From: Zancudomyces culisetae HAW-14-8 | Lineage: Eukaryota; Fungi; Kickxellomycota | Assembly (NCBI GenBank): GCA_052426225.1 | Contig: JBNJNM010000021.1 | Span: forward strand, 186,001-250,000 | Direction of reading: 5' to 3' | DNA length: 64,000 nucleotides | Shown: positions 1 to 64,000 of the stretch, piece by piece | How positions within the stretch are numbered: position 1 is the first letter of the stretch | Layout: each line of letters begins with the position of its first letter | Notes under the pieces: generated by a model | What the model was told of the DNA's origin: nothing | Database searches by the model: none | Seen by the model: the letters and a program-made list of their open reading frames with translations, nothing else | Translations under genes and position numbers: made by a program

Positions 1-502
1 ATTATTCTCGTCTTTTTCTTTCTTTATTACCCCTTCTGTCTTGTTTCGTATAAGTATTCTTTTTAGTGCGACTATCCTTCCAGTCTTTCGATGTATCGCT
101 TTATGCACTTCCCTATTTTATTTACAAGTATTATTATAATCTTTACAAAAAAAAACATTCCTTTAAAATTTGTTTCGAGTACTGTTCATCCATCTAACTA
201 TATACTTATCTTTCTAATGCTTACCCAAATGTTCCTTCTCCAACTTTTGTCATCAATTTGTAATCTGAAAATTGTGAACAACCTAAAAATACCGGCTGTT
301 CGGCATCTTCCCTCTCATTAAAACTTTCTTTCTCTCTTTGACCCGCTTGTATTTTTGCCACAGCGGCACCGGAATCATAAGCAGGCGTGCTCCGTGTTGT
401 GCCCTTATTCTCAGCATAGGTACCATTCAATCTTTCTATCTCCTCCCGCGTTGTGTTCATTTTTTGAAATTTTGTATATTGGTTGTTGTTTACACTCGCC
501 AT
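1..502 (-). CDS. BUR1: BUR1/SGV1 (CDK9-like) cyclin-dependent kinase, 5' part; continues beyond the window start
   Basis: Exon 502-225 ends FLGCSQFSDYKLMTKVGEGTFG. GT-AG intron 224-113. Exon 112-31 reads EVHKAIHRKTGRIVALKRILIRNKTEG (Gly loop plus VALK lysine). Next donor GTAATA at 30. FxGCS before the Gly loop is typical of Bur1. Confidence 0.8.
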
Positions 503-2107
503 TTCTAATTCTTCCCGTGATCTCTATTTTACAATTTTGTTTTCGCGATTTCTATGTCTGTAGAAACAAAAAAATAAAACACCCTAAGCCTCTGTATTTC
601 TTTCTTACTTCTTTGTTTAATTTAACCAGATTTGATAATTGATGTTTTTTTTTGATATTTTGATACCTCTGGATATTTAGCCTTTCTTATTGTGCTCCAC
701 TTTTTGTTTTGGAATATGGTAACATTCAAAACAATTTGTGCTTTCGGTAGCTAAAGTTCATAAAATAAATACTTGATCCAACACAGTTGTTCTTTTTTAT
801 TCTGTCCCGGCTACTTTTTAAATATAATTCGCGCGTCCTTAAAGTTTACAATTCTACCTGTCCATATACATCCGCAACGTCTTTGTATCGCTTTAATTGA
901 ATCTACAATAATATGGAGGTAAGGGAAAAAAGCGTTTCTGCAGCGAATTTTATCATTAATAACTCGCATCATAAATACCAATAAACCAAAAACCAAACCA
1001 CTAATAATCCCAACATGTTTTCAAGACCCTAGTTTACCCCATCCCACTCCCCCCCCCCCCCACGATAAAAATATTTTAATTTTTCCAAATATCCTTCCCA
1101 AGACATGTATTGGCGAATGACAACTTTGGGCGCTTGTTTCGCAGTATTCTCGATAATTAGGTTATATGCACTTTTCAATCATTTCCAGCCTTTTTCTTGA
1201 TGATCAATCCTGTTATCCAGGTTCCTTTGTGTGTACTACACACAGATTCTTGACTGTAAGACATTACTGCGCAAGTATATATCCCATACTCCACCACTAT
1301 TAACTTTTTTTTTTCTTTTCTTTCATCATTCTTTCTCCTTTCCCTCCTTTTTTCGTATTGCAAAAGGTATATTTTTCATAACATTCATTTCGGTCATATT
1401 ACAATACACTCTACTGTAATATACGTCAGTCACCTGTATTTACCTTACCTTGCACTTCTTACTACTACTTCACACTTTTGAGTAATGTGTTCAAGACCAT
1501 GCGTAGTCTTTACTTGCTTTTTATTACTCAATAAGCATGCATTTTCAATTTTTTTGTTTGCTTAGAATGATTTATACGCATTTGCAATATACACATGATC
1601 CACTCACATGTTTTGGTGTTCTACAACACTGACCGAAACTTTCCTCATTTTTTTTTCTCTACACTGACTCCTTCACCCCCCCCCTCCCCCAATTGACCCA
1701 GACAAAACCCTCCCCATCTAAACAAGTCTTTCCAAGCTTTAGGTCGTTTTAGTACATATTTTTGCCAGCTCCTGTAAATCCCATGAATTTTATTTTCCTC
1801 GTCATTCTATTTTTATCATAAATGCCCAATAAATCACGGTTTGCCTCGACACACTTGATTTTGTTCTCCCCTCTCCCGAAAAAATCTGGCTTTCAATCTA
1901 ACTTATATTATACCACTACTCTTTTTTGAATTCCCACCAATCGGAGCATTTGAAAATACATCCGCTTATTAACCATAAACATAAATATCATAATTTATTT
2001 AAGCGCAATTTCAGCTCTCATATAATCTAGAACAACAATCCTACTAATATATTAATAAAAATACCCTCAATTACACATCTCCAATACTGTATACGAAACT
2101 AGGATAA

Positions 2108-3685
2108 ATGGATAGAGAAGATATAAGATATATTCGTGTTCCAGTGGCCGAGGTACGAACACAACCAAATAAACATATAGTCTACGGAATCCAGGTCCAG
2201 GGACCCGTTAGATCATGGACTGTGTGGCACAGGTATCAAGAATTCCATAATTTGGACGCGGAATTCCAAAGAATGTTTCCTCAGTCTCGGACTCCCACAA
2301 CACTTCCTCCAAAGAGTATGTCGGCTTCGCCCTGGGATATTTTAAAAGCGTGTGGCGGCACAGGTTTCGAATGGATTGGTGCTGGAATCCGACAATTTGG
2401 TAGTCGTGAAAGCAACTCTAATATTAATACTGAACAAAACACTCAAAATCAACATAGACTGGAAACAGAATATTTAAAAACAGATGGTGAAGCTACAGCT
2501 GCCAACCAGATCGACGAAGGTTGGGATAAAGAGTTTGTTGAGAAGAGAAGACAGGGATTGGAGGAATATCTACAGGGAATACTAACAAGCAAGGATTCTA
2601 AATGGCGAGAAACCAAACAGTGGCAGGATTTTCTACTTCCTCCACGCAATACAACAAAGAAGACATATTCACCAGAAACTGTTTTGACAACAAGGATAGA
2701 GGGACGGATAAAAATGGAAGGGCGTGAATGGATAATGGAATTCAGGAAAGCCGAACAGGGAATAATCGATATTCGGCAACTTTTGGAGCGAAGAGAGAAT
2801 GCTCTTGCAAAAAACGATATTTCAACATCACATCAAAGCATGTTCCAGGCCAAACGAAAACTTTCTGAGTTAGGCAGCCTACTAGAAACACTGGAGCGAG
2901 GGCTGTTGGAGCAAGAGGATCACAGTTTATTCGGTGCGGCGCTTGAGCCGCAAACAGTTACGAGAGGAGAAATACTCCGGAGAAAAGATAAAATCTATAT
3001 GCTAATTGAAGAAAAAAATGCAATTGAAAGATTGATCAAGGGGAATAGTGGACAACAAACTAGAGGCAGGGGATCCGGGATAGGAGCACCTGCAACAGGC
3101 AGGAGTGATGCCGACAAGGAAGCTTTGATGGAGGGCAAGAGCGAGAAAGTCAAAATTATCGGAAAGGCGGGCATATTTGGGGCGCTTAGTGGCGCAATGA
3201 ATCAAATACCGTTTGGTGTATTTAGCCCAAGAAGCGGAAGCCCCAGAGAGCAGCGACCGGAAACCGAAGAAAGGGAAAGCAGTGGCAAAAAGCTACCGGA
3301 TAACAACGATGCAGTTCAAGCACAACATCGGCAACGGCAACAGGAGCCGCAAATAGGAGTGATAAAGGGTGCAAATCGACGACGCAACCGAGGATTTGGG
3401 AAATTTGCAGCTGAAAACGAGGGGCGACCACATGCGGAAGAAACCGAGCGAACAAGAGGGTTAGATAATACACAGCTTCTTGAAATGCAGAACAAGGCAA
3501 TGGAGGATCAAGACAGCAGACTCAAGGATTTTGCACAGATTCTAAAGCGGCAAAAAGAGATTGGACATGCGATTGGACAAGAGCTTGAAGTTCACAACCA
3601 GTTGCTGGATGACCTAGGTCAGGATGTTGAGCTCACTGGAGGCAAAATGGCTCTGGCTAGACAAAATGCAAACAAAATCAAATAA
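2108..3685 (+). CDS. VAM7: PX-domain plus C-terminal t-SNARE protein (Vam7-like vacuolar SNARE)
   Basis: N-terminal PX motifs (VYGIQV..WTVWHRYQEFHNL..LPPK..EKRRQGLEEYLQ); C-terminal Qc-SNARE coil (EDQDSRLKDFAQILKRQKEIGHAIGQELEVHNQLLDDL); no transmembrane anchor. Confidence 0.88.
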   Translation: MDREDIRYIRVPVAEVRTQPNKHIVYGIQVQGPVRSWTVWHRYQEFHNLDAEFQRMFPQSRTPTTLPPKSMSASPWDILKACGGTGFEWIGAGIRQFGSRESNSNINTEQNTQNQHRLETEYLKTDGEATAANQIDEGWDKEFVEKRRQGLEEYLQGILTSKDSKWRETKQWQDFLLPPRNTTKKTYSPETVLTTRIEGRIKMEGREWIMEFRKAEQGIIDIRQLLERRENALAKNDISTSHQSMFQAKRKLSELGSLLETLERGLLEQEDHSLFGAALEPQTVTRGEILRRKDKIYMLIEEKNAIERLIKGNSGQQTRGRGSGIGAPATGRSDADKEALMEGKSEKVKIIGKAGIFGALSGAMNQIPFGVFSPRSGSPREQRPETEERESSGKKLPDNNDAVQAQHRQRQQEPQIGVIKGANRRRNRGFGKFAAENEGRPHAEETERTRGLDNTQLLEMQNKAMEDQDSRLKDFAQILKRQKEIGHAIGQELEVHNQLLDDLGQDVELTGGKMALARQNANKIK

Positions 3686-3824
3686 ATGCATTAACTTTGC
3701 TTCATTTAAACTGCTACAGCTGTTGTAGTTTTTGGTGTTATTAATAATATTGTTTTAGCTGCAACTGTAACTGCAACTGTTTTTAGACCAAAGTCCAGGA
3801 ATATAAATCACATTTAGAGGCACT

Positions 3825-5441
3825 TTAGTCAGAATCTGAAATTTGAAGCCGAGAGTTAAAATATCCAAATTCCTTGATGACATCAGGATCATCAATCAAG
3901 CTGGTTCCAGTGTTTCTAAGCAAACTTTCATGGATGGCACACATTGCAGTTGTTGCGTTTTTGTTGGAAATTACACAGCTAATGTTGATTTCACTGGCTC
4001 CCTGGGAGATCATTTCTATGTTTACACCAGCCTTGGCAAGAGTTGTAAACATTTTTCCACTGATACCAACGGTATTCCGCATCTGTTTTCCTACCAGCGA
4101 CAGGATGGCCATATCTTTAATTACATCAACCTCGCCATAGTTGCCCAATTCATCAGTTATCATGGAAAGTATCTTTCCTTGGACAGCTGATGAGGAAATG
4201 GCCATGGAGACATGAACTTCTGAGGTTGCGATCAAATCTACAACAACACTGAACTTGTTCAGTGTGGAAAATATCTGTTCAAAAAAGTCATACGAAACAG
4301 CCTTCCTGTTCGACCGGATATTGAGAATAATAATGTCATTTTTCACTGTTACCGCAGTTGGATGTCTGCGTGTTAGGTCAAGATGATACCCATTTTCTAG
4401 CAGAATTTTTGGTGAGCTTCTTTCGCTGTTCAATGCATCCATTCGCACAGCCAAGCTAGCACTGCTATTGGTTCTTGATGACAGGAGTTCTGGTAGTACG
4501 ACTGTTCCCTCTCCTGCAGGATTCTGGACATTCTTGATTCTAATAGGAATGAGCGCTCTCACTACTTGTTCCATGGTGAATGGATGTATTACCTCAGAAC
4601 CATAATATGTCAACTCAGCTGCTTCCTCAGGTGTTATGATCTTCAATAGCCGCGCACCTTCTACTTTTCTTGGGTCGGCAGTAAAGATACCATCAACTTC
4701 TTTCCAAATTTGCAGTTCTTTGGCACGAATTCCAGCTGCTACAAGTGCTGCTGTCAGATCTGTATATCCTCTTCCAATACTTTTCAGAATGCTTCCTGGA
4801 ACTCTTCCGAAGTATCCTGTAACTACTGGAACGGCGTCTCCACACGCCTCGATTCTTTTCTTGAACTCCTCACTTAAATAATCATAAAATTCTTGATCTA
4901 GCTTATTTTTGTCGAATTTCTTTTGGATTACTCTTTCTAAATCCACTAGTTGTGAATAAACCTTGGCATCCTTAAGAAGGGCAGAAACAAATATACATGA
5001 GAGCTGCTCACCAGTGCCTATTATGATGTCTTTTGTACGGTGTGTGACTTCGTCTATGACTTGTGCTGCTGTTAACACTTTTTCTAATCTTGCACACACG
5101 CTTATTACAGCTTGTTTATAGTCTTCTAATATATCCTTGGATTTGATGTAGGTTTCACCAGCTTCCAGATGAATCTCTCTAATTTCCTGTGTTATTTTCT
5201 GGTGAACTGTGCAGTCCAGTTTACCTCCTAAGACCGATTCTGCTGCCTGTAGGAGTAGAGAAGTGGTGCCCTTTGCTTTGACATTGGTGCTTATCGCTGA
5301 ACATACCACTATCACGCGGTTTTCAGCCAACAAAGATGGGATAATCTCCCGGCATATCTTGTCTGCGAACTTGCCCACGCTTGTTCCACCAAACTTTACG
5401 ACCAAGAAGTCTTTATTGCTTGCGTTCTTGAATTCTACCAT
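3825..5441 (-). CDS. HOM3: Aspartokinase with C-terminal ACT domains
   Basis: VVKFGGTSVG, GRGYTDLTAAL, WKEVDGIFTADPRKV, ELTYYGSEVIHP, NIEMISQGASEINISCVI. Confidence 0.97.
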   Translation of the reverse strand: MVEFKNASNKDFLVVKFGGTSVGKFADKICREIIPSLLAENRVIVVCSAISTNVKAKGTTSLLLQAAESVLGGKLDCTVHQKITQEIREIHLEAGETYIKSKDILEDYKQAVISVCARLEKVLTAAQVIDEVTHRTKDIIIGTGEQLSCIFVSALLKDAKVYSQLVDLERVIQKKFDKNKLDQEFYDYLSEEFKKRIEACGDAVPVVTGYFGRVPGSILKSIGRGYTDLTAALVAAGIRAKELQIWKEVDGIFTADPRKVEGARLLKIITPEEAAELTYYGSEVIHPFTMEQVVRALIPIRIKNVQNPAGEGTVVLPELLSSRTNSSASLAVRMDALNSERSSPKILLENGYHLDLTRRHPTAVTVKNDIIILNIRSNRKAVSYDFFEQIFSTLNKFSVVVDLIATSEVHVSMAISSSAVQGKILSMITDELGNYGEVDVIKDMAILSLVGKQMRNTVGISGKMFTTLAKAGVNIEMISQGASEINISCVISNKNATTAMCAIHESLLRNTGTSLIDDPDVIKEFGYFNSRLQISDSD

Positions 5442-6339
5442 CTTTCAGTATTATCCTTATTACTGTTATTTCTATTATTACCGTTATTGCCACTACTATC
5501 TCTATCAAAACCAAGCTGGTTACTGCAAACTATCCTGTAGACTAAAACTGCCAAGCGCAAAGAAAGAAAATGTACTAAATGTATTCAGTGCTATATTATG
5601 TTGCTATTGCTCTTAATGAAGAAATGAGATGTTTGAGTTGTGAAGAAAGATATGCTTATATAGACAACTGTGCTTGCTACTTTGCATCTAATGAGCACCT
5701 CTGTTATTTGCTCTATTACCACTATGCTTTTTTTTTGTTATTTTATGTGAATCAACCATTTATTTCTTTGTGCTCATTTCAAAATAACGTAAAATAACGT
5801 AAAATTTGAAAATCCAATTACAGTAGAGTTTTTTTTTGCTGTCGATAAGATTGATGTTTGATATCGATTGCTGCTTATTAGCACATAAAAAAATAGGTAA
5901 ACTGTGCTGTTATGTGCAACTGGGAAAAAAAGTTTCAACAGCTGGAGGATCAAGTATGTGCGACCTGGCAAGCACTTTGCGGGAAATATTGGAATTTTTA
6001 TGGTAATTGCTGACGAATGAAAAGGGTCTAAAGCCGCCTTTCAATAATCTCGCCCTATCTATTTTCCGTTTTTTCCTTTATGTTCCTTTTTTTCGATTGG
6101 GAAATGGCATTAATAATCACATTCTCTCCACTAGGTTATTATCATGCCTACTTTAATTTCACTATTTTATTTTTCTATTTTTTCCTTTATTTTTTTTTAC
6201 ACAACGCTTTATTAATATATTATTTTACGCCCAATAGATCTCAAGAATTTAATATACATTTGGAATGTGGTATGTTTATTTTACGTGATTTTTTAATTTT
6301 TATTTCTCTATCAAATAAAAGAGCGGTTAACATTGGTCA

Positions 6340-6915
6340 AAATGCAAAGTTCAGAAATAAAAGCTGGTAACGTAATTAGAAACAAGGGCCAATATGAAAT
6401 TATGGAGTCACTATTACATATACCCCTTTTCTCAAGATCGCACCACTTGAGTTCAAGAATATTTCCAGAAGCAAGAAATAAAAATAGCCCTAGGTGGAGC
6501 CCAGAATCCAGATCGAGGCCCTCGTGGCCAGTATTGCACCAACTGGGCTTCTACGAACTCCTTTCCAGCATTTTGCAAGCGTGATAGTGCGTTTATCGCA
6601 TTTTAGAAGCACAACAAAGGCCATCCATGTCTTCTATGCGGCAAGGAAGTATGCTTCGACACTTCTTCAGTGTGTATGCGGATTTTTTTGAATCGGCATT
6701 TCAAATATCTCTCAAATGGTACCCAAGCACCTCTTAACAAACGGGTTATTGGGCATAACCCGAGAAACTGGAACTAACACCCCTTAACTGAACAGTGAGT
6801 GGGACACAAATATACTGAATGTATTGTACTTTCTACGCCTCAAGCATCATCTTGAGTGGCGAATTTACCTTAACCACCTAGCGGTAAAGTAGGAATGAAA
6901 ATAGATTCTCACATC
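6340..6915 (+). mobile_element. Possible decayed non-LTR (L1/Tx1-like) retrotransposon ORF2 3' remnant
   Basis: GC-richer island with broken frames: CLLCGKE (6628-6648), then frameshifted MLRHFFSVY (6651-6677), resembling a CCHC zf-RVT knuckle. T*R*SRNENRF (6876-6908) resembles the W..RN...F motif. Confidence 0.3.
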
Positions 6916-8495
6916 GTCATCTTTAGACTTGGCTGTTATTAAATAACACCAGTAAAAATAATGATAAATTGTATTTCGTTTTTGTCTACATTCCCACTAT
7001 AAAGAGTTGCTCTAAGTCACAAGGAAAAGCAAAACCAAATGCAAAACAAAGCTCATCCACAAACTGAGTGTAAACTTGGATATAAAAGAGTTGTAATTGT
7101 CGGAGAACCGAACGTTATTACTTATGGTTATCAATAAATCGCCGTTGATAATTGAACGAAAATTTTCCATCAATCAATCACATTTCATACACATTTTATT
7201 TTTCAAATCTGGTGGTACACACAAACCTCTTCAAGCCAAAAAAAAAATAGGCAGAAAATATGTTCACAGTACCTACTATGGGTAACACTAAAAACAAAAG
7301 GCCGCTTGGTTATAGGCAAGATTAATACCATATACACTCTATCCACGGGTATAGATCAAACCACATATACTAACATAAATACAGCTGGATCACCAATAAC
7401 AAGCTGGGTGTGACTATAAATTCCAAATGTATTCACACAGACCAACTCTTCGACTTATTCTTTCCTTCCCCTTTGCTTCTCCGTGTTACTATATCCTTGT
7501 CATTCACGCATGTGCCATGCAAGATCATTTTAACAGTATGATCAGGGCTTTAAGCTTGTCAAATTAGTATATGTTGTGATTTTAGTTTATGACAAGGGCA
7601 AAAAACAAATGAAAAAGCTTCTATTACAAAATGTGCAAAGATAACGATACTCTGTTTTTCCAATAACCCTGACGATGCTTTGAATTGTGTAAAAGCATGC
7701 CATAACCCAAATAAAAACATGCACACGATCTTCACCAGCTCGCTATTCCACGCTTTGACAATGAAAAATAAAACCAAATAATACAACGCAGCACAGCTTA
7801 TATACTTGTGCCACTAAATGGGACATCCTACTTGTAAAAATACAATATAGATGATGCTACCTAATTAAAATTTTAAGAGGGTCTCCAGCTATTACGATAT
7901 TTTTACAGTTACCACTTGTAAAGAGGCAATACCATCACCATTTTTTATCCTCCAAATATTGCTGCTCATAGTTATCTTGACCGCTCCAAGACAATGGTAT
8001 ATTGGTGAAGATATCTATTTGGTTATTTTGAGCCATGTTGTGACTTTGACCTTTTTTGTTTTTGTTTTTATCATATTCTATATTATCTATCCTACAACCT
8101 TTATCCTACAACCTTATCCATTTTCTTGTTCCTATAGCAATTTATTTTAGCACTGCATGCTTTTACAATTGTGTATCTATTGTTTATTTTCTCCATCATA
8201 AAGCGAATGAGAAATTGAGATTTTATGATGTGTTAATCCTAGCAAATCTATTATCTCAATGAGCAAATTAAATGTAGTTTTTTCGTGTACAATAAACACA
8301 TTTTCCAATTAGTTGCTTTTGGTATTTAACAGAAAAAGGAGCTAATGAAAAAACAAACAAAAAACTAAAGCTACTATTTGGAGTGATGGCTGGGGAAGGT
8401 TCGAAATATATAATTATATAGATATATAAAACATAGCCATAAATTTATGACTGGAATTATAACACACTTATTTATTACTGCGCTGGTACCCGAAT

Positions 8496-11400
8496 ATGGA
8501 CAATGGTCGACATTTTGGGTATTCCACGCCTAAAAAACAACCTTCCCTGTATGGACACCGGAGGTTGTCATTTAAACTACTTGAAAATACATCCAAAGGG
8601 AGAGAATTCAGTAGATTGATTTCAACTCTAGCAAATAAAAGCAATACGAAGTTTAGTCCTAGTAATGACGATAAATCCAACCACGGAAAAAACGACAAGG
8701 GCGATTTCGAACCCTTTGAAAATAAAATATATCTAAAGAACCAGCTTTCTGAAAATCCCCAACAAGAAAAAAGTACAGAAAACATATTCTCAGTGGATAA
8801 AACAGAAGGTCGGGTCAATGGAACTGGATGCCACAATATTCAAGAAACAACAAATTCGACATTTGTCCCTGATTTGCGTAAGTTTACATCCTTTTCGTCC
8901 ATACCAAATTTCACATGGACAGTTCTGCCTTTTGCACATATTAATATTAACGAGCTTTTATTTGAATAATGTTACAATAGAGGATAATGCCGGGTTAAAG
9001 GATATCAACAAAGAGGCAACAATTACTAAAAAACAAGCAGGGGCTGAGAAAAAGGTTGCAAACAGCATCAAGGAAACAGTTAATTGTCATACAAGCATAG
9101 ATCCTGAAAAACCTCCTCCACTGATATCGCCTGCCTTTACAAATTATGATACAACCAACAAAATTTTAAAGAAAATAGGAGAGCGAGCGTTTAGCGACTC
9201 GAAAAAAACGGCATTGTTCGAGAGAAAATACGGAGAAAACAATTTACCAAACTGGCCCGATATAGCTATCTGGAAAGTTCGAGAAAATGACTTGATGTGG
9301 ATGCCAGAATGTTTGTCAGATGATGAATATATTATAGAAGGCACCACAGAAAACAACGAGTTAGAAAAGCGAAAAGAAAAAGCATGTGTAGGGCCGCCTT
9401 CAGAGGAATCAGATTTAACTGGTGTCAATAACAGAGCGTCAAGGCTTTTTAAACTTAAAAACAATCTTTATAAGCATTACGCTGGACTGAAAAAGCTTAA
9501 CAGAAGGCGGAGCACTGGGATTTTGGAAAAGGGCATTACACTAAATCTCAGAGTGAAAGGCAAGGAAACCTTAAACACCAGAGGTCGTTCCATTCATTTA
9601 TATGATTTTAACAGTGGAAGCAATACACCGACTCGCTCAACCAGGCTAAATACAGTTGTCTCAGGTAGAAGGCTTGGGCTCGACACAAAAAACCGCAAGC
9701 TACATAGGACTAAAGGACAAAAGTTGTTTTATTACGGACATGACCAAGGAAATTGCACCATGAATGTCAATAAATTACCAGCTACATTGGTTATTGAGTC
9801 ACCAACCACCTCCAAACTTCAAAAGAGAAGCTCACATACATACGGCGCAAGGTCAAACTCAAACTCAAACTCAACTCGACACATTTCGATGGTACATGGC
9901 AAGGATATAGCGTCAGAAACGGTAGTGGGTATGGATATGAGCGTGAACTCTGAGTTTGACATCAACACCGGATCCGGGTGTAGTGTTTGGCATTCTCAAG
10001 CTATCAGTACCGAAGCTAATGAGCCTGATGATGATAAACTTGCTATACCCGCCTCTTACAAGCAAACTGAAAAAAGTACCAATGCCAGCAGTAATAAGGA
10101 GGATAGATACGAGAGTGATGACTGGAATCAGGATGAATGTAAAAATGAAAAACCACATCTGCGTGCCTCAGAAACAAGTGAGAGTCGGTTAACAATAGAA
10201 GAGATGAAAAGAATGCTTTTTATGGGAGATGTATCCAACGACATAGCTGAGTGTTCATACGAGCTACTACGAAAAATGCAAGACACTGTATTCTGTAAAA
10301 CAATATATCAAAACACAAATGACAGCACTGGTCTATTCAACGCTATAAGATCCGCCCTTGCAAAACAATCAACATATAACTACCAAAGCAAAAAGTATGC
10401 ATCCACAACTATTCATTTTTTGTACGTCGTCTTTTTAACACTGTCCTTCAAGCACAATCCCGAGTTTACCTATTCACTATTGCTAGATCACAGAGTCTTT
10501 GAACAAATAGTTGAAATGTTCCACCTCTCAACTTCATCGGAAGGTCAGGAAATGAGCCGCCTTTCCAGACAAGTCATGGTAAACAATGGAATCGTTTTCT
10601 CCATCGAGGCGTCAAGTACCATTAGCTTAGACTTTCTTTCGCTGTATTTTATCAACAGCGTTATACAAGACCAGGCACCGGCGGCTGTTGCACTTTCTAG
10701 CATGATAAAATCAGAACTTTATAAGTCAGGCACCATTTCTGCTGTTTTTGAGCTGATGCTAACCAAATGGGTTTCTGAATGGTTGGACCACGTATCTTCT
10801 TTGCAGTGCTTCTGGGATCCGCACCAACACTCTTTTTACAGAATAAACGATAATTTATTGATTATTTTACAAATGTCGTTCAGAGTCCTTCAATATGGAA
10901 TCCACTTCAACTGCTTGGATGTCAATAGCACCTCAGTCGAAGCCCAGTCTGCTATTTTGCTTAATCTACTGGATACCACCGAATATCTAATAATGCACTC
11001 TATAGAAAAACATTCAGATCACTTTTTTGGAAAAGATGTGGGGCATATCTCAGGTACATCGTTCCACCTTTTGCCGCAACTCGCTGATTTGATTTCCTAT
11101 GTTCTGGACCTCCTTCTGTTTACGACATTTTCATCCTCAAGCTCTGTGGATACAATTATTTATTCGACAGGTTTTGAATCGATATGCAAATCACTGTTTC
11201 TTCCATTCTCCCCAAACTTGATTTCCTTCTTTTCATGCTTAGAAACATCGTCTCAACAACCCAACATCACTACGCCTATAAACACCCACAAAAAGACTGC
11301 TATTACCGAGTATTTATCTTGTAAGCTTAGAGAAATCGTGCTGTTATCTACAAAACTTCTTTGTAACTGTATAAACGTTTCCAACGCAACCAGGGACTGT

Positions 11401-11772
11401 ATTTTTAGTATAAACATCAATGGTATACCCTGTGTTGATGCCCTGAAAAAGGTGCTATTAGGAATATGCTCAGTAGAGCTGTCAGGTAATAGTAGTATGT
11501 ACACAATAGATAGCCCCATTTCACTGGATAAAGGGGCTATAGTTGGTAGCAGTGGTTTTCCAGATAAATTTCAGCTATTCAACAGCAGTTTTAACCCGAG
11601 CTGCATATCTCGGATTTCCATCACGGAGCTATCAGACCTGCTTACTTTACTCTTATGTTGTATCTATAATTGTTCATCTCTCGGATATGATAAACTCTAT
11701 GGAATTATACCAAAACGCTATATGGATATTTTTCTCCAAAAGCTGAAGAACAATCCTTTTCACCAGTGTTAG
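8496..11772 (+). CDS. WAPL/Rad61-like cohesin release factor, 2 exons (8496-8877, 8981-11772)
   Basis: Intron 8878-8980 (GTAAGT..ACAATAG) joins the two overlapping ORFs in frame. Disordered N-half has YGxR-like motifs. Helical C-half begins LRASETSESRLTIEEMKRML..SYELLRKMQDTVFCK, resembling the start of the Wapl domain. Confidence 0.6.
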
Positions 11773-12004
11773 CACTTATGAGTATTACAGCTTTTTTGTT
11801 CTCGAAGCATACTTTTATTTATTTATTTTTTGGAAAAACAACATGCTTTACTGTTTTTGTTAAGTCTCTTTACTATCAAATATACCATTCCCATGTTTAA
11901 ACTATCTACATTTATTTATTTTTCTGCTAGCCTTATTGCCACTATACCATTAAAAACAGCCCTTTCAAAAAAAAAATTATTTTTTTCCCCAGAATATCCA
12001 CATA

Positions 12005-14365
12005 TTAGCCTAATGTTGAGGCGGTATCAGAACCAGACCCACCATCACTCTTGCTGGACTCTGTAAAAGAGTCCCTCTCCTCATAGTCTTCTTCAGGCTC
12101 GTGAGGTCCATTAAGATTTTCAAGGTAGCTTTGTCCATCTCGTTTTGCTGGCATCATTTCATTTTTCCGATTCCACCTTAATGCATCTTCGAAACTTGTA
12201 GCCGAATGATTCAGTGTTGCCACACCGGTTGTTAGGTTAAAACTTCTAGCTCTCGTATTTTCTATCAGCTCTCTGAGCTCACCCATGTTTTCCCGATCCT
12301 CCCTTATGGACACGAACATTTTAGTAAACTTTCCCAGTGCAAAGATCTTTTTACGCATGTTTTCCCTCCTGACTTTATTGACAGCTTTTCTCGAGCTTGG
12401 CCTTTCGCTTGGATCTTCAGCGTCTCCTTCAGAAGCTATAAATTTGTTTAAGCGTAAGAAATGCATGTTCGAGCTGGGGGTTCAAGTCGGCATTAGCCCT
12501 CAATAAAATATAAAGACAAAAGCGCAAACACAACAGACTTTTAAAAAAATATATGTTTTTACCTTGACTATCACTTTCTTCTTCAGAGGATGTGGCATGA
12601 GTACCATCACCCTTACCTGACTTATCGAAATCTGTTGTAGACTCTAAATCATTACCATCTACACTTAGACTGATCATGCCTTTTTCTACTTCTTCAGGAC
12701 TACAAACGTTTAATATTGCACTCAAAAACTCAGTCACCTTTTCGCCAATATACGGCAATGACCAAGTGAACCCATCCATAAACCCAGGAAGCCAGTATGT
12801 CTTGGTTGACACTGCAGTAAAAGTTTTTAAGTTTACCTCATTATCTTTATAAAAAAGAAAGGCACCCTCATTCCCAAAAACGTCTAGGAAGTTGGGTGCA
12901 CTAAAGAGGCTTATAATAGAGTGATGTCCCTCTTTTGTTTTTCTGTGTAGTTTGTAACCGGTTTTGAGTATCTGATGACCACGGACCATAAACTTTAGCT
13001 TGTTTTTTTTAAGGAAGTTGAATGCAGCATAATGACTATAATAATAAGAGCACGCCCTCATTGTGTTGGGCTCAAAGTCTCTTTCACTGATATGCCTTTC
13101 ATTGCCGACAAGCATCTTTGAGTTGTATGTTGGACTGGGGTCTGACCACACCAGATCGTTAAGTCTACCAAACATTGGTATTTCTTTGTATCTATGCACT
13201 TTTTCTATATCGTTTATTTTTTTTATTTCAGGGCCTATTCCAGCATGCACACACAGCACTGAATTATCAACTATGGCGGCAAGAGGCATGTTATAAAAAG
13301 AGCTAACAACCTCCTCGTATAGCGATATGTTGTATTTTTTGCAACATTCAAGCTTGAACGTGAACCGCTCGGTCATAATTTTGCACTCGTGATTCCCTCG
13401 GAGAAGGTGAACTTTTTTTGGATAGTTGATTTTTAGTGAGTATAACAGCAAAATCGTCTATAGAAAATCAAAGTATACGCGTTATTATAATGTTTCCTTT
13501 ATATTTTTGTATACTCGACAAGATGGTGCTATTCTTGTGTTACCTCGATAGAAAAGTAGCCACGATTGACATAGTTACCCAAAAAAACCATATTTGTGTC
13601 GTTTATGTCACCTGCTATATCCAATGTTTTTACGAGATCGTAGTATTGACCGAGTATATCACCAAAAACTAGTACATGCGTTGTATACAACAAGAGTTTC
13701 AGTTTAGTTTTGATTCTTCTTTTTGATACAATAATAAAACGAAACGATAATATAACAATACGATATCAACACCTTAAGAATATTAATAACTGTTATCGAC
13801 TTACTCGCAACAGGCTGAGTGGTGTGTACAACGTTGTGTTCTTCACGCATAATACTTGATGCCGTGCGGATAATTCGTATTGCATGATCTAGGTCGAGCC
13901 TACCTTCTTGAAGAAGAAATTTTTTTAAGAAATCGACATTTGGAATGTTTTTTTCGATATTGATGAAGAGTTCACTTTCTTTCGGGGTAAATGTTAGCGG
14001 AGGTGAAACGTCTATATTTATAAATGAACACTTATCGTCATTACGCACTAATACTAGAAAAATTTCAAAGCATGAATATATTGTTACGACAAATATATCC
14101 TCATTATTTCTCTTCGTATACCTCCAAAGACACTTGCTGGTTCAAAATAAGTAATATATGTTGATATCGTATATATGCTCAAGAGATAAAAAATCTGTAA
14201 ATTTTAATACAACGCACCTGCCACCATTCTTCCTTTGGTTGACATATGATCACTATCAAATTCTGGCATAGTAAAAACTATTCCAGGCGTCTTCATTACC
14301 ACATCTACTTTATTCGTGCTGTCCTCTACGTCAACGCCCTTATCGGTTGAAATATTCGTTGCCAT
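12005..14365 (-). CDS. Calcineurin A (PP2B catalytic subunit) paralog with degenerate active site; 5 exons (14365-14218, 14011-13805, 13668-13544, 13457-12563, 12435-12005)
   Basis: All introns are GT-AG and frame-consistent. Motifs: [48 protein letters not shown]. CnB-binding [23 protein letters not shown]; CaM-binding [19 protein letters not shown]; autoinhibitory [16 protein letters not shown]. Confidence 0.92.
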
Positions 14366-16407
14366 CTTTCAAGTACACAAGTATATTACAACACATATAC
14401 AATAGAATGACCTTATAAAGTTATTATACTGCAGTATAGAGTAATATTTTTTTTGTAAAGCAGGATTAAGATTAATTGACGTTCTGAGCTAAAACATAAA
14501 AGTATGAAATGATGCATAGATGTATTTGCAGCCATTATTAATTGACAAAACAACCACTTGTTTATTAATGAGGTTCTTCTCTCCTTTTTTTTCTGGGCCC
14601 TGTATTTCCACAACTTTGGGGAAAAAATGAGGAGAGGAGGGGGGGAGTATTCTTCCATTGGGGAAGGGGGAGTAACTATCACGTGAAGTGGTATTACAAG
14701 CCGATTGCGTAACTATAAACAACAAACCCAATAGACTGCGTGAATGTGAGAAAATTTCTACGTCCACTGGGTGTTCTACATTGCGATTAGTGATGGGAGG
14801 AACCTGAGCACTAGAAAGTCCAAGAAAAATTACCCCCGCCTATAAGAGCCTCTGCATGCAAAATTTGAGTTTTATAGAACTCCTATTTGCAGATAGTATC
14901 AGTAGCATCATTGATTATCACTACTTTTGTTTACGCTTTTCTAGAACCCGAGTAGTGAATATATACATGTTTGACAGCCACGCATTGTTCAAAGTAAAAG
15001 CATACCATGATACCACTTGTTTTACAGCAAATAAATACATTTCGTAAGCTTTTCTGATAGAGTGAACTGGCAACCCCCTCTTTTTTTTCTCTAAATGGAT
15101 GATCAACCAACGAAGATAATCGGTTCAGAGATTTCTTATTAATGGAAGCAGATGTGAGTGCTCCAAAAGGATTTTTCAGCCTACAAATCCTACCTAAAAC
15201 AAAAAAAAACTATTTCGTTCGCGGACATGCTCGGGGCGAGCAACTAACCTCTTGAAAGTAACAAAGATCTTTTTTTTTTTTTTGGAAAAAGCGTGTGGTA
15301 TGAGAATAACTAAGCTATAGAGTGTGGATCGCATTTGTGTTGAACCTAGAAAAAATTAAGTGGGTAAAAAGAAAAAACTGAAGGTTGCTGAATACTACAC
15401 CATACTCGTTCAAACCGACAGACTTATTCGTTATTGCACATATCGCATGTTTTTTGCAATATTTCCTTGCTCCTATTGGCACTCAGATGTATATAAACTA
15501 CCTTTTCCTGTCTTTTTGGTGACATTTACCAGAGGAAAAGTGTGCTCATATATGTAATGATCATATTTTGCATCACTGAAAGTTGCATGGTAGGGAGGGA
15601 TGTGTGACCTTTTTTTAAAAAAACGATTTCTAAAAAATGAGATTATCTTATATTTACTAAACACATGATTCACTTTTTTATCGCTAATACTTTCATTATT
15701 TCCCAACCATGTTTTCGGGGGAAAGTATGTCCTAAATAATATTTAGAATACCTTAAAATTGCAGGTATTTCTTGGTAGAATTAACATTTTTATATACTTT
15801 CAATTATAGAAACAGATTAAACCGCAGAAGCGATATAGTCAGCCATTGTGGTTGTTGGTAAGACTCGATCCCTATCAACCCCTCTGCTCTTATCTAGCGC
15901 AGTCACCAAGTGATTACACATTCAACAGTTCTATTCGGATACAATAAAAAAAGGAAAGTGTAATGCAGGAATAATTAACGGGAGAGTTCTGCTCCTCAAT
16001 CACCATTTCATCCACCGCTTTGGTTTATTTTTAAACTACTTTGAGGCTTTATAAAATGTAAAGGGATTTAAACTCTGCTATCTTTCACATCACAGCTTGG
16101 AATTCAAATAAAAACTTGCTTAGGTCAGCAAGGTTTTGTTAACAGGCTCCCTACTGAAGATTTCTGATTATTGTCCTGTGCATATTTGTTCATCTTGTTC
16201 TATTTGATTTTGGTCTCTAAGTATCGGGAAAAAACGCGTAAAAAAATTTTTTTTTCCAAATAGCAAACGTTTTAGTTGGAAAACGACCAAAATAAAAATA
16301 AAAATAAAAATTAAACACTACTGGTTTCCCTTAAACCAAGTTTATAGTAAATAGTTAATAAACGGCTTACAGGAGGCGATAATTATACATCCTTTAAGGT
16401 GGGGAGA

Positions 16408-17487
16408 ATGGATACATTACCAAATTCGTTTAGAGCGGCAGCTGCGGCGGTCACGCAGTTATACAGAGATGCAAATGAGGCATCGATTAACAATTATAAA
16501 CTGGGGTACAACGACTGCATTGATGACTTTATAAAGCATTTTCAAGTGGACCGCGAGATTGCCGAGCTTGAAAAGCTTGATGACGTAACCAAAAATCAAC
16601 TGAGGCCGGAAATTGAAGTAAACTTTGTAACAGACTCGTATGGGAAGAAATGGATAGACATCGATTCGATTCTTTTTTTTGTTTTAAAAAGCAAATCGCG
16701 GGCAGAGAGCAAGAAAAATAAAAGTGAGACGAACTCTATAAATAAGTATAGTAAGTCCCGTGAAGAGGATAGAGAAAATAGATTAAATAACGAAAATACA
16801 AGGAAAAAGGGATGTGATTATAAAGATACTACAGGGATTTTCCATTTGTCCAGAAATTCTATAGGTCCGAATGAAACAGCAAATAACCTACAAGGAGGAA
16901 AAAACAGAACTGAAATGAATGCGGAGGAGCTTTTTCAAAAAAAGGACACCAAGATGCTAGACTTAAATGATTGTAAACACACTGATAAAAACTGCACTTG
17001 TAGCCGACCGGAGCTTAGGCATCTGGGGACTGAAAATCCAAATCAAACAGGAAACCAAACAGCCTCCATAAACGAGCCAAATGACAATAAGATTGAACAG
17101 AGGAAGCACCTTGCAGGCGATAAAGGAGTAGAGCAGGTGGACTCAGTAGGCAATCTTTCTGATAAATTCACCTTTTCATTGAAAAACAGCAACAAAAAGC
17201 ATCTACCTACCTATGAAGAAATAGTAGGTATGTCTGTGGGTGACTCACAAACCGAATACGCGAGAAATCAACAAGACATGTATGCTAGTTTTAGTGAAAG
17301 TATGAACGGACCCATTTGTTTTGGTTCAAAACGGACCATTTACAATCATTCTGCACAAACAGATACACATGCTTTGCAAGATCGACAGGCGTCAAATTGG
17401 GAACATGCATCAAATGTAAATAACTTTGGAGTGTTTGAACCTCCATACAAAAGAATTCATAGACAAGAGGAAATGGATTTGAATTAG
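16408..17487 (+). CDS. HAPSTR1/C16orf72 (DUF4588)-like protein with disordered C-terminus
   Basis: ATG at 16408. N-terminal LPNSFRAAAAAVTQLYR..GYNDCIDDF resembles the F-x-x-[AS]-A-x-[AS]-V-x-x-L-Y-[KR]..GY signature. Basic PPYKRIHR near the end. Confidence 0.55.
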   Translation: MDTLPNSFRAAAAAVTQLYRDANEASINNYKLGYNDCIDDFIKHFQVDREIAELEKLDDVTKNQLRPEIEVNFVTDSYGKKWIDIDSILFFVLKSKSRAESKKNKSETNSINKYSKSREEDRENRLNNENTRKKGCDYKDTTGIFHLSRNSIGPNETANNLQGGKNRTEMNAEELFQKKDTKMLDLNDCKHTDKNCTCSRPELRHLGTENPNQTGNQTASINEPNDNKIEQRKHLAGDKGVEQVDSVGNLSDKFTFSLKNSNKKHLPTYEEIVGMSVGDSQTEYARNQQDMYASFSESMNGPICFGSKRTIYNHSAQTDTHALQDRQASNWEHASNVNNFGVFEPPYKRIHRQEEMDLN

Positions 17488-17546
17488 GTTTTCTCTTCTT
17501 TACCCCCTTTTTTTTGTTTAAAAATAGAGCATCGATATATTTTCGC

Positions 17547-18410
17547 TTAGTTTCCCTCGTATTCTCGTATTCTAATCCCAAAAATACCAAAATCGTCCAG
17601 CCAACATACAATGTAGTGATTTTTTTCCCACATAAAATATCTAAATTCGTTAATTCCTATTCCCGTATTCTCTTCTAAAAGTTCTTCAAACTCTCTCTGA
17701 TATATTCCCAGTAATGAAAGACCTTCTTTGATGGATTTACTACTTTTTTGTGCTTCGAAGGCATGATTTTGAGACATATTTTGCCCAGAATTTATGAAAA
17801 CATCGTCCCAAATTTCATAAGCCGATTCAGCTTCTGATCTTTGGAAAGACAACTCCAACTCTCTGCGATCTTTTACAGAATCGACCTCCATATTTTCACA
17901 CCCATCGCTATTTTCTATGCCATCTTCTATTAATAATTCATCCTCCAATCCAAGACCAAAGTCGCTTTCAGCCTCATCGTCCTCATAACCACAATCAATT
18001 TCGTGTTCGGTTGCCAGCTTTTCGAATTTGTCGGAGCTGAGATGTTTAATGCTGTTTATTTTCTCGTTATATATATTCTCGATATCTATAGAATAGAGAC
18101 AAAAAGGTCTAACGACGAGATTGGTTAAAATGGAATCCAGTTCAACACATTTAGGTCGCAGTGATTTATCCAAAAGCTGCCTAATCCTCATGGCTCTGAA
18201 TCTTAGAGCATTGAGCTGCATATTTTCTGGATCAAAAAACATGCCTATTCTTGATACATCAGCTTCGATTTTCTCTAGGATAAGCTCTTTGTCTTCTTCA
18301 TTGTATTTATTGTCAAGCACGGAATCCAAGATTTGGTCTGATTGGAATTTGTTTACAAATTTTATATATTGCTGAATATCGTCTTTTCGATTTAAAAGTG
18401 AGGCCCACAT
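17547..18410 (-). CDS. Hypothetical acidic protein (287 aa)
   Basis: Long uninterrupted ATG ORF with protein-like composition; no family recognised. Confidence 0.7.
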   Translation of the reverse strand: MWASLLNRKDDIQQYIKFVNKFQSDQILDSVLDNKYNEEDKELILEKIEADVSRIGMFFDPENMQLNALRFRAMRIRQLLDKSLRPKCVELDSILTNLVVRPFCLYSIDIENIYNEKINSIKHLSSDKFEKLATEHEIDCGYEDDEAESDFGLGLEDELLIEDGIENSDGCENMEVDSVKDRRELELSFQRSEAESAYEIWDDVFINSGQNMSQNHAFEAQKSSKSIKEGLSLLGIYQREFEELLEENTGIGINEFRYFMWEKNHYIVCWLDDFGIFGIRIREYEGN

Positions 18411-18766
18411 TTACCGCTTTTCTTTTGTACTAGTTTATACTTTTTAGGTTGTACTCAAATGATTGAAGGAAAACTTTGCCTTAATTATATTTCTATTTAT
18501 GTTTGTATGTGCTATTTTTTTTTTGTTTGTTTTTTTCTTTTTCTTTAAAAAGGTAATCAAGAGTTTGCATAACAATGGTAAGGCCAAATATAGCCATAAC
18601 AGTTTACATCATCCAGCATTGAATGATTAAAAAATTTTCTCATTAGAACATAATAACTTTCAGAAACATACATGGTTTCAAGATATTTGAATGTCTGTTA
18701 TTTATAGGGTATAAGTGTATATAAAGGTCTTTGCTAAATAGAAAATGTAGATAAAAAAGAGAAAAA

Positions 18767-19660
18767 TCAACAAGTGATGGTACGATCGGCAAACTTAGGA
18801 GTAAGATCAGCATTGAGAATACCAAAGCTTCCTTCTACATTAAATGGATCGAATCTTGCTTCATGCTTCCATGGCTCATCGTGTCCTGAAAAATAGATAT
18901 AGTCCATGTTTCGTGCTCTAGCTCCACACACAAATGCTTGCAAATAAGCAAATGCACTATCTGGATCGGCTACTGCATCTCGTATCGAGTCGCCATCAGA
19001 TGGCCATCCAGTTTGTCCAACTACCACCATTTTTCCATTAGATCTTGCTGTGAGACCGTCTAAGCTTGTCAATAGAGAGTTTGCAGATGTTACGGCATCT
19101 TGGCCTTGCCAGAAGGGAAAGCCATTGGCCATTACAAAGTCAACCTCACTCATCACCTCTGGGGTATAGTTGAAGTGCTTTTCGGCAGCTGTTACACTAA
19201 CGTTTCCATATCCATCTTTCTGCAAAATATCCTTTGTTTTCTTCAGCTTTTCAGCTATTTGAGCTGGGGTTTGCGTTCCATCAGAGATTGGATCGTTTCC
19301 TACCACCACAGACAGGACATTATCATTAAGGTCATATTTTTTTGCCAATGTATCAAGCGTGTCCAGCTCTTTTTGGAATGTGGCATCATCACTTCCAACC
19401 CACATTCCCAGATTTACCTTCATCTCTGTTCCCTGTATGGCCTCTAGTATTAAGTCACCTTGGTCACAATCAACGAGACTGTATATTCTGAGTATACTTG
19501 TGGTATCCTTCAACGCGCTGATGTCGCTCTTGATATCATCTAGGGTTGGGCAGGAGCCATCACTTCTTTTTGGGTTATATGTAAGTCCGCACAGACTACT
19601 CTGTGCACTGGCACTAAAGGCCATGGCCAAAAGAGAAACAAATACTTTGACGCTTAACAT
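18767..19660 (-). CDS. Secreted GH17 (Bgl2-like beta-1,3-glucanase fold) protein, catalytic Glu residues substituted
   Basis: Signal peptide MLSVKVFVSLLAMAFSASA; GLTYNP..DGSC, LRIYSLVDC, LGMWV, VVVGND, VMANGFPFW, GQTGWPSDG, DEPWK, VEGSFGIL. Confidence 0.92.
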   Translation of the reverse strand: MLSVKVFVSLLAMAFSASAQSSLCGLTYNPKRSDGSCPTLDDIKSDISALKDTTSILRIYSLVDCDQGDLILEAIQGTEMKVNLGMWVGSDDATFQKELDTLDTLAKKYDLNDNVLSVVVGNDPISDGTQTPAQIAEKLKKTKDILQKDGYGNVSVTAAEKHFNYTPEVMSEVDFVMANGFPFWQGQDAVTSANSLLTSLDGLTARSNGKMVVVGQTGWPSDGDSIRDAVADPDSAFAYLQAFVCGARARNMDYIYFSGHDEPWKHEARFDPFNVEGSFGILNADLTPKFADRTITC

Positions 19661-20399
19661 ATTGAAAATGTTTAAAATATTGACAGTTTTAAATCACTAT
19701 AGATAATCTAAAAGGTAATAGTGCTGACTAAACATTTTTATGGTTCTCTGATCAACGGTATTTATATGATTGCTTTCATTTACCAAGCGTCCTTTTTTGA
19801 CCTTTTTATTTTTTTAATGCTTATAAAAGCAACTAACACATCACTACCAGCTGCACCAGTAAAATAATTCTCACCAATAGCCAGGCACATTTGTCTCAAG
19901 ACTATTATATCAATAATACTCCAGTTTCATAGTAGCTGATTTTATTACTTTAGGACTTAGTTTGTTAACAATTAAACATTATAGATATCGTTGCAAATAA
20001 CAAACCTTGACAGTGAAATGTTTCAAAAACTTAAAAAGGCTTGCTTTGATTCTCCTTCTTGTATACTAAGGTTGGCGAGAAGCTGTATTTAGAAATGTAT
20101 ACTGCTTGATTGGTGTTACTTTAATATAGCGATTTAGATATTTTTTATGCCCCTAAAAGCTCAAACTGCCAATGATCAAAGCTGTTACAACTTGATATCT
20201 TTTTTGCACATACTCTAAGAGTTTTCTCTTACTTTTTACGGAGAAAATCAACATAAAAAACACTAATGATCTGGTGAGCTTTGGTTTCTTACCCAATTTG
20301 GATTCAAAAAAAAGTGATAAATAGACAAATGCGGGAGCAAAATTTGATGTGTTGAACATCACGATATGTAAGAGTATGTCTGTGTTTATATTTATATTC

Positions 20400-20429
20400 A
20401 TGTTTATGTTTATGTTTATGTTTATGTTT
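20400..20429 (+). repeat. (ATGTTT)5 microsatellite
   Basis: Direct tandem hexamer repeat. Confidence 0.85.
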
Positions 20430-21681
20430 CATACGAATACTGGACCCACGTTATGGTTTTACAGTAATATTACATTTAAGTATCTATGTAGTAGTATCTG
20501 TATATACAGCTGAGAAACAACTGTCCTATGTGACACACCACAAATACCCAACACTACTAATCCATTTTCGAAACTTATTTAAAACAAAGCTAAATGTAAA
20601 TCTTATCGAATTATATCCAAACACAAAATTTTGGAGTCGATTTCCACATAACAATTAGTTTTCAAGGGATTTTGTGGAGAAATACCACACTCTTCTAATA
20701 AATTCAAATAGCGCACCGTTTCGACTTTTTTTTAATGGTGTTTCATTAGGTTGAAACCCAGTTGAGGACTTTCGGATGGGGTTAAAAATAGATTTTGCAA
20801 AGAATGATAACTTGACATCCATATCGGTGCTACTTCCCCTCAGCAATGCCTTTGAGTATTTCTTAACTGGAGTTTACCCCATTCTGGCTTTTAAAAAGAT
20901 GTACTCTTAAAAGAAAGTTTTGTGTGCTTTTATTGTTCTTTTATCTTTTATCTATTGTATTTTTTTTTTCATGTAAAAAATCAAAAAAACAGGCGATTCG
21001 AATGCAAATAGTGAGTAGTATTCAGGCACAGGTCTAGACTAATGCTCAAATACGAGTACAACAATACACTGATCTGCCTCTATTGCTTCTTGAGTGGTTA
21101 ACTTAACACCTTTTATGTAGTGTACGCGGGGGGAGGGGGATTCGTGAAATACTGAGGCTGGTTCTGTGGCGTGTTAATTCTTTTTTTGATGCAATATAAA
21201 ACAGATCAAACAACATTGGCGGTATTTTCAAAGTTGCCATTTTTGAGTGCGTGTCGGCTATTGGTTAAAGCAGAGCCGCTTAAATAATCGCCGTCAAGTC
21301 TTGCCTGATTTTATGCAAATTTTAAATTCGGATCAATATCGATTCTGATACGATGCTCAATCCTGCCTAGGAGCGGAAGTAAGCCCTTCTCTGATCTTTA
21401 TCAGCCATCATTTCGGGAAGAAAAATATTCGTTGTGGCGTATACTACCTAGTACATTACACTTTACCATATATGTATTTTTTTTTGCGAAATACAACAAC
21501 TATTTGCAAATCAGAGTGGTACGAACAAAAAAAACAGAATAAATTTTTTTATCCACTCTAAATTTATTTGCCATTCATTTTTTTTCTTTTGGCTTTCTGA
21601 AGTATAAATCAAAACGAAAACGATAAAGCCCAAACTTGTAAGAAAATTCAGGGAATAATCAGCCTAGAAAAAGCACATAAA

Positions 21682-22547
21682 ATGTATACAGTAGCCAATC
21701 TTACACCAGTTGCAGTTGCAAGAACTATTGATCACGCCTTGCTGCGACCAGATATGACCACCGACGAGGTGGTTGAGGGATGCAAGCTATGCATGAAATA
21801 CCATGCATTTAGCGTTTGTGTAAGACCTTGCGATGTGAAGTTAGCAGCAGACGTCTTAAAGGGTAGCGATGTTGCTGTATGCACTGTGATTTCTTTTCCT
21901 CATGGAACCTCTTCAACTGCTGGAAAAGTTGCCGAATCTCTTCAAGCACTTGAGGATGGTGCCGTAGAGCTCGATATGGTATGTACTTTTTTTATTTATT
22001 GTCGATGTACCCTCTAGAGATTGAGTATTCTCTCTTAGCATATGTTTTTTTTTTGCTTACTCTTGTTATCGATTATGCTTGGATGTTATCTTAGGTTATT
22101 AATATTGGGTATCTGAAATCAGGAAAGTATGATCAAGTTGAAGATGACATTAGACAAGTAGTTTCAGCAGCCAAGAAGAAAAATCCATCAGTTTTGGTTA
22201 AAGTCATATTCGAGTGCTGCCTCCTCACAAGCGAGGAGATCCGCAAGGCATGTGAGCTATCTTCAAGTGCTGGTGCTGACTTTGTGAAGACGTCAACAGG
22301 CTTTTCTACCGGTGGTGCAAAGATTCCCGATTTGAAACTGATGCGTGAATCATGTCCTGAAAGTGTACAAGTTAAGGCTTCGGGAGGAATTAGAAACCTG
22401 GATTATCTTATCGAATGCTTGAATGTTGGATGTACACGTATTGGTTGCTCTGGTACGAAACCGATTGTTGAGGAGTTGATTGCCAGACAGGCAAATCCTG
22501 CGCATAAAGTTGAACCTACAGCTCAGAGCAGCGCAGGCGACTATTAA
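21682..22547 (+). CDS. deoC: Deoxyribose-phosphate aldolase (DERA), 2 exons (21682-21978, 22095-22547)
   Basis: IDHALLRP, VCTVISFPHG, ELDM|VINIG across intron 21979-22094, VKVIFEC, ADFVKTSTGF (Schiff-base Lys), VKASGGIR, C-terminal Tyr. Confidence 0.96.
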
Positions 22548-24270
22548 CTCGACTCATGTTGTTATTGAATGCCTGTTACTCGTCTGACCGTTTTGTTTTT
22601 TTATATATGTACCGGTCATGGTTGCGCTGTACTTGTTACCCACAGCAATCATATTTTTGATTAAACCGATTAGTCCTATTATTAATACAACTATCTTTTA
22701 ACATGAATTTATTCCCTATTTTTGCATTTCATGGTTACTAGCTTTTTTTATTTTTTTTTGATAGAAATGGACGGAATAAAGATAAAATAGAGTTACTGAA
22801 GAAAACATGATGATGATAAAGTGCTTTGAGACATAAAAGATGTAGCCTGGGTAGTGTGGTTCGTACAAAATGAATGTACTAGCAAGATATTGAGCGTGAA
22901 GTGACTTCCACACCATTACATGTCTCTTTCTTGGCGTATTTTTTGGGAGGGATCTTGCAGAAGCCGGGAGAGTGAGGAGGTGTAAATTTTTGAGCTCTTG
23001 CTGTAGTATTTGAGTATATTTGAGTATATTTGAGGGTGTTATTTTTGCATCACAATATAATAGAGTGATGTATCACATTTGATAGGGAGAACGGGCTATA
23101 TACTTTTGCATGTCCAAAGTTTTTTTCTTAGTTTTTCACAAAAGTTGGAACTTTTTTTTGTGATTTGCAAACGAAAAAAGTTTGGAACGAAAACCAATGT
23201 TGGAGTGAAACCCAAATAAAAAGCCAATTGGAATGATTTTTCATTCTGCAACTTCAGAAGCTTGCTGACATTAGAGTGGCCAAAGTTGGTTGAAAAATAC
23301 ACTGTTTCTGCAGCCCATAAAATCTTTCACCAATTGATAAAAACTATTTAAAATGTGTGTAGTGAAAGGTGGGGAGAAGAAAGATAAGTGATGGGTGATG
23401 GGTGGTGGGTGGTGGGTAATGAGAAGGGGGGGGGGGAGGAGAAAAAGAGGTAAAAACCAAGACATACATGCTGGATGCGATATCTTTTTTTACAACTGAC
23501 AAGGAGCTTAGAAGCAGTATAGACTTGTTTCCTGAAGCTTTGCATTAAATAGATTCTTGCACAAAGTATGAAACTAAAATAATAAACAAAAATCATGAGA
23601 CTGGTATCATAGGTAATAAAAGAACAATCGTATCGTATTAAAAGTAGCGAATACCTTTATTATCTTTTTTGGATAAATGTGAGTAAATAAAGAAATGTAG
23701 GAATACACAAAGTAAAACAAGCGCACACAAAAAATTCCAAACAAGGAATTTCTTGCCTATCTCTTTCAATTTACCTTTTGATAATAGAATAACCACTACA
23801 GTGGTAATTCAGGGTTGTTTTGTCTTTGTGGGTAAGGTCTGAAATAGTCAAACATCCGGTAAAACATTTGCAAAAAAACTCGTAAAATGATTGAATGAAT
23901 TATGGGATAAAGATTGTCTGAAAAGCTATTTGCTTTTTGAGCTACTCACTAATTCATACCTGTATATGTTCTGACACCAATAAAAATGAAATGGTGTGGG
24001 TAACAAAGGAATTGTATCTGTAGAGACGTAAACGACAAGATATGCAACGCTGTTGCAAGATGAGACATATTTCTGCAGTTTGTGTATGTTTTGCTTTAGC
24101 TGGTTTTGGTTTATTGAAAACTAGCTGTGCAAAGCCTAATGAAAAAATTGGTATTAAAAAACTGCCAACGAAAGTTATATAAATACTGGAAGGTTTTTCT
24201 TGTGAAAAAAAACCAAAGATATCGAACTTTGTTGAAAATTATCAACTTCATCATATCAAATATATTAAAG

Positions 24271-25836
24271 ATGAAGGTAGCACTAAGCATTTCATTAGCC
24301 ACACTCCTCACATTTGCTGCAGCTGATCAAAATGTAGGTGGGCTGACATATAATCCTCGAAATAATGACGGCTCGTGCCCAACAATGGAAAAGATTCAAA
24401 ATGATTTGACTTTACTTGAAAAAAATGCTGATAGTCTTAGAATTTACAGTTTAGTCGACTGTGGTGTTGGTGAGATGATACTAGATGCAGTAGAGGGTAC
24501 TGATTGGAATCTGGATTTAGGTTTGTGGGTAAGCAATAATGAAGACGAGTTTAATGCAGAGCTGGATGAGTTGGTGAGGTTATCATCGAAGCCTAGCTTT
24601 GCAGATAATGTGTCGTCTGTAGTGGTCGGAAATGATGCTATAAGCAGAGGTGAGCAAACAGGTGAGGATATTGCCGCAAAAATACGAAGAGTCAGGGATG
24701 AGCTGGCTGGTGTAGATAAACCAAAACGGGTCACTTCCGCAGAATTATCACAGAACTACAGCCCTGCAGTAATTGCCGAAGCTGACTACGTCATGATGAA
24801 TGCTTTTCCACTGTGGAATGGGTATACTGTACATGATGCAATCTGTTCTATATATGCTGGGTTCCAACAGCTTCAAGGAAGCGCTGGTGGTAAAGAAATT
24901 GTGCTGGGCCAAACAGGATGGCCAACCTCAGGAAGCGATATAGGTATATCGGTACCAAGTGTTGACACAGCATTCCAATATATTCAGGAGTACGTCTGTA
25001 CATGCAGAAATCTGGGAATAAAGTGTTACTACTTTACCGCAATTGACTCTGATTGGAAGGCTGGTTCACACGATCCATTTGTCGTGGAGGCACATTTTGG
25101 GCTCTATTATAACAATAATACACCCAAATTTGCACAGGAAGATTGGTTTGATTGTAGGAATGTAGATACTTCGTGCGCTCCCAATATTGAGAATCCACCT
25201 TGCAACGCTCCTGACGTCATCAAGGCAGGTAAATTTACACCTGGATCAAATTTAGTCGAATGTAATCCTGGGTCAGGAAGTACTGATGTAGTTATTCCTG
25301 AAACCACTGATGTAGTTGTTCCTGAAACCACTGATGTAGTTGTTCCTGAAACCACTGATGTAGTTGTTTCTGAAACCAGCGATGTAGTTGTTCCTGAAAC
25401 CAGCGATGTGGTTATTACAGAAACCACCGACATGACTTCGGAAGAAACTATCCTAGAAACCACACTAGAAACAAATGTAACTACAACCGAGGAAATAACA
25501 CTCGCAGAAACAACAGATGAAACTATCTTGGAAACTGTTGATGTAACAAGTGAAGAAATCACTAATGTTACAACTGAGGAAACTGTTGATGTTACAAGCG
25601 AGGAAACTGTTGATGTAACAAGCGAGGAAACTGTTGATGTAACAAGTGAAGAAATCACTAATGTAACAAGCGAGGAATCTACTGATACAACTGTAGAAGA
25701 TATTGTTGACATATTCACAGAGGAGGCATCCTTGGAATCCACCGAAGCAGCTGGCTCAGACACCCTTTTGAGCGAAGTTACAACTGATGTAATAGATGTT
25801 GGTCCTGAAACAGTCGTTGCAGATATGGCAAGATAA
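24271..25836 (+). CDS. Secreted GH17 protein with Cys-rich linker and acidic Thr/Glu/Val repeat tail; catalytic Glu residues substituted
   Basis: Likely true start ATG 24271 (signal peptide MKVALSISLATLLTFAAA); GLTYNP..DGSC, LRIYSLVDC, VVVGND, VMMNAFPLW, GQTGWPTSG, VEAHFGLY. Confidence 0.92.
   Translation: MKVALSISLATLLTFAAADQNVGGLTYNPRNNDGSCPTMEKIQNDLTLLEKNADSLRIYSLVDCGVGEMILDAVEGTDWNLDLGLWVSNNEDEFNAELDELVRLSSKPSFADNVSSVVVGNDAISRGEQTGEDIAAKIRRVRDELAGVDKPKRVTSAELSQNYSPAVIAEADYVMMNAFPLWNGYTVHDAICSIYAGFQQLQGSAGGKEIVLGQTGWPTSGSDIGISVPSVDTAFQYIQEYVCTCRNLGIKCYYFTAIDSDWKAGSHDPFVVEAHFGLYYNNNTPKFAQEDWFDCRNVDTSCAPNIENPPCNAPDVIKAGKFTPGSNLVECNPGSGSTDVVIPETTDVVVPETTDVVVPETTDVVVSETSDVVVPETSDVVITETTDMTSEETILETTLETNVTTTEEITLAETTDETILETVDVTSEEITNVTTEETVDVTSEETVDVTSEETVDVTSEEITNVTSEESTDTTVEDIVDIFTEEASLESTEAAGSDTLLSEVTTDVIDVGPETVVADMAR
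25281..25680 (+). repeat. Coding 24-nt tandem repeats (TDVVVPET-type then ETVDVTSE-type units)
   Basis: About 6 near-copies of ACTGATGTAGTTGTTCCTGAAACC from 25281; several GAAACTGTTGATGTAACAAGCGAG-like units at about 25530-25680. Confidence 0.9.
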
Positions 25837-27244
25837 ACCGATTTATTTGACCTGCTATCGTTGTAGTAATTTATCGTGACATTACAAATTACAAACCATT
25901 TTCAATCAGCTAGTAGTAAATTATTTGTATTTATGAGAAATAAACTATTATTACAAAAAACCCAAGGCGTTCCGCTTTTAAAAAAAATCTTGGCAATGTA
26001 CATCCGCGACATTTAATCTGTAAATGCTCAAGCTGTTAGTGTTCTGCCCATAAAAGTTTATAGTATACAAGCTATGCATTGTAAACTTCAAGGTTATGGT
26101 GTGATGATGGTTTTCGTAGCAATGAGTTTTTGTAAATTGGTCGGAAACTATTAATGCAACATAATGTGAATAAACATGCCCTTGTTTGTCTTTATCTAAA
26201 TATAGACATTTATAGCTACTCAAAAATATATATTTCAATTGCACCATCAGTACCATCTTTTATCTTCTCAAAGCATGAAACCAGTTACCTTGAATAAGCG
26301 CCATGAAGCAAAGATTTGATCTAAAACTACTTTTACACTAAACTTGGTAAAAGTGGGATTAAGAAAAAACGTAATACTAAGGAAGGATACAGAGCTGGAC
26401 AATCAAGTTTGATCCCTGTGCTATACGCCTTGTTCAAGGTAAATAATTTTGTAACGCTTTATACTATATTACAGAGTTGGTAGGAGCTCAAACTAAGTTT
26501 GTTAATTTAGGATTTATCTTTTGAGTGTACAAATCACCGTCGCTTCTTTTTTCAAACCTCAAGAGAACAAACGACAATTCGCATGAGTGCTAATGTTTTC
26601 TGCATATATAATATCATATGTTGATGTGTTGATGAGCGTGACCTAGAAAATAAATAAATTGAAATAAATAAACTGAAAACTAACTCAATCACATGGGTTT
26701 TTTTGTGTACGTAGCAGCGATGTAAGCCCCAGAAGGCTGTTATGGTAATCCCCCCCCATAAGAGTGTATTTTAAGTTTTTTCTTTTCTCCCTTACTCTAG
26801 ATACGCACTGTTTCAGTATTAAATAAAGTTACGTCTCTTAATAACTGTTTTTTTCCACAAGATTCAGAAAACACAAGCCAGGTTTGTTCCAACTTTGGAA
26901 TATGGACACAGAATTATATCCCCCATATTATATTCCAGCAATTTTATAGAAACCTGATTGGACAACAAATGCGGTTTCATGGTGAACCTGAAAAATAATG
27001 AGGAAATGAAAATGAGAACATTGAAGGCAAACAAAGGACAGATATATTCACAAGATAAAAGCTTGTCTTGGAATAGTTTTAATTTAATTAACGGGAGGTA
27101 TATTCAATCTAAACACTGTAGGTAAAAAGTATCTTATTTCTTATTTTTATATAAACTAAAAAGGTTTTAGTAAGGTGTATGAATTACTAATGCCAAAAAA
27201 AACAATCGGAAAATTACCTCTATTAATGTGAAAGACATAGCAGA

Positions 27245-29440
27245 ATGAATATTCCAACTAGTTCAGAGAGCGATTTACTCTTTATCAATTTCAATCAGGA
27301 TTATAGGTATATATCGGATCGGTTTAATCTCCACTATGTTTATATTCATAATTGTAAAAGAAATAATGCTAATGTGTTGAATAATTAATAATGAAACACT
27401 AGCTGCATTTCTGTCGGGTCGAAGAATGGATTCAAGATATACAATTGTGATCCTTTTGGGAAGTGTTACTCTAAAAGTAAGAGGGAAATCTTTAAATTTA
27501 AATAGAAATATAGTTGTAGTAATACATATTAAAAAAACTAAACATTGAGAAAATAGCTCAGGGTGGAGTTGGAATGGTAGAGATGCTGTTTTGCACATCG
27601 CTTGTAGCTATAGTTGGCTCCGGTGAATTGCCCCACATGTCTCCGAAAAGATTGCAAATTACGAATACAAAGGTGCATATAATATCCAAAAATAACAAAT
27701 TCTCTTTTCCCTACTTTTTTTTTCCAAATATTGTGAGAATGTAGCATTTGTCTAACAAAAGTACATTATAAAAAATAGAGGCAATCAACGATTTGTGAGC
27801 TGACATTCCCAACGACGATATTAAATGTAAAACTAAACAGAAGAAGGCTGATGGTTGTTTTAGAAGAACAGATATATATATACGACATTAGCAACATGAA
27901 ATTATTACACACTATTGACACTAGCCCAAATCCTAAAGGTATTTTTTTTCTTTTTGACAATGCTTTAGATCTTATTAAAAGGATAAGAGATTATTCAACC
28001 AGAAAGTATGAGATATTAATGTAGAATAAACAATTAAATGGGTAGTATACAAAAAATAATTGCTTTTGTAAATAGGAATGTGTGCAATGTCACCAAGCAG
28101 TGAAAAATGTTATATAGCGTACCCGGTTCCTTCGGTTCAATCATATATGGGAGCCCCCCCTTCACAGAGCACAGAGCCTGTTATGAGCGACGTAATGATA
28201 TTTGACGCAAATACATGTGAGGCAATTACAGTAGTGCAAGCTCATAAACGTTCGGTCCATGCTATAGCTATGAATTCAGAAGGTACAATGCTAGCAACAG
28301 CAAGTGACAAGGGAACCGTAATTCGGATTTTTACCATACCAGATGCCATAAAGATAGCGCAGTTTAGACGGGGAACATATCCAACAAAGATATATAGTAT
28401 AACATTCAACGCAAAATCAACACTATTGTGTGTTTCCTCGGCTACTGATACTATACATATATTTAAGGTGGGCGATGGGATGGCTAAAAACCAAGCAACT
28501 GTCGAAGAGGATGAATTTTCATCAGAAATCATCTCAAGACGCTCTGAATACCGAGTAAGTAGCTAGGATACATTTATTTCCTACATTGTAGATCAATATT
28601 TTGAGAATATGTTCTCTTTTATTATCTTTTTATCTTCTTGCCCTTAGTATCAGTAATTTACTGATATACGACACCATAAATAGGCGTCAAAAGCCGGGAA
28701 GTTAAGTGTTTCTCCAAGGGGTGAGCGAAGCATTGATACAGACTCATTAGAAGGATCTAATGTATCTTTTCAAGAGGGCCAACCCGCCAAGCAGAAGGGA
28801 AAAGCTTCTTGGAAGAATATTATGAACAGTAAGCTTATTGGAAAGGCTGCCGCATATATGCCTGGCGCGATAACCGAAATTTTAGAACCTTCTCGGGATT
28901 TTGCTTTTCTCAAATTGCCTAGATCAGGAGTTCAGAGTATTGCTGCAGTTTCAGGGTAAGGTGTTTTAGCGTTACTACAAACTTTGTTTAGTATGCGAAG
29001 TGGCTAAGTATACTGGTATTACTATGAGTTACTGTGATTCTTTTATTGCTCATTTTTTGGGTGCACAGTCAAAGAGTCGGCGGAGCATACAGGCTAGTAT
29101 AATGACTTGATATATTTTGCATCTCTTTCAGCGTTTCATCCTACTTTACATATATTTTGATTGAAAATAACATTATACCAAAGAAAAAAAGCACTAACAA
29201 ACGCAAAACGAAATTTTTTGGAATAGAACGACACCACAAGTGATTGTTGTAACCTCGGAAGGATATGTATACTTATATAGTTTAGATTTGAGAAGCGGCG
29301 GCGAATGTACACTTCTCAAACAATTTAGGTAAGTATTTCCCCGCTGTCGTATTTGAAACATTATGGTAACGCTTTTTTATTTATTTCTGATTTCTAGCTT
29401 ACATGACACAAACGAAAGCACTGCCCCATCATACACATAA
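27245..29440 (+). CDS. ATG18: Atg18/WIPI PI3P-binding beta-propeller, about 8 exons
   Basis: Spliced: [10 protein letters not shown]|[23 protein letters not shown]|..[25 protein letters not shown]|[19 protein letters not shown]..|..[19 protein letters not shown]..|..[12 protein letters not shown]..|[26 protein letters not shown]; stop at 29438-29440. Confidence 0.93.
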
Positions 29441-31074
29441 ACTATCACGTATTACACAGCGCCAAAAGTATCTATGCAAACAGCTTATACATCATTTATT
29501 TTACTATTTTTTGTTTGTTTTGTATTTTTTTTAAAGCTAGCTTAACTAAGCTTCTCCGATATGTAAGATGGCTACCTAAATAAAGCTAAAGGGTTCTAAA
29601 AATGATGACATGCCTGCCAAAAGGATCAAGTTAAAATAATAATTCAAATTAGAAACAAGTGAAATTTATTTGCTTGATCTATAGCCGTAAAGAATCCGGC
29701 ATAAGAGTTATACAAATCAGGACATTTTGAATATATTATAGGTTTGATACACAAACTTGTTTAAATAAAGTGACCAGTAAATTAATCTACAAGAATGTAG
29801 CAGGCGGCATGTCCACGAAAAGATCGCGGAAAGGAGCGCGTTGAAGTGCCGAAAAGAGCTAGGCTCTGGTACCACCAACGACTATGCTTGGTTAGCATTT
29901 CGCTCCCCACCAGATACTGAACTGTCAAGGAATCTACGACCAAGAGCCTCAGACCACAAGGCAGCACAATTTGTTCTAAAGCTTTATCACTAGCGCCGTA
30001 ACCCCAATACACCAAGCCTCAAACACTAATCAAAAGAGCAAGAAAACTGGCTCTTTCAAGCAGCAGAAACGTGGAATATTGAGATATATAATTGTAAATA
30101 AAAAAGTCATAAAAAATATGACTGAATAAACTAATATCGGCGACTCTGTGTGCTTATTTGATAACTTTTTGCTGGTTTCAGAACAGGCTGTTAGTTTTTT
30201 GCAAATAAATTATCCTTTAAAACTTATGGTGAAATACTGAATATCAAACGCATTTTACTTGCTTATTGGTTATTATAAATTTTGAATTGCGGGAACAGAG
30301 GGTTTTAATATATATATTTTGGAAACAATAACTAGGAAAAAGAGGTAATGAAAGTGTAACGAAATATCCAAGTAGCAGTAATATAATAATGAAAATTGCC
30401 GTGGGAAAAGTTGGATATTAAAGGTTAAAAGACAATCGAATGGTTTATATTAATAAAAAAATACCTAGCGGCAGATATCAGAAACTTGTCCAAAGATATA
30501 AACCGAACGTATATCAAGATATTGATAAATATATCATTCAAAACAAACATATGTAAAGTCGAATACCAAAATTTTACTTTAGAGTCTATTTTGAACAGTC
30601 AAAAGAGTACAAGTTGAGACATAACGAATGTAATTTTGCCTAGCAAGCTTGCTTTGAAAATATGCTTTCCTGGAGTAGGTAACAGCAATACATCAAAAGA
30701 GAAGGCAAAAATAAACGAGATGACTATTTGAATATATACTCAGATGCATCAATAATAGCATCAAGTTATAGTTGAATGATATATCGGATAAAATACATAC
30801 AACAATCAGTTATTCCTAAAATTTACTTGTTATTTCCTAAACTAGCACTACTTTTACAAAAAATAAACACTGCTGAATAAAAATTAATAAAGTAATGATA
30901 AATAAAAACAGATATTGTATCAATTTTCTGAAATATTCATAATACTATGAATTGAATAAAAAGATTTGTAATTGCTAAGAAGGCTTCATATAATACACAA
31001 GCATTCAAACATTTTACAAAATATTTTAAAAGTTTACAATATATGTAAAAAAGCAAACACTTGGATTTCCGGCG

Positions 31075-31146
31075 GGCTTGATGGTCTAGTGGTATGATTC
31101 TCGCTTTGGGTGCGAGAGGCCCCGGGTTCAATCCCCGGTCAAGCCC
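31075..31146 (+). tRNA. tRNA-Pro(UGG)
   Basis: Acceptor GGCTTGA/TCAAGCC, D-arm TGGTCTAGTGG, anticodon arm CTCGC-TTTGGGT-GCGAG, T-loop GTTCAAT; no intron. Confidence 0.97.
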
Positions 31147-31152
31147 TTGTTT

Positions 31153-31224
31153 GGAGTGATAGCTCAGCGGCAGAGCATTCGATTGCAGATCGAATGGCCC
31201 CGGGTTCAATTCCCGGTCGCTCCT
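31153..31224 (+). tRNA. tRNA-Cys(GCA)
   Basis: Acceptor GGAGTGA/TCGCTCC, GCTC/GAGC D-stem, anticodon arm TTCGA-TTGCAGA-TCGAA, U discriminator; followed by T-runs. Confidence 0.97.
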
Positions 31225-31227
31225 AGG

Positions 31228-31265
31228 TTTTTAACTTTTTAATATTTTTTTTACTTTTTTTTTTT
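31228..31265 (+). terminator. Pol III oligo(T) terminator region after the tRNA pair
   Basis: Successive T5, T5 and longer T runs just downstream of tRNA-Cys. Confidence 0.7.
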
Positions 31266-31778
31266 GAAGTATAGTGGACATGTCAGTTTTACTAGCTGAT
31301 TAATTTAGATTCCTTTGCAGATTATCATCACATATAAGAGCAAACGTGATTAATAATAAGGTAAAGTCAATGTTAATAAAGTGAACACGAGTTACCTTAG
31401 CCTTTTCTTAACAGAATATACTTCACATGTACGTTTTAACTACATAGTAATTAGTTATAGTGCTTAGTAATCATTACATTTTACTTTTCGTATATTGTTA
31501 TAAGAACAATAATAAAAGAATTTGACACAATCATAACGGAAAGCAGAACTAGCAAAGTGATCCGAGACCTGAATATAGCTGAAACATTCAGTGCTATACT
31601 AAACTCAGCCATCACATCAGCTGAAAAATATATCAGATCAATAATAGCATCTACTATATATTACATTTCATTTAAATTAAATTTCATTAGCGTACAAGAT
31701 ATAGGACATTAATGATTTATGGATTAAAAGAAGACACAGTTTGCGATTGTCATAAAATGTAGACCATAATGTGCTATG

Positions 31779-34466
31779 TTAATAGTTGTTCGAAGTCCAC
31801 AGCGAAACTATATTTTCTGCTAATGCGGGATATATTTTCCGTTTCTTGATTGAGATCTGAGAATACTCGCTCACAGAGGAAGAGTCAAGATCGGTAATCA
31901 TGCGTACCCGTTCCTTAAACAATGGTTTAGAATGCAACATGGAATACAACCTATCAAACCCATGTGTATTTTTTAAGATAATTATCAGTTAATACCAGTA
32001 CAGTATAAAGTAGTTACCAGCTCATCATTAGAACCACTAAAAAAACATAAAGCAGTATGAATACTAGCAATGGACCTACTCTATCGGGGTACTGAACTTC
32101 TTCAACAGAACAAACAACTTGTCTTTACTGATGCCACGGATTGAAAAAAGTGACTGTGCAAACATTTCCTGAATAGATAGTGAAAGTGATTTTTGAGAAA
32201 TTCTAGCAAACGAGTCGTAAAATATCAGGAGCCTGATCTTTGGGTTAGAAATCGAAGAATCCCCGGAAGAGATTCCAATAACACCTTTATTTAAATCTTC
32301 ACGGATGTCCTTTTTCCTGATAGTTTCAGCATCTGGATGGTTCGTTTGCTGAGAATAAAAAGTCGAATCACCAGTTGAGCTAGAATTTCGAGATAAATGG
32401 TTAGACGATAGCTTTAACTTTAAACTGTTTATCGATGAGCTGGTTACATACTTGTCGTGAAGTACATATAGATGATCAGTCTAGTTTGAAGTAGTCAATA
32501 ATTAATTCAGGATTAGTGTTTAAAATAATTGATTATACAAGACATCTAAACTAAAAAAGAAAAAATACGGGTAATAATAAATATTTACCTGTGACTTTTT
32601 AATATAGTGTTTAGTGATTTTAGATAAATAACAAAGAGTTTCATCGTAACAAAGTAGTTTTTTAACGCGGATGTCGCTGTTTATTGTAAGTCTATTAACA
32701 GTCTCATAGACAAAGTCCTCACCAGATCGTTGAAAATGGTCATATCTACCACCACTACTACCACCTGTACCACTAGTACCTTGTATAGGATTTGAGTCCG
32801 TTGTTTTTGCTTTTGTCTTTGTAGTTCCTGCAGGAAGTGTAGCAGAAACAGGTGTTGAACAACCTTCGAGGATATATATTATATTGTCGACGCCGCAATT
32901 AAGTAGTCTATTTTTTTGCTCAGATATCCGACCATCAATAATACTGGCATATAAATCATCATACGTTTTTCGCTCAATCAATGTATCCAGAATAATTGCA
33001 TCTGATGAAGTAATAGTAGTACAAGCCCGAGAAGCTGAAAAATTTGTGCTGTCTGTTATTGAACTGGATCCTGGGTTGTCAAAATAAATTGTGCTCTTTG
33101 GTCTTGCAATCCAGGCATAGTCGCCAACAGGTAATGTGGTAATTTCCACATCAGTAATCCCATAATTTAGCAGTGTGTTTAATGTGTACTCACGCTCTAC
33201 AGATGAACGAATTTCTCGATTGTCAATTAATAAAGTTATGGAGTATGTGGATGCCTCAACCATGATAGGCGAGAACTCAGAAGCCTCCAAAGATGCCATA
33301 GGCATATCGGTCGCTATTACATCTGATTCTTTAGGACAGAAGAACGCGGATACAAAGCGGTCGTCAATCAATGATTCCAAGTCGGCAGGAAACCTAGTGT
33401 CGTAATCGCCCTTGCGACTGGTATCAGTACCCATATCTATTAAATGTCCTGCATTGGCTTTGGTAAGTGTAGCATTAGTATTCGTACCAATACCTACATC
33501 TGAGTTTGTCTCGGAGTAAAGCCTTTCACCTAGCTTAAAAATCTCAATATCTTCATGCGTAAGATTAATATCATCATCTGTATCAGGATTTGTGGTACCA
33601 GCAAGTTGTTCATCTGTGACTCCAGGTGAGCCAGAGTTGGAGTACATCAGTAGTGCCAAAACGATTTTCTGGGCTGCTACCATGCCCATATTCTCTGTAA
33701 TAACAAACCTATGGGTTGTAGGCGATTTTCTTTTGACGTACTGGTACTTTTCTAAGGTCTTAATTCCAGCCCATAGATTAAACCAATCTCCAAGTTTACT
33801 GCTGCTACTAGTGTTGTTGTTATTTGTGCTGTTGCTGTTACCGTTACTGGTGCTGGGATTGTGAGTGTGGTTGCTTATGGTGACAGCGCCATTGTTGTGT
33901 CGATAATATGGCAACGACAATTGTATTAGCTCGCGTTTTGCAATATAACTATCAAGACCGTGTTTTATGGCCGCCTTGTATAATCCGATAAGTAAGGCAA
34001 ACGGAGCAGACTTGTACTTCGGAATATAAATAGAATTCTTTTTCCTGGATTTTTGCCTTTTTGTGTTAACAGCAACCTCAGCTACATCCTTTGAAATGTG
34101 ACTATCACCACACCCATCTAAAACTGCAGAATTTTGTTTCTGGCGTTCAGGCTGCAATGTATGGGCTTGGTCTTGGTGGTTGTTGGTACACAGATTAAAC
34201 AGCTTCTTGGCAGTAACAGGTCCAATGCCCTCAAGCTGGACACATTCGCGCATGGTGTCCTGAACCGCAATGGGCACTGGGTATGCGAGTATCGATTTGT
34301 ACGCCTTGGCATAATTGAACTGGATCTTTTGGTTTTTGCGTTTGCTATCGAGCCACAAAGCAGCAATGTGTGGGAGTAAATGAGGATTGGCGCATTTCGT
34401 GAGGTCTGAATGTAAGGTTGCGGGAAAGCAGGAATTGCTTGCGCTGGTATTTGGTTCTTGGTCCAT
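31779..34466 (-). CDS. MUS81: Crossover junction endonuclease Mus81, 3 exons (34466-32589, 32480-~32079, ~31950-31779)
   Basis: N-terminal HhH (CANP..YAKAYKSI..LEGIGPVTAKKL), YIPKYKSAPFALL winged helix, LIDNREI, LPVGDYAW, ERKTYDDLYASIIDGRISEQKNRL; two further spliced exons give the C-terminal HhH region. Confidence 0.94.
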
Positions 34467-34672
34467 TAGCTGTTGTTTTGAAATTAACCTTTCTTAGCTT
34501 TCATTTACTTTTAGCTGTTACTCAGCTCCTATACAACTCTTCAATAGGGAAAAGTTAAAATGCTGACTCTTTCGTTGGTTGTGTTTCTCTTCTCATTACA
34601 CACTTTTTTTTTTAGCAAGCTAGGTAAGAGTCGAGATTCTGTTCCATATTTGAGAGTGAGCGAATTAGAGAT

Positions 34673-34697
34673 AGAGAGAGAGAGTGTGTGTGTGTGT
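34673..34697 (+). repeat. Compound (AG)n(TG)n microsatellite
   Basis: AGAGAGAGAGAG followed directly by TGTGTGTGTGTGT. Confidence 0.8.
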
Positions 34698-34914
34698 TTT
34701 ATTGATTGATTGATTTTATATTTTTTAAAAAAAATCCTTAACAAAGACCAATGTTTACATCAAAATATAACCAAGGAAATACAAGCAATCATTTCGAAAT
34801 TACAAGCTATCGATTTTCCAAACATATAAAACAGCTCAAGTCAAAGAGATATTCATGTGTATTAACTTTTAATCATAATGCAAAAACAGTACTAGAAAAT
34901 AGAAATGACAAAAA

Positions 34915-37900
34915 TTAGAAAGGTGTAAACTGTTTGGGGAAGAAGAATGGCTTGTTACTGGATTGTAACTCATAGTAGCAGGTCCAGTGCAGTTTTTGAA
35001 GAAGATTCAGACGGTTCGTATAAGCAGTCTTGTAGGCCTGAGTATTGGCTTCGATTCTTTCGAGCTGAGCAATATAATCGTTTAATTTTACAAGCGCGGC
35101 ACCATAATCTTTCTTTATATACTCATAGGAGAGTAGCGTATTAAAATAGTTTGCATCAGCAAAGATGGATTTGAGGCTTGAAGAAGATTTAGAAGTTGAG
35201 GCTGAAGTTGAGGCTGATGCTGAGGCGGAGGCAGGTGATTCGACAGCTCCACTGTTGGAATCAAGAGCCCACTTTGCGTATTCATCTAAAGCAGCAGATA
35301 TAGAAGCCAACGAAGCATCACAGGCAGCCTGGTCAGCAAAAGAGTGGGCGTTAAGGCAATGAGAAATCAACATGGCAGAGGTCTTTGCGTGCAAAGCATC
35401 AACAAGAGTGGCTTTGTCCTCAAGAGCCTTCTTTTTGAGATCAGAGTCGGTTTTGGATGGTGTAGCAGAGGGAGGAGAGGGCTTAAGTTTATAGGCTAAA
35501 GCGACAGAATCAATGGATTTGATGAGGTCTTCTGCAGCTGAAAGCAGAGCACTGATGGCATCAGGTGTGATTTTTTCGATTTGAGAATGATGGGGATTTG
35601 CGTCAGAATATGCGGAGGTGGCCTTAGAGGCTAGAAGGTCAAGAAACTCAAACGAAGATTGTGGGTAATCAAGCAGTCTAACCGATAAGATGGCTTTGAG
35701 AAGAGATAGGCTAGAGGGATTAGCGGCACACAACTCATCAATAAGAGCTTGCTGATTGGCTTTGTCTTTGACCTTGGAAAGCAGGGCAACTTTGGTATCA
35801 AAGACGGCATCGGAAACCAACGATTCAGGGGCAGTGTTTGCAGCGCTTTCGGCATCAACAGGTAAACCAGAATCAGAAGAAATTTCCACCTTAACAAACT
35901 TGGAGTCGTCGGGCTGGACAGAGGGTTGTAACGAATCGGACGAAGGTGCAGGTTTGTTGGAGGTCGCAGAATCAACAGCAACAGCACTTGGTGACTTCTG
36001 CGAAGCAGTAGGCAAAGAAAAAGTAGATTTGTTGATAGGAGCGGCCATAACTACATCAAAGGAAGACAGTGAGGTTCCAGGGCTAGAGAATGAGAGCGAC
36101 CCCAAAAATGTGTCACCAGTGGCGTATGTCGAAGGAAGTCGGAGAGTGGATTTGGGAACGCCAACAAAGATGGAGGTCATACTAGACCTATTGATGTCGA
36201 GTATGGGAGCAGTAGTGGAACCAGAGGTATAGGCAGCAGCAAAGGAGCGGAAGATAGGCAGAGAAAATGAAGATGGAATGGCGATGTCGACTAGAAGGGG
36301 AGAAGATTTGATAGCCTCAAGGCGCTCAATGTTGGGGTAGCGAACGAGAACGATAGCGAAATATTCACCCTTTTTGGGAATGTCCACAAATTTCGGATAG
36401 ATAGAAAAGATTCCAAGTCGTTTTTTGTTGCAGTCAAAAATCTGGATCATTTTATCTTCAAACCAGCTGTCATAGACAAAGTTGTCACAGGCTGGGAAAT
36501 TAAACTTGGCTTTTCCGGCCTCCAGATACATTTTGTAAGTCAGCTGCATTCCATAGATACACTGGCCATTGAACAATACGTCGCGGTCCGTGCTAAGCGA
36601 GTCAATTCTACTAGATTGTGGCAGTACGTATTTCCGGAGAGTCGAAAGATCCAGTCTTGGTCTGACGCTTTCGACACGCGAGATATTGCTGTAAAGATCG
36701 ATTTTTGTGCTTGGTGCATTTCCGTCAATATAGATAGAGTTTTTGGCACCGCCAGTGCACATGACATTGAGTCCGCTAAACTCGACCCGCATGTCAATGG
36801 TGTGACAGTCGATTTGGCTCCAGAATTGACCAATCACCAACTCCATAGTCACACCACCTTGGACAGACATCGTATGCACAAACTTTTGAGCAGGATCTCT
36901 GCCAGACTGGCTGGTTCCCGACCCAATCTTAAAGTATTTTTGATACTCATGTACTTCGTGTCTTTCTTGAGAGAGGAGCTGTGAAAGGTTGATGATAAAT
37001 GAAACAGGCGCTCCAGATGTAGGGTTGCGGCTGGTCACAGTCACAACCACATTAGTCGCAAAATCTGGTACACCAATGTATATGCGTTTCAGCTCAGTGG
37101 GCTTGAAACTCATGTCTCTAAACTCCACAGCTGCAGAGCTGTCGACGCACATGGGTTTGGCAACTGTAACAGGAATGGTAAGTACCGCACCTCTGCATGG
37201 GTTACCAGCCTCAAATGCCTGAATTTCTGCATAGTGTAGCTCGCCAGCAGCTAACCCTTTGCAGTTTATGGCAGCTCGGAATGTCCTGGTTGACGAATTT
37301 ACAAACAGAAAGTCGGGCACTTTAACCCATGACTTGCTGGAAACTAAAACCAAGCGCTTCTCAAACACAAACTTGTTTCTTCTGACTCGCTCGCGAGCAT
37401 CATTATCTACATCACAACCATTGTCTTTATCAGGTGCAGACATAAACTTGGGCTGAATTGTAATGTCTTCAACGTTATCCTGCGTACAGTCACCCATATC
37501 GCGATAATAGATTCCTCTGCCTCCTCCACGTGAATCTACAGAAATACGATACGCTACGTCTTGGTCCTTATCATTTGCATGCTCGCAAATAAAGTTCCAT
37601 GCCTTTTCTGTCTGAATAAATCCTATGTTCAACAGTGTTCCCACATCCTTTGACGTGTTTCTAATCGCTGTCTTCACTCTGTATGGGCTAACATTAATCT
37701 TGTTGCTTTTCATCGCAGATACCAACAATGACAAGCACCCACACACGTTGGGCGATGACATTGAGGTGCCATTGATCATCTCGTATTTTTTTAGCGTGTA
37801 TTCTGGATACGATGCCACTGCAGAGCCAGGCCCGTAGATATCAACTGCTCTATCTCCATCAAATGTAGGCCCCAGTGATGACCATGTATATGGCGTTTCG

Positions 37901-39539
37901 CTGACCTCGTCCAACAAAAAGTAGTTTGCATTCATTTGTTGGTGGCCCACATATGCTCCAACCCCAATGACATCGTCTGTGGTTCCTCCAGGCGCACCAC
38001 CTGTCGACAGTCCTGGACCGCTGTTTCCTGCAGATGACACGAAAATACACCCGTACTTTCTTATCACCTCATCTCTCAGTAAATTCACCCAGAATCCCGA
38101 GTTTGCTACAGTTATCGACTCTCCATAACTCATGTTGGCAAGGTCAACTCTATGCTCAACCAATGACAGCAGTGCTCTACTCAACCCTGCGCCCACTTCT
38201 AGTGATCCCAGCCTATGGTCTCCAATTTTCAACGATATCAGCTGTGCTCCGGGTGCCACTCCATTCATCTCTGGCTGGTTTGGGTGATTTCCTGCCAGAA
38301 TCCCGGCTACGTGTGTACCGTGTGATCCTGCTGCTGTGACTATACTCACTATCCTTCCTTCATCATAGATCTTGATTGAATAATTGAACAGTTTGGATTT
38401 ATCTAAAAGGTCATATTCCCTCCCTACCTTGTAATCCTTCATTGCCTTCTTTCCTGTTAGATCATTGCTGTTTGGTGTGTTATTCACCACTACCCTGTAA
38501 TCCTGGCCATCATGGAATAATATCACATCAAACACAGGACCAAAGTATTCGTACTCTGCACACAATGTCTTTATAGCCTTGAGTCTGGCATTCAGCTCAA
38601 CTTCCAACGGTGTTTCCTTTTCTCCCTCTTTTCTGCTTTCGCTGGCCTTTGCCAACTCCTTACGCAAACGATACACTATTTCTTCGTGTTTTTTCGTTAT
38701 AGTCTCTTTATTTTCCTATTAAACCATTTTTGTTATTTAATTAGGTTTTCTTGTTATTAAATAAATAGGATTTTATACAAGCCTTTTAATGTAATATATT
38801 CAACTCTTTAAACATTTATATAAATAGACATAAACACAAATACAAACGTGTATAATAACAAATATACAAAAAAACTTACACTGCCAACTACATCAGCCAA
38901 ATCAGTGGGCATAAGCTCAAACAACGCCTTCATACCTACGCGAACTTTACCTGAAGGAATGTTCCAGCTGGGATCCAGAATCAATTCATTTCCAGACGCA
39001 CCAATCACTTTCAAAACCTTCTTTCCTTCACATTCTGAGCTGATAATATCCTTTTCTGCGCTCATATGAACGTCACCCGAGTTTGTACAATCGACAATGT
39101 CAATTATTTTTGGTTTGGAATCTGATGTTACCTAATTTATTTTATTTAAACACATGACCGTTTAAATAAAATACTTTTTTGATATAAAGACCGTCTTTTG
39201 TGTGAAATAACACAGCAAGTTATACACATATATATACATACCTGCATTCCAAAAGCTCCTGGATCCACACCGGTATCTAAGATAGCTACCACCGTACCTC
39301 TACCGTCATACTGTGGATACTTTTTTATGAATGCATTAGCTTGGGTATCCTAGTTACAAATTTTATATATCAATAAAAGTTTATGTTAGTTTTCAGATAT
39401 ATATTAGTTTTATGCGTGTAAAAGTACTCGAATTCTCTTATGGTTAAATTTTGAAGGATTCATAGTAACAATTATAACATACCTCAGTTGGCATGAGCCC
39501 TTCGGTTGGGAATTTGGGTAATGTCAAAAGTTTGCTCAT
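34915..39539 (-). CDS. TPP2: Tripeptidyl-peptidase II (subtilisin S8 family), 4 exons
   Basis: Spliced N-terminus [19 protein letters not shown]|[36 protein letters not shown]|[16 protein letters not shown]; intact triad DTG / SHGTHVAGI / NGTSMSSP; KIGDHRLGS. Confidence 0.96.
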
Positions 39540-41150
39540 TATTTCTGTTTCTCCTTTGTTTCGTTTGTTTTGTTTATTTTTTATCTTATTTTATTTTTTG
39601 GTCTGTATTAATACTTGTGTTAGCTCGGAGTGGTGATAGAGTACTCTGTCAAAAATTTATCTGCTTTTCTCTTTGGTTTGTTTTCTTTTGCTTTATATTA
39701 TTTTCTCTAATATTTCAAAAGTTTCTTGTAATGTGATTAGAGAAATCCACTGTTATGTTTTATCAGTTATATTTAATTTTATTCTTTATGCAATACTATT
39801 AATAGTATCCTTTTTGCTATTTCCTACAGATATTTAGTTTTCAACGCTCGACTTTGGTTTTTAACTTTTGGCGCTAATAATCGTTAAATTCTTGGCCATG
39901 AAAATTGAGATTGAATTTGGATTACGTATTTGAGTTTTAATTTAGAACCCTGTTAATACCAGTGGTTAATTATTGTTTTGTTTTATCTGCTTATTGTTTT
40001 ATATTGTTTTGTTTCGTTTGTTTCGTTTGTTTTGCTCGTTTCGTTTTGCTTCTAAATAATTTGAAAATTTGAAAATTTGAAAATTAATGGTCAAAACTAA
40101 AATGCAACTAAAATAAAGAAGCTCGTGGTCCAGAATATCTCAAAGTTGGTAGTAAATTTTATAATCTTTAATTTTACGATGAAATATGCATCTTTCTCTC
40201 CTCTTTTATATGAGTCTGCTATGTTCTAAAAGCAAATACATTGCAAATACTGAGCGCCTTTATTTAAAACTAATAGCATCTCAAATTATTTCAAGCCTAT
40301 ACGAGGTACTGCATTGAAGTTCGCCATTTACATATTCTTGTAACTTGCTAAAGTCACTAGCATAGACAGCGCAGATCTTTTACAAAGCCGTAAGGGTTTT
40401 TCAGAGAATATACCCTGCTAGCCTGAAAATAGCAGTGATAATATAATAAGAAAAAAGCTGATGAGGTGAAGAACCATACAAAAATGCACTGACACAATTT
40501 AACAGATTTTCAGGCAAGATTCTTCAACCTAGTTTACGCCAGGCCCCACGTTTATTGGCGAATGTGCACAATTTTTGGGAAATTAATAAACAACTGAGAA
40601 TCGCGGAAGGTAAATATGCCGAAGGAATAACGATATCAGAGAATTTCGTGACAAAGTCTGTTTGGGCCACTTTATCACAAAACAGAAATATAATTAATTT
40701 GCTCATTTTTCAGTTTTCTCACTGATTTTTTCCCCATTATTTTCGTCATTTCACCACACCGGAAGAAAGCTCATTTCATTTTCAGTAAAATTATTAAAAA
40801 AATGAGCAAAATAAAGAATGCTTTTCACAACAAAATGAACAAAAGGGGATTTTGGATTAAAATTGCGCTTGTTTTTTTATACCCCTTTTGAATCTATCTA
40901 AACTTTGAATTTCTAATCCAAATGGAAAAATACCGCGGAAAACAGCGGTTAATAAAAAAAAATACCAGAAAAAGCAATATAGCCAATAACACCATTTTAC
41001 TGGAATTAACACATTATAAGCCTATAAATCACAAAATATCATGATTGAAAAAAAAGCGCTCACTACTTTGTCAAAGGTAAAAAGGGTTCATTGTATTCAA
41101 CTCAAAATTTTAGCGTTCAGGGTAAGCCTTGAAAAATATAAGAAATGTAA

Positions 41151-41259
41151 AGGGAGAGGGAGAGGGAGAGGGAGAGGGAGAGGGAGAGGGAGAGGGAGAG
41201 GGAGAGGGAGAGGGAGAGGGAGAGGGAGAGGGAGAGGGAGAGGGAGAGGGAGAGGGAGA
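41151..41259 (+). repeat. (AGGGAG)~18 perfect polypurine hexamer repeat
   Basis: About 109 nt of uninterrupted GGGAGA units. Confidence 0.97.
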
Positions 41260-41710
41260 TGGAGAGGAACCATAGGTTCTCAATGAAAAACCGGGTGAGC
41301 AATCAAATTAGAGATATAGATCTAGGTGAAAATATAAACTCTACAATCGCTATACATCATTAAATCTGTGAAGTATCTTTGCGAAAAAAGAGCAGTGAAC
41401 ACAAACTTGGATATCATTTTACATATTATGTACTTAAAAGACAATTGCTTGTTACTTTGTATATCCAATTTTCCCTTATTTTGTTCGTTTCTTCAAAGGA
41501 GGCAGAGAGGGAGAGGAGGGTAAGTGTGTTTCGATCAATTGATATAGTTCTGAGATTGTATTTCTGGTAAAAATTAATAAAATATATAAAGTTTAATAGA
41601 ATAACTTTGAAAAGAGAAAAAACAGTTACCGGAAACAATGAGGTGTTTCAAACAAAGGAAAATGACTAAACAAATTAAAGCCCATGTAAAATGGATGAGG
41701 AGAGTAATAT

Positions 41711-44206
41711 TCACAAAGTAGAAAGTCTATTCAATTCAAAAATGTTATCATCACATAATGTGCCAACTTCATCCAGAGATTTTGCAACTGATTTTTTCAG
41801 TGCCTTTAATGTAGGAATAAAATCAAATGAATTGGCCTTCAACTGAGAAAAATTCTTGCTATTCATCAAGATGCAGGAGATCCAAGTAAGATGAAGTTGG
41901 ATTTTCGAGGCTGGTTCATCAAAAACTGAAACAATAAAACTCAAGAGGCGCAAAATATAGTTGCTAGGTAGTTGGCTAGCATAGTGAGAAACCTGGTTGA
42001 CATCAGGAATTGCGTTATATACATAGGCTATTATACCACGCTCACCCAGCTTTAAAGAACATACCAGAGCCTTCAAATAATCGTTTTGAGAGACTAGCAG
42101 ATCGTTGATAATGTAATCTGGTGTGATTTCAATGTCAATGTCAAAGGGGTCGAAATAAATGGTGGGATCTAGTGAGTATATTACAAGGCCCAAGTTGGAT
42201 GCTGCAACACAAAACTGGTGGTTGGAAGGGCTGAACCTAACCGCGCGTGAGGTGACTGCCTTTTGTGTGGAGCGCTTTGAAATATCGTGGGAGTTTTTGC
42301 TTGGAGGAAGAAGCTGGTTGGGGCCAGCAGAAGTCATATCCTTGCTGTTAAGAAAATCAAGCATGGCGTCAAACGAAAAGTTGTTGCAAAGCTGGAAATT
42401 CTTAACTAGTGCCTTGGAATCAACGTGATATAGGCACAGATTGTTTGTATTTCCACCACCCAAAAGCAGCTTTCCATCAGCCGAATATACAACGCTAGTG
42501 AAACATTTTCCAAAAGTTGAATTTTTGGAAGCCCGAAGGTCTGAAGCCTTTCGTCCTCCCGCAATGTCTTTTTGCCCTTCAATTGAACCAGAACTGACTC
42601 CAGTTGCCACATCCCAAAAGTGGATTGATCCGTCAAGAGTTGAGCAGGCAAGCGCCTTGCAATCAGGACGATAACTAACCGATAAGACCTCAAAGCTATG
42701 TGCTAGTTTCTCTACTGCCTTAGAACGGGTAAAAACATCCCACAAGCACACTGTTTTATCCCATGACGACGATGCCAGCTGAAGGCCATCGGATCGGAAC
42801 TCAAGAGCCGACACAGGACCTTGATGCCCACTCAACACGTCAAGGAGTCGGCCGGTTTGCATGCTCCATACATAAATTTCAAAACTGTCCTTACACCCAG
42901 CACACACAATGTCACCGCTGCCGTCCACAGCTAAACAAGAGAACTGTACAGGTGTTGGTGCTGCAAATGTTCGGAAGTTACGATACCGAACCAAATCGAA
43001 TGCACGTACTGTTCCATCCAGCGATGCCGATACTACTACCTGGCTGTTTTTTGTAAATACCACGTCACTAACACTTGCAGAGTGATTTGAAAATGTCACA
43101 AAACAGTATCCTGTACCCGTTTGCCATACTTTTACCTTTCCATCATCTCCACCGGTTGCAATATACTGCCCGTCACCCGAATATGCAGCTGCGCTCATAT
43201 CGTATGTGTGACCTTGTTGTTTCAATACATAACTTTCGCTTTGCCATTCCCATACCAACAACTGACCCAGCTTGCTGCTGCCCAATGCCAGCCACTCGCC
43301 ACTATTGTTGATAGCCGCTGTGTTAAGCACATGTTGTGAGATAGAAAGTGTTTGAATCTTTTGCAGGCTAGGTAGCTCCCACAGTCCAAACACTCCATTA
43401 CTAAACCCTGCCACCACCATATCATGCCGCTCGTTGTATCCAATGCTCGTAACCGATGCCTCGTTAATGTGGAAATACAAATGCCTTGGTGTAGACCACT
43501 TTGTCGGCATTTTGCTTGGAAATTCAACTTCTTCACCTGTTTCCACGCTTTTATGTTTGCGTTCTGCCACTGCCCCATCCTCGCTTACCGTGTAAATACT
43601 CTTTCCATCCTTGCCAAACCACGCTGCTATCACTGCACGTCTATGCCCCATAAATACTGTTGGCTCAAAGCCCTCTATTTTGTCTGCCGAATATAGTTTT
43701 GCACTCATGTCTTTGGAACAACTTATAAAAAACCGTGAATCTTTGCTCCATTTTATACTTGTCACAGCATCGTGGTGCCCAGAGTATTTTTTATGTAGAA
43801 CAAATGGTGCAAACTCAATCTTTTCTACTCCAGGTGTTTTCCATATTTCTATCCGTTTCCCAACACCAACTGCAATATACTTTCCATTTGGTGAAAACTC
43901 TGCACACGTTGCTTGTCCACTAAAGTTATTTCGATGTATTATCGTTCTTCTTTTGAAATTTACTAACATCCCCTTGCCATCCTCATCAATAGTCAGTAGT
44001 ACCCTTGCGTCTGAAGATAACGCTATGTGTTCTATGTTCTTATGTGCCTCAAATGGAAATGTTTCCGTCTTGTTGTTCACCAAATCTATCAGTGTTATTC
44101 TATTTCCAACTGGACTAAGTAGACTATTCCCATCTGGCGTAAACACCAGATTTCCTTTCTCGTATATAGTACCGCATAAGTTTGTAAACCTGTAATCGAT
44201 TCTCAT
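41711..44206 (-). CDS. PWP2: Periodic tryptophan protein 2 (Utp1), SSU processome WD40 protein
   Basis: Likely start ATG 44206 (MRIDYRFTNLCGTIYEKGNLVFTPDG); KLGQLLVWEWQSESYVLKQQGH, RAFDLVRYRNFRTF, FDPFDIDIEITP. Confidence 0.97.
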   Translation of the reverse strand: MRIDYRFTNLCGTIYEKGNLVFTPDGNSLLSPVGNRITLIDLVNNKTETFPFEAHKNIEHIALSSDARVLLTIDEDGKGMLVNFKRRTIIHRNNFSGQATCAEFSPNGKYIAVGVGKRIEIWKTPGVEKIEFAPFVLHKKYSGHHDAVTSIKWSKDSRFFISCSKDMSAKLYSADKIEGFEPTVFMGHRRAVIAAWFGKDGKSIYTVSEDGAVAERKHKSVETGEEVEFPSKMPTKWSTPRHLYFHINEASVTSIGYNERHDMVVAGFSNGVFGLWELPSLQKIQTLSISQHVLNTAAINNSGEWLALGSSKLGQLLVWEWQSESYVLKQQGHTYDMSAAAYSGDGQYIATGGDDGKVKVWQTGTGYCFVTFSNHSASVSDVVFTKNSQVVVSASLDGTVRAFDLVRYRNFRTFAAPTPVQFSCLAVDGSGDIVCAGCKDSFEIYVWSMQTGRLLDVLSGHQGPVSALEFRSDGLQLASSSWDKTVCLWDVFTRSKAVEKLAHSFEVLSVSYRPDCKALACSTLDGSIHFWDVATGVSSGSIEGQKDIAGGRKASDLRASKNSTFGKCFTSVVYSADGKLLLGGGNTNNLCLYHVDSKALVKNFQLCNNFSFDAMLDFLNSKDMTSAGPNQLLPPSKNSHDISKRSTQKAVTSRAVRFSPSNHQFCVAASNLGLVIYSLDPTIYFDPFDIDIEITPDYIINDLLVSQNDYLKALVCSLKLGERGIIAYVYNAIPDVNQVSHYASQLPSNYILRLLSFIVSVFDEPASKIQLHLTWISCILMNSKNFSQLKANSFDFIPTLKALKKSVAKSLDEVGTLCDDNIFELNRLSTL

Positions 44207-44330
44207 TCTGCAAATATAACATATATTATCTCTATTTTGCCTTTCTTCTCTTTTTAAATCTATAGTAGCTATGCCCAATACTCCTCTATTTGATTTTATA
44301 TACCTGGATCAACTAATTTTGTGCCCATCT

Positions 44331-44354
44331 AAAAAAAAAATTTTTTTTTTTTCA
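44331..44354 (-). promoter_or_regulatory. RRPE-like element upstream of PWP2
   Basis: Minus strand TG-A12-T10 about 125 nt upstream of the ATG. Confidence 0.45.
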
Positions 44355-45378
44355 CCAAGCAATTAAAACTGAAAAAAAATACATGTAGACAAAAAGACCA
44401 ACAAAAAAAAAATCAAAATCTCTGCAATTCTGAATCGAAATTCTTGCAACTACTCGTAAAAATTTTTATCCACCTCTCTCCCCTCCACCCACAAATTTTT
44501 GCAAGTAAGTAATGCAGTAAGTGTCAAAACTGAAAAAATCGCTTTTTTTTTTTGAATAGGCGAGGGGGATGTATTTCAACAGCCTGCATTGAATTGTCTA
44601 GATTTCTATTTCGAAGCGCACCAAGAATTTAAAAGGATAGCTCTAACTTTAACGATTCAATTCCAGTTGTCTCTTCATTGCATTACGAGGTAAGATACTC
44701 AGCATTTAAATATCCCCGATTATTATTTTTTTTTTTTCGACTCTTGTTGTGATGAAATTGTCTAGTAAGATGAATCATTGCTCTTGTAATAACCATCTCT
44801 GTTAAATTTTGTTTGTTTTGGCCTTTCGTGGAAACGAGATAATGAAAACAATAAAGCAAAACATTACAAAAGTGAACAAAGATATATTCTAGCGATCGAA
44901 TGGTTTTGCGAATGAATACATCTATCGTACAAGTACATGCTCCCTGTACGTAAATCTATCTCGTGCAGGTTATTTTTTCGTACATTAGTATTCTCTGTTA
45001 CAATTCATCCTTAACCATATATTTCGAGGCTAGTCTTCTTGAGTTTTCTTTTGGAAAGTGTTTTCTAGGGTTCATTTTCTCCAGAAACATTGACAATCAA
45101 TAACAGGATTGGATTTTTGCAGTAGTAGAATGCTATATATATGATTTTTCTAATTGAAATGAGGCAGATATCTGAACATGTCCTAATTTTTTTTTCAAAC
45201 ACAATGCTTGCGCAATGGTGCGTTTGCACTCTGTGTATACTTTATATCAATAACATCTCTATTCTCTCGATTTTTCAACAATAAAAAACTAATATCATAT
45301 AACTTTGAACGGATATCGATAGATAATGTAAACAATCTAAAAGCTAAAAGGTAGCCAAGTAGAGCACCTAGGATGTAA

Positions 45379-46629
45379 TTACTGTCGCTTGGAATCATTG
45401 TTCTTTTTGCTCTTTATTCTTCTGTATGCACCGCTTTTTTTGTCACCTTTCTTTGCACTGGTGGGCCTAACCGAGCGTGCTCCCTCCAGGAACTTTCCAG
45501 ATGTCTTTTTGTTTGTATTTTTTGACCCTTTACTGCCCATCTTATCACCGGCGTTTTGCATCGACGCCTTATATCTAGAAACTCTCATTTCTCTGCTGGC
45601 TTTTTCATTTTCTGTTGGCAACTTTGATTTGTTTAATTCCAAAGCCAGTGGGACAGCAGAGATATCTCTAAATGTTATATATGCTATCCCTTTTCCCATC
45701 CCCGTAGCAGAATCTCTGACTACTCTGACGTTTTCAATTTCACCACACTTTTCAAAGTGCTTGTACAGCTCTTCTTCTTTACAGTCAAATTTCAGATTTC
45801 CTATGAAAACTGTTCTTTTTTTGTTTTGCTTGATGGTGTTTTCGTCTTTGGCGCTGTTGTTTGCTAAATCGACTCGCAAATGGCGCTCTTCAAATACTAT
45901 CCCATTTAGTTCTGTACATTTTTTTGCCGCCTCTACAGATTCCATTACAAGATATCCATTACATGTATCTCTTTCAGAGTGATACTTATCCTTGATCACC
46001 GCCACCCGCTTATTCAATGCAACTGAAAATCCAATTGATCTGAACCTAATACTTTCTACTTTGCCACACTCTTTAAACAGATCCTTTAGGTTTTTGGTCA
46101 TTTTCTTGTCCTTCAGAATCTTAACAGTAATATTGCCTATAAACACTGTTCTTTCGTTTTTTGCTTTTCTTTCCGCTTCCGTCTCTTTAACGCCATCTTT
46201 TGTACTTTCTGGCTCTTCTATCTGGTCAGTGGCACTTTCTTCATTCTCATTCTCATCGCTTTTTTCTGAATCCTCCTTGGTTTCTTTGCTCCGCTTTTTA
46301 TCGGAGGTCCTCTCCTCTTTTTCCTGTTCGGACTCTAATTTTCTTTTTTCTCCTTTTTTGGTTTTTGGTTTGCCCTTCTTTGATCCAGCTCCATCATTTG
46401 TGTTTAGAGCACCTTCAGCTTCTGGTTTTTTACCCGAGTCGGTTTTTTTGTCTAATTCATCCTGTGATTTCTTTAGATTTTGCAAGACTTGCTGAAATGT
46501 TTTTTGCTCTTTGCTAAAAATTGTGTCTATGCTTTCACTTTTTTTTTCACTTTTACTTTCTTTTGAGTTTTCTTTTGCAGTTTCATTGAACAACAACTCT
46601 GATATTAACCCTGCTTTGTATTCTGCCAT
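45379..46629 (-). CDS. NOP12: Nucleolar protein Nop12 (two RRMs)
   Basis: ERTVFIGNI..GKVESIRFRSI..RHLRVD; RTVFIGNLKF..VRVVRDSATGMGKGIAY; FLEGARS in the basic tail. Confidence 0.93.
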   Translation of the reverse strand: MAEYKAGLISELLFNETAKENSKESKSEKKSESIDTIFSKEQKTFQQVLQNLKKSQDELDKKTDSGKKPEAEGALNTNDGAGSKKGKPKTKKGEKRKLESEQEKEERTSDKKRSKETKEDSEKSDENENEESATDQIEEPESTKDGVKETEAERKAKNERTVFIGNITVKILKDKKMTKNLKDLFKECGKVESIRFRSIGFSVALNKRVAVIKDKYHSERDTCNGYLVMESVEAAKKCTELNGIVFEERHLRVDLANNSAKDENTIKQNKKRTVFIGNLKFDCKEEELYKHFEKCGEIENVRVVRDSATGMGKGIAYITFRDISAVPLALELNKSKLPTENEKASREMRVSRYKASMQNAGDKMGSKGSKNTNKKTSGKFLEGARSVRPTSAKKGDKKSGAYRRIKSKKNNDSKRQ

Positions 46630-46761
46630 CTTTTTTCTTCGTTTGTGCTTTCAACTAGTTTCTTAAATTACCTTTTGTTTTTCTTTCCCTTTTGTCTTGG
46701 TTGACTAACATTAAATAATGGATCAAAAATTTTACAACTGCATTTCCTGACCAAAATATAC

Positions 46762-46776
46762 AAAAAAAAATTTTCA
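46762..46776 (-). promoter_or_regulatory. RRPE element upstream of NOP12
   Basis: Minus strand TGAAAATTTTTTTTT, matching the TGAAA[AT]TTTT consensus, about 135 nt upstream of the ATG. Confidence 0.55.
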
Positions 46777-47455
46777 CGAGTGGTTCAGATGATTTGAGAA
46801 CCAATCGAAAATACGAAACTTTTGGGGAAAAAAAACCAAAGTATGGGCGGGTTGGTCATATTGAGACCTGGTAAATAGCTCATTTTGATCATTAAACTGA
46901 GTATTTGAAGATGAGGACTCAGAACATAAATATCGTAAGAGTGCTTGATACGGATGTTAGCTATAACGAAAATAAAATTTAAATATAGGTCAAGTTGGAT
47001 AGCTTGAATCAACATTTTCTATGAGAACTGCCAGGTAAATTAAATGGATAATTAGTGACAGTGTTATTTTATAAATATTGGTGCAGCAGGCCGTCTTTTT
47101 TTTTGAAGGCAACGACATCTCATAAAGAATTCCATTGTTCAAGTTTATTTCATGTAGCTCATTTATTAGTAAATACAAGAAAAGACACTAAAAATATACA
47201 AGAAAAAGCTAGAACAAAACTAAGATACATTGAATCAGAAATACACAGCTGCTTTATGTTACTCTCTATTCCTTTTTTTTTTGGTTGAAGTTATATAAAC
47301 TTTATACGAGGAGGGCAAAAAGCAAGGAAGAAAAATAGATAGAAATTGAGTATACCAAGGCATAAAAGCCCAAAAAGTGAAAAATGAGATCTGACACTCT
47401 TCCGCCAAATCGTCCACTTTCTTGGCTCCCTTTGACATATAATAAGTTGTAGTTT

Positions 47456-47785
47456 TCAGCGATAATCTGGACAATTTGTTTCAAACCCACTAGAACAATG
47501 CTGCCCCCCTTCCTGATTTTTGGTGCTTATAGTCTCAGTATCAATATACTGGCTCTCGGTAGAACCTGAGCCGATATTCTGCATATTATATTGCCCATAT
47601 GTTGTAGATTTGATCAGGGTGTAAATAATTGTAATATCCTTGTTTAATTTTCTGAGATTGTCAATTATTTTGTAGAGATCGTTGGTGTTTAAATCTACAA
47701 GCAGTTTGTTTACCCTTTGGATTTCGCTATTGACTTTTTCGTACTCAGCAATCAGCTCTGTTTCAAACATCAAATCATGAACCAT
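47456..47785 (-). CDS. DAD3: DASH/Dam1 complex subunit Dad3-like
   Basis: FETELIAEYEKVNSEIQRV..IIDNLRKLNKDITIIYTLIKSTTY parallels the Dad3 pattern LEQEVLDEY..ILDGLRxLExK..LVFTLLKASVY. Confidence 0.7.
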   Translation of the reverse strand: MVHDLMFETELIAEYEKVNSEIQRVNKLLVDLNTNDLYKIIDNLRKLNKDITIIYTLIKSTTYGQYNMQNIGSGSTESQYIDTETISTKNQEGGQHCSSGFETNCPDYR

Positions 47786-48429
47786 TATTGCATATATTCA
47801 AGTAGACACCGTTATTCCTACCGCATATATCATAAAAGATGCATTGATCTTTGCTTTTTTACTAATACAGAGATGGTTTACTAATTGGAGTATTTGGAAA
47901 ATAGAAATATAGATGGCTAGTTTAAAACTTTAGAAGTGTTAACGAACAATAGCAATTATAATCGCATTTGTTTTTTAAAAAAATAGAAGAAAAAAGCAAA
48001 AAAAAAAAAACAATGTTAACGAATAGAAGTCAAAGTTCAAGTGATTACATAGTTTGCGGTTTTTATAGCCATTGAACAGGAATTAATCAACCTAGTCTAC
48101 CGCTTGGGTCGCATAAAAAATAGTGGCAAAACAAATAAAATAGCCCAGAAAATATAATTATCTAGAACTCCCAAAGTTTCTGCAAGTCAATTCGCTGAGC
48201 CAAAACATCATATATTTTAGTAGCGCCTGACTGGGAGTACTTTTGAAATACTGATTTGCTACAAAAGCAGATACTGCCTTTGTTACTCTGATTGATTTTG
48301 TTAAACAAAAGGCAGTCTTTCATTGCCTCTCCGCTTGCATAATATTTTTGAAGGATTTCTCCAGCATTTCTGATATCCGGACAGTATTCATAAGATAACT
48401 TTAATCAAACAACCTCTTGGAAAGCCACA

Positions 48430-49434
48430 ATGGAAACTTTGTATGCGATCCTAACCGGGATTTTATCGGCAATTGGCGTTTTAGCGCTACTCTTGGTGAT
48501 AAGTGAATTACATTTACGCCTTAGAGGTAGAAAATTCAACGTTAATGGAAAACATTGCTATGTAACCGGTGGAAGCTCAGGGTTGGGCAAGGCTGTTGCC
48601 ATGGATCTATTCAAGGATGGTGCAAGTGTTACAATAATTGCACGAGGGCTCGATAATCTTAAATTCGCGGCCGAAGAGATTGAAAAATGTCGGGTTAATG
48701 AGACTCAAAAGATTATTTATATATCCTCAGATACTACAGACAAGCAAAGCTCCAAAGCTGCACTTGAAGAGAGTGTTGAGCGTCAGGGAAAAGAAATTGA
48801 GTATGTTTTTACTTGTGCTGGTGCCGCATATCCCGGATATTTTATTGAACAGGATGTAGAAGTATTTGAAAAAAGCATGCAACTGAACTATTTCGGTGCA
48901 CTGTATACAATACACGAGGCAACAAGAAGAATGGTAAATGCGAATATCAAGGGCCATGTGGTTCTTGTGGGGTCTACGCTAAGTATGCTTGGACTCGTAG
49001 GATATACCCAGTATTCTGCAACAAAGTTTGCAATTCGAGGGCTAGCAGAAGCACTAAGGAGCGAATTAATACTACACGGGATAAATGTCTCTGCATACTA
49101 CCCCGGAACCATACTGTCGCCTGGGTATGAGGCCGAAAACAAACTCAAACCAGAAATTTCAAAAAAAATTGAAGACGCAGTTGATGGACTTACTCCGGAG
49201 CAATGCTCTACAGCCCTACTTAAAGGGCTAAAAAGAGGCGAAGTGGCCATCACTAGTGATTTTTCTACGTTATTATTCAGGGTCGCTTCCCGAGGAGCAA
49301 TGCCAATGAACAATGTGGCTATTGATTCGGTGTTGGCAATGGTTGCCTGGGTAGCGCTTCCCATTTGGAGAATATTTGTTGACAGGACTATTTCAACATT
49401 TCAATATGGTAAGCCCAAGGCCAAACCAGAATAG
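48430..49434 (+). CDS. TSC10: 3-ketodihydrosphingosine reductase (SDR family)
   Basis: N-terminal TM, VTGGSSGLG, YTQYSATKFAIRGLAEALRSE, PGTILSPGYEAENKLKP, C-terminal hydrophobic segment. Confidence 0.93.
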   Translation: METLYAILTGILSAIGVLALLLVISELHLRLRGRKFNVNGKHCYVTGGSSGLGKAVAMDLFKDGASVTIIARGLDNLKFAAEEIEKCRVNETQKIIYISSDTTDKQSSKAALEESVERQGKEIEYVFTCAGAAYPGYFIEQDVEVFEKSMQLNYFGALYTIHEATRRMVNANIKGHVVLVGSTLSMLGLVGYTQYSATKFAIRGLAEALRSELILHGINVSAYYPGTILSPGYEAENKLKPEISKKIEDAVDGLTPEQCSTALLKGLKRGEVAITSDFSTLLFRVASRGAMPMNNVAIDSVLAMVAWVALPIWRIFVDRTISTFQYGKPKAKPE

Positions 49435-49828
49435 TTTTTTTTTCTTTGCATCTGAAACAATAAATCGGTCATCTAAAAATTAACTTTTGACTCAACCGAA
49501 ATTAAATTTGCTTGTTGTGATAACTTTTTTGACAGCATATGACTTTTCTTAATTCAATGAATACACTCTATATATATATAATTGCTATCCTTTCTATATC
49601 AACTAACAGTTGAGGAAACTTTTTCTGGACTGGATGGGTTAGGAATAGCCTTCATAGTCTGCTGTTATTCCAAAGTACATCCAAATGTGTTTACACTATT
49701 CTTGTATGTATAACCTAAAAACAATAACTATCTCGTCCAGAATTTTAGAGCAGATCATCCCTTTTGGCTTCTTTCGTGTTGGTGTAAAGTAAATGTTGCA
49801 AAAAGTTTTGATACAAAAAAATCTAGTG

Positions 49829-50478
49829 TCATACTTCGTCGTTAATATCATACAGAACATGTATTTTCAATGAACATAAATTACACGGGTATATCTCGTT
49901 CCCCATCTCTAATTCCTCCTCTGTGACTAGAAAAGTACCGCTACATCTGCATGGATGAGAAAAGCTACCGCTTTCTACTTTAGTATAGTTTTAAGAACAT
50001 TGATTTCTGTGTCATTTTAACCGGAATATATATTTTCCCATTAAATCTTTGTCAATAAAATGACTTGTTTACTAAAACAGCACTCTACATACCTTCGTCA
50101 TACGACATGTCGTCCAAATCCACTTCTTCAGTTACTATTCCTATCTCCCTTCTTCTGGCCAGTTCGCGGTCCAAATCATACTTTTTTCTGGCTTCACAAT
50201 CTCTAAGCACATTGTAGGCCTCAACAACTCTATCAAAGTCTTTATTGGAATTTTCATTCAGATGTTCACCTTTATTCAGTAGATTTTTCTCTTTATCTGG
50301 GTGTATCTATATAATTATTGAATATTTCGTTAATTTCATAATAGTTCCCCTACTCAGGCTCGTACTATTATCCGAGTTGGAAAGACAGAGTTACCTTCAG
50401 CACCAGAGATCTGAAGGCTCGTTTTACTTCTTCCTGAGTAGATCCCTTGTAAACTCCCAATGTTTCGTAGTGATCCAT
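49829..50478 (-). CDS. DPH4: Diphthamide biosynthesis J-protein Dph4 (DnaJ plus CSL zinc finger), 3 exons; absent from the ORF track
   Basis: MDHYETLGV..VKRAFRSLVLK|IHPDK..VEAYNVLRD..RKKYD..EEVDLDDMSYDE|..FSHPCRCSG..PCNLCSLKIHVLY; GT-AG introns in frame. Confidence 0.93.
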
Positions 50479-51372
50479 TCGCCTTGTTGAATGTTTTATC
50501 TCCTTTTTTTGTGCGTACTCATTTTAGCGCAAAAAAGACAAAATACCGATATTATGAATATATCAGTTATGTAAGTAAAAAAAATTTTTTTTTAAGAAAC
50601 TTTACACTATACCCAGAATCTCTAGGTGTTACACGGACACGCTATTTGCGTATACTGGTCAATTAGCAAAGCAAGGAGATACACACAATACCACTAAAAC
50701 ACCCAGAACATAGCACGCTTAAATTGGTAAAACTTATTCTCGATCTTAAAGTATAAAGTGTCGAGTGGAAACTCAAGAATTTCTCGCGCTTTACTCGTTG
50801 CTTTAATCACATTCACCATCCTTACTTTCTAACCCTTATCACGAGAGTATATGTTGATGAGACTTTTCATGGACTAGAATTCGGAAATGCCAACTCCTTG
50901 ATACTAAAATATACTCGGAATCCAGAAACGGAACTTTCAGGATGCTACCTCGCTAATTTGTTTTCAGCCTGCAGAAACAAATGCTCTCCACCCATTGTTT
51001 AATATTTATCTGAATGTGAAAAATCACGTTCTTCAAGTCAAAAATATTACCGACCAACTACTACTACAGGATGATGGAAAATTGACCTACTTCTCGTCCC
51101 CTGTCTCCACCTCGAAACTGCCCCATGCTTTTCAATTTTGCTTATCATTTCTGTGTGTTTCAAATCCTGTTCTGGCTACGCAAAATAGCTTGCAATAGTT
51201 CCAGAAACATAATTCCTCACTGTTCTGTTTCAGATATTTATACAATGTCTTTTCCTTGATTCCCTTCACCAACCTGACCTTCTATTCAAATATTACCAAC
51301 GAGCCCAGATTTGTACTTTATTTTATCACCAAATATTCACTAAAACGCGTGTTGACCAGGCAAAGAACCGAG

Positions 51373-52446
51373 ATGAGAATCGACCAAATCAAAAAACAAC
51401 TCCAAGACTTTTTTTTCCTCCAGGAAGCTGACAAGGATATTTATTTCACTGAGGTAACTCATATCCCGGGGGCAGCTAGAGGTGTATTTGGAGGGCAGGT
51501 TGTAGCCCAATCCTTGGCTTGTGCAATTCTCACGGTGGACACCAAATTCAGAGCACATTCACTCCATTCATACTTTTTGCTTGCAGGAAAGAAAGATGTT
51601 CCGATTTATTATCATGTCGAGAGAATTAGGGACGGAAAGTCCTTTGCCTCCAGAACTGTTGTGGCAAAACAAAAGGGCAAGATAATATTCTCTCTTTCGG
51701 CTAGCTTCCAGAAACCAGAATTCTCGCACATCACTCACCAGCACAAGGCTCCAGCCGTAATTCCGATTAACGAAGCTGAGCGTAAAAATCGCGGATCTGG
51801 AGGATCTTCAGAGAAAAACTATTCCTTTGATGACGATGAATACCTGGTGGATGTTGGTGCTCTCAAACTTTCCGTTATTAGGGCTAAGCCAGAAGACAAA
51901 GAACTAGACAAAAACCTCGGCCTATCGAAACTACACAATATTAGGTACAGGGCTGAGAATGGTATTCCCTATGAGGAAAATGAAATCAGAGCTCCATATG
52001 ATCTGACGTGGTATAAAATTATCAAAAATCTGGAGCATTTGGCACCACAGGTCCATCAGTGTATTTTAGCATACATTTCAGATTGGGGATTTTTAAGTAC
52101 TTCTAGATTTCCTCATGCGTATGGCTATAACGCCAAAAAGAATAGCTTAGATATGACAGTTAGTTTGGATCATACAATATGGTTCCATTCAGACATAAGA
52201 GTAGATAAACGGTTTTTGTTTGAGAGCGAATCAACAAGGATGGTTAATAGTAGAGCTCTAGTTTATGGACGGGTTTACAACTCGAGTGGCGAACTATGCG
52301 CTTCTGTTTCTCAAGAAGGGCTTGTCAGAGCATCAAATTTAACGAAGAGTGTTCCTAAACCCTTGTACTTTAAAAGTACGTTTCCAAAACTTGATAATAC
52401 GACCGCGCCAGACTCCTCAGGTCCCAAAATGTTTGCTAAGCTCTAG
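51373..52446 (+). CDS. TES1: Peroxisomal acyl-CoA thioesterase II (TesB/ACOT8 family)
   Basis: RGVFGGQVVAQ, HSLHSYFLLAG, VERIRDGKSFASR, LAYISD, SLDHTIWFH, SQEGLVR; C-terminal PTS1 AKL. ATG 51373 is the likely start. Confidence 0.94.
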   Translation: MRIDQIKKQLQDFFFLQEADKDIYFTEVTHIPGAARGVFGGQVVAQSLACAILTVDTKFRAHSLHSYFLLAGKKDVPIYYHVERIRDGKSFASRTVVAKQKGKIIFSLSASFQKPEFSHITHQHKAPAVIPINEAERKNRGSGGSSEKNYSFDDDEYLVDVGALKLSVIRAKPEDKELDKNLGLSKLHNIRYRAENGIPYEENEIRAPYDLTWYKIIKNLEHLAPQVHQCILAYISDWGFLSTSRFPHAYGYNAKKNSLDMTVSLDHTIWFHSDIRVDKRFLFESESTRMVNSRALVYGRVYNSSGELCASVSQEGLVRASNLTKSVPKPLYFKSTFPKLDNTTAPDSSGPKMFAKL

Positions 52447-55400
52447 GTCACAGAGATGCCTTTTCGACCTTTATCTCTCACTTTCTGCTTTTTTTATTTG
52501 ATTGTTTATATACCTAGTAGTTTTGAATTTATGAATAGAGTGGTGCGACGGGTGTGAACCAGAAAATTTTTTGCACTAAATAAGGGTTCCATGTATTGAT
52601 GTACGTTCAGCATTTCTACTAGAAAAACAATGTTGTATGAAAAAAGAAACAAGTGTTAGATTTGGATATTTCCACTTAACTAAAGGTGGGCGATAATACT
52701 CACAGGTTGCGCCAACGTTTTAAGTTTTGTGGCGAATTTTCAGTTTCCAACATAATTTCTATAGAAGAAAGCAAGCTTTACCAAAGACTAATTTGGCTTC
52801 TTCAGAGTGTTCCCGATAGAAATATCGCTTCTAGCAGATTATTTGTACACTACAGTGCATCTTAAGAGAAAATATAGTAAAAACTATACTAAGAAGAACG
52901 GTAACAACTAAACGCAAGCCTAGCTAGACATGACATCAAAAAGCGAATGCCAGATGGCATCTTAGCACTGTCAGCGCGATTTTCTTGCGTGAGCTAAATG
53001 CGATTTGTTGTGTTTATTAAAGGTCCTGCAAATAAAAACCATTTGAACATATCACGTTATTTCGCTGCACGTTTTTTGCGTCATTGTGTCACAAGAATTC
53101 ACTCTGTAATAAATCGCTCTAGATTTTCATGACATACACAAGGCATTTTACAATAAAAAAAATATTCTGGATTAGTCGCGATTTACGGGTGAATCTACAG
53201 AAATTGGTTGCGTGTTACCAACCCTAGAAGTATACTAGTCTAAATGCTAAAAAAATACATAGTCTAGAGAGTGGGTACACTTTTTGTACAAATACAGTGT
53301 GTGATGGGTATTGCATTGGGATGTGGCCGTAGTTGTATATGTGAGCCCTCAACATAATTGATATATCACTTCCCCTGTACGGCCTTTAGAAAATTTAGTT
53401 TTTTGTAAATACCGCACGTGTATTTGCTCATGTGCAATATACCATGTAAAGAGCTTGGTGTGTGGGCGCAAAATATTTTTATCACTACCAAACCAAATCT
53501 GGTTGGGAATTAGAAAATAAAAGGTGCTATGCTTCCACTGTAATATAAGATAGCTAGAAAATGGCAAAAGGTGATTCGAGAGCAAACAAAGCGGGGTATA
53601 CTCATTAATACGCAAATCAATGGTTCTTCTTGTAAATGCAGATGAACATTGGATTTTTCTCCAACGATACTTGTTTTATAGGAAAAAGGCAAAAAATGTT
53701 ACAAAACTATAGGCCCATACTTGACCTTGTTTTCAGCCAATTACTGCGTATTTCAAATCCACATTGAGCGAAAAAATGTATAGCAAAAAATAAAATTATT
53801 CATTCAATCCAAAAGGCGAAAAAAAAAAACTAGGTAAAAAATCTATTGGGGTTGTTGAAAAAGCGGTACCTTGTACCCTCCTCGCGCCATTTTATTTTAC
53901 AATACGTTCGCTCAAGGTTCACCACTGGTTAATAGTATTATTTATGGGGTTAGAGACTACCGAAACCAAAAATACTACTCATGTTTTGTATTTCATCAAA
54001 GTAAATGAAAAGGGGTTTTGTAAAGGAGAAAACCCCCCGCTCGCACCAAGCGACATGTATGGGAGTAAAGAAATGCCAAAAATCCTGGTAGCTCTGTTTT
54101 AGCTGGTGGTACATCTAAAGGTGGCAAATACCCGGAGTTGGTTTCCGCTCTAGTATGCATCGTGCCTATTGTTCTTATTGTTCTTATTGATGAAGATATG
54201 GATATGTGAAAATGGGGATAAAAGTAAAAGATTGATAGCTAAACAGGTGATTTATACAGAGATGCAAAGTACAGAGAGGATTAAGGCTAAGGCAAATGCA
54301 ACAATCGGTTTTCCTGTTTTACTTTTATTTCCCGTAATAGTTAAGTAACAAACGCTTATTTTTTTTACCCTGACCCTGTTGTTGTTAATTTCTCTGTATC
54401 AAAATTAGCACCAATTACTAAAATGAAAGGATAAATGAAACGTGACTAGTACATTAACGTCATATATACGTGATACGATAGCCCTCGGTTTCCACGTACA
54501 AAGTATTCTAATATTAAAATTGAAAATACATATTCATGACTTGCTATGGAAAAGTTAGAGCATCGGGGATAAGAATTGCCTTAAATTCTACAAAAAAAAA
54601 GCCTATAAACACAGTTTTACGCATTAGAGCATGTTATTGGATTCAAGACATTTGTAAAGTAAAACATAATTGACTAGATGCTCGAAATACATTAACACAT
54701 CGCAAATCAGCGATTTTGCCAGCTTGCATCAGAATAAAAAGAATATGGCCCTTTATCCTCCTCTCCCACCCTCTCCCCTCCCACTAAAATACATAATCGA
54801 AAAAAAAAAGCTAGATTTTAAAACTAATTTGCATATCAAAATTAATTTTGCTTTTCCGAAGCGTAAAGTCATTCCTATTAGCCATAGGGAGTAAAGGGGA
54901 AAATCATATCAAAAAAGTTTTCGAACTGGCGAATTAAAAAATGGGAATTCGTATTTTTATTTGCTATAAAAAAATCAAATGCATGATTGGACAGTAGCAG
55001 ATAAAAAAAAATAATTCCTAGTAAAAAAATGTAATAATCTCTCCAATGTGAGTGTGAACGACCAAAATTGTTGGTTGGTTCAGGTGTATAAAATTTTGTA
55101 AGGCGAAATTCATGTTTGCAAAGTTTTCTGCTAGAAACAGAACTTTCTGTTAAAAAGTAACTGAATACGAAAATCCTAGATACAACAGAACAAGATACTA
55201 AAGAAAAACCTTATATGGTAGACAAACAAACGCTGGTCTTAGGAGGCTGAATAGGTATGTTGTATTAACTTTAATTACTCTTATTTACGCATTTTGACTA
55301 GAAAAAGTGGACAGGAAAGGAAGAATGGCAAAGAGCAAACAGGAAATGCAATTTCCTACTCCATTTGTTATAAGGGAATGGAAAGCGTATATATAGTCTC

Positions 55401-56452
55401 GTTTTGATAGCAACGGCCATCAAGACCAGTGTTATCTACATTTAGAAGGGGAACCTGACTGCTAGCTAAGAAGAGAGTGTGTAAAGGCGATTTGTATATG
55501 GTGGAAAAATTTTTTTTTCGACATTGAGATTTCAGGGGTTCGGTTTTGCTTTGTTTTGCCCTCTGTTTTACATTTATCTTTATAAAGCACAGGTCAATAC
55601 TGGTACGTTAGCTGCTACATACTTGTTGGACAGAATCTATTTCAAAACCACGATAAAGAATATTTGCGAGAACAGCAGTGAAGCCATTTTGGAGCAACCT
55701 CTGGTTTGTATTTGACTATTTATTAAATGGTGAGTTCTTTACACGAGGGGAAGGGTTAAAGGGTTGAAAACCTTTAAATACTTAAAATAAAAGATGACAT
55801 TCAATCGTTGTTGGGATTGGTGAGAGGGTCATATGGAGTGGCAGTGAGAATAAAATCGATTTTTGAGCTTTGTGGCACATAGTGGAGCCATTTTGCTTAG
55901 AGCTCTACCGCGATTGATAAAGATATGTATTTTTTTTGTTTTTTTTTTAACACGAAGGATTTTATGAAAATGTTGATCTCTGGAGGCGACTGCCTTGCTC
56001 CTTTACACCTTTTTTCGTTGGTGATGCAAATTCTTGGAACAGTGGAAATGAAATTATTAGGTTTACTCTTATTTGGAGGGGAGGGGGGGAGTATAAAACA
56101 TCAATGAAATAGTCCTGCGAAAATAATTATCTAAGCAATCTTTTTTGTTAAGGAGGGAGGAGATTTGAAAGGTGGTTTAAAATTAGTAAATATATTGCAG
56201 TCCTGTATTTCAACTATCGAATCGGCTAGCTGGATGTGTATTAAACTTGAGAATAATACGCATATATAGAAACATATAGCGTATGACTAGTTAAAGGCGA
56301 TCTTCTTCTGAAACTTTTCAGTCATACTCGAATGGTATCTAATTATATAACATTTTCTCTATCATAGATCTAAGAGTAATTGAAAAATCTTCGGATAATA
56401 GCCAATTTGTTAAAAAAATATATCAAAACAAAAGCACAAGTATACGAAAATA

Positions 56453-58141
56453 ATGGAAGGAAGGGGTGAAGTGGGGGTGCAGAGAGGATACTACGTTGGA
56501 AAAAGCAAAACCGAGAGCAGCAACATTGAAGATAGCATTTTTGAAACGGATTCAGAGCTTGACTCGTTGAGTAGCTATTCGGGAAATAGTAGTGATTTGA
56601 TTACAGAAGATGACATTCTTGAGGTTGAAGATCTGGATATGGTAAGTGAAGCCTCTATTGGAAAGGGTACAGATATGCAGCCAAAGGATTTCCAAGAGGA
56701 TAAAGCATCAAAAGAGAAAGACTGTGAGAAGGTACATGACAAAGGGGCCGAGGATAAAGATCTCGTAAATGATGAAAAGGAGCGGATACAGGAAGAAGAA
56801 AAGTGTGAGTATGTAAAGAAGGAAGTATCATCATCAATACAGAGTGAGCTTAAAGGCGAAGAGGAGAAGAAGGAGAAGGAGGTTATGAAAAAAGTAAAAG
56901 AAGAAAATTTAGAAAAAACGGCAGTGATGAAGGAGACAAAAGAAATAGAGAAAGTAGTGAAAACAGAGGGAGAAGAGGCTAAAGCAAAAAAGGAAATTGT
57001 AGTGGAAGGAGAGGGGAAAGAGGAAGACGAAGAGAAAAGAGAAGACGAGGAGAAAAGAGAAGATGAAGAGGAAATGGAAAAGGAGGAGGAAGGGGAAGGG
57101 GAAGGGGAGAGGGAAGGGAATATGGTAGCAACACATGACGAAAACCAAGAGGAGGAAGAGGAAGCACTGCGAATAAAGGCACTTCAAAGGTTAACGCAGA
57201 TAGAAACACAATTTGCAACGATGAGAGAAAGAATATACAAACAAAAACAATCCTATTTAGGATTTGAAGAAGAGATGCTTCACCAGTTGATCCACCCATC
57301 TCTGACCTTGGAGCTGTGTACATTGAAGCAAAAACTAGATAATAAAATCAAAAAAATTAGAACAGAACACAAGGTACGACGCGAGCTATTTATGAGGCAG
57401 TTTGAGCAGAATATTACTTCAATAAACCAAAGCTTCCATTACCGAAAAATGGCAGTGCGTAGAGACATGTTAGAGACACTTTCATTTAAACAAGCATCAG
57501 TAAGAAGTGATATGTGTATTTTCAAATCTAGCAGCAATACTGCACGAACTACGAAAGACTTGGTGAGCAGAAAAAAGAAAAAGACAAAAGACAACAAATC
57601 ACATGTTGGATCCCAGCTCAAAGGGGCCAAAAAAGATGAAATTCAGGAAGATTTGATGGCTATGGGGTTAATACCTTACTACCACAAACCAGCTTATGCC
57701 GAACACACCAAAAAAAGCAAACCAAACATGTCCTATACCTCATATGGTTATCTACAAAATACCCAGCCCATTACCAACCAGACACACCACACATATTACC
57801 CATCCTCCATCAATTCTTATCCCGGATACGCCACTTCTCCTTCTTCGATGGCTAAACCTCTCTTAGCTGTAGATAACTCATCTTTTTATTATCCTGCACC
57901 ATCTGCAAACAACACTGTCTTTCATTCTCCCAACTACTATGACGATCTTGGGAACTCCACTGTTTACAATGGCACAAGCAAACTACTTGCTACGAATTCA
58001 AACTCAACCAACTCTACGGTTGGTAGCGTTACAACCAATATTGAAACTTCCTACAGCAATGATCCTTCAAAGTATGCCGCAAGACTACCCAAAATCAAGC
58101 TTTCTAGATCCAACTTGCTGAGGATTGGAAAGAACCCCTAA
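56453..58141 (+). CDS. Sds3-like family (Dep1/Sds3, Rpd3L complex) protein
   Basis: Acidic N-terminus, then RIKALQRLTQIETQFATMRERIYKQK..EEEML..IHP coiled coil, and GAKKDEIQEDLMAM. Confidence 0.8.
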   Translation: MEGRGEVGVQRGYYVGKSKTESSNIEDSIFETDSELDSLSSYSGNSSDLITEDDILEVEDLDMVSEASIGKGTDMQPKDFQEDKASKEKDCEKVHDKGAEDKDLVNDEKERIQEEEKCEYVKKEVSSSIQSELKGEEEKKEKEVMKKVKEENLEKTAVMKETKEIEKVVKTEGEEAKAKKEIVVEGEGKEEDEEKREDEEKREDEEEMEKEEEGEGEGEREGNMVATHDENQEEEEEALRIKALQRLTQIETQFATMRERIYKQKQSYLGFEEEMLHQLIHPSLTLELCTLKQKLDNKIKKIRTEHKVRRELFMRQFEQNITSINQSFHYRKMAVRRDMLETLSFKQASVRSDMCIFKSSSNTARTTKDLVSRKKKKTKDNKSHVGSQLKGAKKDEIQEDLMAMGLIPYYHKPAYAEHTKKSKPNMSYTSYGYLQNTQPITNQTHHTYYPSSINSYPGYATSPSSMAKPLLAVDNSSFYYPAPSANNTVFHSPNYYDDLGNSTVYNGTSKLLATNSNSTNSTVGSVTTNIETSYSNDPSKYAARLPKIKLSRSNLLRIGKNP

Positions 58142-58902
58142 CGCCAATGCTATCATTCTTAATTTTTTTAATTTTTGTTTCGCTATACGCTATATTGACC
58201 GATAATTTTTCTATTAACGTGTCTAGATTTATTTAATATTTTCTCAGGGTATTTACTTGTCTATAGTTTTCCTGCGTGCCTATCATAATCTTTATATATT
58301 CGCCTTGATATTGCTTTTTAACAACCCAATAGAGCCGTAGATGATATTTAAATGTGTGTAAACTATTTCTTAACAATTAACTGTCTTTACTGGTCAATAA
58401 CATCCTGATGATGTCTTGGTGGACTTTTCTGATAGATGTGTCCACCAATATAGTAGTATAATGCGTTCCCCTCTCTCTACCATATTTTTTTAAGCCAACT
58501 TGCTGGAATATACCAACTGGTTTTGATGAAAAAGACATTGCTGTTTTCTTTGTTGGTGGCCAGATCGCGGTCATTGTAGCCAAAGAAAATTTTTTTTTCC
58601 AAGTTTTGCAAATTGATTCTACTCCACCCAACCAAATTAGAGTATAAAGCAAGTTGGATAAATACAACACGAAAATTGACAACGAAAATCAAAATTGTTA
58701 GAGGGGGAAGGGGCAACTTTGATGTGGATTTTTGTAAACACGTTATTTGATAACACGTGCAGATTTTCAATCAAAGCACAATCCACTTTGAGATTCTGAT
58801 ATACAATATATATTTTTCTTATGCTTTTTCTTGTTACTTTTTTTCCTAAAAGTATACAAGAAGCAATTTTAGAGACAAATCACGTTGAAAAAAGTAGGAT
58901 AA

Positions 58903-60510
58903 ATGTCGCTAAGATCACTGGTCGAAGATAGTTTTTCGGAAAACGATTCCTCTGATGAAAGCTTTATCTTGACAAAAGGTAATTTAACACCAACCATTCT
59001 TATACGATGTTGAGTACGTATCAAGCAGTTTTAAAGTAAAGAAGCGAAAAAAAATAGAGAATGCTGAATTGAGCGATAAGAACCTAAACGATGAATCTAG
59101 TTCGGATGACTCGGGCTCAGATCGCGAGGGGGATAATGAGAATCCTGACGAAAAATCCCCAAATGAAGCTCAAAACGAGTATTTAAACGAATCTGATCGA
59201 ACGAAAAAGCGCGAAGCTAAATGTAAAATTTCAATCCAATCCATTCTTGGTTTTATTTTTATTTATTCCCTTGTGAGGTAGTAGTGATGAGTAGTGGGAG
59301 AGGAGAAGAGAAATGGTTTTGATACCACAAACGAGTTAAAATAAATTATGAACCGTCATTAGCAAACGAAAAAAAGGAACAGAAATCGATAATGGAATCC
59401 TCAAGTAAAAACACTAAAAAGTAAGAGAACAATTGTTATCTCGCATTAATCCTTAGTTCGTATTGCTAGCCATAAACCACATATGTTTCTGTATTTCCGA
59501 GCAATAATGGCCGATAATATCTATAAAAAGAAATGCCAAACTAAAACATAGGATTGAAGCAAGTCTAGATACAAAAGCTCTACTTGAGGCCGATTTTTCA
59601 AATGAAGATTCTTCTGATGAAGAATACGAACCAGAAGGTACGAAATAAAAATAGTAGTTACCGAAACACAAACAAGTATAAAAAGAAATTATGGTGTAGT
59701 CTTGGTGATACCAGTGCTAAAATTTCACGTTTGATATTATATAGGAAATGAAAGCGACGAAGAAGAGGAAGTTTTGTATCAAGAGTTGGGTCAGGTTGGT
59801 GAGAGTTCAAGGTAATGAAAAGCCCTAGCGCGTTTTATTTCTTCTGGTCTCAAGCAGGCCGAGTAATTACACCTGAATAGGGTGGTAAGATGCTAATCAG
59901 GTAGTATATGTATTACATTAGAACGCAAGAAGAGGAGCAGGAAAGAAAAAGAAAGATGGACGATATTTGGAACCAGATGAATGAACCTCAATCCAAAAGA
60001 CAAAGAGGTTCATCACTCCAACAACAGCCATTAAAAAAGTTTGAAGGAAACGGAAAAGGCAGAGATGTTTTTGTAGCAGAAACAGAGACCGAATATGTAC
60101 ACAACACAGACAAGAGCATCAATGACACTGCACAAGATGATAAACCAGACGACATAGTTTCGAAAAATGGAGCTAGTGATATTGGTAATGATAATAGCCA
60201 TAATAATATTGGTCAATCACATTGTAATAGTAAATCTGTACTTCCCGAAAGGAAAGCAAAAATAAAATACGTCCGTCCTGTTTCAAAATTTAGTCAAATA
60301 GAGGCCGAGGTTGAACGAGTCTTTGGGTCCAAGAAAAAGTTAAACATGGTTGAAAAATCTAAATTACAATGGGATGAATATATAAAGAAAGAGGGGATTG
60401 AGGACAAGCTCAAGCATTATAACAAGGATGGATATGTGGAAAAAACGGAATTTTTGGCTAGATCTAACGAAAGACAATATGAAGCTTTCCGAAGCCTTTC
60501 TAAAAAATAA
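58903..60510 (+). CDS. SWC5: SWR1 complex subunit Swc5/CFDP1 (BCNT-C domain), 6 exons
   Basis: Exons 58903-58978, 59058-59222, 59363-59420, 59552-59637, ~59745-59811, ~59922-60510 splice in frame; acidic DSSDEEYEP; KLNMVEKSKLQWDEYIKKEGIEDKLKHYNKDGYVEKTEFLAR. Confidence 0.9.
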
Positions 60511-61191
60511 TTATTTTTCTTTTGTATAGATGCATTCTCTATTTTTTTTTAAAAAAAATAAACATCTTGGTAAAAATAGAATTTTTTTCCTTCTCAACTC
60601 AAACAACATCATGAGAATAGAGAGTGTAGTTTGTATTTTCTACTAGTGGTAAACCATTATTTTTGGTGCACCTGATGTTTGGGTTCAATAGAGTGAATGT
60701 TTAATGTTTGATTTGAAGAATATCCAAAAAGAAAAGAAATAAATGGTATAGATAGAGATCGAGTTTTCAAGGTAAATCGAAACACATGATCCTCTGAAAA
60801 ATAATACAATGAGACCACGCTAGTGGAAAACAAAGAACCTGATACACGTTGGGTATGTATGCAATACTATTCAATTAGAGTGGATAGTGAGGAAGTAGGT
60901 CAAGTTATAAAGTAAATATGTGCATTTTATTGTGATTAGGTTGTTTCAATAGATATTTTACCTTATTTTCAGTATTTTTTCCATTTAATTAAAGTACAAG
61001 AACTCCAAAAAAAAAAAGATAGTAAAAAAACAACAATTTTGTTTAAAATTTACGGTTAACTAAAACACAGCTGTTAGAAAATGGTTTTTTTAGCCATGAA
61101 AATATAAATAAAGGCAATCAAGAAGCAGTTACCAGGTATAAAAAATCAATAATAATGTAATCAGAGCAACACTTCGGACAAAGATTATACA

Positions 61192-63234
61192 ATGAATAAA
61201 AAGGCAGAGAAAAGAAAACGAATTTTTATAGACATTCCAGCGTCGCAGGTGACGAGATCGGTTCGGTATGGAAAAACAGATTTGAAGTTTATGCCAGAGG
61301 TCGTTATTAGCAGGTATAAAAAGTATACTGATGATTTTAATAGTAAAGACAAGTACGATGTTGTAGTATTAATTGAGAATAACAAGAAACAGAAAAGAAA
61401 ATGGGACAAAAAGAGCAAAGAGATAAAACACACAGAATCATTAAATGTGAACAATCATAATACAAAGGAAATAGTAGGCGAGGGAGAGAAAGAAAAAAAG
61501 AAGGAGGAAGAAGAAGAAGAGGAAGAAGAAAATATAAATGTTCCAGTGATAAATAAATCCACCAGTTCGCAACTGGCGGCACAGGGTAGCAAAATATACC
61601 TTATTGATTCGGAAACTGAGGAGCAAGGGGGTAGTGAACATGAAAAAGCAGAAGTGTTAGAGAATTCAACACAAGGGCCAAGTTTGTTTTTAGAAACCAT
61701 GTTTGAGGAAGGGAGCCAAAGTGCGGAGAATGAAGAAGCGGGAGAAGCGGAAGAAGCGGAAGAAGCGGGAGAAGCGGAAGAAGCGGGAGAAACAGAAGAG
61801 ATGGAAGAGATGGGAAATAGGGGCGGTGGCATTTTAGAAAAGATAGCAAAAAGCCATGAAGTGGTGAAACATAGATTGACGCGGCGAAAGGATCTGCACA
61901 GAAGAAAGCCACAAAAAAAAGGTGGTATTAAGATGCGAGGTAGAAAAAAAAAGAAAAATATAAAACTCCGAGAAAGACAGAAACGGAAAACGTATAGAGA
62001 TATGGTGGGACAACTCTATGAAGTGAATGAAGAGAGCTCTGAGGATGGAGGAGAGAAATATAGATTGCGAAAACGCAACAAAGGGCAGCTCAACTCAATG
62101 AAAGTAGGTGAAAATAACCAGGAAAGCAGTGGTAGCGACTATAGCGATAAGCACAACAGTAGTAGCAGCGAAAATGGCGAAAATGACAGCGGTAGTGATG
62201 GTGATGGTGATAGTGATAGTGGCGATAATAGCAATGGGATAATGGGATATTTGTATAGCCCAAACTCCATGAAGAAGTTTATAGTGAGCGAGGACGAGTC
62301 GGTGTCTGAGGATGATACACTTTATTATGAAAGAGTTGACAATACCAAACGACTCAAGAACAGTACAGATAAACCAATAGACATAGAGGCCGAAATGCGG
62401 AAATTAAGGCGAGAGGATTTCAAAACATCATTCAACACATATGTGCAGTATTTAGTACATTGTCTCATCAATTACAAGTCGATGGAGGCGTATGACGAGG
62501 ATACTAGGCAGTATTTTGATCAAGCAAGGTCAGTTGTGAACAAACAACTATCAACAATCCGAGACAGTTTGGTGGCGAGTGCGGCTTGGATTCCTCGGTT
62601 TCTGGATGATATGCAAACAAAAAAAGTATACTATGCCGAAAAAATCGGACATATACAGGATGCTGCATGTGAAGTTTGCAAGTTGGGCGGCCATCGTAGA
62701 GCATCATATCTTGTGTATTTGGTTGGTGAGATAGAAAAGCTGCCGTTTGTGGATACCACTCCCAATCCTATTTTTGCTAAAAAGAAACGAACTGATCCTC
62801 CATTTCTAAGATACAGGGCCTTGACACTTCCTTTTCGAAAGATTATGGAGCTAAAATTGTATCAAAACCGGGATAAGGAGGCTTTTCTAAAAGAATATGA
62901 TCTTGTAGATTTCAACCCAAACAAACCTCTCGTTTGCCACGATCTTGGCGTTCCTGGAGCTTGTTATAAAGCTGGTAGATTTTGCCAGTCGCGAAGCGAG
63001 TTTTATCATTGGTTATACCACTACCCTTCCTACTTGTATAACCGAATTTTGCTTCAGTTTACTGAAAACGAAATCGATACTAGCATTGTGAACGACCCGA
63101 ATGATCCTGCATCAAAGGATCCTGTCAAGTACACTGAAGAATTGGTGGCTATGCTTGAAGAGTGCGGCTTTATTGAATTGTTGTACGAAGAACTTGTTCA
63201 AACCTTTCAGAGTGCTCGTGATATGTTTACTTGA
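61192..63234 (+). CDS. DUF4211 / CCDC82-like protein
   Basis: Acidic/basic disordered N-half, then FNTYVQYLVH..SLVASAAWIPRF..CEVC..GRFCQSRSEFYHWLYHY. Confidence 0.8.
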   Translation: MNKKAEKRKRIFIDIPASQVTRSVRYGKTDLKFMPEVVISRYKKYTDDFNSKDKYDVVVLIENNKKQKRKWDKKSKEIKHTESLNVNNHNTKEIVGEGEKEKKKEEEEEEEEENINVPVINKSTSSQLAAQGSKIYLIDSETEEQGGSEHEKAEVLENSTQGPSLFLETMFEEGSQSAENEEAGEAEEAEEAGEAEEAGETEEMEEMGNRGGGILEKIAKSHEVVKHRLTRRKDLHRRKPQKKGGIKMRGRKKKKNIKLRERQKRKTYRDMVGQLYEVNEESSEDGGEKYRLRKRNKGQLNSMKVGENNQESSGSDYSDKHNSSSSENGENDSGSDGDGDSDSGDNSNGIMGYLYSPNSMKKFIVSEDESVSEDDTLYYERVDNTKRLKNSTDKPIDIEAEMRKLRREDFKTSFNTYVQYLVHCLINYKSMEAYDEDTRQYFDQARSVVNKQLSTIRDSLVASAAWIPRFLDDMQTKKVYYAEKIGHIQDAACEVCKLGGHRRASYLVYLVGEIEKLPFVDTTPNPIFAKKKRTDPPFLRYRALTLPFRKIMELKLYQNRDKEAFLKEYDLVDFNPNKPLVCHDLGVPGACYKAGRFCQSRSEFYHWLYHYPSYLYNRILLQFTENEIDTSIVNDPNDPASKDPVKYTEELVAMLEECGFIELLYEELVQTFQSARDMFT

Positions 63235-64000
63235 TATATTTTTATTGTTTGGATCTAGAATTGAGTTATGTTTGTGTGTGCGTGGTGTTTCTTAGCATTG
63301 TATTATTTTTTATACACCTCTTACAAATTGGCAACAAAAATAAAATTCTTTAATATATGACAGAATTGAATGGTTTAATAGTAGATTGGGCAAGTAGAAT
63401 ACCCGGGTATTCGTTTACTCTAAAAAATAATTGCTTTTTTTAGAATAAAAAAATACATGAATTCTTTTTTTGAATCATTTTAAACTCCAACTCATATTGT
63501 AGATAACTATTTCCTGAGTCTCAAAAACAAAAAACGAGGTTAGTTTCAGCATAGCATCTGGGCAAGGTGGAAAACCGTTAACAGTACGCAACTGGTCATA
63601 AAGATTAAGTATATTTTTGTAATTTCAAAATGAGACAAAACGAAAATTTGGTTTTGGTAATTTGACATTTTTGCTTAATTAAATCAGATTGATTATATAT
63701 ATATGGTATCCTTTGCACCTCAAATAATCGTTGTTTCGTGTTTGTATTTTGAACGTTTTTTAATAAAAAGATATGCTTTAATATTCTTGCATGTTAAAGG
63801 TCGCGGATAAGATTCTTTTGGTACCTTATCTAAGGATCCATGTGGAGAAATATAATTTATGGATGAAATCGCCAGAGCTTTTGGGTAATTTTTGAACATA
63901 TTCACTGGAAATACCACTATTTTTCCCCTAAATAAGTCGCACTTACAGTCGGAAAAAAACGAAATACCTCTCTTTAGAACTTACGGATTCTGAGCCCTTG

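What the first reader, a model, noticed from the sequence alone, without database searches (positions are those of the whole stretch)
12005..14365. Calcineurin A pseudophosphatase: intact gene, degenerate metal centre, regulatory modules retained
Seen: the 125-nt exon 13668-13544, missed by the ORF track, reads [26 protein letters not shown]. Established: PPP phosphatases need GDxHG and GDxVDRG. Here the Fe-ligand His is Leu (codon 13654-13652), the metal-bridging Asp is Asn (13576-13574) and the second Asp is Asn (13567-13565); SAPNY is also SAPNF. GNHE, the two later His ligands, the CnB-binding helix, the calmodulin-binding segment and the autoinhibitory-like peptide are kept, and all five exons splice in frame with no stops. 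Inference: a selected, catalytically dead or altered calcineurin that could titrate CnB/calmodulin, trap phospho-substrates or act as a decoy for immunophilin-inhibitor complexes. This would be a non-catalytic layer of Ca2+ signalling that I do not know to be described in fungi.
Basis: partly seen in the sequence, partly recalled or inferred. Interest (0 to 1): 0.8.

Follow-up and report, generated by a model that had tools for sequence, protein, structure and literature searches.

The report
Catalytically crippled second calcineurin, gut fungus
The mosquito-gut fungus Zancudomyces culisetae keeps, besides its normal calcineurin, an old and intact second copy that has lost key catalytic residues but still carries the calcineurin-B- and calmodulin-binding parts, so it probably acts as a calcium-responsive binding protein rather than as a phosphatase.

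Summary
Observation confirmed. The five-exon gene (601 aa, no stops, GT-AG introns) is a calcineurin A paralogue of Zancudomyces culisetae with His92>Leu, Asp118>Asn, Asp121>Asn and Tyr311>Phe (human numbering). A second strain's assembly has the same codons. A canonical calcineurin A sits at the locus syntenic with other Harpellales; the nine other PPP loci have canonical metal motifs. Synonymous sites are saturated, 36% of otherwise invariant residues changed, conservatively, and no stop arose (0 of 300 neutral simulations per setting), so the protein has been selected. New here: substrate-recognition surfaces are eroded too (PxIxIT strand NIR>NLK; Glu237, Glu282, Gln284 pocket lost), while the CnB helix, Trp352 and the calmodulin helix are kept. 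This favours a CnB/calmodulin-binding pseudophosphatase over a trap for normal substrates. Degenerate calcineurins are proposed in trypanosomatids and occur in environmental sequences; I found no fungal report. The look-ups of earlier scan notes showed no such finding on other DNA.

The parts
14218..14365 (-). Exon 1 (148 nt), start codon and N-terminal extension
   Evidence: intron position and phase shared with Furculomyces calcineurin A
13805..14011 (-). Exon 2 (207 nt), start of the catalytic domain (EGRL motif)
13544..13668 (-). Exon 3 (125 nt) carrying both degenerate PPP motifs, GDILG and GNYVNRG
   Evidence: weak Metallophos, E 0.014; 55% identical to human PPP3CA
13652..13654 (-). Leu124 in place of the metal ligand His92
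13574..13576 (-). Asn150 in place of the metal-bridging Asp118
13565..13567 (-). Asn153 in place of Asp121 (equivalent of PP1 D95 and PP2A D88)
   Evidence: PMC9396060
12563..13457 (-). Exon 4 (895 nt): rest of the catalytic domain, CnB-binding helix, acidic linker
   Evidence: (Metallophos E 5.7e-18), (model of this exon matches calcineurin structures, TM about 0.75)
13386..13397 (-). GNHE motif intact (Asn150 and His151 equivalents)
13131..13133 (-). Pro269 in place of Glu237 (acidic substrate pocket)
   Evidence: PMC13022171
12966..12977 (-). His281 equivalent kept; Glu282>Gln and Gln284>Leu (substrate-recruiting pocket lost)
   Evidence: PMC13022171
12888..12902 (-). SAPNF in place of SAPNY (Tyr311>Phe)
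12825..12833 (-). PxIxIT-docking strand, NIR changed to NLK
   Evidence: bioRxiv 10.1101/632547
12702..12779 (-). Calcineurin-B-binding helix with the LxVP pocket residues (Trp352 kept, Phe356>Tyr)
   Evidence: PMC5653234
12005..12435 (-). Exon 5 (431 nt): regulatory region, acidic tail, stop codon
   Evidence: matches calcineurin A residues 379-490, E 1.8e-6
12302..12370 (-). Calmodulin-binding basic helix (residues 481-503, net charge +7)
12140..12202 (-). Autoinhibitory-domain-like peptide (residues 537-557), partly conserved
   Evidence: 5 of 9 conserved columns kept, paralogue 9 of 9

Best explanation
An old DNA-level duplicate of calcineurin A that moved away from the ancestral locus, lost its dinuclear metal centre, and is kept by selection as a non-catalytic, calcium-responsive binding protein. 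Shown: intact gene, lost ligands, canonical paralogue, purifying selection, pattern of kept and lost surfaces. Inferred: it folds as a PPP domain, pairs with the genome's single calcineurin B through the retained helix, binds Ca2+/calmodulin, and does not hydrolyse phosphoproteins. The most likely mode of action is as a CnB/calmodulin-bound pseudo-holoenzyme that competes with the active calcineurin for CnB, calmodulin and LxVP-type partners, or that holds its own partners in a calcium-gated way. It is less likely to capture the normal PxIxIT substrates.
For: Three ligand or catalytic residues changed in two strains. Single equivalent changes are described as inactive or loss-of-function: PP2A H59Q and D88N, PP1 D95N; human His92Arg is a recurrent catalytic-domain disease variant. 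A canonical copy exists, 39% identical, next to TMA7 as in Furculomyces, S. culicis and S. simulii. dS is saturated and dN is 0.48 in the core; omega = 1 is rejected, 2dL 146. Neutral decay to the same divergence gives 11-14 stops, and 0 of 300 runs were stop-free; the observed changes are conservative, mean BLOSUM 0.0 against -0.7 +/- 0.2. Conserved columns kept: catalytic domain 105/197 against 169/197 in the paralogue (p 2e-12); CnB plus calmodulin segments 27/40 against 33/40 (p 0.2). One CnB and one calmodulin gene were seen among the EF-hand loci examined.
Against: No orthologue in 5.8 billion proteins, in the exhaustive representative search (next best 48%) or in JGI metagenomes, so conservation of the dead state across species is unproven. 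The within-protein contrast between regulatory and catalytic retention is not significant (p 0.12). The autoinhibitory peptide and seven catalytic or metal residues are still there, which an active enzyme would also need. The PxIxIT (9/12 changed) versus LxVP (3/12) contrast (p 0.04) uses residue sets partly chosen from my own knowledge. The omega estimate averages over the whole history, including time before catalysis was lost.
Confidence: 0.58

Rival explanations
1. A divergent but still active metallophosphatase with a mononuclear or remodelled metal site and new substrates, still gated by calcium/calmodulin.
For: Asp90, Asn150, His151, His199, His281, Arg122 and Arg254 equivalents are kept, as is an autoinhibitory-like peptide. 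Predicted pseudophosphatases have turned out active: T. cruzi CaNA2 on pNPP and yeast Ppn2.
Against: Two of the three ligands of the first metal, including the bridging Asp, and the Asp that partners His151 are lost together; CaNA2 lost only one metal ligand. Catalytic residues changed at the background rate, which is not expected if catalysis were selected.
Confidence: 0.15
2. A substrate trap or shield: it binds phosphorylated calcineurin substrates in the dead active site, like the engineered D90A trap or STYX-type pseudophosphatases, and protects them from the active enzyme.
For: Both phosphate-binding arginines, His151 and three ligands of the second metal are kept; the LxVP pocket is largely kept. 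Calcineurin D90A, which lacks the first metal, traps substrate.
Against: The PxIxIT strand and groove and the Glu237/Glu282/Gln284 pocket that recruit normal substrates are changed. Keeping 7 of 10 residues is what the background rate predicts.
Confidence: 0.12
3. A duplicate that was once selected but is now non-functional or close to neutral, and has not yet picked up a stop.
For: Very long branch, about ten times the paralogue's; one species only; between-strain pN/pS of 0.35 is not significantly below 1 on synonymous sites alone (p 0.13); no expression data. Earlier scan notes list many pseudoenzyme candidates in this genome (unchecked), which may reflect general relaxation.
Against: Pure neutral decay is excluded. 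ORF and all splice sites are intact in two strains, and 3 of the 4 amino-acid differences lie outside the conserved core. With intron sites pooled the deficit of amino-acid changes is significant (p 0.03). Retention follows column conservation: 64, 48, 33, 23%.
Confidence: 0.1
4. A decoy that soaks up FK506-FKBP12 or cyclosporin-cyclophilin complexes made by competing microbes.
For: The composite CnA/CnB surface around Tyr341, Pro344, Trp352, Ser353, Pro355 and Glu359 is kept (its role in drug binding is from my own knowledge).
Against: The same residues are needed for CnB binding anyway; Tyr159>Arg and Tyr315>Phe on the catalytic side are changed; nothing here indicates exposure to such drugs in insect guts.
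Confidence: 0.03
5. Artefact or repair at the RNA level: sequencing error, a missed alternative exon with canonical motifs, or RNA editing.
For: Both Asn codons are one A-to-G step from Asp, the change that A-to-I editing makes.
Against: Two independent assemblies agree. No canonical motif lies on the gene's strand in 11000-16500 and no extra copy of the exon exists in the genome. The Leu codon cannot be turned into His by A-to-I editing.
Confidence: 0.02

Closest known systems
Calcineurin A (PP2B/PPP3C; fungal CNA1/CnaA), including the canonical Z. culisetae copy at G000:C11 (L002)
   Same: Domain order (catalytic, CnB helix, calmodulin helix, autoinhibitory peptide), fold, intron positions, 45-48% identity in the catalytic part.
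   Different: His92, Asp118, Asp121, Tyr311, Tyr159, Glu237, Glu282, Gln284 and the PxIxIT strand are changed; 66 of 183 invariant columns changed against 15 in the paralogue.
Trypanosomatid CaNA2 and kinetoplastid PPP candidate pseudophosphatases (PMC3907409, PMC8470620, PMC2994645)
   Same: A second, divergent calcineurin A next to a conventional one, with catalytic-site changes and CnB binding.
   Different: T. cruzi CaNA2 lost only one metal ligand, is active on pNPP and lacks the calmodulin and autoinhibitory domains. The fungal protein lost three key residues and keeps both regulatory segments. Independent origin (inference).
Engineered or clinical dead PPP mutants (calcineurin D90A trap, H151Q, His92Arg; PP1 D95N; PP2A H59Q and D88N)
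   Same: The same or equivalent residues; loss of metal or catalysis with the docking modules left in place.
   Different: Those are single changes in an otherwise normal enzyme; here three changes sit in a broadly diverged natural paralogue whose substrate docking is eroded too.
Fungal pseudophosphatases catalogued in PMC13216928 (Oca, STYX, Tim50, NIF, Ppn2-type PPP-like)
   Same: Phosphatase fold with mutated catalytic motifs in a fungus.
   Different: The PPP-like cases named there are Ppn2-type or calcineurin-like phosphoesterases; in the passages read no calcineurin A case is named, and Zoopagomycota are not mentioned.
Unnamed degenerate calcineurin A sequences from public data (P0221, P0247, P0181, P0151; Multifurca P0271)
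   Same: Calcineurin-type proteins with broken GDxHG/GDxVDRG motifs; P0221 also keeps CnB-, calmodulin- and autoinhibitory-like segments, and has four near-identical cluster members.
   Different: Different substitutions; they are no closer to this protein than ordinary calcineurins and mostly sit with other lineages in a fast tree (P0181's place is unresolved). Uncharacterised.

Membership tests
Calcineurin A (PPP3) by descent | PPP catalytic domain closest to PP2B | tested here: met
   Best PDB and database matches are all calcineurin A; 238 bits to the genome's calcineurin against 107 to the next PPP
Calcineurin A (PPP3) by descent | CnB-binding helix after the catalytic domain | tested here: met
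   21 of 30 conserved columns kept in residues 377-413; helical in the model, at modest confidence
Calcineurin A (PPP3) by descent | Calmodulin-binding helix and autoinhibitory peptide | tested here: met
   Exon 5 matches calcineurin A 379-490, E 1.8e-6; calmodulin segment 6/10 conserved columns, equal to the paralogue; autoinhibitory segment 5/9
Active PPP phosphatase | GDxHG motif (metal ligands Asp90, His92) | tested here: not met
   GDILG
Active PPP phosphatase | GDxVDRG motif (Asp118, Asp121, Arg122) | tested here: not met
   GNYVNRG
Active PPP phosphatase | GNHE motif, His199, His281, Arg254 | tested here: met
Active PPP phosphatase | Measured phosphatase activity and two bound metals | not testable with these tools
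   needs purified protein
Pseudophosphatase | Catalytic residues lost in a homologue of an active family | tested here: met
Pseudophosphatase | Intact gene under purifying selection (not a pseudogene) | tested here: met
   the evidence is long-term, present-day constraint is only weakly supported
Pseudophosphatase | Expressed as RNA and protein | not tested
Pseudophosphatase | Dead state conserved in orthologues of other species | tested here: inconclusive
   No orthologue found; other Harpellales genomes could not be searched directly
Pseudophosphatase | Demonstrated non-catalytic function | not testable with these tools
   needs binding and genetic tests

The most novel reading that the evidence does not exclude
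A natural, expressed, catalytically dead calcineurin A that assembles with calcineurin B and calmodulin and works as a dedicated calcium-gated inhibitor or scaffold of calcineurin signalling in a fungus, one of several independent origins of such pseudo-calcineurins in eukaryotes.
Probability: 0.35. Interest if true: 0.78.

Novelty: new variant of a known kind. Interest (0 to 1): 0.52.

Why it matters
PPP metal ligands are described as 100% conserved across the family (PMC13022171), and no PPP-like pseudophosphatase is reported in humans (PMC13216928), so a natural dead calcineurin with its regulatory arm intact is rare. If it binds CnB and calmodulin it would be a built-in regulator of a pathway that is an antifungal drug target. 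It would also be a natural counterpart of human catalytic-site variants such as His92Arg, and a ready test of what calcineurin can do without catalysis. Its reach is limited for now: one species, no orthologue, no expression data. The public annotation (OMH82546.1) starts downstream of the degenerate exon, so motif-based surveys of annotated proteins would miss it.

Tried and rejected
Sequencing error: rejected, a second assembly agrees. Only calcineurin A in the genome: rejected. Alternative exon with canonical motifs: none. A-to-I editing: cannot account for the Leu codon. Retrocopy: rejected, three ancestral introns are kept, including intron 1, which the canonical Z. culisetae copy lacks. 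Recent neutral decay from the start: rejected. Dating the duplication: failed; the best core tree puts it with Kickxellomycotina (90/99, not starred), but AU tests reject neither sisterhood to the paralogue (p 0.33), to Kickxellales (0.19), nor a place with the animal outgroup (0.16). Orthologue searches: three word searches, the exhaustive search and the metagenome scan found none. The word searches on this gene saw only proteins up to about 600 aa, and the exhaustive search shows one representative per 50% cluster. The exon 4 model lacks the degenerate motifs and says nothing about metal binding. A paper search for specific calcineurin Asp118/Asp121 mutants returned nothing.

Full report
Source. 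The best protein hit is 100% identical over its span and is named Zancudomyces culisetae PP2B catalytic subunit, OMH82546.1. The genome (27.09 Mb, 25 contigs) is close to the HiFi assembly of strain HAW-14-8 described in PMC12611240 (27.2 Mb, 26 contigs). That it is this strain is my inference. The older Illumina assembly GCA_001969505.1 comes from another strain and is 99.1% identical here. Z. culisetae is a Harpellales gut symbiont of aquatic insect larvae.

Observation. The minus-strand model 14365-14218, 14011-13805, 13668-13544, 13457-12563, 12435-12005 gives 601 codons and one stop, with four GT-AG introns. Its first three introns lie at CDS positions 148, 355 and 480, exactly as in Furculomyces calcineurin A, which supports the model independently. 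In human numbering His92>Leu, Asp118>Asn, Asp121>Asn and Tyr311>Phe, while Asp90, Arg122, Asn150, His151, His199, Arg254 and His281 are kept. The second strain has the same codons, four synonymous and four non-synonymous differences elsewhere, and no indel or stop. The public annotation begins at residue 255, downstream of the degenerate exon.

Genomic context. The genome has ten PPP loci; all but this one show canonical GDxHG and GDxVDRG motifs. One, L002 on contig C11, is a complete calcineurin A, 39% identical to this protein. It lies tail to tail with TMA7, as do the calcineurin genes of Furculomyces boomerangus, Smittium culicis and S. simulii. So L002 is the ancestral locus and this gene is the displaced copy. 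It kept intron 1, which L002 lacks, so it is a DNA-level duplicate. One CnB gene (C13), one calmodulin (C11) and one calmodulin-like gene (C21) were recognised among the EF-hand loci I translated; both A subunits would then share one B subunit.

Selection. In the core (residues 78-413) dN to the paralogue is 0.48 and dS is saturated; omega = 1 is rejected (2dL 146; 23 for the regulatory segment). Of 168 columns invariant in other calcineurins and in the paralogue, 60 (36%) changed. Neutral simulation to that level gives 11-14 stop codons, 0 of 300 runs were stop-free in every setting, and simulated changes are less conservative than the observed ones (BLOSUM -0.7 +/- 0.2 against 0.0). Retention falls with column conservation (64, 48, 33, 23%). 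This shows long-term selection on the protein. It does not date the loss of catalysis. Present-day constraint rests on two strains only: pN/pS 0.35, p 0.13 on synonymous sites, p 0.03 with introns pooled, and neighbouring genes range from 0 to 1.5 on a handful of sites.

What is kept and lost. Against 113 fungal calcineurins the catalytic domain keeps 105 of 197 conserved columns (paralogue 169; p 2e-12). The CnB and calmodulin segments keep 27 of 40 (paralogue 33; p 0.2), and the calmodulin segment alone 6 of 10, equal to the paralogue. The within-protein difference is not significant (p 0.12). Three of ten catalytic or metal residues are lost, which is the background rate for invariant sites: catalysis is not protected, but it was not singled out either. 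The PxIxIT strand 330NIR332 (bioRxiv 10.1101/632547) reads NLK, with further changes at 275, 290, 299, 300, 328 and 333 (their role is from my own knowledge). On the LxVP side Trp352 is kept and Phe356 is Tyr (PMC5653234). The autoinhibitory peptide is recognisable but partly changed. An AlphaFold model of exon 4 alone (pLDDT 75) matches calcineurin structures best (TM about 0.75).

Likely activity. The first metal loses two of three ligands, including the bridging Asp, and the Asp that partners His151 is gone (ligand assignments from established PPP chemistry, own knowledge). Single equivalent changes are treated as inactive or loss-of-function: PP2A H59Q and D88N (PMC9396060), PP1 D95N (bioRxiv 10.1101/2023.12.21.572751). 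Human His92Arg is a recurrent catalytic-domain disease variant, a class reported as loss-of-function in yeast tests (PMC12179222). I put loss of normal phosphatase activity at about 0.83. The caution is real: T. cruzi CaNA2 and yeast Ppn2 were predicted dead and are active.

Mechanism. Shown: intact selected gene, lost ligands, eroded substrate docking, retained regulatory arm, canonical partner. Inferred: it forms a pseudo-holoenzyme with CnB, binds Ca2+/calmodulin, and either competes with the active enzyme for CnB, calmodulin and LxVP-type partners or holds its own partners in a calcium-gated way (0.58). Rivals: altered activity (0.15), phospho-substrate trap (0.12), now neutral (0.10), drug decoy (0.03), artefact (0.02).

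Relatives. No orthologue was found: the next best hit is 48% identical in both the word search and the exhaustive search, a search with the C-terminal part returned only the gene itself, the six other Harpellales calcineurins retrieved are canonical, and the metagenome scan was empty. I used the costly exhaustive search because the claim rests on absence of relatives. These blanks are limited by length windows and by clustering at 50%. Trees leave the long branch unplaced. The exhaustive search did show five other calcineurin-type proteins with broken motifs among 126 scorable rows, one of them (P0221) with all regulatory segments. Dead calcineurins therefore seem to have arisen more than once.

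Comparison and novelty. By descent this is a calcineurin A; it fails two defining motifs of an active PPP; it meets the sequence-level definition of a pseudophosphatase, with expression and function untested. Candidate calcineurin pseudophosphatases are proposed in trypanosomatids. A 2026 fungal survey names PPP-like cases of other types and does not mention Zoopagomycota. Ten paper searches found no fungal calcineurin A pseudoenzyme. Verdict: new variant of a known kind, real and well supported at sequence level, single-species and untested. Interest 0.52.

Limits of method. Searches and folding used single exons by reference or a database protein; the joined step was left out, and the joined model was used only in local scripts.

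Noticed in passing
L011:8001-9171 (OMH82546.1): The public annotation of this gene is truncated to 347 aa and omits exons 1-3 and the start of exon 4, hiding the degenerate motifs; it is labelled as an ordinary PP2B catalytic subunit.
   Followed up: yes
L044:1373-2947 (P0221, Logan SRR33036525 and SRR33036520): A 524-aa calcineurin A from an unidentified organism with six of ten catalytic or metal residues changed, yet with CnB-, calmodulin- and autoinhibitory-like segments; four near-identical cluster members. An apparently independent pseudo-calcineurin.
   Followed up: partly
L046:535-1722 (P0247), and proteins P0181, P0151, P0271: Further calcineurin-type proteins with broken metal motifs. 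P0247 has the same GNYVNRG motif; P0271 (Multifurca ochricompacta) looks like a decaying or mis-modelled copy.
   Followed up: partly
L002 (G000:C11:5143738-5147478): The canonical calcineurin A lacks intron 1, which Furculomyces and the degenerate copy both have; the calcineurin-TMA7 adjacency is conserved in four Harpellales.
   Followed up: yes
window 8818-11772: The 984-aa ORF downstream has no nucleotide difference between the two strains over about 2.95 kb, while its neighbours differ at 3-8 coding sites; no Pfam match.
   Followed up: no
G000:C6:1636942-1637484 and C10:1369998-1370540 (L008, L009): A PPP gene with the same motifs and match score appears on two contigs, as do several EF-hand loci (C6/C10, C12/C25, C12/C6), pointing to redundant contigs or segmental duplicates in the assembly.
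   Followed up: no
G000:C21:979005-979409 (L013): A divergent calmodulin-like gene exists besides the conventional calmodulin on C11; it is a possible alternative partner for the degenerate calcineurin.
   Followed up: no
window 13107-13124: An insertion of about six residues relative to other calcineurins in the loop after the WSDP motif, with low model confidence.
   Followed up: no

Follow-up and report, generated by a model that had tools for sequence, protein, structure and literature searches.

Two diverged GH17-fold proteins of Zancudomyces culisetae lacking both catalytic glutamates: probable glucan-binding pseudoenzymes

Active members of glycoside hydrolase family 17 (GH17) carry two glutamates, a proton donor at the end of strand beta-4 and a nucleophile at the end of beta-7. 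Why would a fungus retain two intact genes of this family in which neither residue is present? The question is raised by genes A and B, located in the window analysed here (64,000 nucleotides of contig JBNJNM010000021.1, assembly GCA_052426225.1) from Zancudomyces culisetae HAW-14-8. The species belongs to the Harpellales and inhabits the mosquito gut. We consider it reasonably probable that both products are secreted pseudoenzymes with a GH17 fold, that their ancestor was a Bgt17A-type beta-1,3-glucanosyltransferase, and that they still dock on beta-1,3-glucan and are kept by selection.

The coordinates, reading frames and divergent orientation given in an earlier note on this DNA were all reproduced on re-reading (Table 1). 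Between them lie 4.6 kb that include a DeoC/DERA gene. The NCBI protein P0001 of Z. culisetae (297 aa) matches A at 99% identity, and the NCBI model P0003 (521 aa) is the same as that of gene B. The description of the pair as clearly diverged yet intact was borne out (42% identity over 290 aa, full-length open reading frames, confident folds). Both proteins begin with a hydrophobic, typically signal-like N-terminus and a small-residue cleavage-like site, in agreement with the earlier assignment of signal peptides, which are putative and judged from sequence alone; neither has a hydrophobic C-terminus. The putative signal peptide of A falls outside the alignment to mature RmBgt17A and has the lowest pLDDT of its model (66-69). 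Six further GH17 paralogs occur in the genome, every one canonical at both catalytic glutamates, and these presumably supply the actual wall-remodelling activity.

Table 1. Features of genes A and B (window positions; RmBgt17A equivalents in parentheses)
Feature	Position	Strand	Description	Basis
Gene A	18767..19660	-	Intact ORF, 297 aa; GH17-fold protein, secretion putative; no tail, ends at conserved C-terminal Cys of domain	
A, putative signal peptide	19601..19660	-	About residues 1-20; hydrophobic N-terminus, Ala-x-Ala-like end (SASAQS)	
A, Asp123 (GAT)	19292..19294	-	Proton-donor position (Glu99)	Codon reading, alignment
A, Ser126 (TCT)	19283..19285	-	+1 platform position (Tyr102)	Codon reading, alignment
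A, Gln185 (CAA)	19106..19108	-	+2 acceptor-binding position (Glu158)	Codon reading, alignment
A, Gln216 (CAA)	19013..19015	-	Nucleophile position (Glu189)	Codon reading, alignment
Gene B	24271..25836	+	ATG at 24271, stop at 25836; 521 aa; putative signal peptide, GH17-fold domain, Cys-containing linker, acidic repeat tail	
B, GH17-fold domain	24331..25158	+	About residues 21-296	
B, Asp122 (GAT)	24634..24636	+	Proton-donor position	Codon reading, alignment
B, Ser125 (AGC)	24643..24645	+	Tyr102 position	Codon reading, alignment
B, Asn183 (AAT)	24817..24819	+	Glu158 position	Codon reading, alignment
B, Gln214 (CAA)	24910..24912	+	Nucleophile position	Codon reading, alignment
B, linker	25159..25281	+	Three extra Cys; predicted disordered (pLDDT <50, residues 311-345)	
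B, acidic Thr/Glu/Val/Asp repeat tail	25282..25833	+	Two arrays of 24-bp units (25282-25427, 25530-25677)	

Membership of GH17 is clear for both proteins (Pfam PF00332, 40.7 bits for A and 51.7 bits for B; cut-off, 28.2), and for A phmmer matched the solved glucanosyltransferase RmBgt17A (4wtp) at an E value of 1.9e-45. AF2 models were confident for A (pLDDT 95.3) and for B (pLDDT 87.8 over residues 1-345, mostly 87-99 over residues 21-300). The A model, the one used for structure searching, found GH17 structures as its best PDB matches (TM 0.91, rmsd 1.7 Å to 4wtr/4wtp). As modelled, A and B are intact (beta/alpha)8 TIM barrels of clan GH-A. Four cysteines are invariant across all eight Z. 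culisetae GH17 paralogs, A and B included.

In RmBgt17A the proton donor is Glu99 and the nucleophile Glu189 (PMC11005184). In the phmmer alignment to 4wtp, the Asp stands below the Glu of GSE; the Gln is paired with the Glu of SETGWP, which was changed to Ala in the active-site mutant 4wtr. The reported loss of both catalytic glutamates in both paralogs is confirmed, to the base, in the codons GAT and CAA. Relatives were gathered by exhaustive HMMER search, and among the 147 that lie outside the degenerate group described below the nucleophile Glu is universal (147/147) and the donor Glu nearly so (145/147). Given this near-invariance, and six canonical paralogs in the same genome, the double substitution in A and B is not a matter of chance. 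Compensating carboxylates were sought by sequence, and at positions where relatives are non-acidic no acidic residue has been gained jointly by A and B.

The earlier note, in counting two lost glutamates, was right as far as it went, but the losses go further. Mutating Tyr102, Trp157 or Glu158 of RmBgt17A to Ala abolishes transglycosylation in each case (PMC11005184), and of this acceptor triad A and B retain Trp alone, Tyr102 and Glu158 both being replaced. The donor-side platform (subsites -1 to -3) is kept in A and B as, in RmBgt17A numbering, Tyr (at Phe38), Trp65, Asn152, Phe154, Trp157, Phe230, Lys (at Arg238) and Glu242; the conserved cysteines and groove aromatics pointed out earlier are kept in both proteins. 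Both proteins thus combine catalytic loss with a retained fold and retained sugar-stacking and hydrogen-bonding residues, the pattern expected of a carbohydrate-binding pseudoenzyme. With the +1/+2 side of the cleft eroded, affinity for glucan could be low.

On the explanation that we prefer, A and B would neither hydrolyse nor transfer glucan, and the retained half of the cleft would dock beta-1,3-glucan chains. Like the residue in substrate-trapping mutants, the Gln at the nucleophile position, isosteric and uncharged, would still hydrogen-bond the -1 sugar. Of the two binders, A would be soluble and free, whereas in B the module would sit on a long polyanionic stalk. The region of B that follows the domain (linker plus repeats, 222 aa) has a net charge of about -53, and in the tail there is neither a hydrophobic GPI-type C-terminus nor a Pfam family above cut-off. 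Ligand should be available, since the genome has three FKS-type glucan synthase genes. In the larval gut, their likeliest role would be as a coating or organising agent for glucan of the fungus's own wall. Live yeast is lysed by a beta-1,3-glucanase from the gut of Aedes larvae, an effect abolished by competition when glucan is in excess (PMC4805253); the major digestive glucanase is a GH16 enzyme (PMC6403176).

The losses are not confined to these two neighbouring genes and are part of something wider and older. The HMMER search yielded more degenerate GH17s, newly recognised here, in Smittium culicis and S. simulii, and A and B may belong to a Harpellales set of such proteins in which loss would have started with Glu-to-Asp at the proton donor. 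At the donor site the canonical codon is GAA, A, B and S. simulii have GAT, and S. culicis has TAT or AAT, a stepwise series. Gln arose at the nucleophile site in the lineage of Zancudomyces and in that of S. culicis alike; the codons suggest that loss of the proton donor came first and that loss of the nucleophile followed, more than once. In S. culicis, Trp157 and Asn152 are also gone, as is Trp65 in two proteins.

The proposal that inactivation preceded the duplication of A and B stands in part. Each of two trees pairs them as sisters (SH-aLRT 95 in one; 87/93 by UFBoot/SH-aLRT in the other, from which the catalytic columns were removed), and where they have changed they use the same codons (GAT, CAA and, for a beta-1 Asn-to-Thr change, ACA), which fits that order of events, but a tree separating A from B was not rejected (AU test, p=0.13). 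Monophyly of the degenerate proteins, which the note had suggested checking, fared similarly: all fall in one clade, but with weak branch support (32/64, catalytic columns removed) and with an alternative to a single clade not rejected (AU test, p=0.44). The Smittium degenerate proteins also match A or B with lower scores than they do the canonical paralogs of Z. culisetae, and long-branch attraction or convergent decay could therefore have contributed to the clade.

Are the genes maintained, or simply not yet lost? Both open reading frames are intact in two Z. culisetae isolates about 1% apart, between which the B domain differs at 0 nonsynonymous and 2 synonymous sites and gene A at 4 and 1, small numbers in which the ratio for A could reflect diversifying selection or a relaxation of constraint. 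The dN/dS comparison proposed earlier was informative for the degenerate relatives, which are under purifying selection in two S. culicis strain pairs (0.059 at dS 0.56, and 0.35; canonical Z. culisetae pair Zc C23a/b, 0.17); between A and B themselves, synonymous sites are saturated. Because similar dead copies in related gut fungi are under purifying selection, A and B are likely not broken genes; probably they are non-enzymatic glucan binders instead. That they are relics without a function, whether recent duplicates or ones in slow decay, which disabling mutations have yet to reach, could be argued from the excess of nonsynonymous differences in A and from the repeat copy number of the B tail, which varies between isolates. 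We regard this as improbable: proteins 58% diverged, with saturated synonymous sites, still have full-length reading frames, four cysteines, the barrel core and high-confidence folds, the B domain is unchanged in amino acid sequence between isolates, and selection on the related S. culicis genes is clearly purifying. It is slightly harder still to see A and B as enzymes, wrongly labelled "pseudo", that work through Asp123 plus another residue or by an altered mechanism or on an altered substrate. Some glycosidases do use Asp as acid/base, migrated catalytic residues have at times overturned motif-based pseudoenzyme calls (a general point made in PMC10211241), and the cleft retains its -1 to -3 subsites and Glu242. 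Against this, the nucleophile Glu has no exception among the relatives, and its Glu-to-Ala mutant in RmBgt17A (4wtr) is deposited as an active-site mutant and was crystallised with laminaribiose bound; two residues each essential to RmBgt17A transglycosylation are absent, no acidic residue has been gained in common, and these sites have eroded further in the Smittium relatives (to Tyr, Asn and Gly), which shows an absence of constraint on the chemistry.

A less likely reading, though one with some substance, accepts that A and B are non-catalytic and takes the relevant ligand to be something other than glucan. They might be protein-binding decoys that soak up a host factor recognising or inhibiting fungal GH17s, in the manner of the inactive GH12 paralog PsXLP1, a precedent for such a decoy (PMC8960721), or structural or adhesive modules, components of wall, biofilm or holdfast on a charged stalk; in the gut, Harpellales are thought to depend on adhesion proteins (PMC5954228). 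Tails fit this to a degree, acidic ones (D+E, 19-33%) tending to go with degenerate members (B and three S. culicis proteins) and Ser/Thr-rich ones (46-66%) with canonical paralogs. So do the Smittium relatives, which are under purifying selection (dN/dS 0.06-0.35) despite their cleft losses; with most cleft residues gone, what selection keeps in S. culicis need not be glucan binding. Nearly the whole donor-side platform is nevertheless kept in A and B, although a role purely in protein binding or structure would not call for it, mosquitoes have no known inhibitor of fungal GH17s, and no partner has been identified.

Among known systems, the closest solved relative of A and B is RmBgt17A, the Rhizomucor miehei GH17 beta-1,3-glucanosyltransferase (4wtp, 4wtr, 4wts; 32% identity to A over 269 aligned columns in Foldseek). 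The single-domain (beta/alpha)8 barrel and the donor-side platform residues are common to both, but Glu99, Glu189, Tyr102 and Glu158 are Asp, Gln, Ser and Gln/Asn in A and B, and with all four positions changed the defining chemistry of RmBgt17A is absent. The wall transglycosylases Bgl2, Scw4, Scw10 and Bgt and the six genome paralogs are secreted, wall-associated homologues of A and B with a signal peptide (putative in A and B), conserved cysteines and often low-complexity tails; unlike A and B, they keep both catalytic glutamates, and their tails are Ser/Thr-rich whereas that of B is acidic. Insect GH16-derived beta-1,3-glucan-binding proteins (e.g., Aae GH16.4) and GH18 chitinase-like lectins are, like A and B, glycosidase folds without catalytic residues, thought to be retained as carbohydrate binders, although in other fold families and other organisms. 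The insect proteins are made by the host, whereas A and B, whose binding is predicted, are made by the glucan-bearing fungus itself. Inactive GH18 chitinase MpChi and LysM proteins act as effectors. Arabidopsis ZERZAUST is a GH17-family wall protein, called an "atypical beta-1,3 glucanase" in the literature, and is a GPI-anchored plant protein of a GH17 branch other than that of A and B. PsXLP1 of Phytophthora sojae is similarly a dead paralog that a host-associated eukaryotic microbe has alongside active members of the family (PMC8960721), but it is truncated, binds a host inhibitor protein and comes from a plant pathosystem, whereas A and B are full-length, point-substituted barrels in an insect host. 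If our explanation is correct, the pair would be a GH17 instance of the known theme of a glycosidase turned lectin or decoy.

The window spans G000:C21:186001-250000 in an assembly of 27 Mb and 25 contigs. Genes A and B of Zancudomyces culisetae, a fungus of the gut of mosquito larvae, are divergently oriented and separated by 4.6 kb that include a DeoC/DERA gene of two exons. The two products, whose N-termini appear signal-like, are 42% identical across 290 residues, and both exceeded the Pfam GH17 threshold. NCBI gene models of Z. culisetae matched them at full length: P0001 (297 amino acids) is 99% identical to gene A and P0003 (521 amino acids) is just 91% identical to gene B because of repeat indels. 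Positions of all features are collected in the table below. The DeoC/DERA-type gene has an NCBI model of 249 amino acids, annotated as DeoC, and matched PF01791 weakly with each exon scanned singly; the acidic open reading frame adjoining gene A, which belongs to no Pfam family and for which the NCBI assembly has a gene call, differs between isolates by two nonsynonymous changes and one synonymous change.

Coordinates of genes A and B, their catalytic codons, and other features (G000, the genome containing the window; C, its contigs; L, loci of relatives)
Feature	Position	Strand	Description
Gene A	window 18767-19660	-	297-codon ORF without interruption
Gene A, proton-donor codon	window 19294-19292	-	GAT
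Gene A, nucleophile codon	window 19015-19013	-	CAA
Gene B	window 24271 (ATG) to 25836 (stop)	+	521-aa ORF
Gene B, proton-donor codon	window 24634-24636	+	GAT
Gene B, nucleophile codon	window 24910-24912	+	CAA
Gene B, repeat arrays	window 25282-25677	+	24-bp units
DeoC/DERA-type aldolase	window 21682-22547		ORFs 21682-22017 and 22194-22547
Acidic ORF	window 17547-18410		287 aa, adjoins gene A
Canonical GH17 paralog	G000:C7:42366-43241		L010
Canonical GH17 pair	C23:244831-245670; C23:385441-386247		140 kb apart
FKS-type beta-1,3-glucan synthase genes of G000	C13:1209340-1211823; C8:1078964-1081450; C23:584543-586945		PF02364
Smittium culicis degenerate loci	L019:10001-12907; L021:6001-7733; L022:6001-7203; L023:6001-7242; L024:4518-5411
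Smittium simulii degenerate locus	L018:10001-12329

The nearest solved structure was that of the Rhizomucor miehei beta-1,3-glucanosyltransferase RmBgt17A (4wtp; E=1.9e-45), whose residue numbering is used here. In this enzyme Glu99 is the proton donor and Glu189 the nucleophile, and the acceptor (+1/+2) site is formed by Tyr102, Trp157, and Glu158, every Ala mutant of which was without transglycosylation (PMC11005184). The earlier note had read both catalytic glutamates as lost, and this was confirmed to the base at all four codons: the Asp of A and B aligned with the Glu of "GSE" in RmBgt17A, and the Gln aligned with the Glu of "SETGWP," the residue that Ala replaces in the active-site mutant 4wtr. 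Residues were compared with six canonical Bgt17A-like Kickxellomycotina sequences (canonical meaning both catalytic Glu kept) plus Dispira.

Catalytic and acceptor-site residues of genes A and B
RmBgt17A residue	Role	Gene A	Gene B	Canonical comparison set
Glu99	Proton donor	Asp	Asp	Glu
Glu189	Nucleophile	Gln	Gln	Glu
Tyr102	+1 platform	Ser	Ser	Tyr
Glu158	+2 acceptor contact	Gln	Asn	Glu
Trp157	-1/+1 contact	Trp	Trp	Trp

A and B thus lack four residues on which GH17 catalysis and transfer depend, and they keep the glycone platform, with Tyr (at Phe38), Trp65, Asn152, Phe154, Trp157, Phe230, Lys (at Arg238), and Glu242 all present on the donor side of both. Taken together, these residues indicate that catalysis and the acceptor half of the cleft have decayed, whereas the glucan-holding half has been retained. 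A sequence screen for compensating carboxylates found no joint acidic gain in A and B at positions that are non-acidic in relatives. The AlphaFold2 model of gene A (105-sequence alignment; mean pLDDT, 95.3; pTM, 0.90) had 4wtr/4wtp as its top Foldseek matches (TM score, 0.91 by target; rmsd, 1.7 Å; 269 columns), with other GH17 structures ranking after them. Residues 1 to 345 of gene B were modeled with a mean pLDDT of 87.8 (mostly 87 to 99 in the barrel, residues 21 to 300, and <50 in the Cys-containing linker), and the four Cys that are invariant across all eight paralogs of the genome were found in both proteins. Sequence, structure prediction, and comparative data together give good support to the view that A and B are pseudoenzymes.

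The loss described in the earlier note is both real and specific. Of the eight GH17 genes of the genome, the six other than A and B have G[SN]E and E[TS]G[WF]P without exception. An exhaustive HMMER search with an A+B profile gave 4010 hits at E<=0.001, as 50%-identity representatives, so that degenerate GH17s (with eroded active sites) of other Harpellales may hide inside clusters. Among the best 150 of these 4010, placed on the family HMM alignment, the nucleophile was Glu in 147/147 relatives outside the degenerate group and the proton donor was Glu in 145/147; judged from these sequences, chance does not account for two paralogs with both Glu lost. The proton-donor Glu is also gone from two distant relatives, P0113 and P0079, which both keep the nucleophile; one is a Plasmopara halstedii protein with an annotated ricin B lectin domain (GSN), and the other is an unnamed 992-amino-acid protein (SSG). 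Word-index protein searches returned nearly only the query's own species or alleles of the first sequence (in one case, matches dominated by low-complexity tails) and were therefore uninformative on distribution.

Besides P0001 and P0003, the degenerate sequences near the top of the HMMER list (best 150 of 4010) came only from other Harpellales. Smittium culicis P0020, P0052, and P0054 have GNY at the donor site and GQIGWP at the nucleophile, S. culicis P0014 and its allele P0161 have GLN and TGIGWP, and S. simulii P0010 has GSD and GETGWP. These degenerate relatives in S. culicis and S. simulii are new here. P0052 and P0054 sit at one locus, each in a different S. culicis assembly (gene order, with an Erv26 gene upstream), and P0014 and P0161, 92% identical, come from these two assemblies as well; both are allelic or orthologous pairs. 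Glu99, Tyr102, and Glu158 are absent from all seven degenerate sequences, and the beta-1 Asn is replaced by Thr or Ser throughout. The S. culicis proteins are more eroded, having lost Trp157 and Asn152, and Trp65 too in two cases. In precomputed Pfam annotation, the S. culicis members were missed or barely detected and the S. simulii gene was placed under PF00332.

Gene A and P0020 consist of the bare 297-amino-acid domain; the other degenerate members, except P0010, carry strongly acidic tails. The post-domain region of gene B has a net charge of about -53 (25% D+E), the tails of P0014, P0052, and P0054 are 19 to 33% D+E, and that of P0010 is Thr-rich and mildly acidic (10% D+E), compared with Ser/Thr-rich tails (46 to 66% S+T) in the canonical paralogs. 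Several Smittium degenerate genes have very long acidic or Lys/Asp/Glu-rich tails of up to 968 amino acids. Two arrays of 24-bp units, with copy numbers that vary between isolates, make up the gene B tail; the tail matched no Pfam family above cut-off and, with no hydrophobic C-terminus, shows no evident GPI-type signal. Relative to the copy in GCA_001969505.1, also Z. culisetae, the arrays differ in opposite directions, one being shorter and one longer, with the total still 521 amino acids; in protein sequence the two GH17 domains are 100% identical. The canonical paralog L010 has an Arg/Thr/Ser-rich cationic tail (net charge about +11) that is not GPI-like, and a hydrophobic GPI-like C-terminal stretch was seen only in the paralog on C15.

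Over the GH17 domain, dN/dS was 0.059 for P0014 versus P0161 (dS, 0.56) and 0.35 for P0054 versus P0052, and these S. culicis values indicate that the dead domains are maintained by selection. The canonical Z. culisetae pair C23a/C23b, a recent duplication with domains 91% identical, gave 0.17 (dS, 0.36). Between the present assembly and GCA_001969505.1 (about 1% difference), the gene B domain has no nonsynonymous and two synonymous changes and gene A has four nonsynonymous changes and one synonymous change, numbers too small to read alone; the estimate for A versus B is uninformative because synonymous sites are saturated.

The codons bear on the order of loss. The proton-donor codon is GAA in canonical genes, GAT (Asp) in A, B, and P0010, and TAT (Tyr) or AAT (Asn) in S. 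culicis; TAT and AAT are one step from GAT and two from GAA, which suggests a path through Asp. At the nucleophile, A, B, P0020, and P0052 have CAA, P0054 has CAG, P0010 retains Glu (GAG), and P0014/P0161 have GGA/GGC, closer to GAA (one step) than to CAA (two). Parsimony on the maximum-likelihood topology required the fewest codon steps with a nucleophile Glu in the Smittium ancestor (5 versus 6), under which separate losses of the nucleophile would have followed, giving Gln in Zancudomyces, Gln in the P0020 group, and Gly in P0014. If correct, this order places the change at the donor before the loss of the nucleophile, which twice became the isosteric amide.

In a quick tree of 60 rows, A and B grouped together (SH-aLRT, 95) and the seven degenerate sequences formed one clade (92) beside a canonical Kickxellomycotina group. 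A careful tree (36 rows, four functional columns removed) kept A+B (87/93) and kept the seven-member clade with support of just 32/64. The proposal that inactivation preceded the A/B duplication is favored by the sister placement of A and B but is not established, as an AU test did not reject A apart from B (p=0.13; delta lnL, 7.6). A single ancient Harpellales-wide origin of the degenerate GH17s is plausible from the trees; long-branch attraction or parallel decay may instead lie behind the clade. An AU test did not reject an A/B pair outside a group of Smittium degenerate plus canonical sequences (p=0.44), the Smittium degenerate proteins had higher scores with canonical paralogs of Z. culisetae than with A or B, and the Smittium genes do not lie beside DeoC/DERA, so that gene order gives no backing for orthology with A/B. 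The Ser codon at the Tyr102 position differs (TCT in A, AGC in B, AGT in S. culicis), and the shared Ser is therefore unclean evidence of common descent.

Harpellales live attached within the gut of mosquito and black-fly larvae, and non-catalytic binders or decoys built on glycosidase folds are known for GH18, GH16, and GH12. As the earlier note proposed, A and B may bind beta-1,3-glucan without turnover. Three FKS-type glucan synthase genes suggest that the fungus presumably makes this polymer. In the Aedes larval gut, beta-1,3-glucanase activity lyses live yeast and excess glucan competes the lysis away (PMC4805253); the main digestive glucanase in Aedes larvae belongs to GH16, and a catalytically dead GH16 member is, as inferred from sequence, the host's glucan-binding immune protein (PMC6403176). 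The synthase genes, the gut activity, and the dead GH16 member together make a self-made glucan coat an attractive role for A and B, which we put forward as a hypothesis. The full reading, in which lineage-specific GH17-derived "shield" proteins of Harpellales coat beta-1,3-glucan of their own wall, we consider unlikely as a whole. Such proteins would guard the wall from larval digestive GH16 beta-1,3-glucanases, and perhaps from glucan-recognition proteins of GH16 origin as well, and the independent nucleophile Glu-to-Gln changes in Zancudomyces and Smittium would have been selected for turning the cleft into a tight non-turnover binder. The main rival is a decoy or structural role: the heavier cleft erosion in the S. 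culicis relatives means that selection in the wider group may have acted on something other than glucan binding, and against this stands the chain-holding half of the cleft in A and B.

Literature text searches brought up no account of GH17 pseudoenzymes as a group in fungi, an absence that is no proof of novelty. Arabidopsis ZERZAUST is reportedly titled an "atypical" GH17. A review of secreted glycoside hydrolase effectors lists the GH12 decoy PsXLP1 and no inactive GH17 (PMC8960721), and glucan, glucanase, and GH17 are all absent from a comparative-genomics paper on Harpellales (PMC5954228). The stepwise decay (donor Glu to Asp to Tyr/Asn, with repeated nucleophile loss, twice to Gln) would offer a clean natural case of an enzyme becoming a pseudoenzyme, and conserved dead glucan-remodeling proteins are a concrete, cheaply testable candidate for survival amid gut beta-1,3-glucanase. 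Should A, B, and their relatives indeed shield wall glucan, they would do for glucan, in a symbiosis of the animal gut, what LysM and inactive-chitinase effectors do for chitin.
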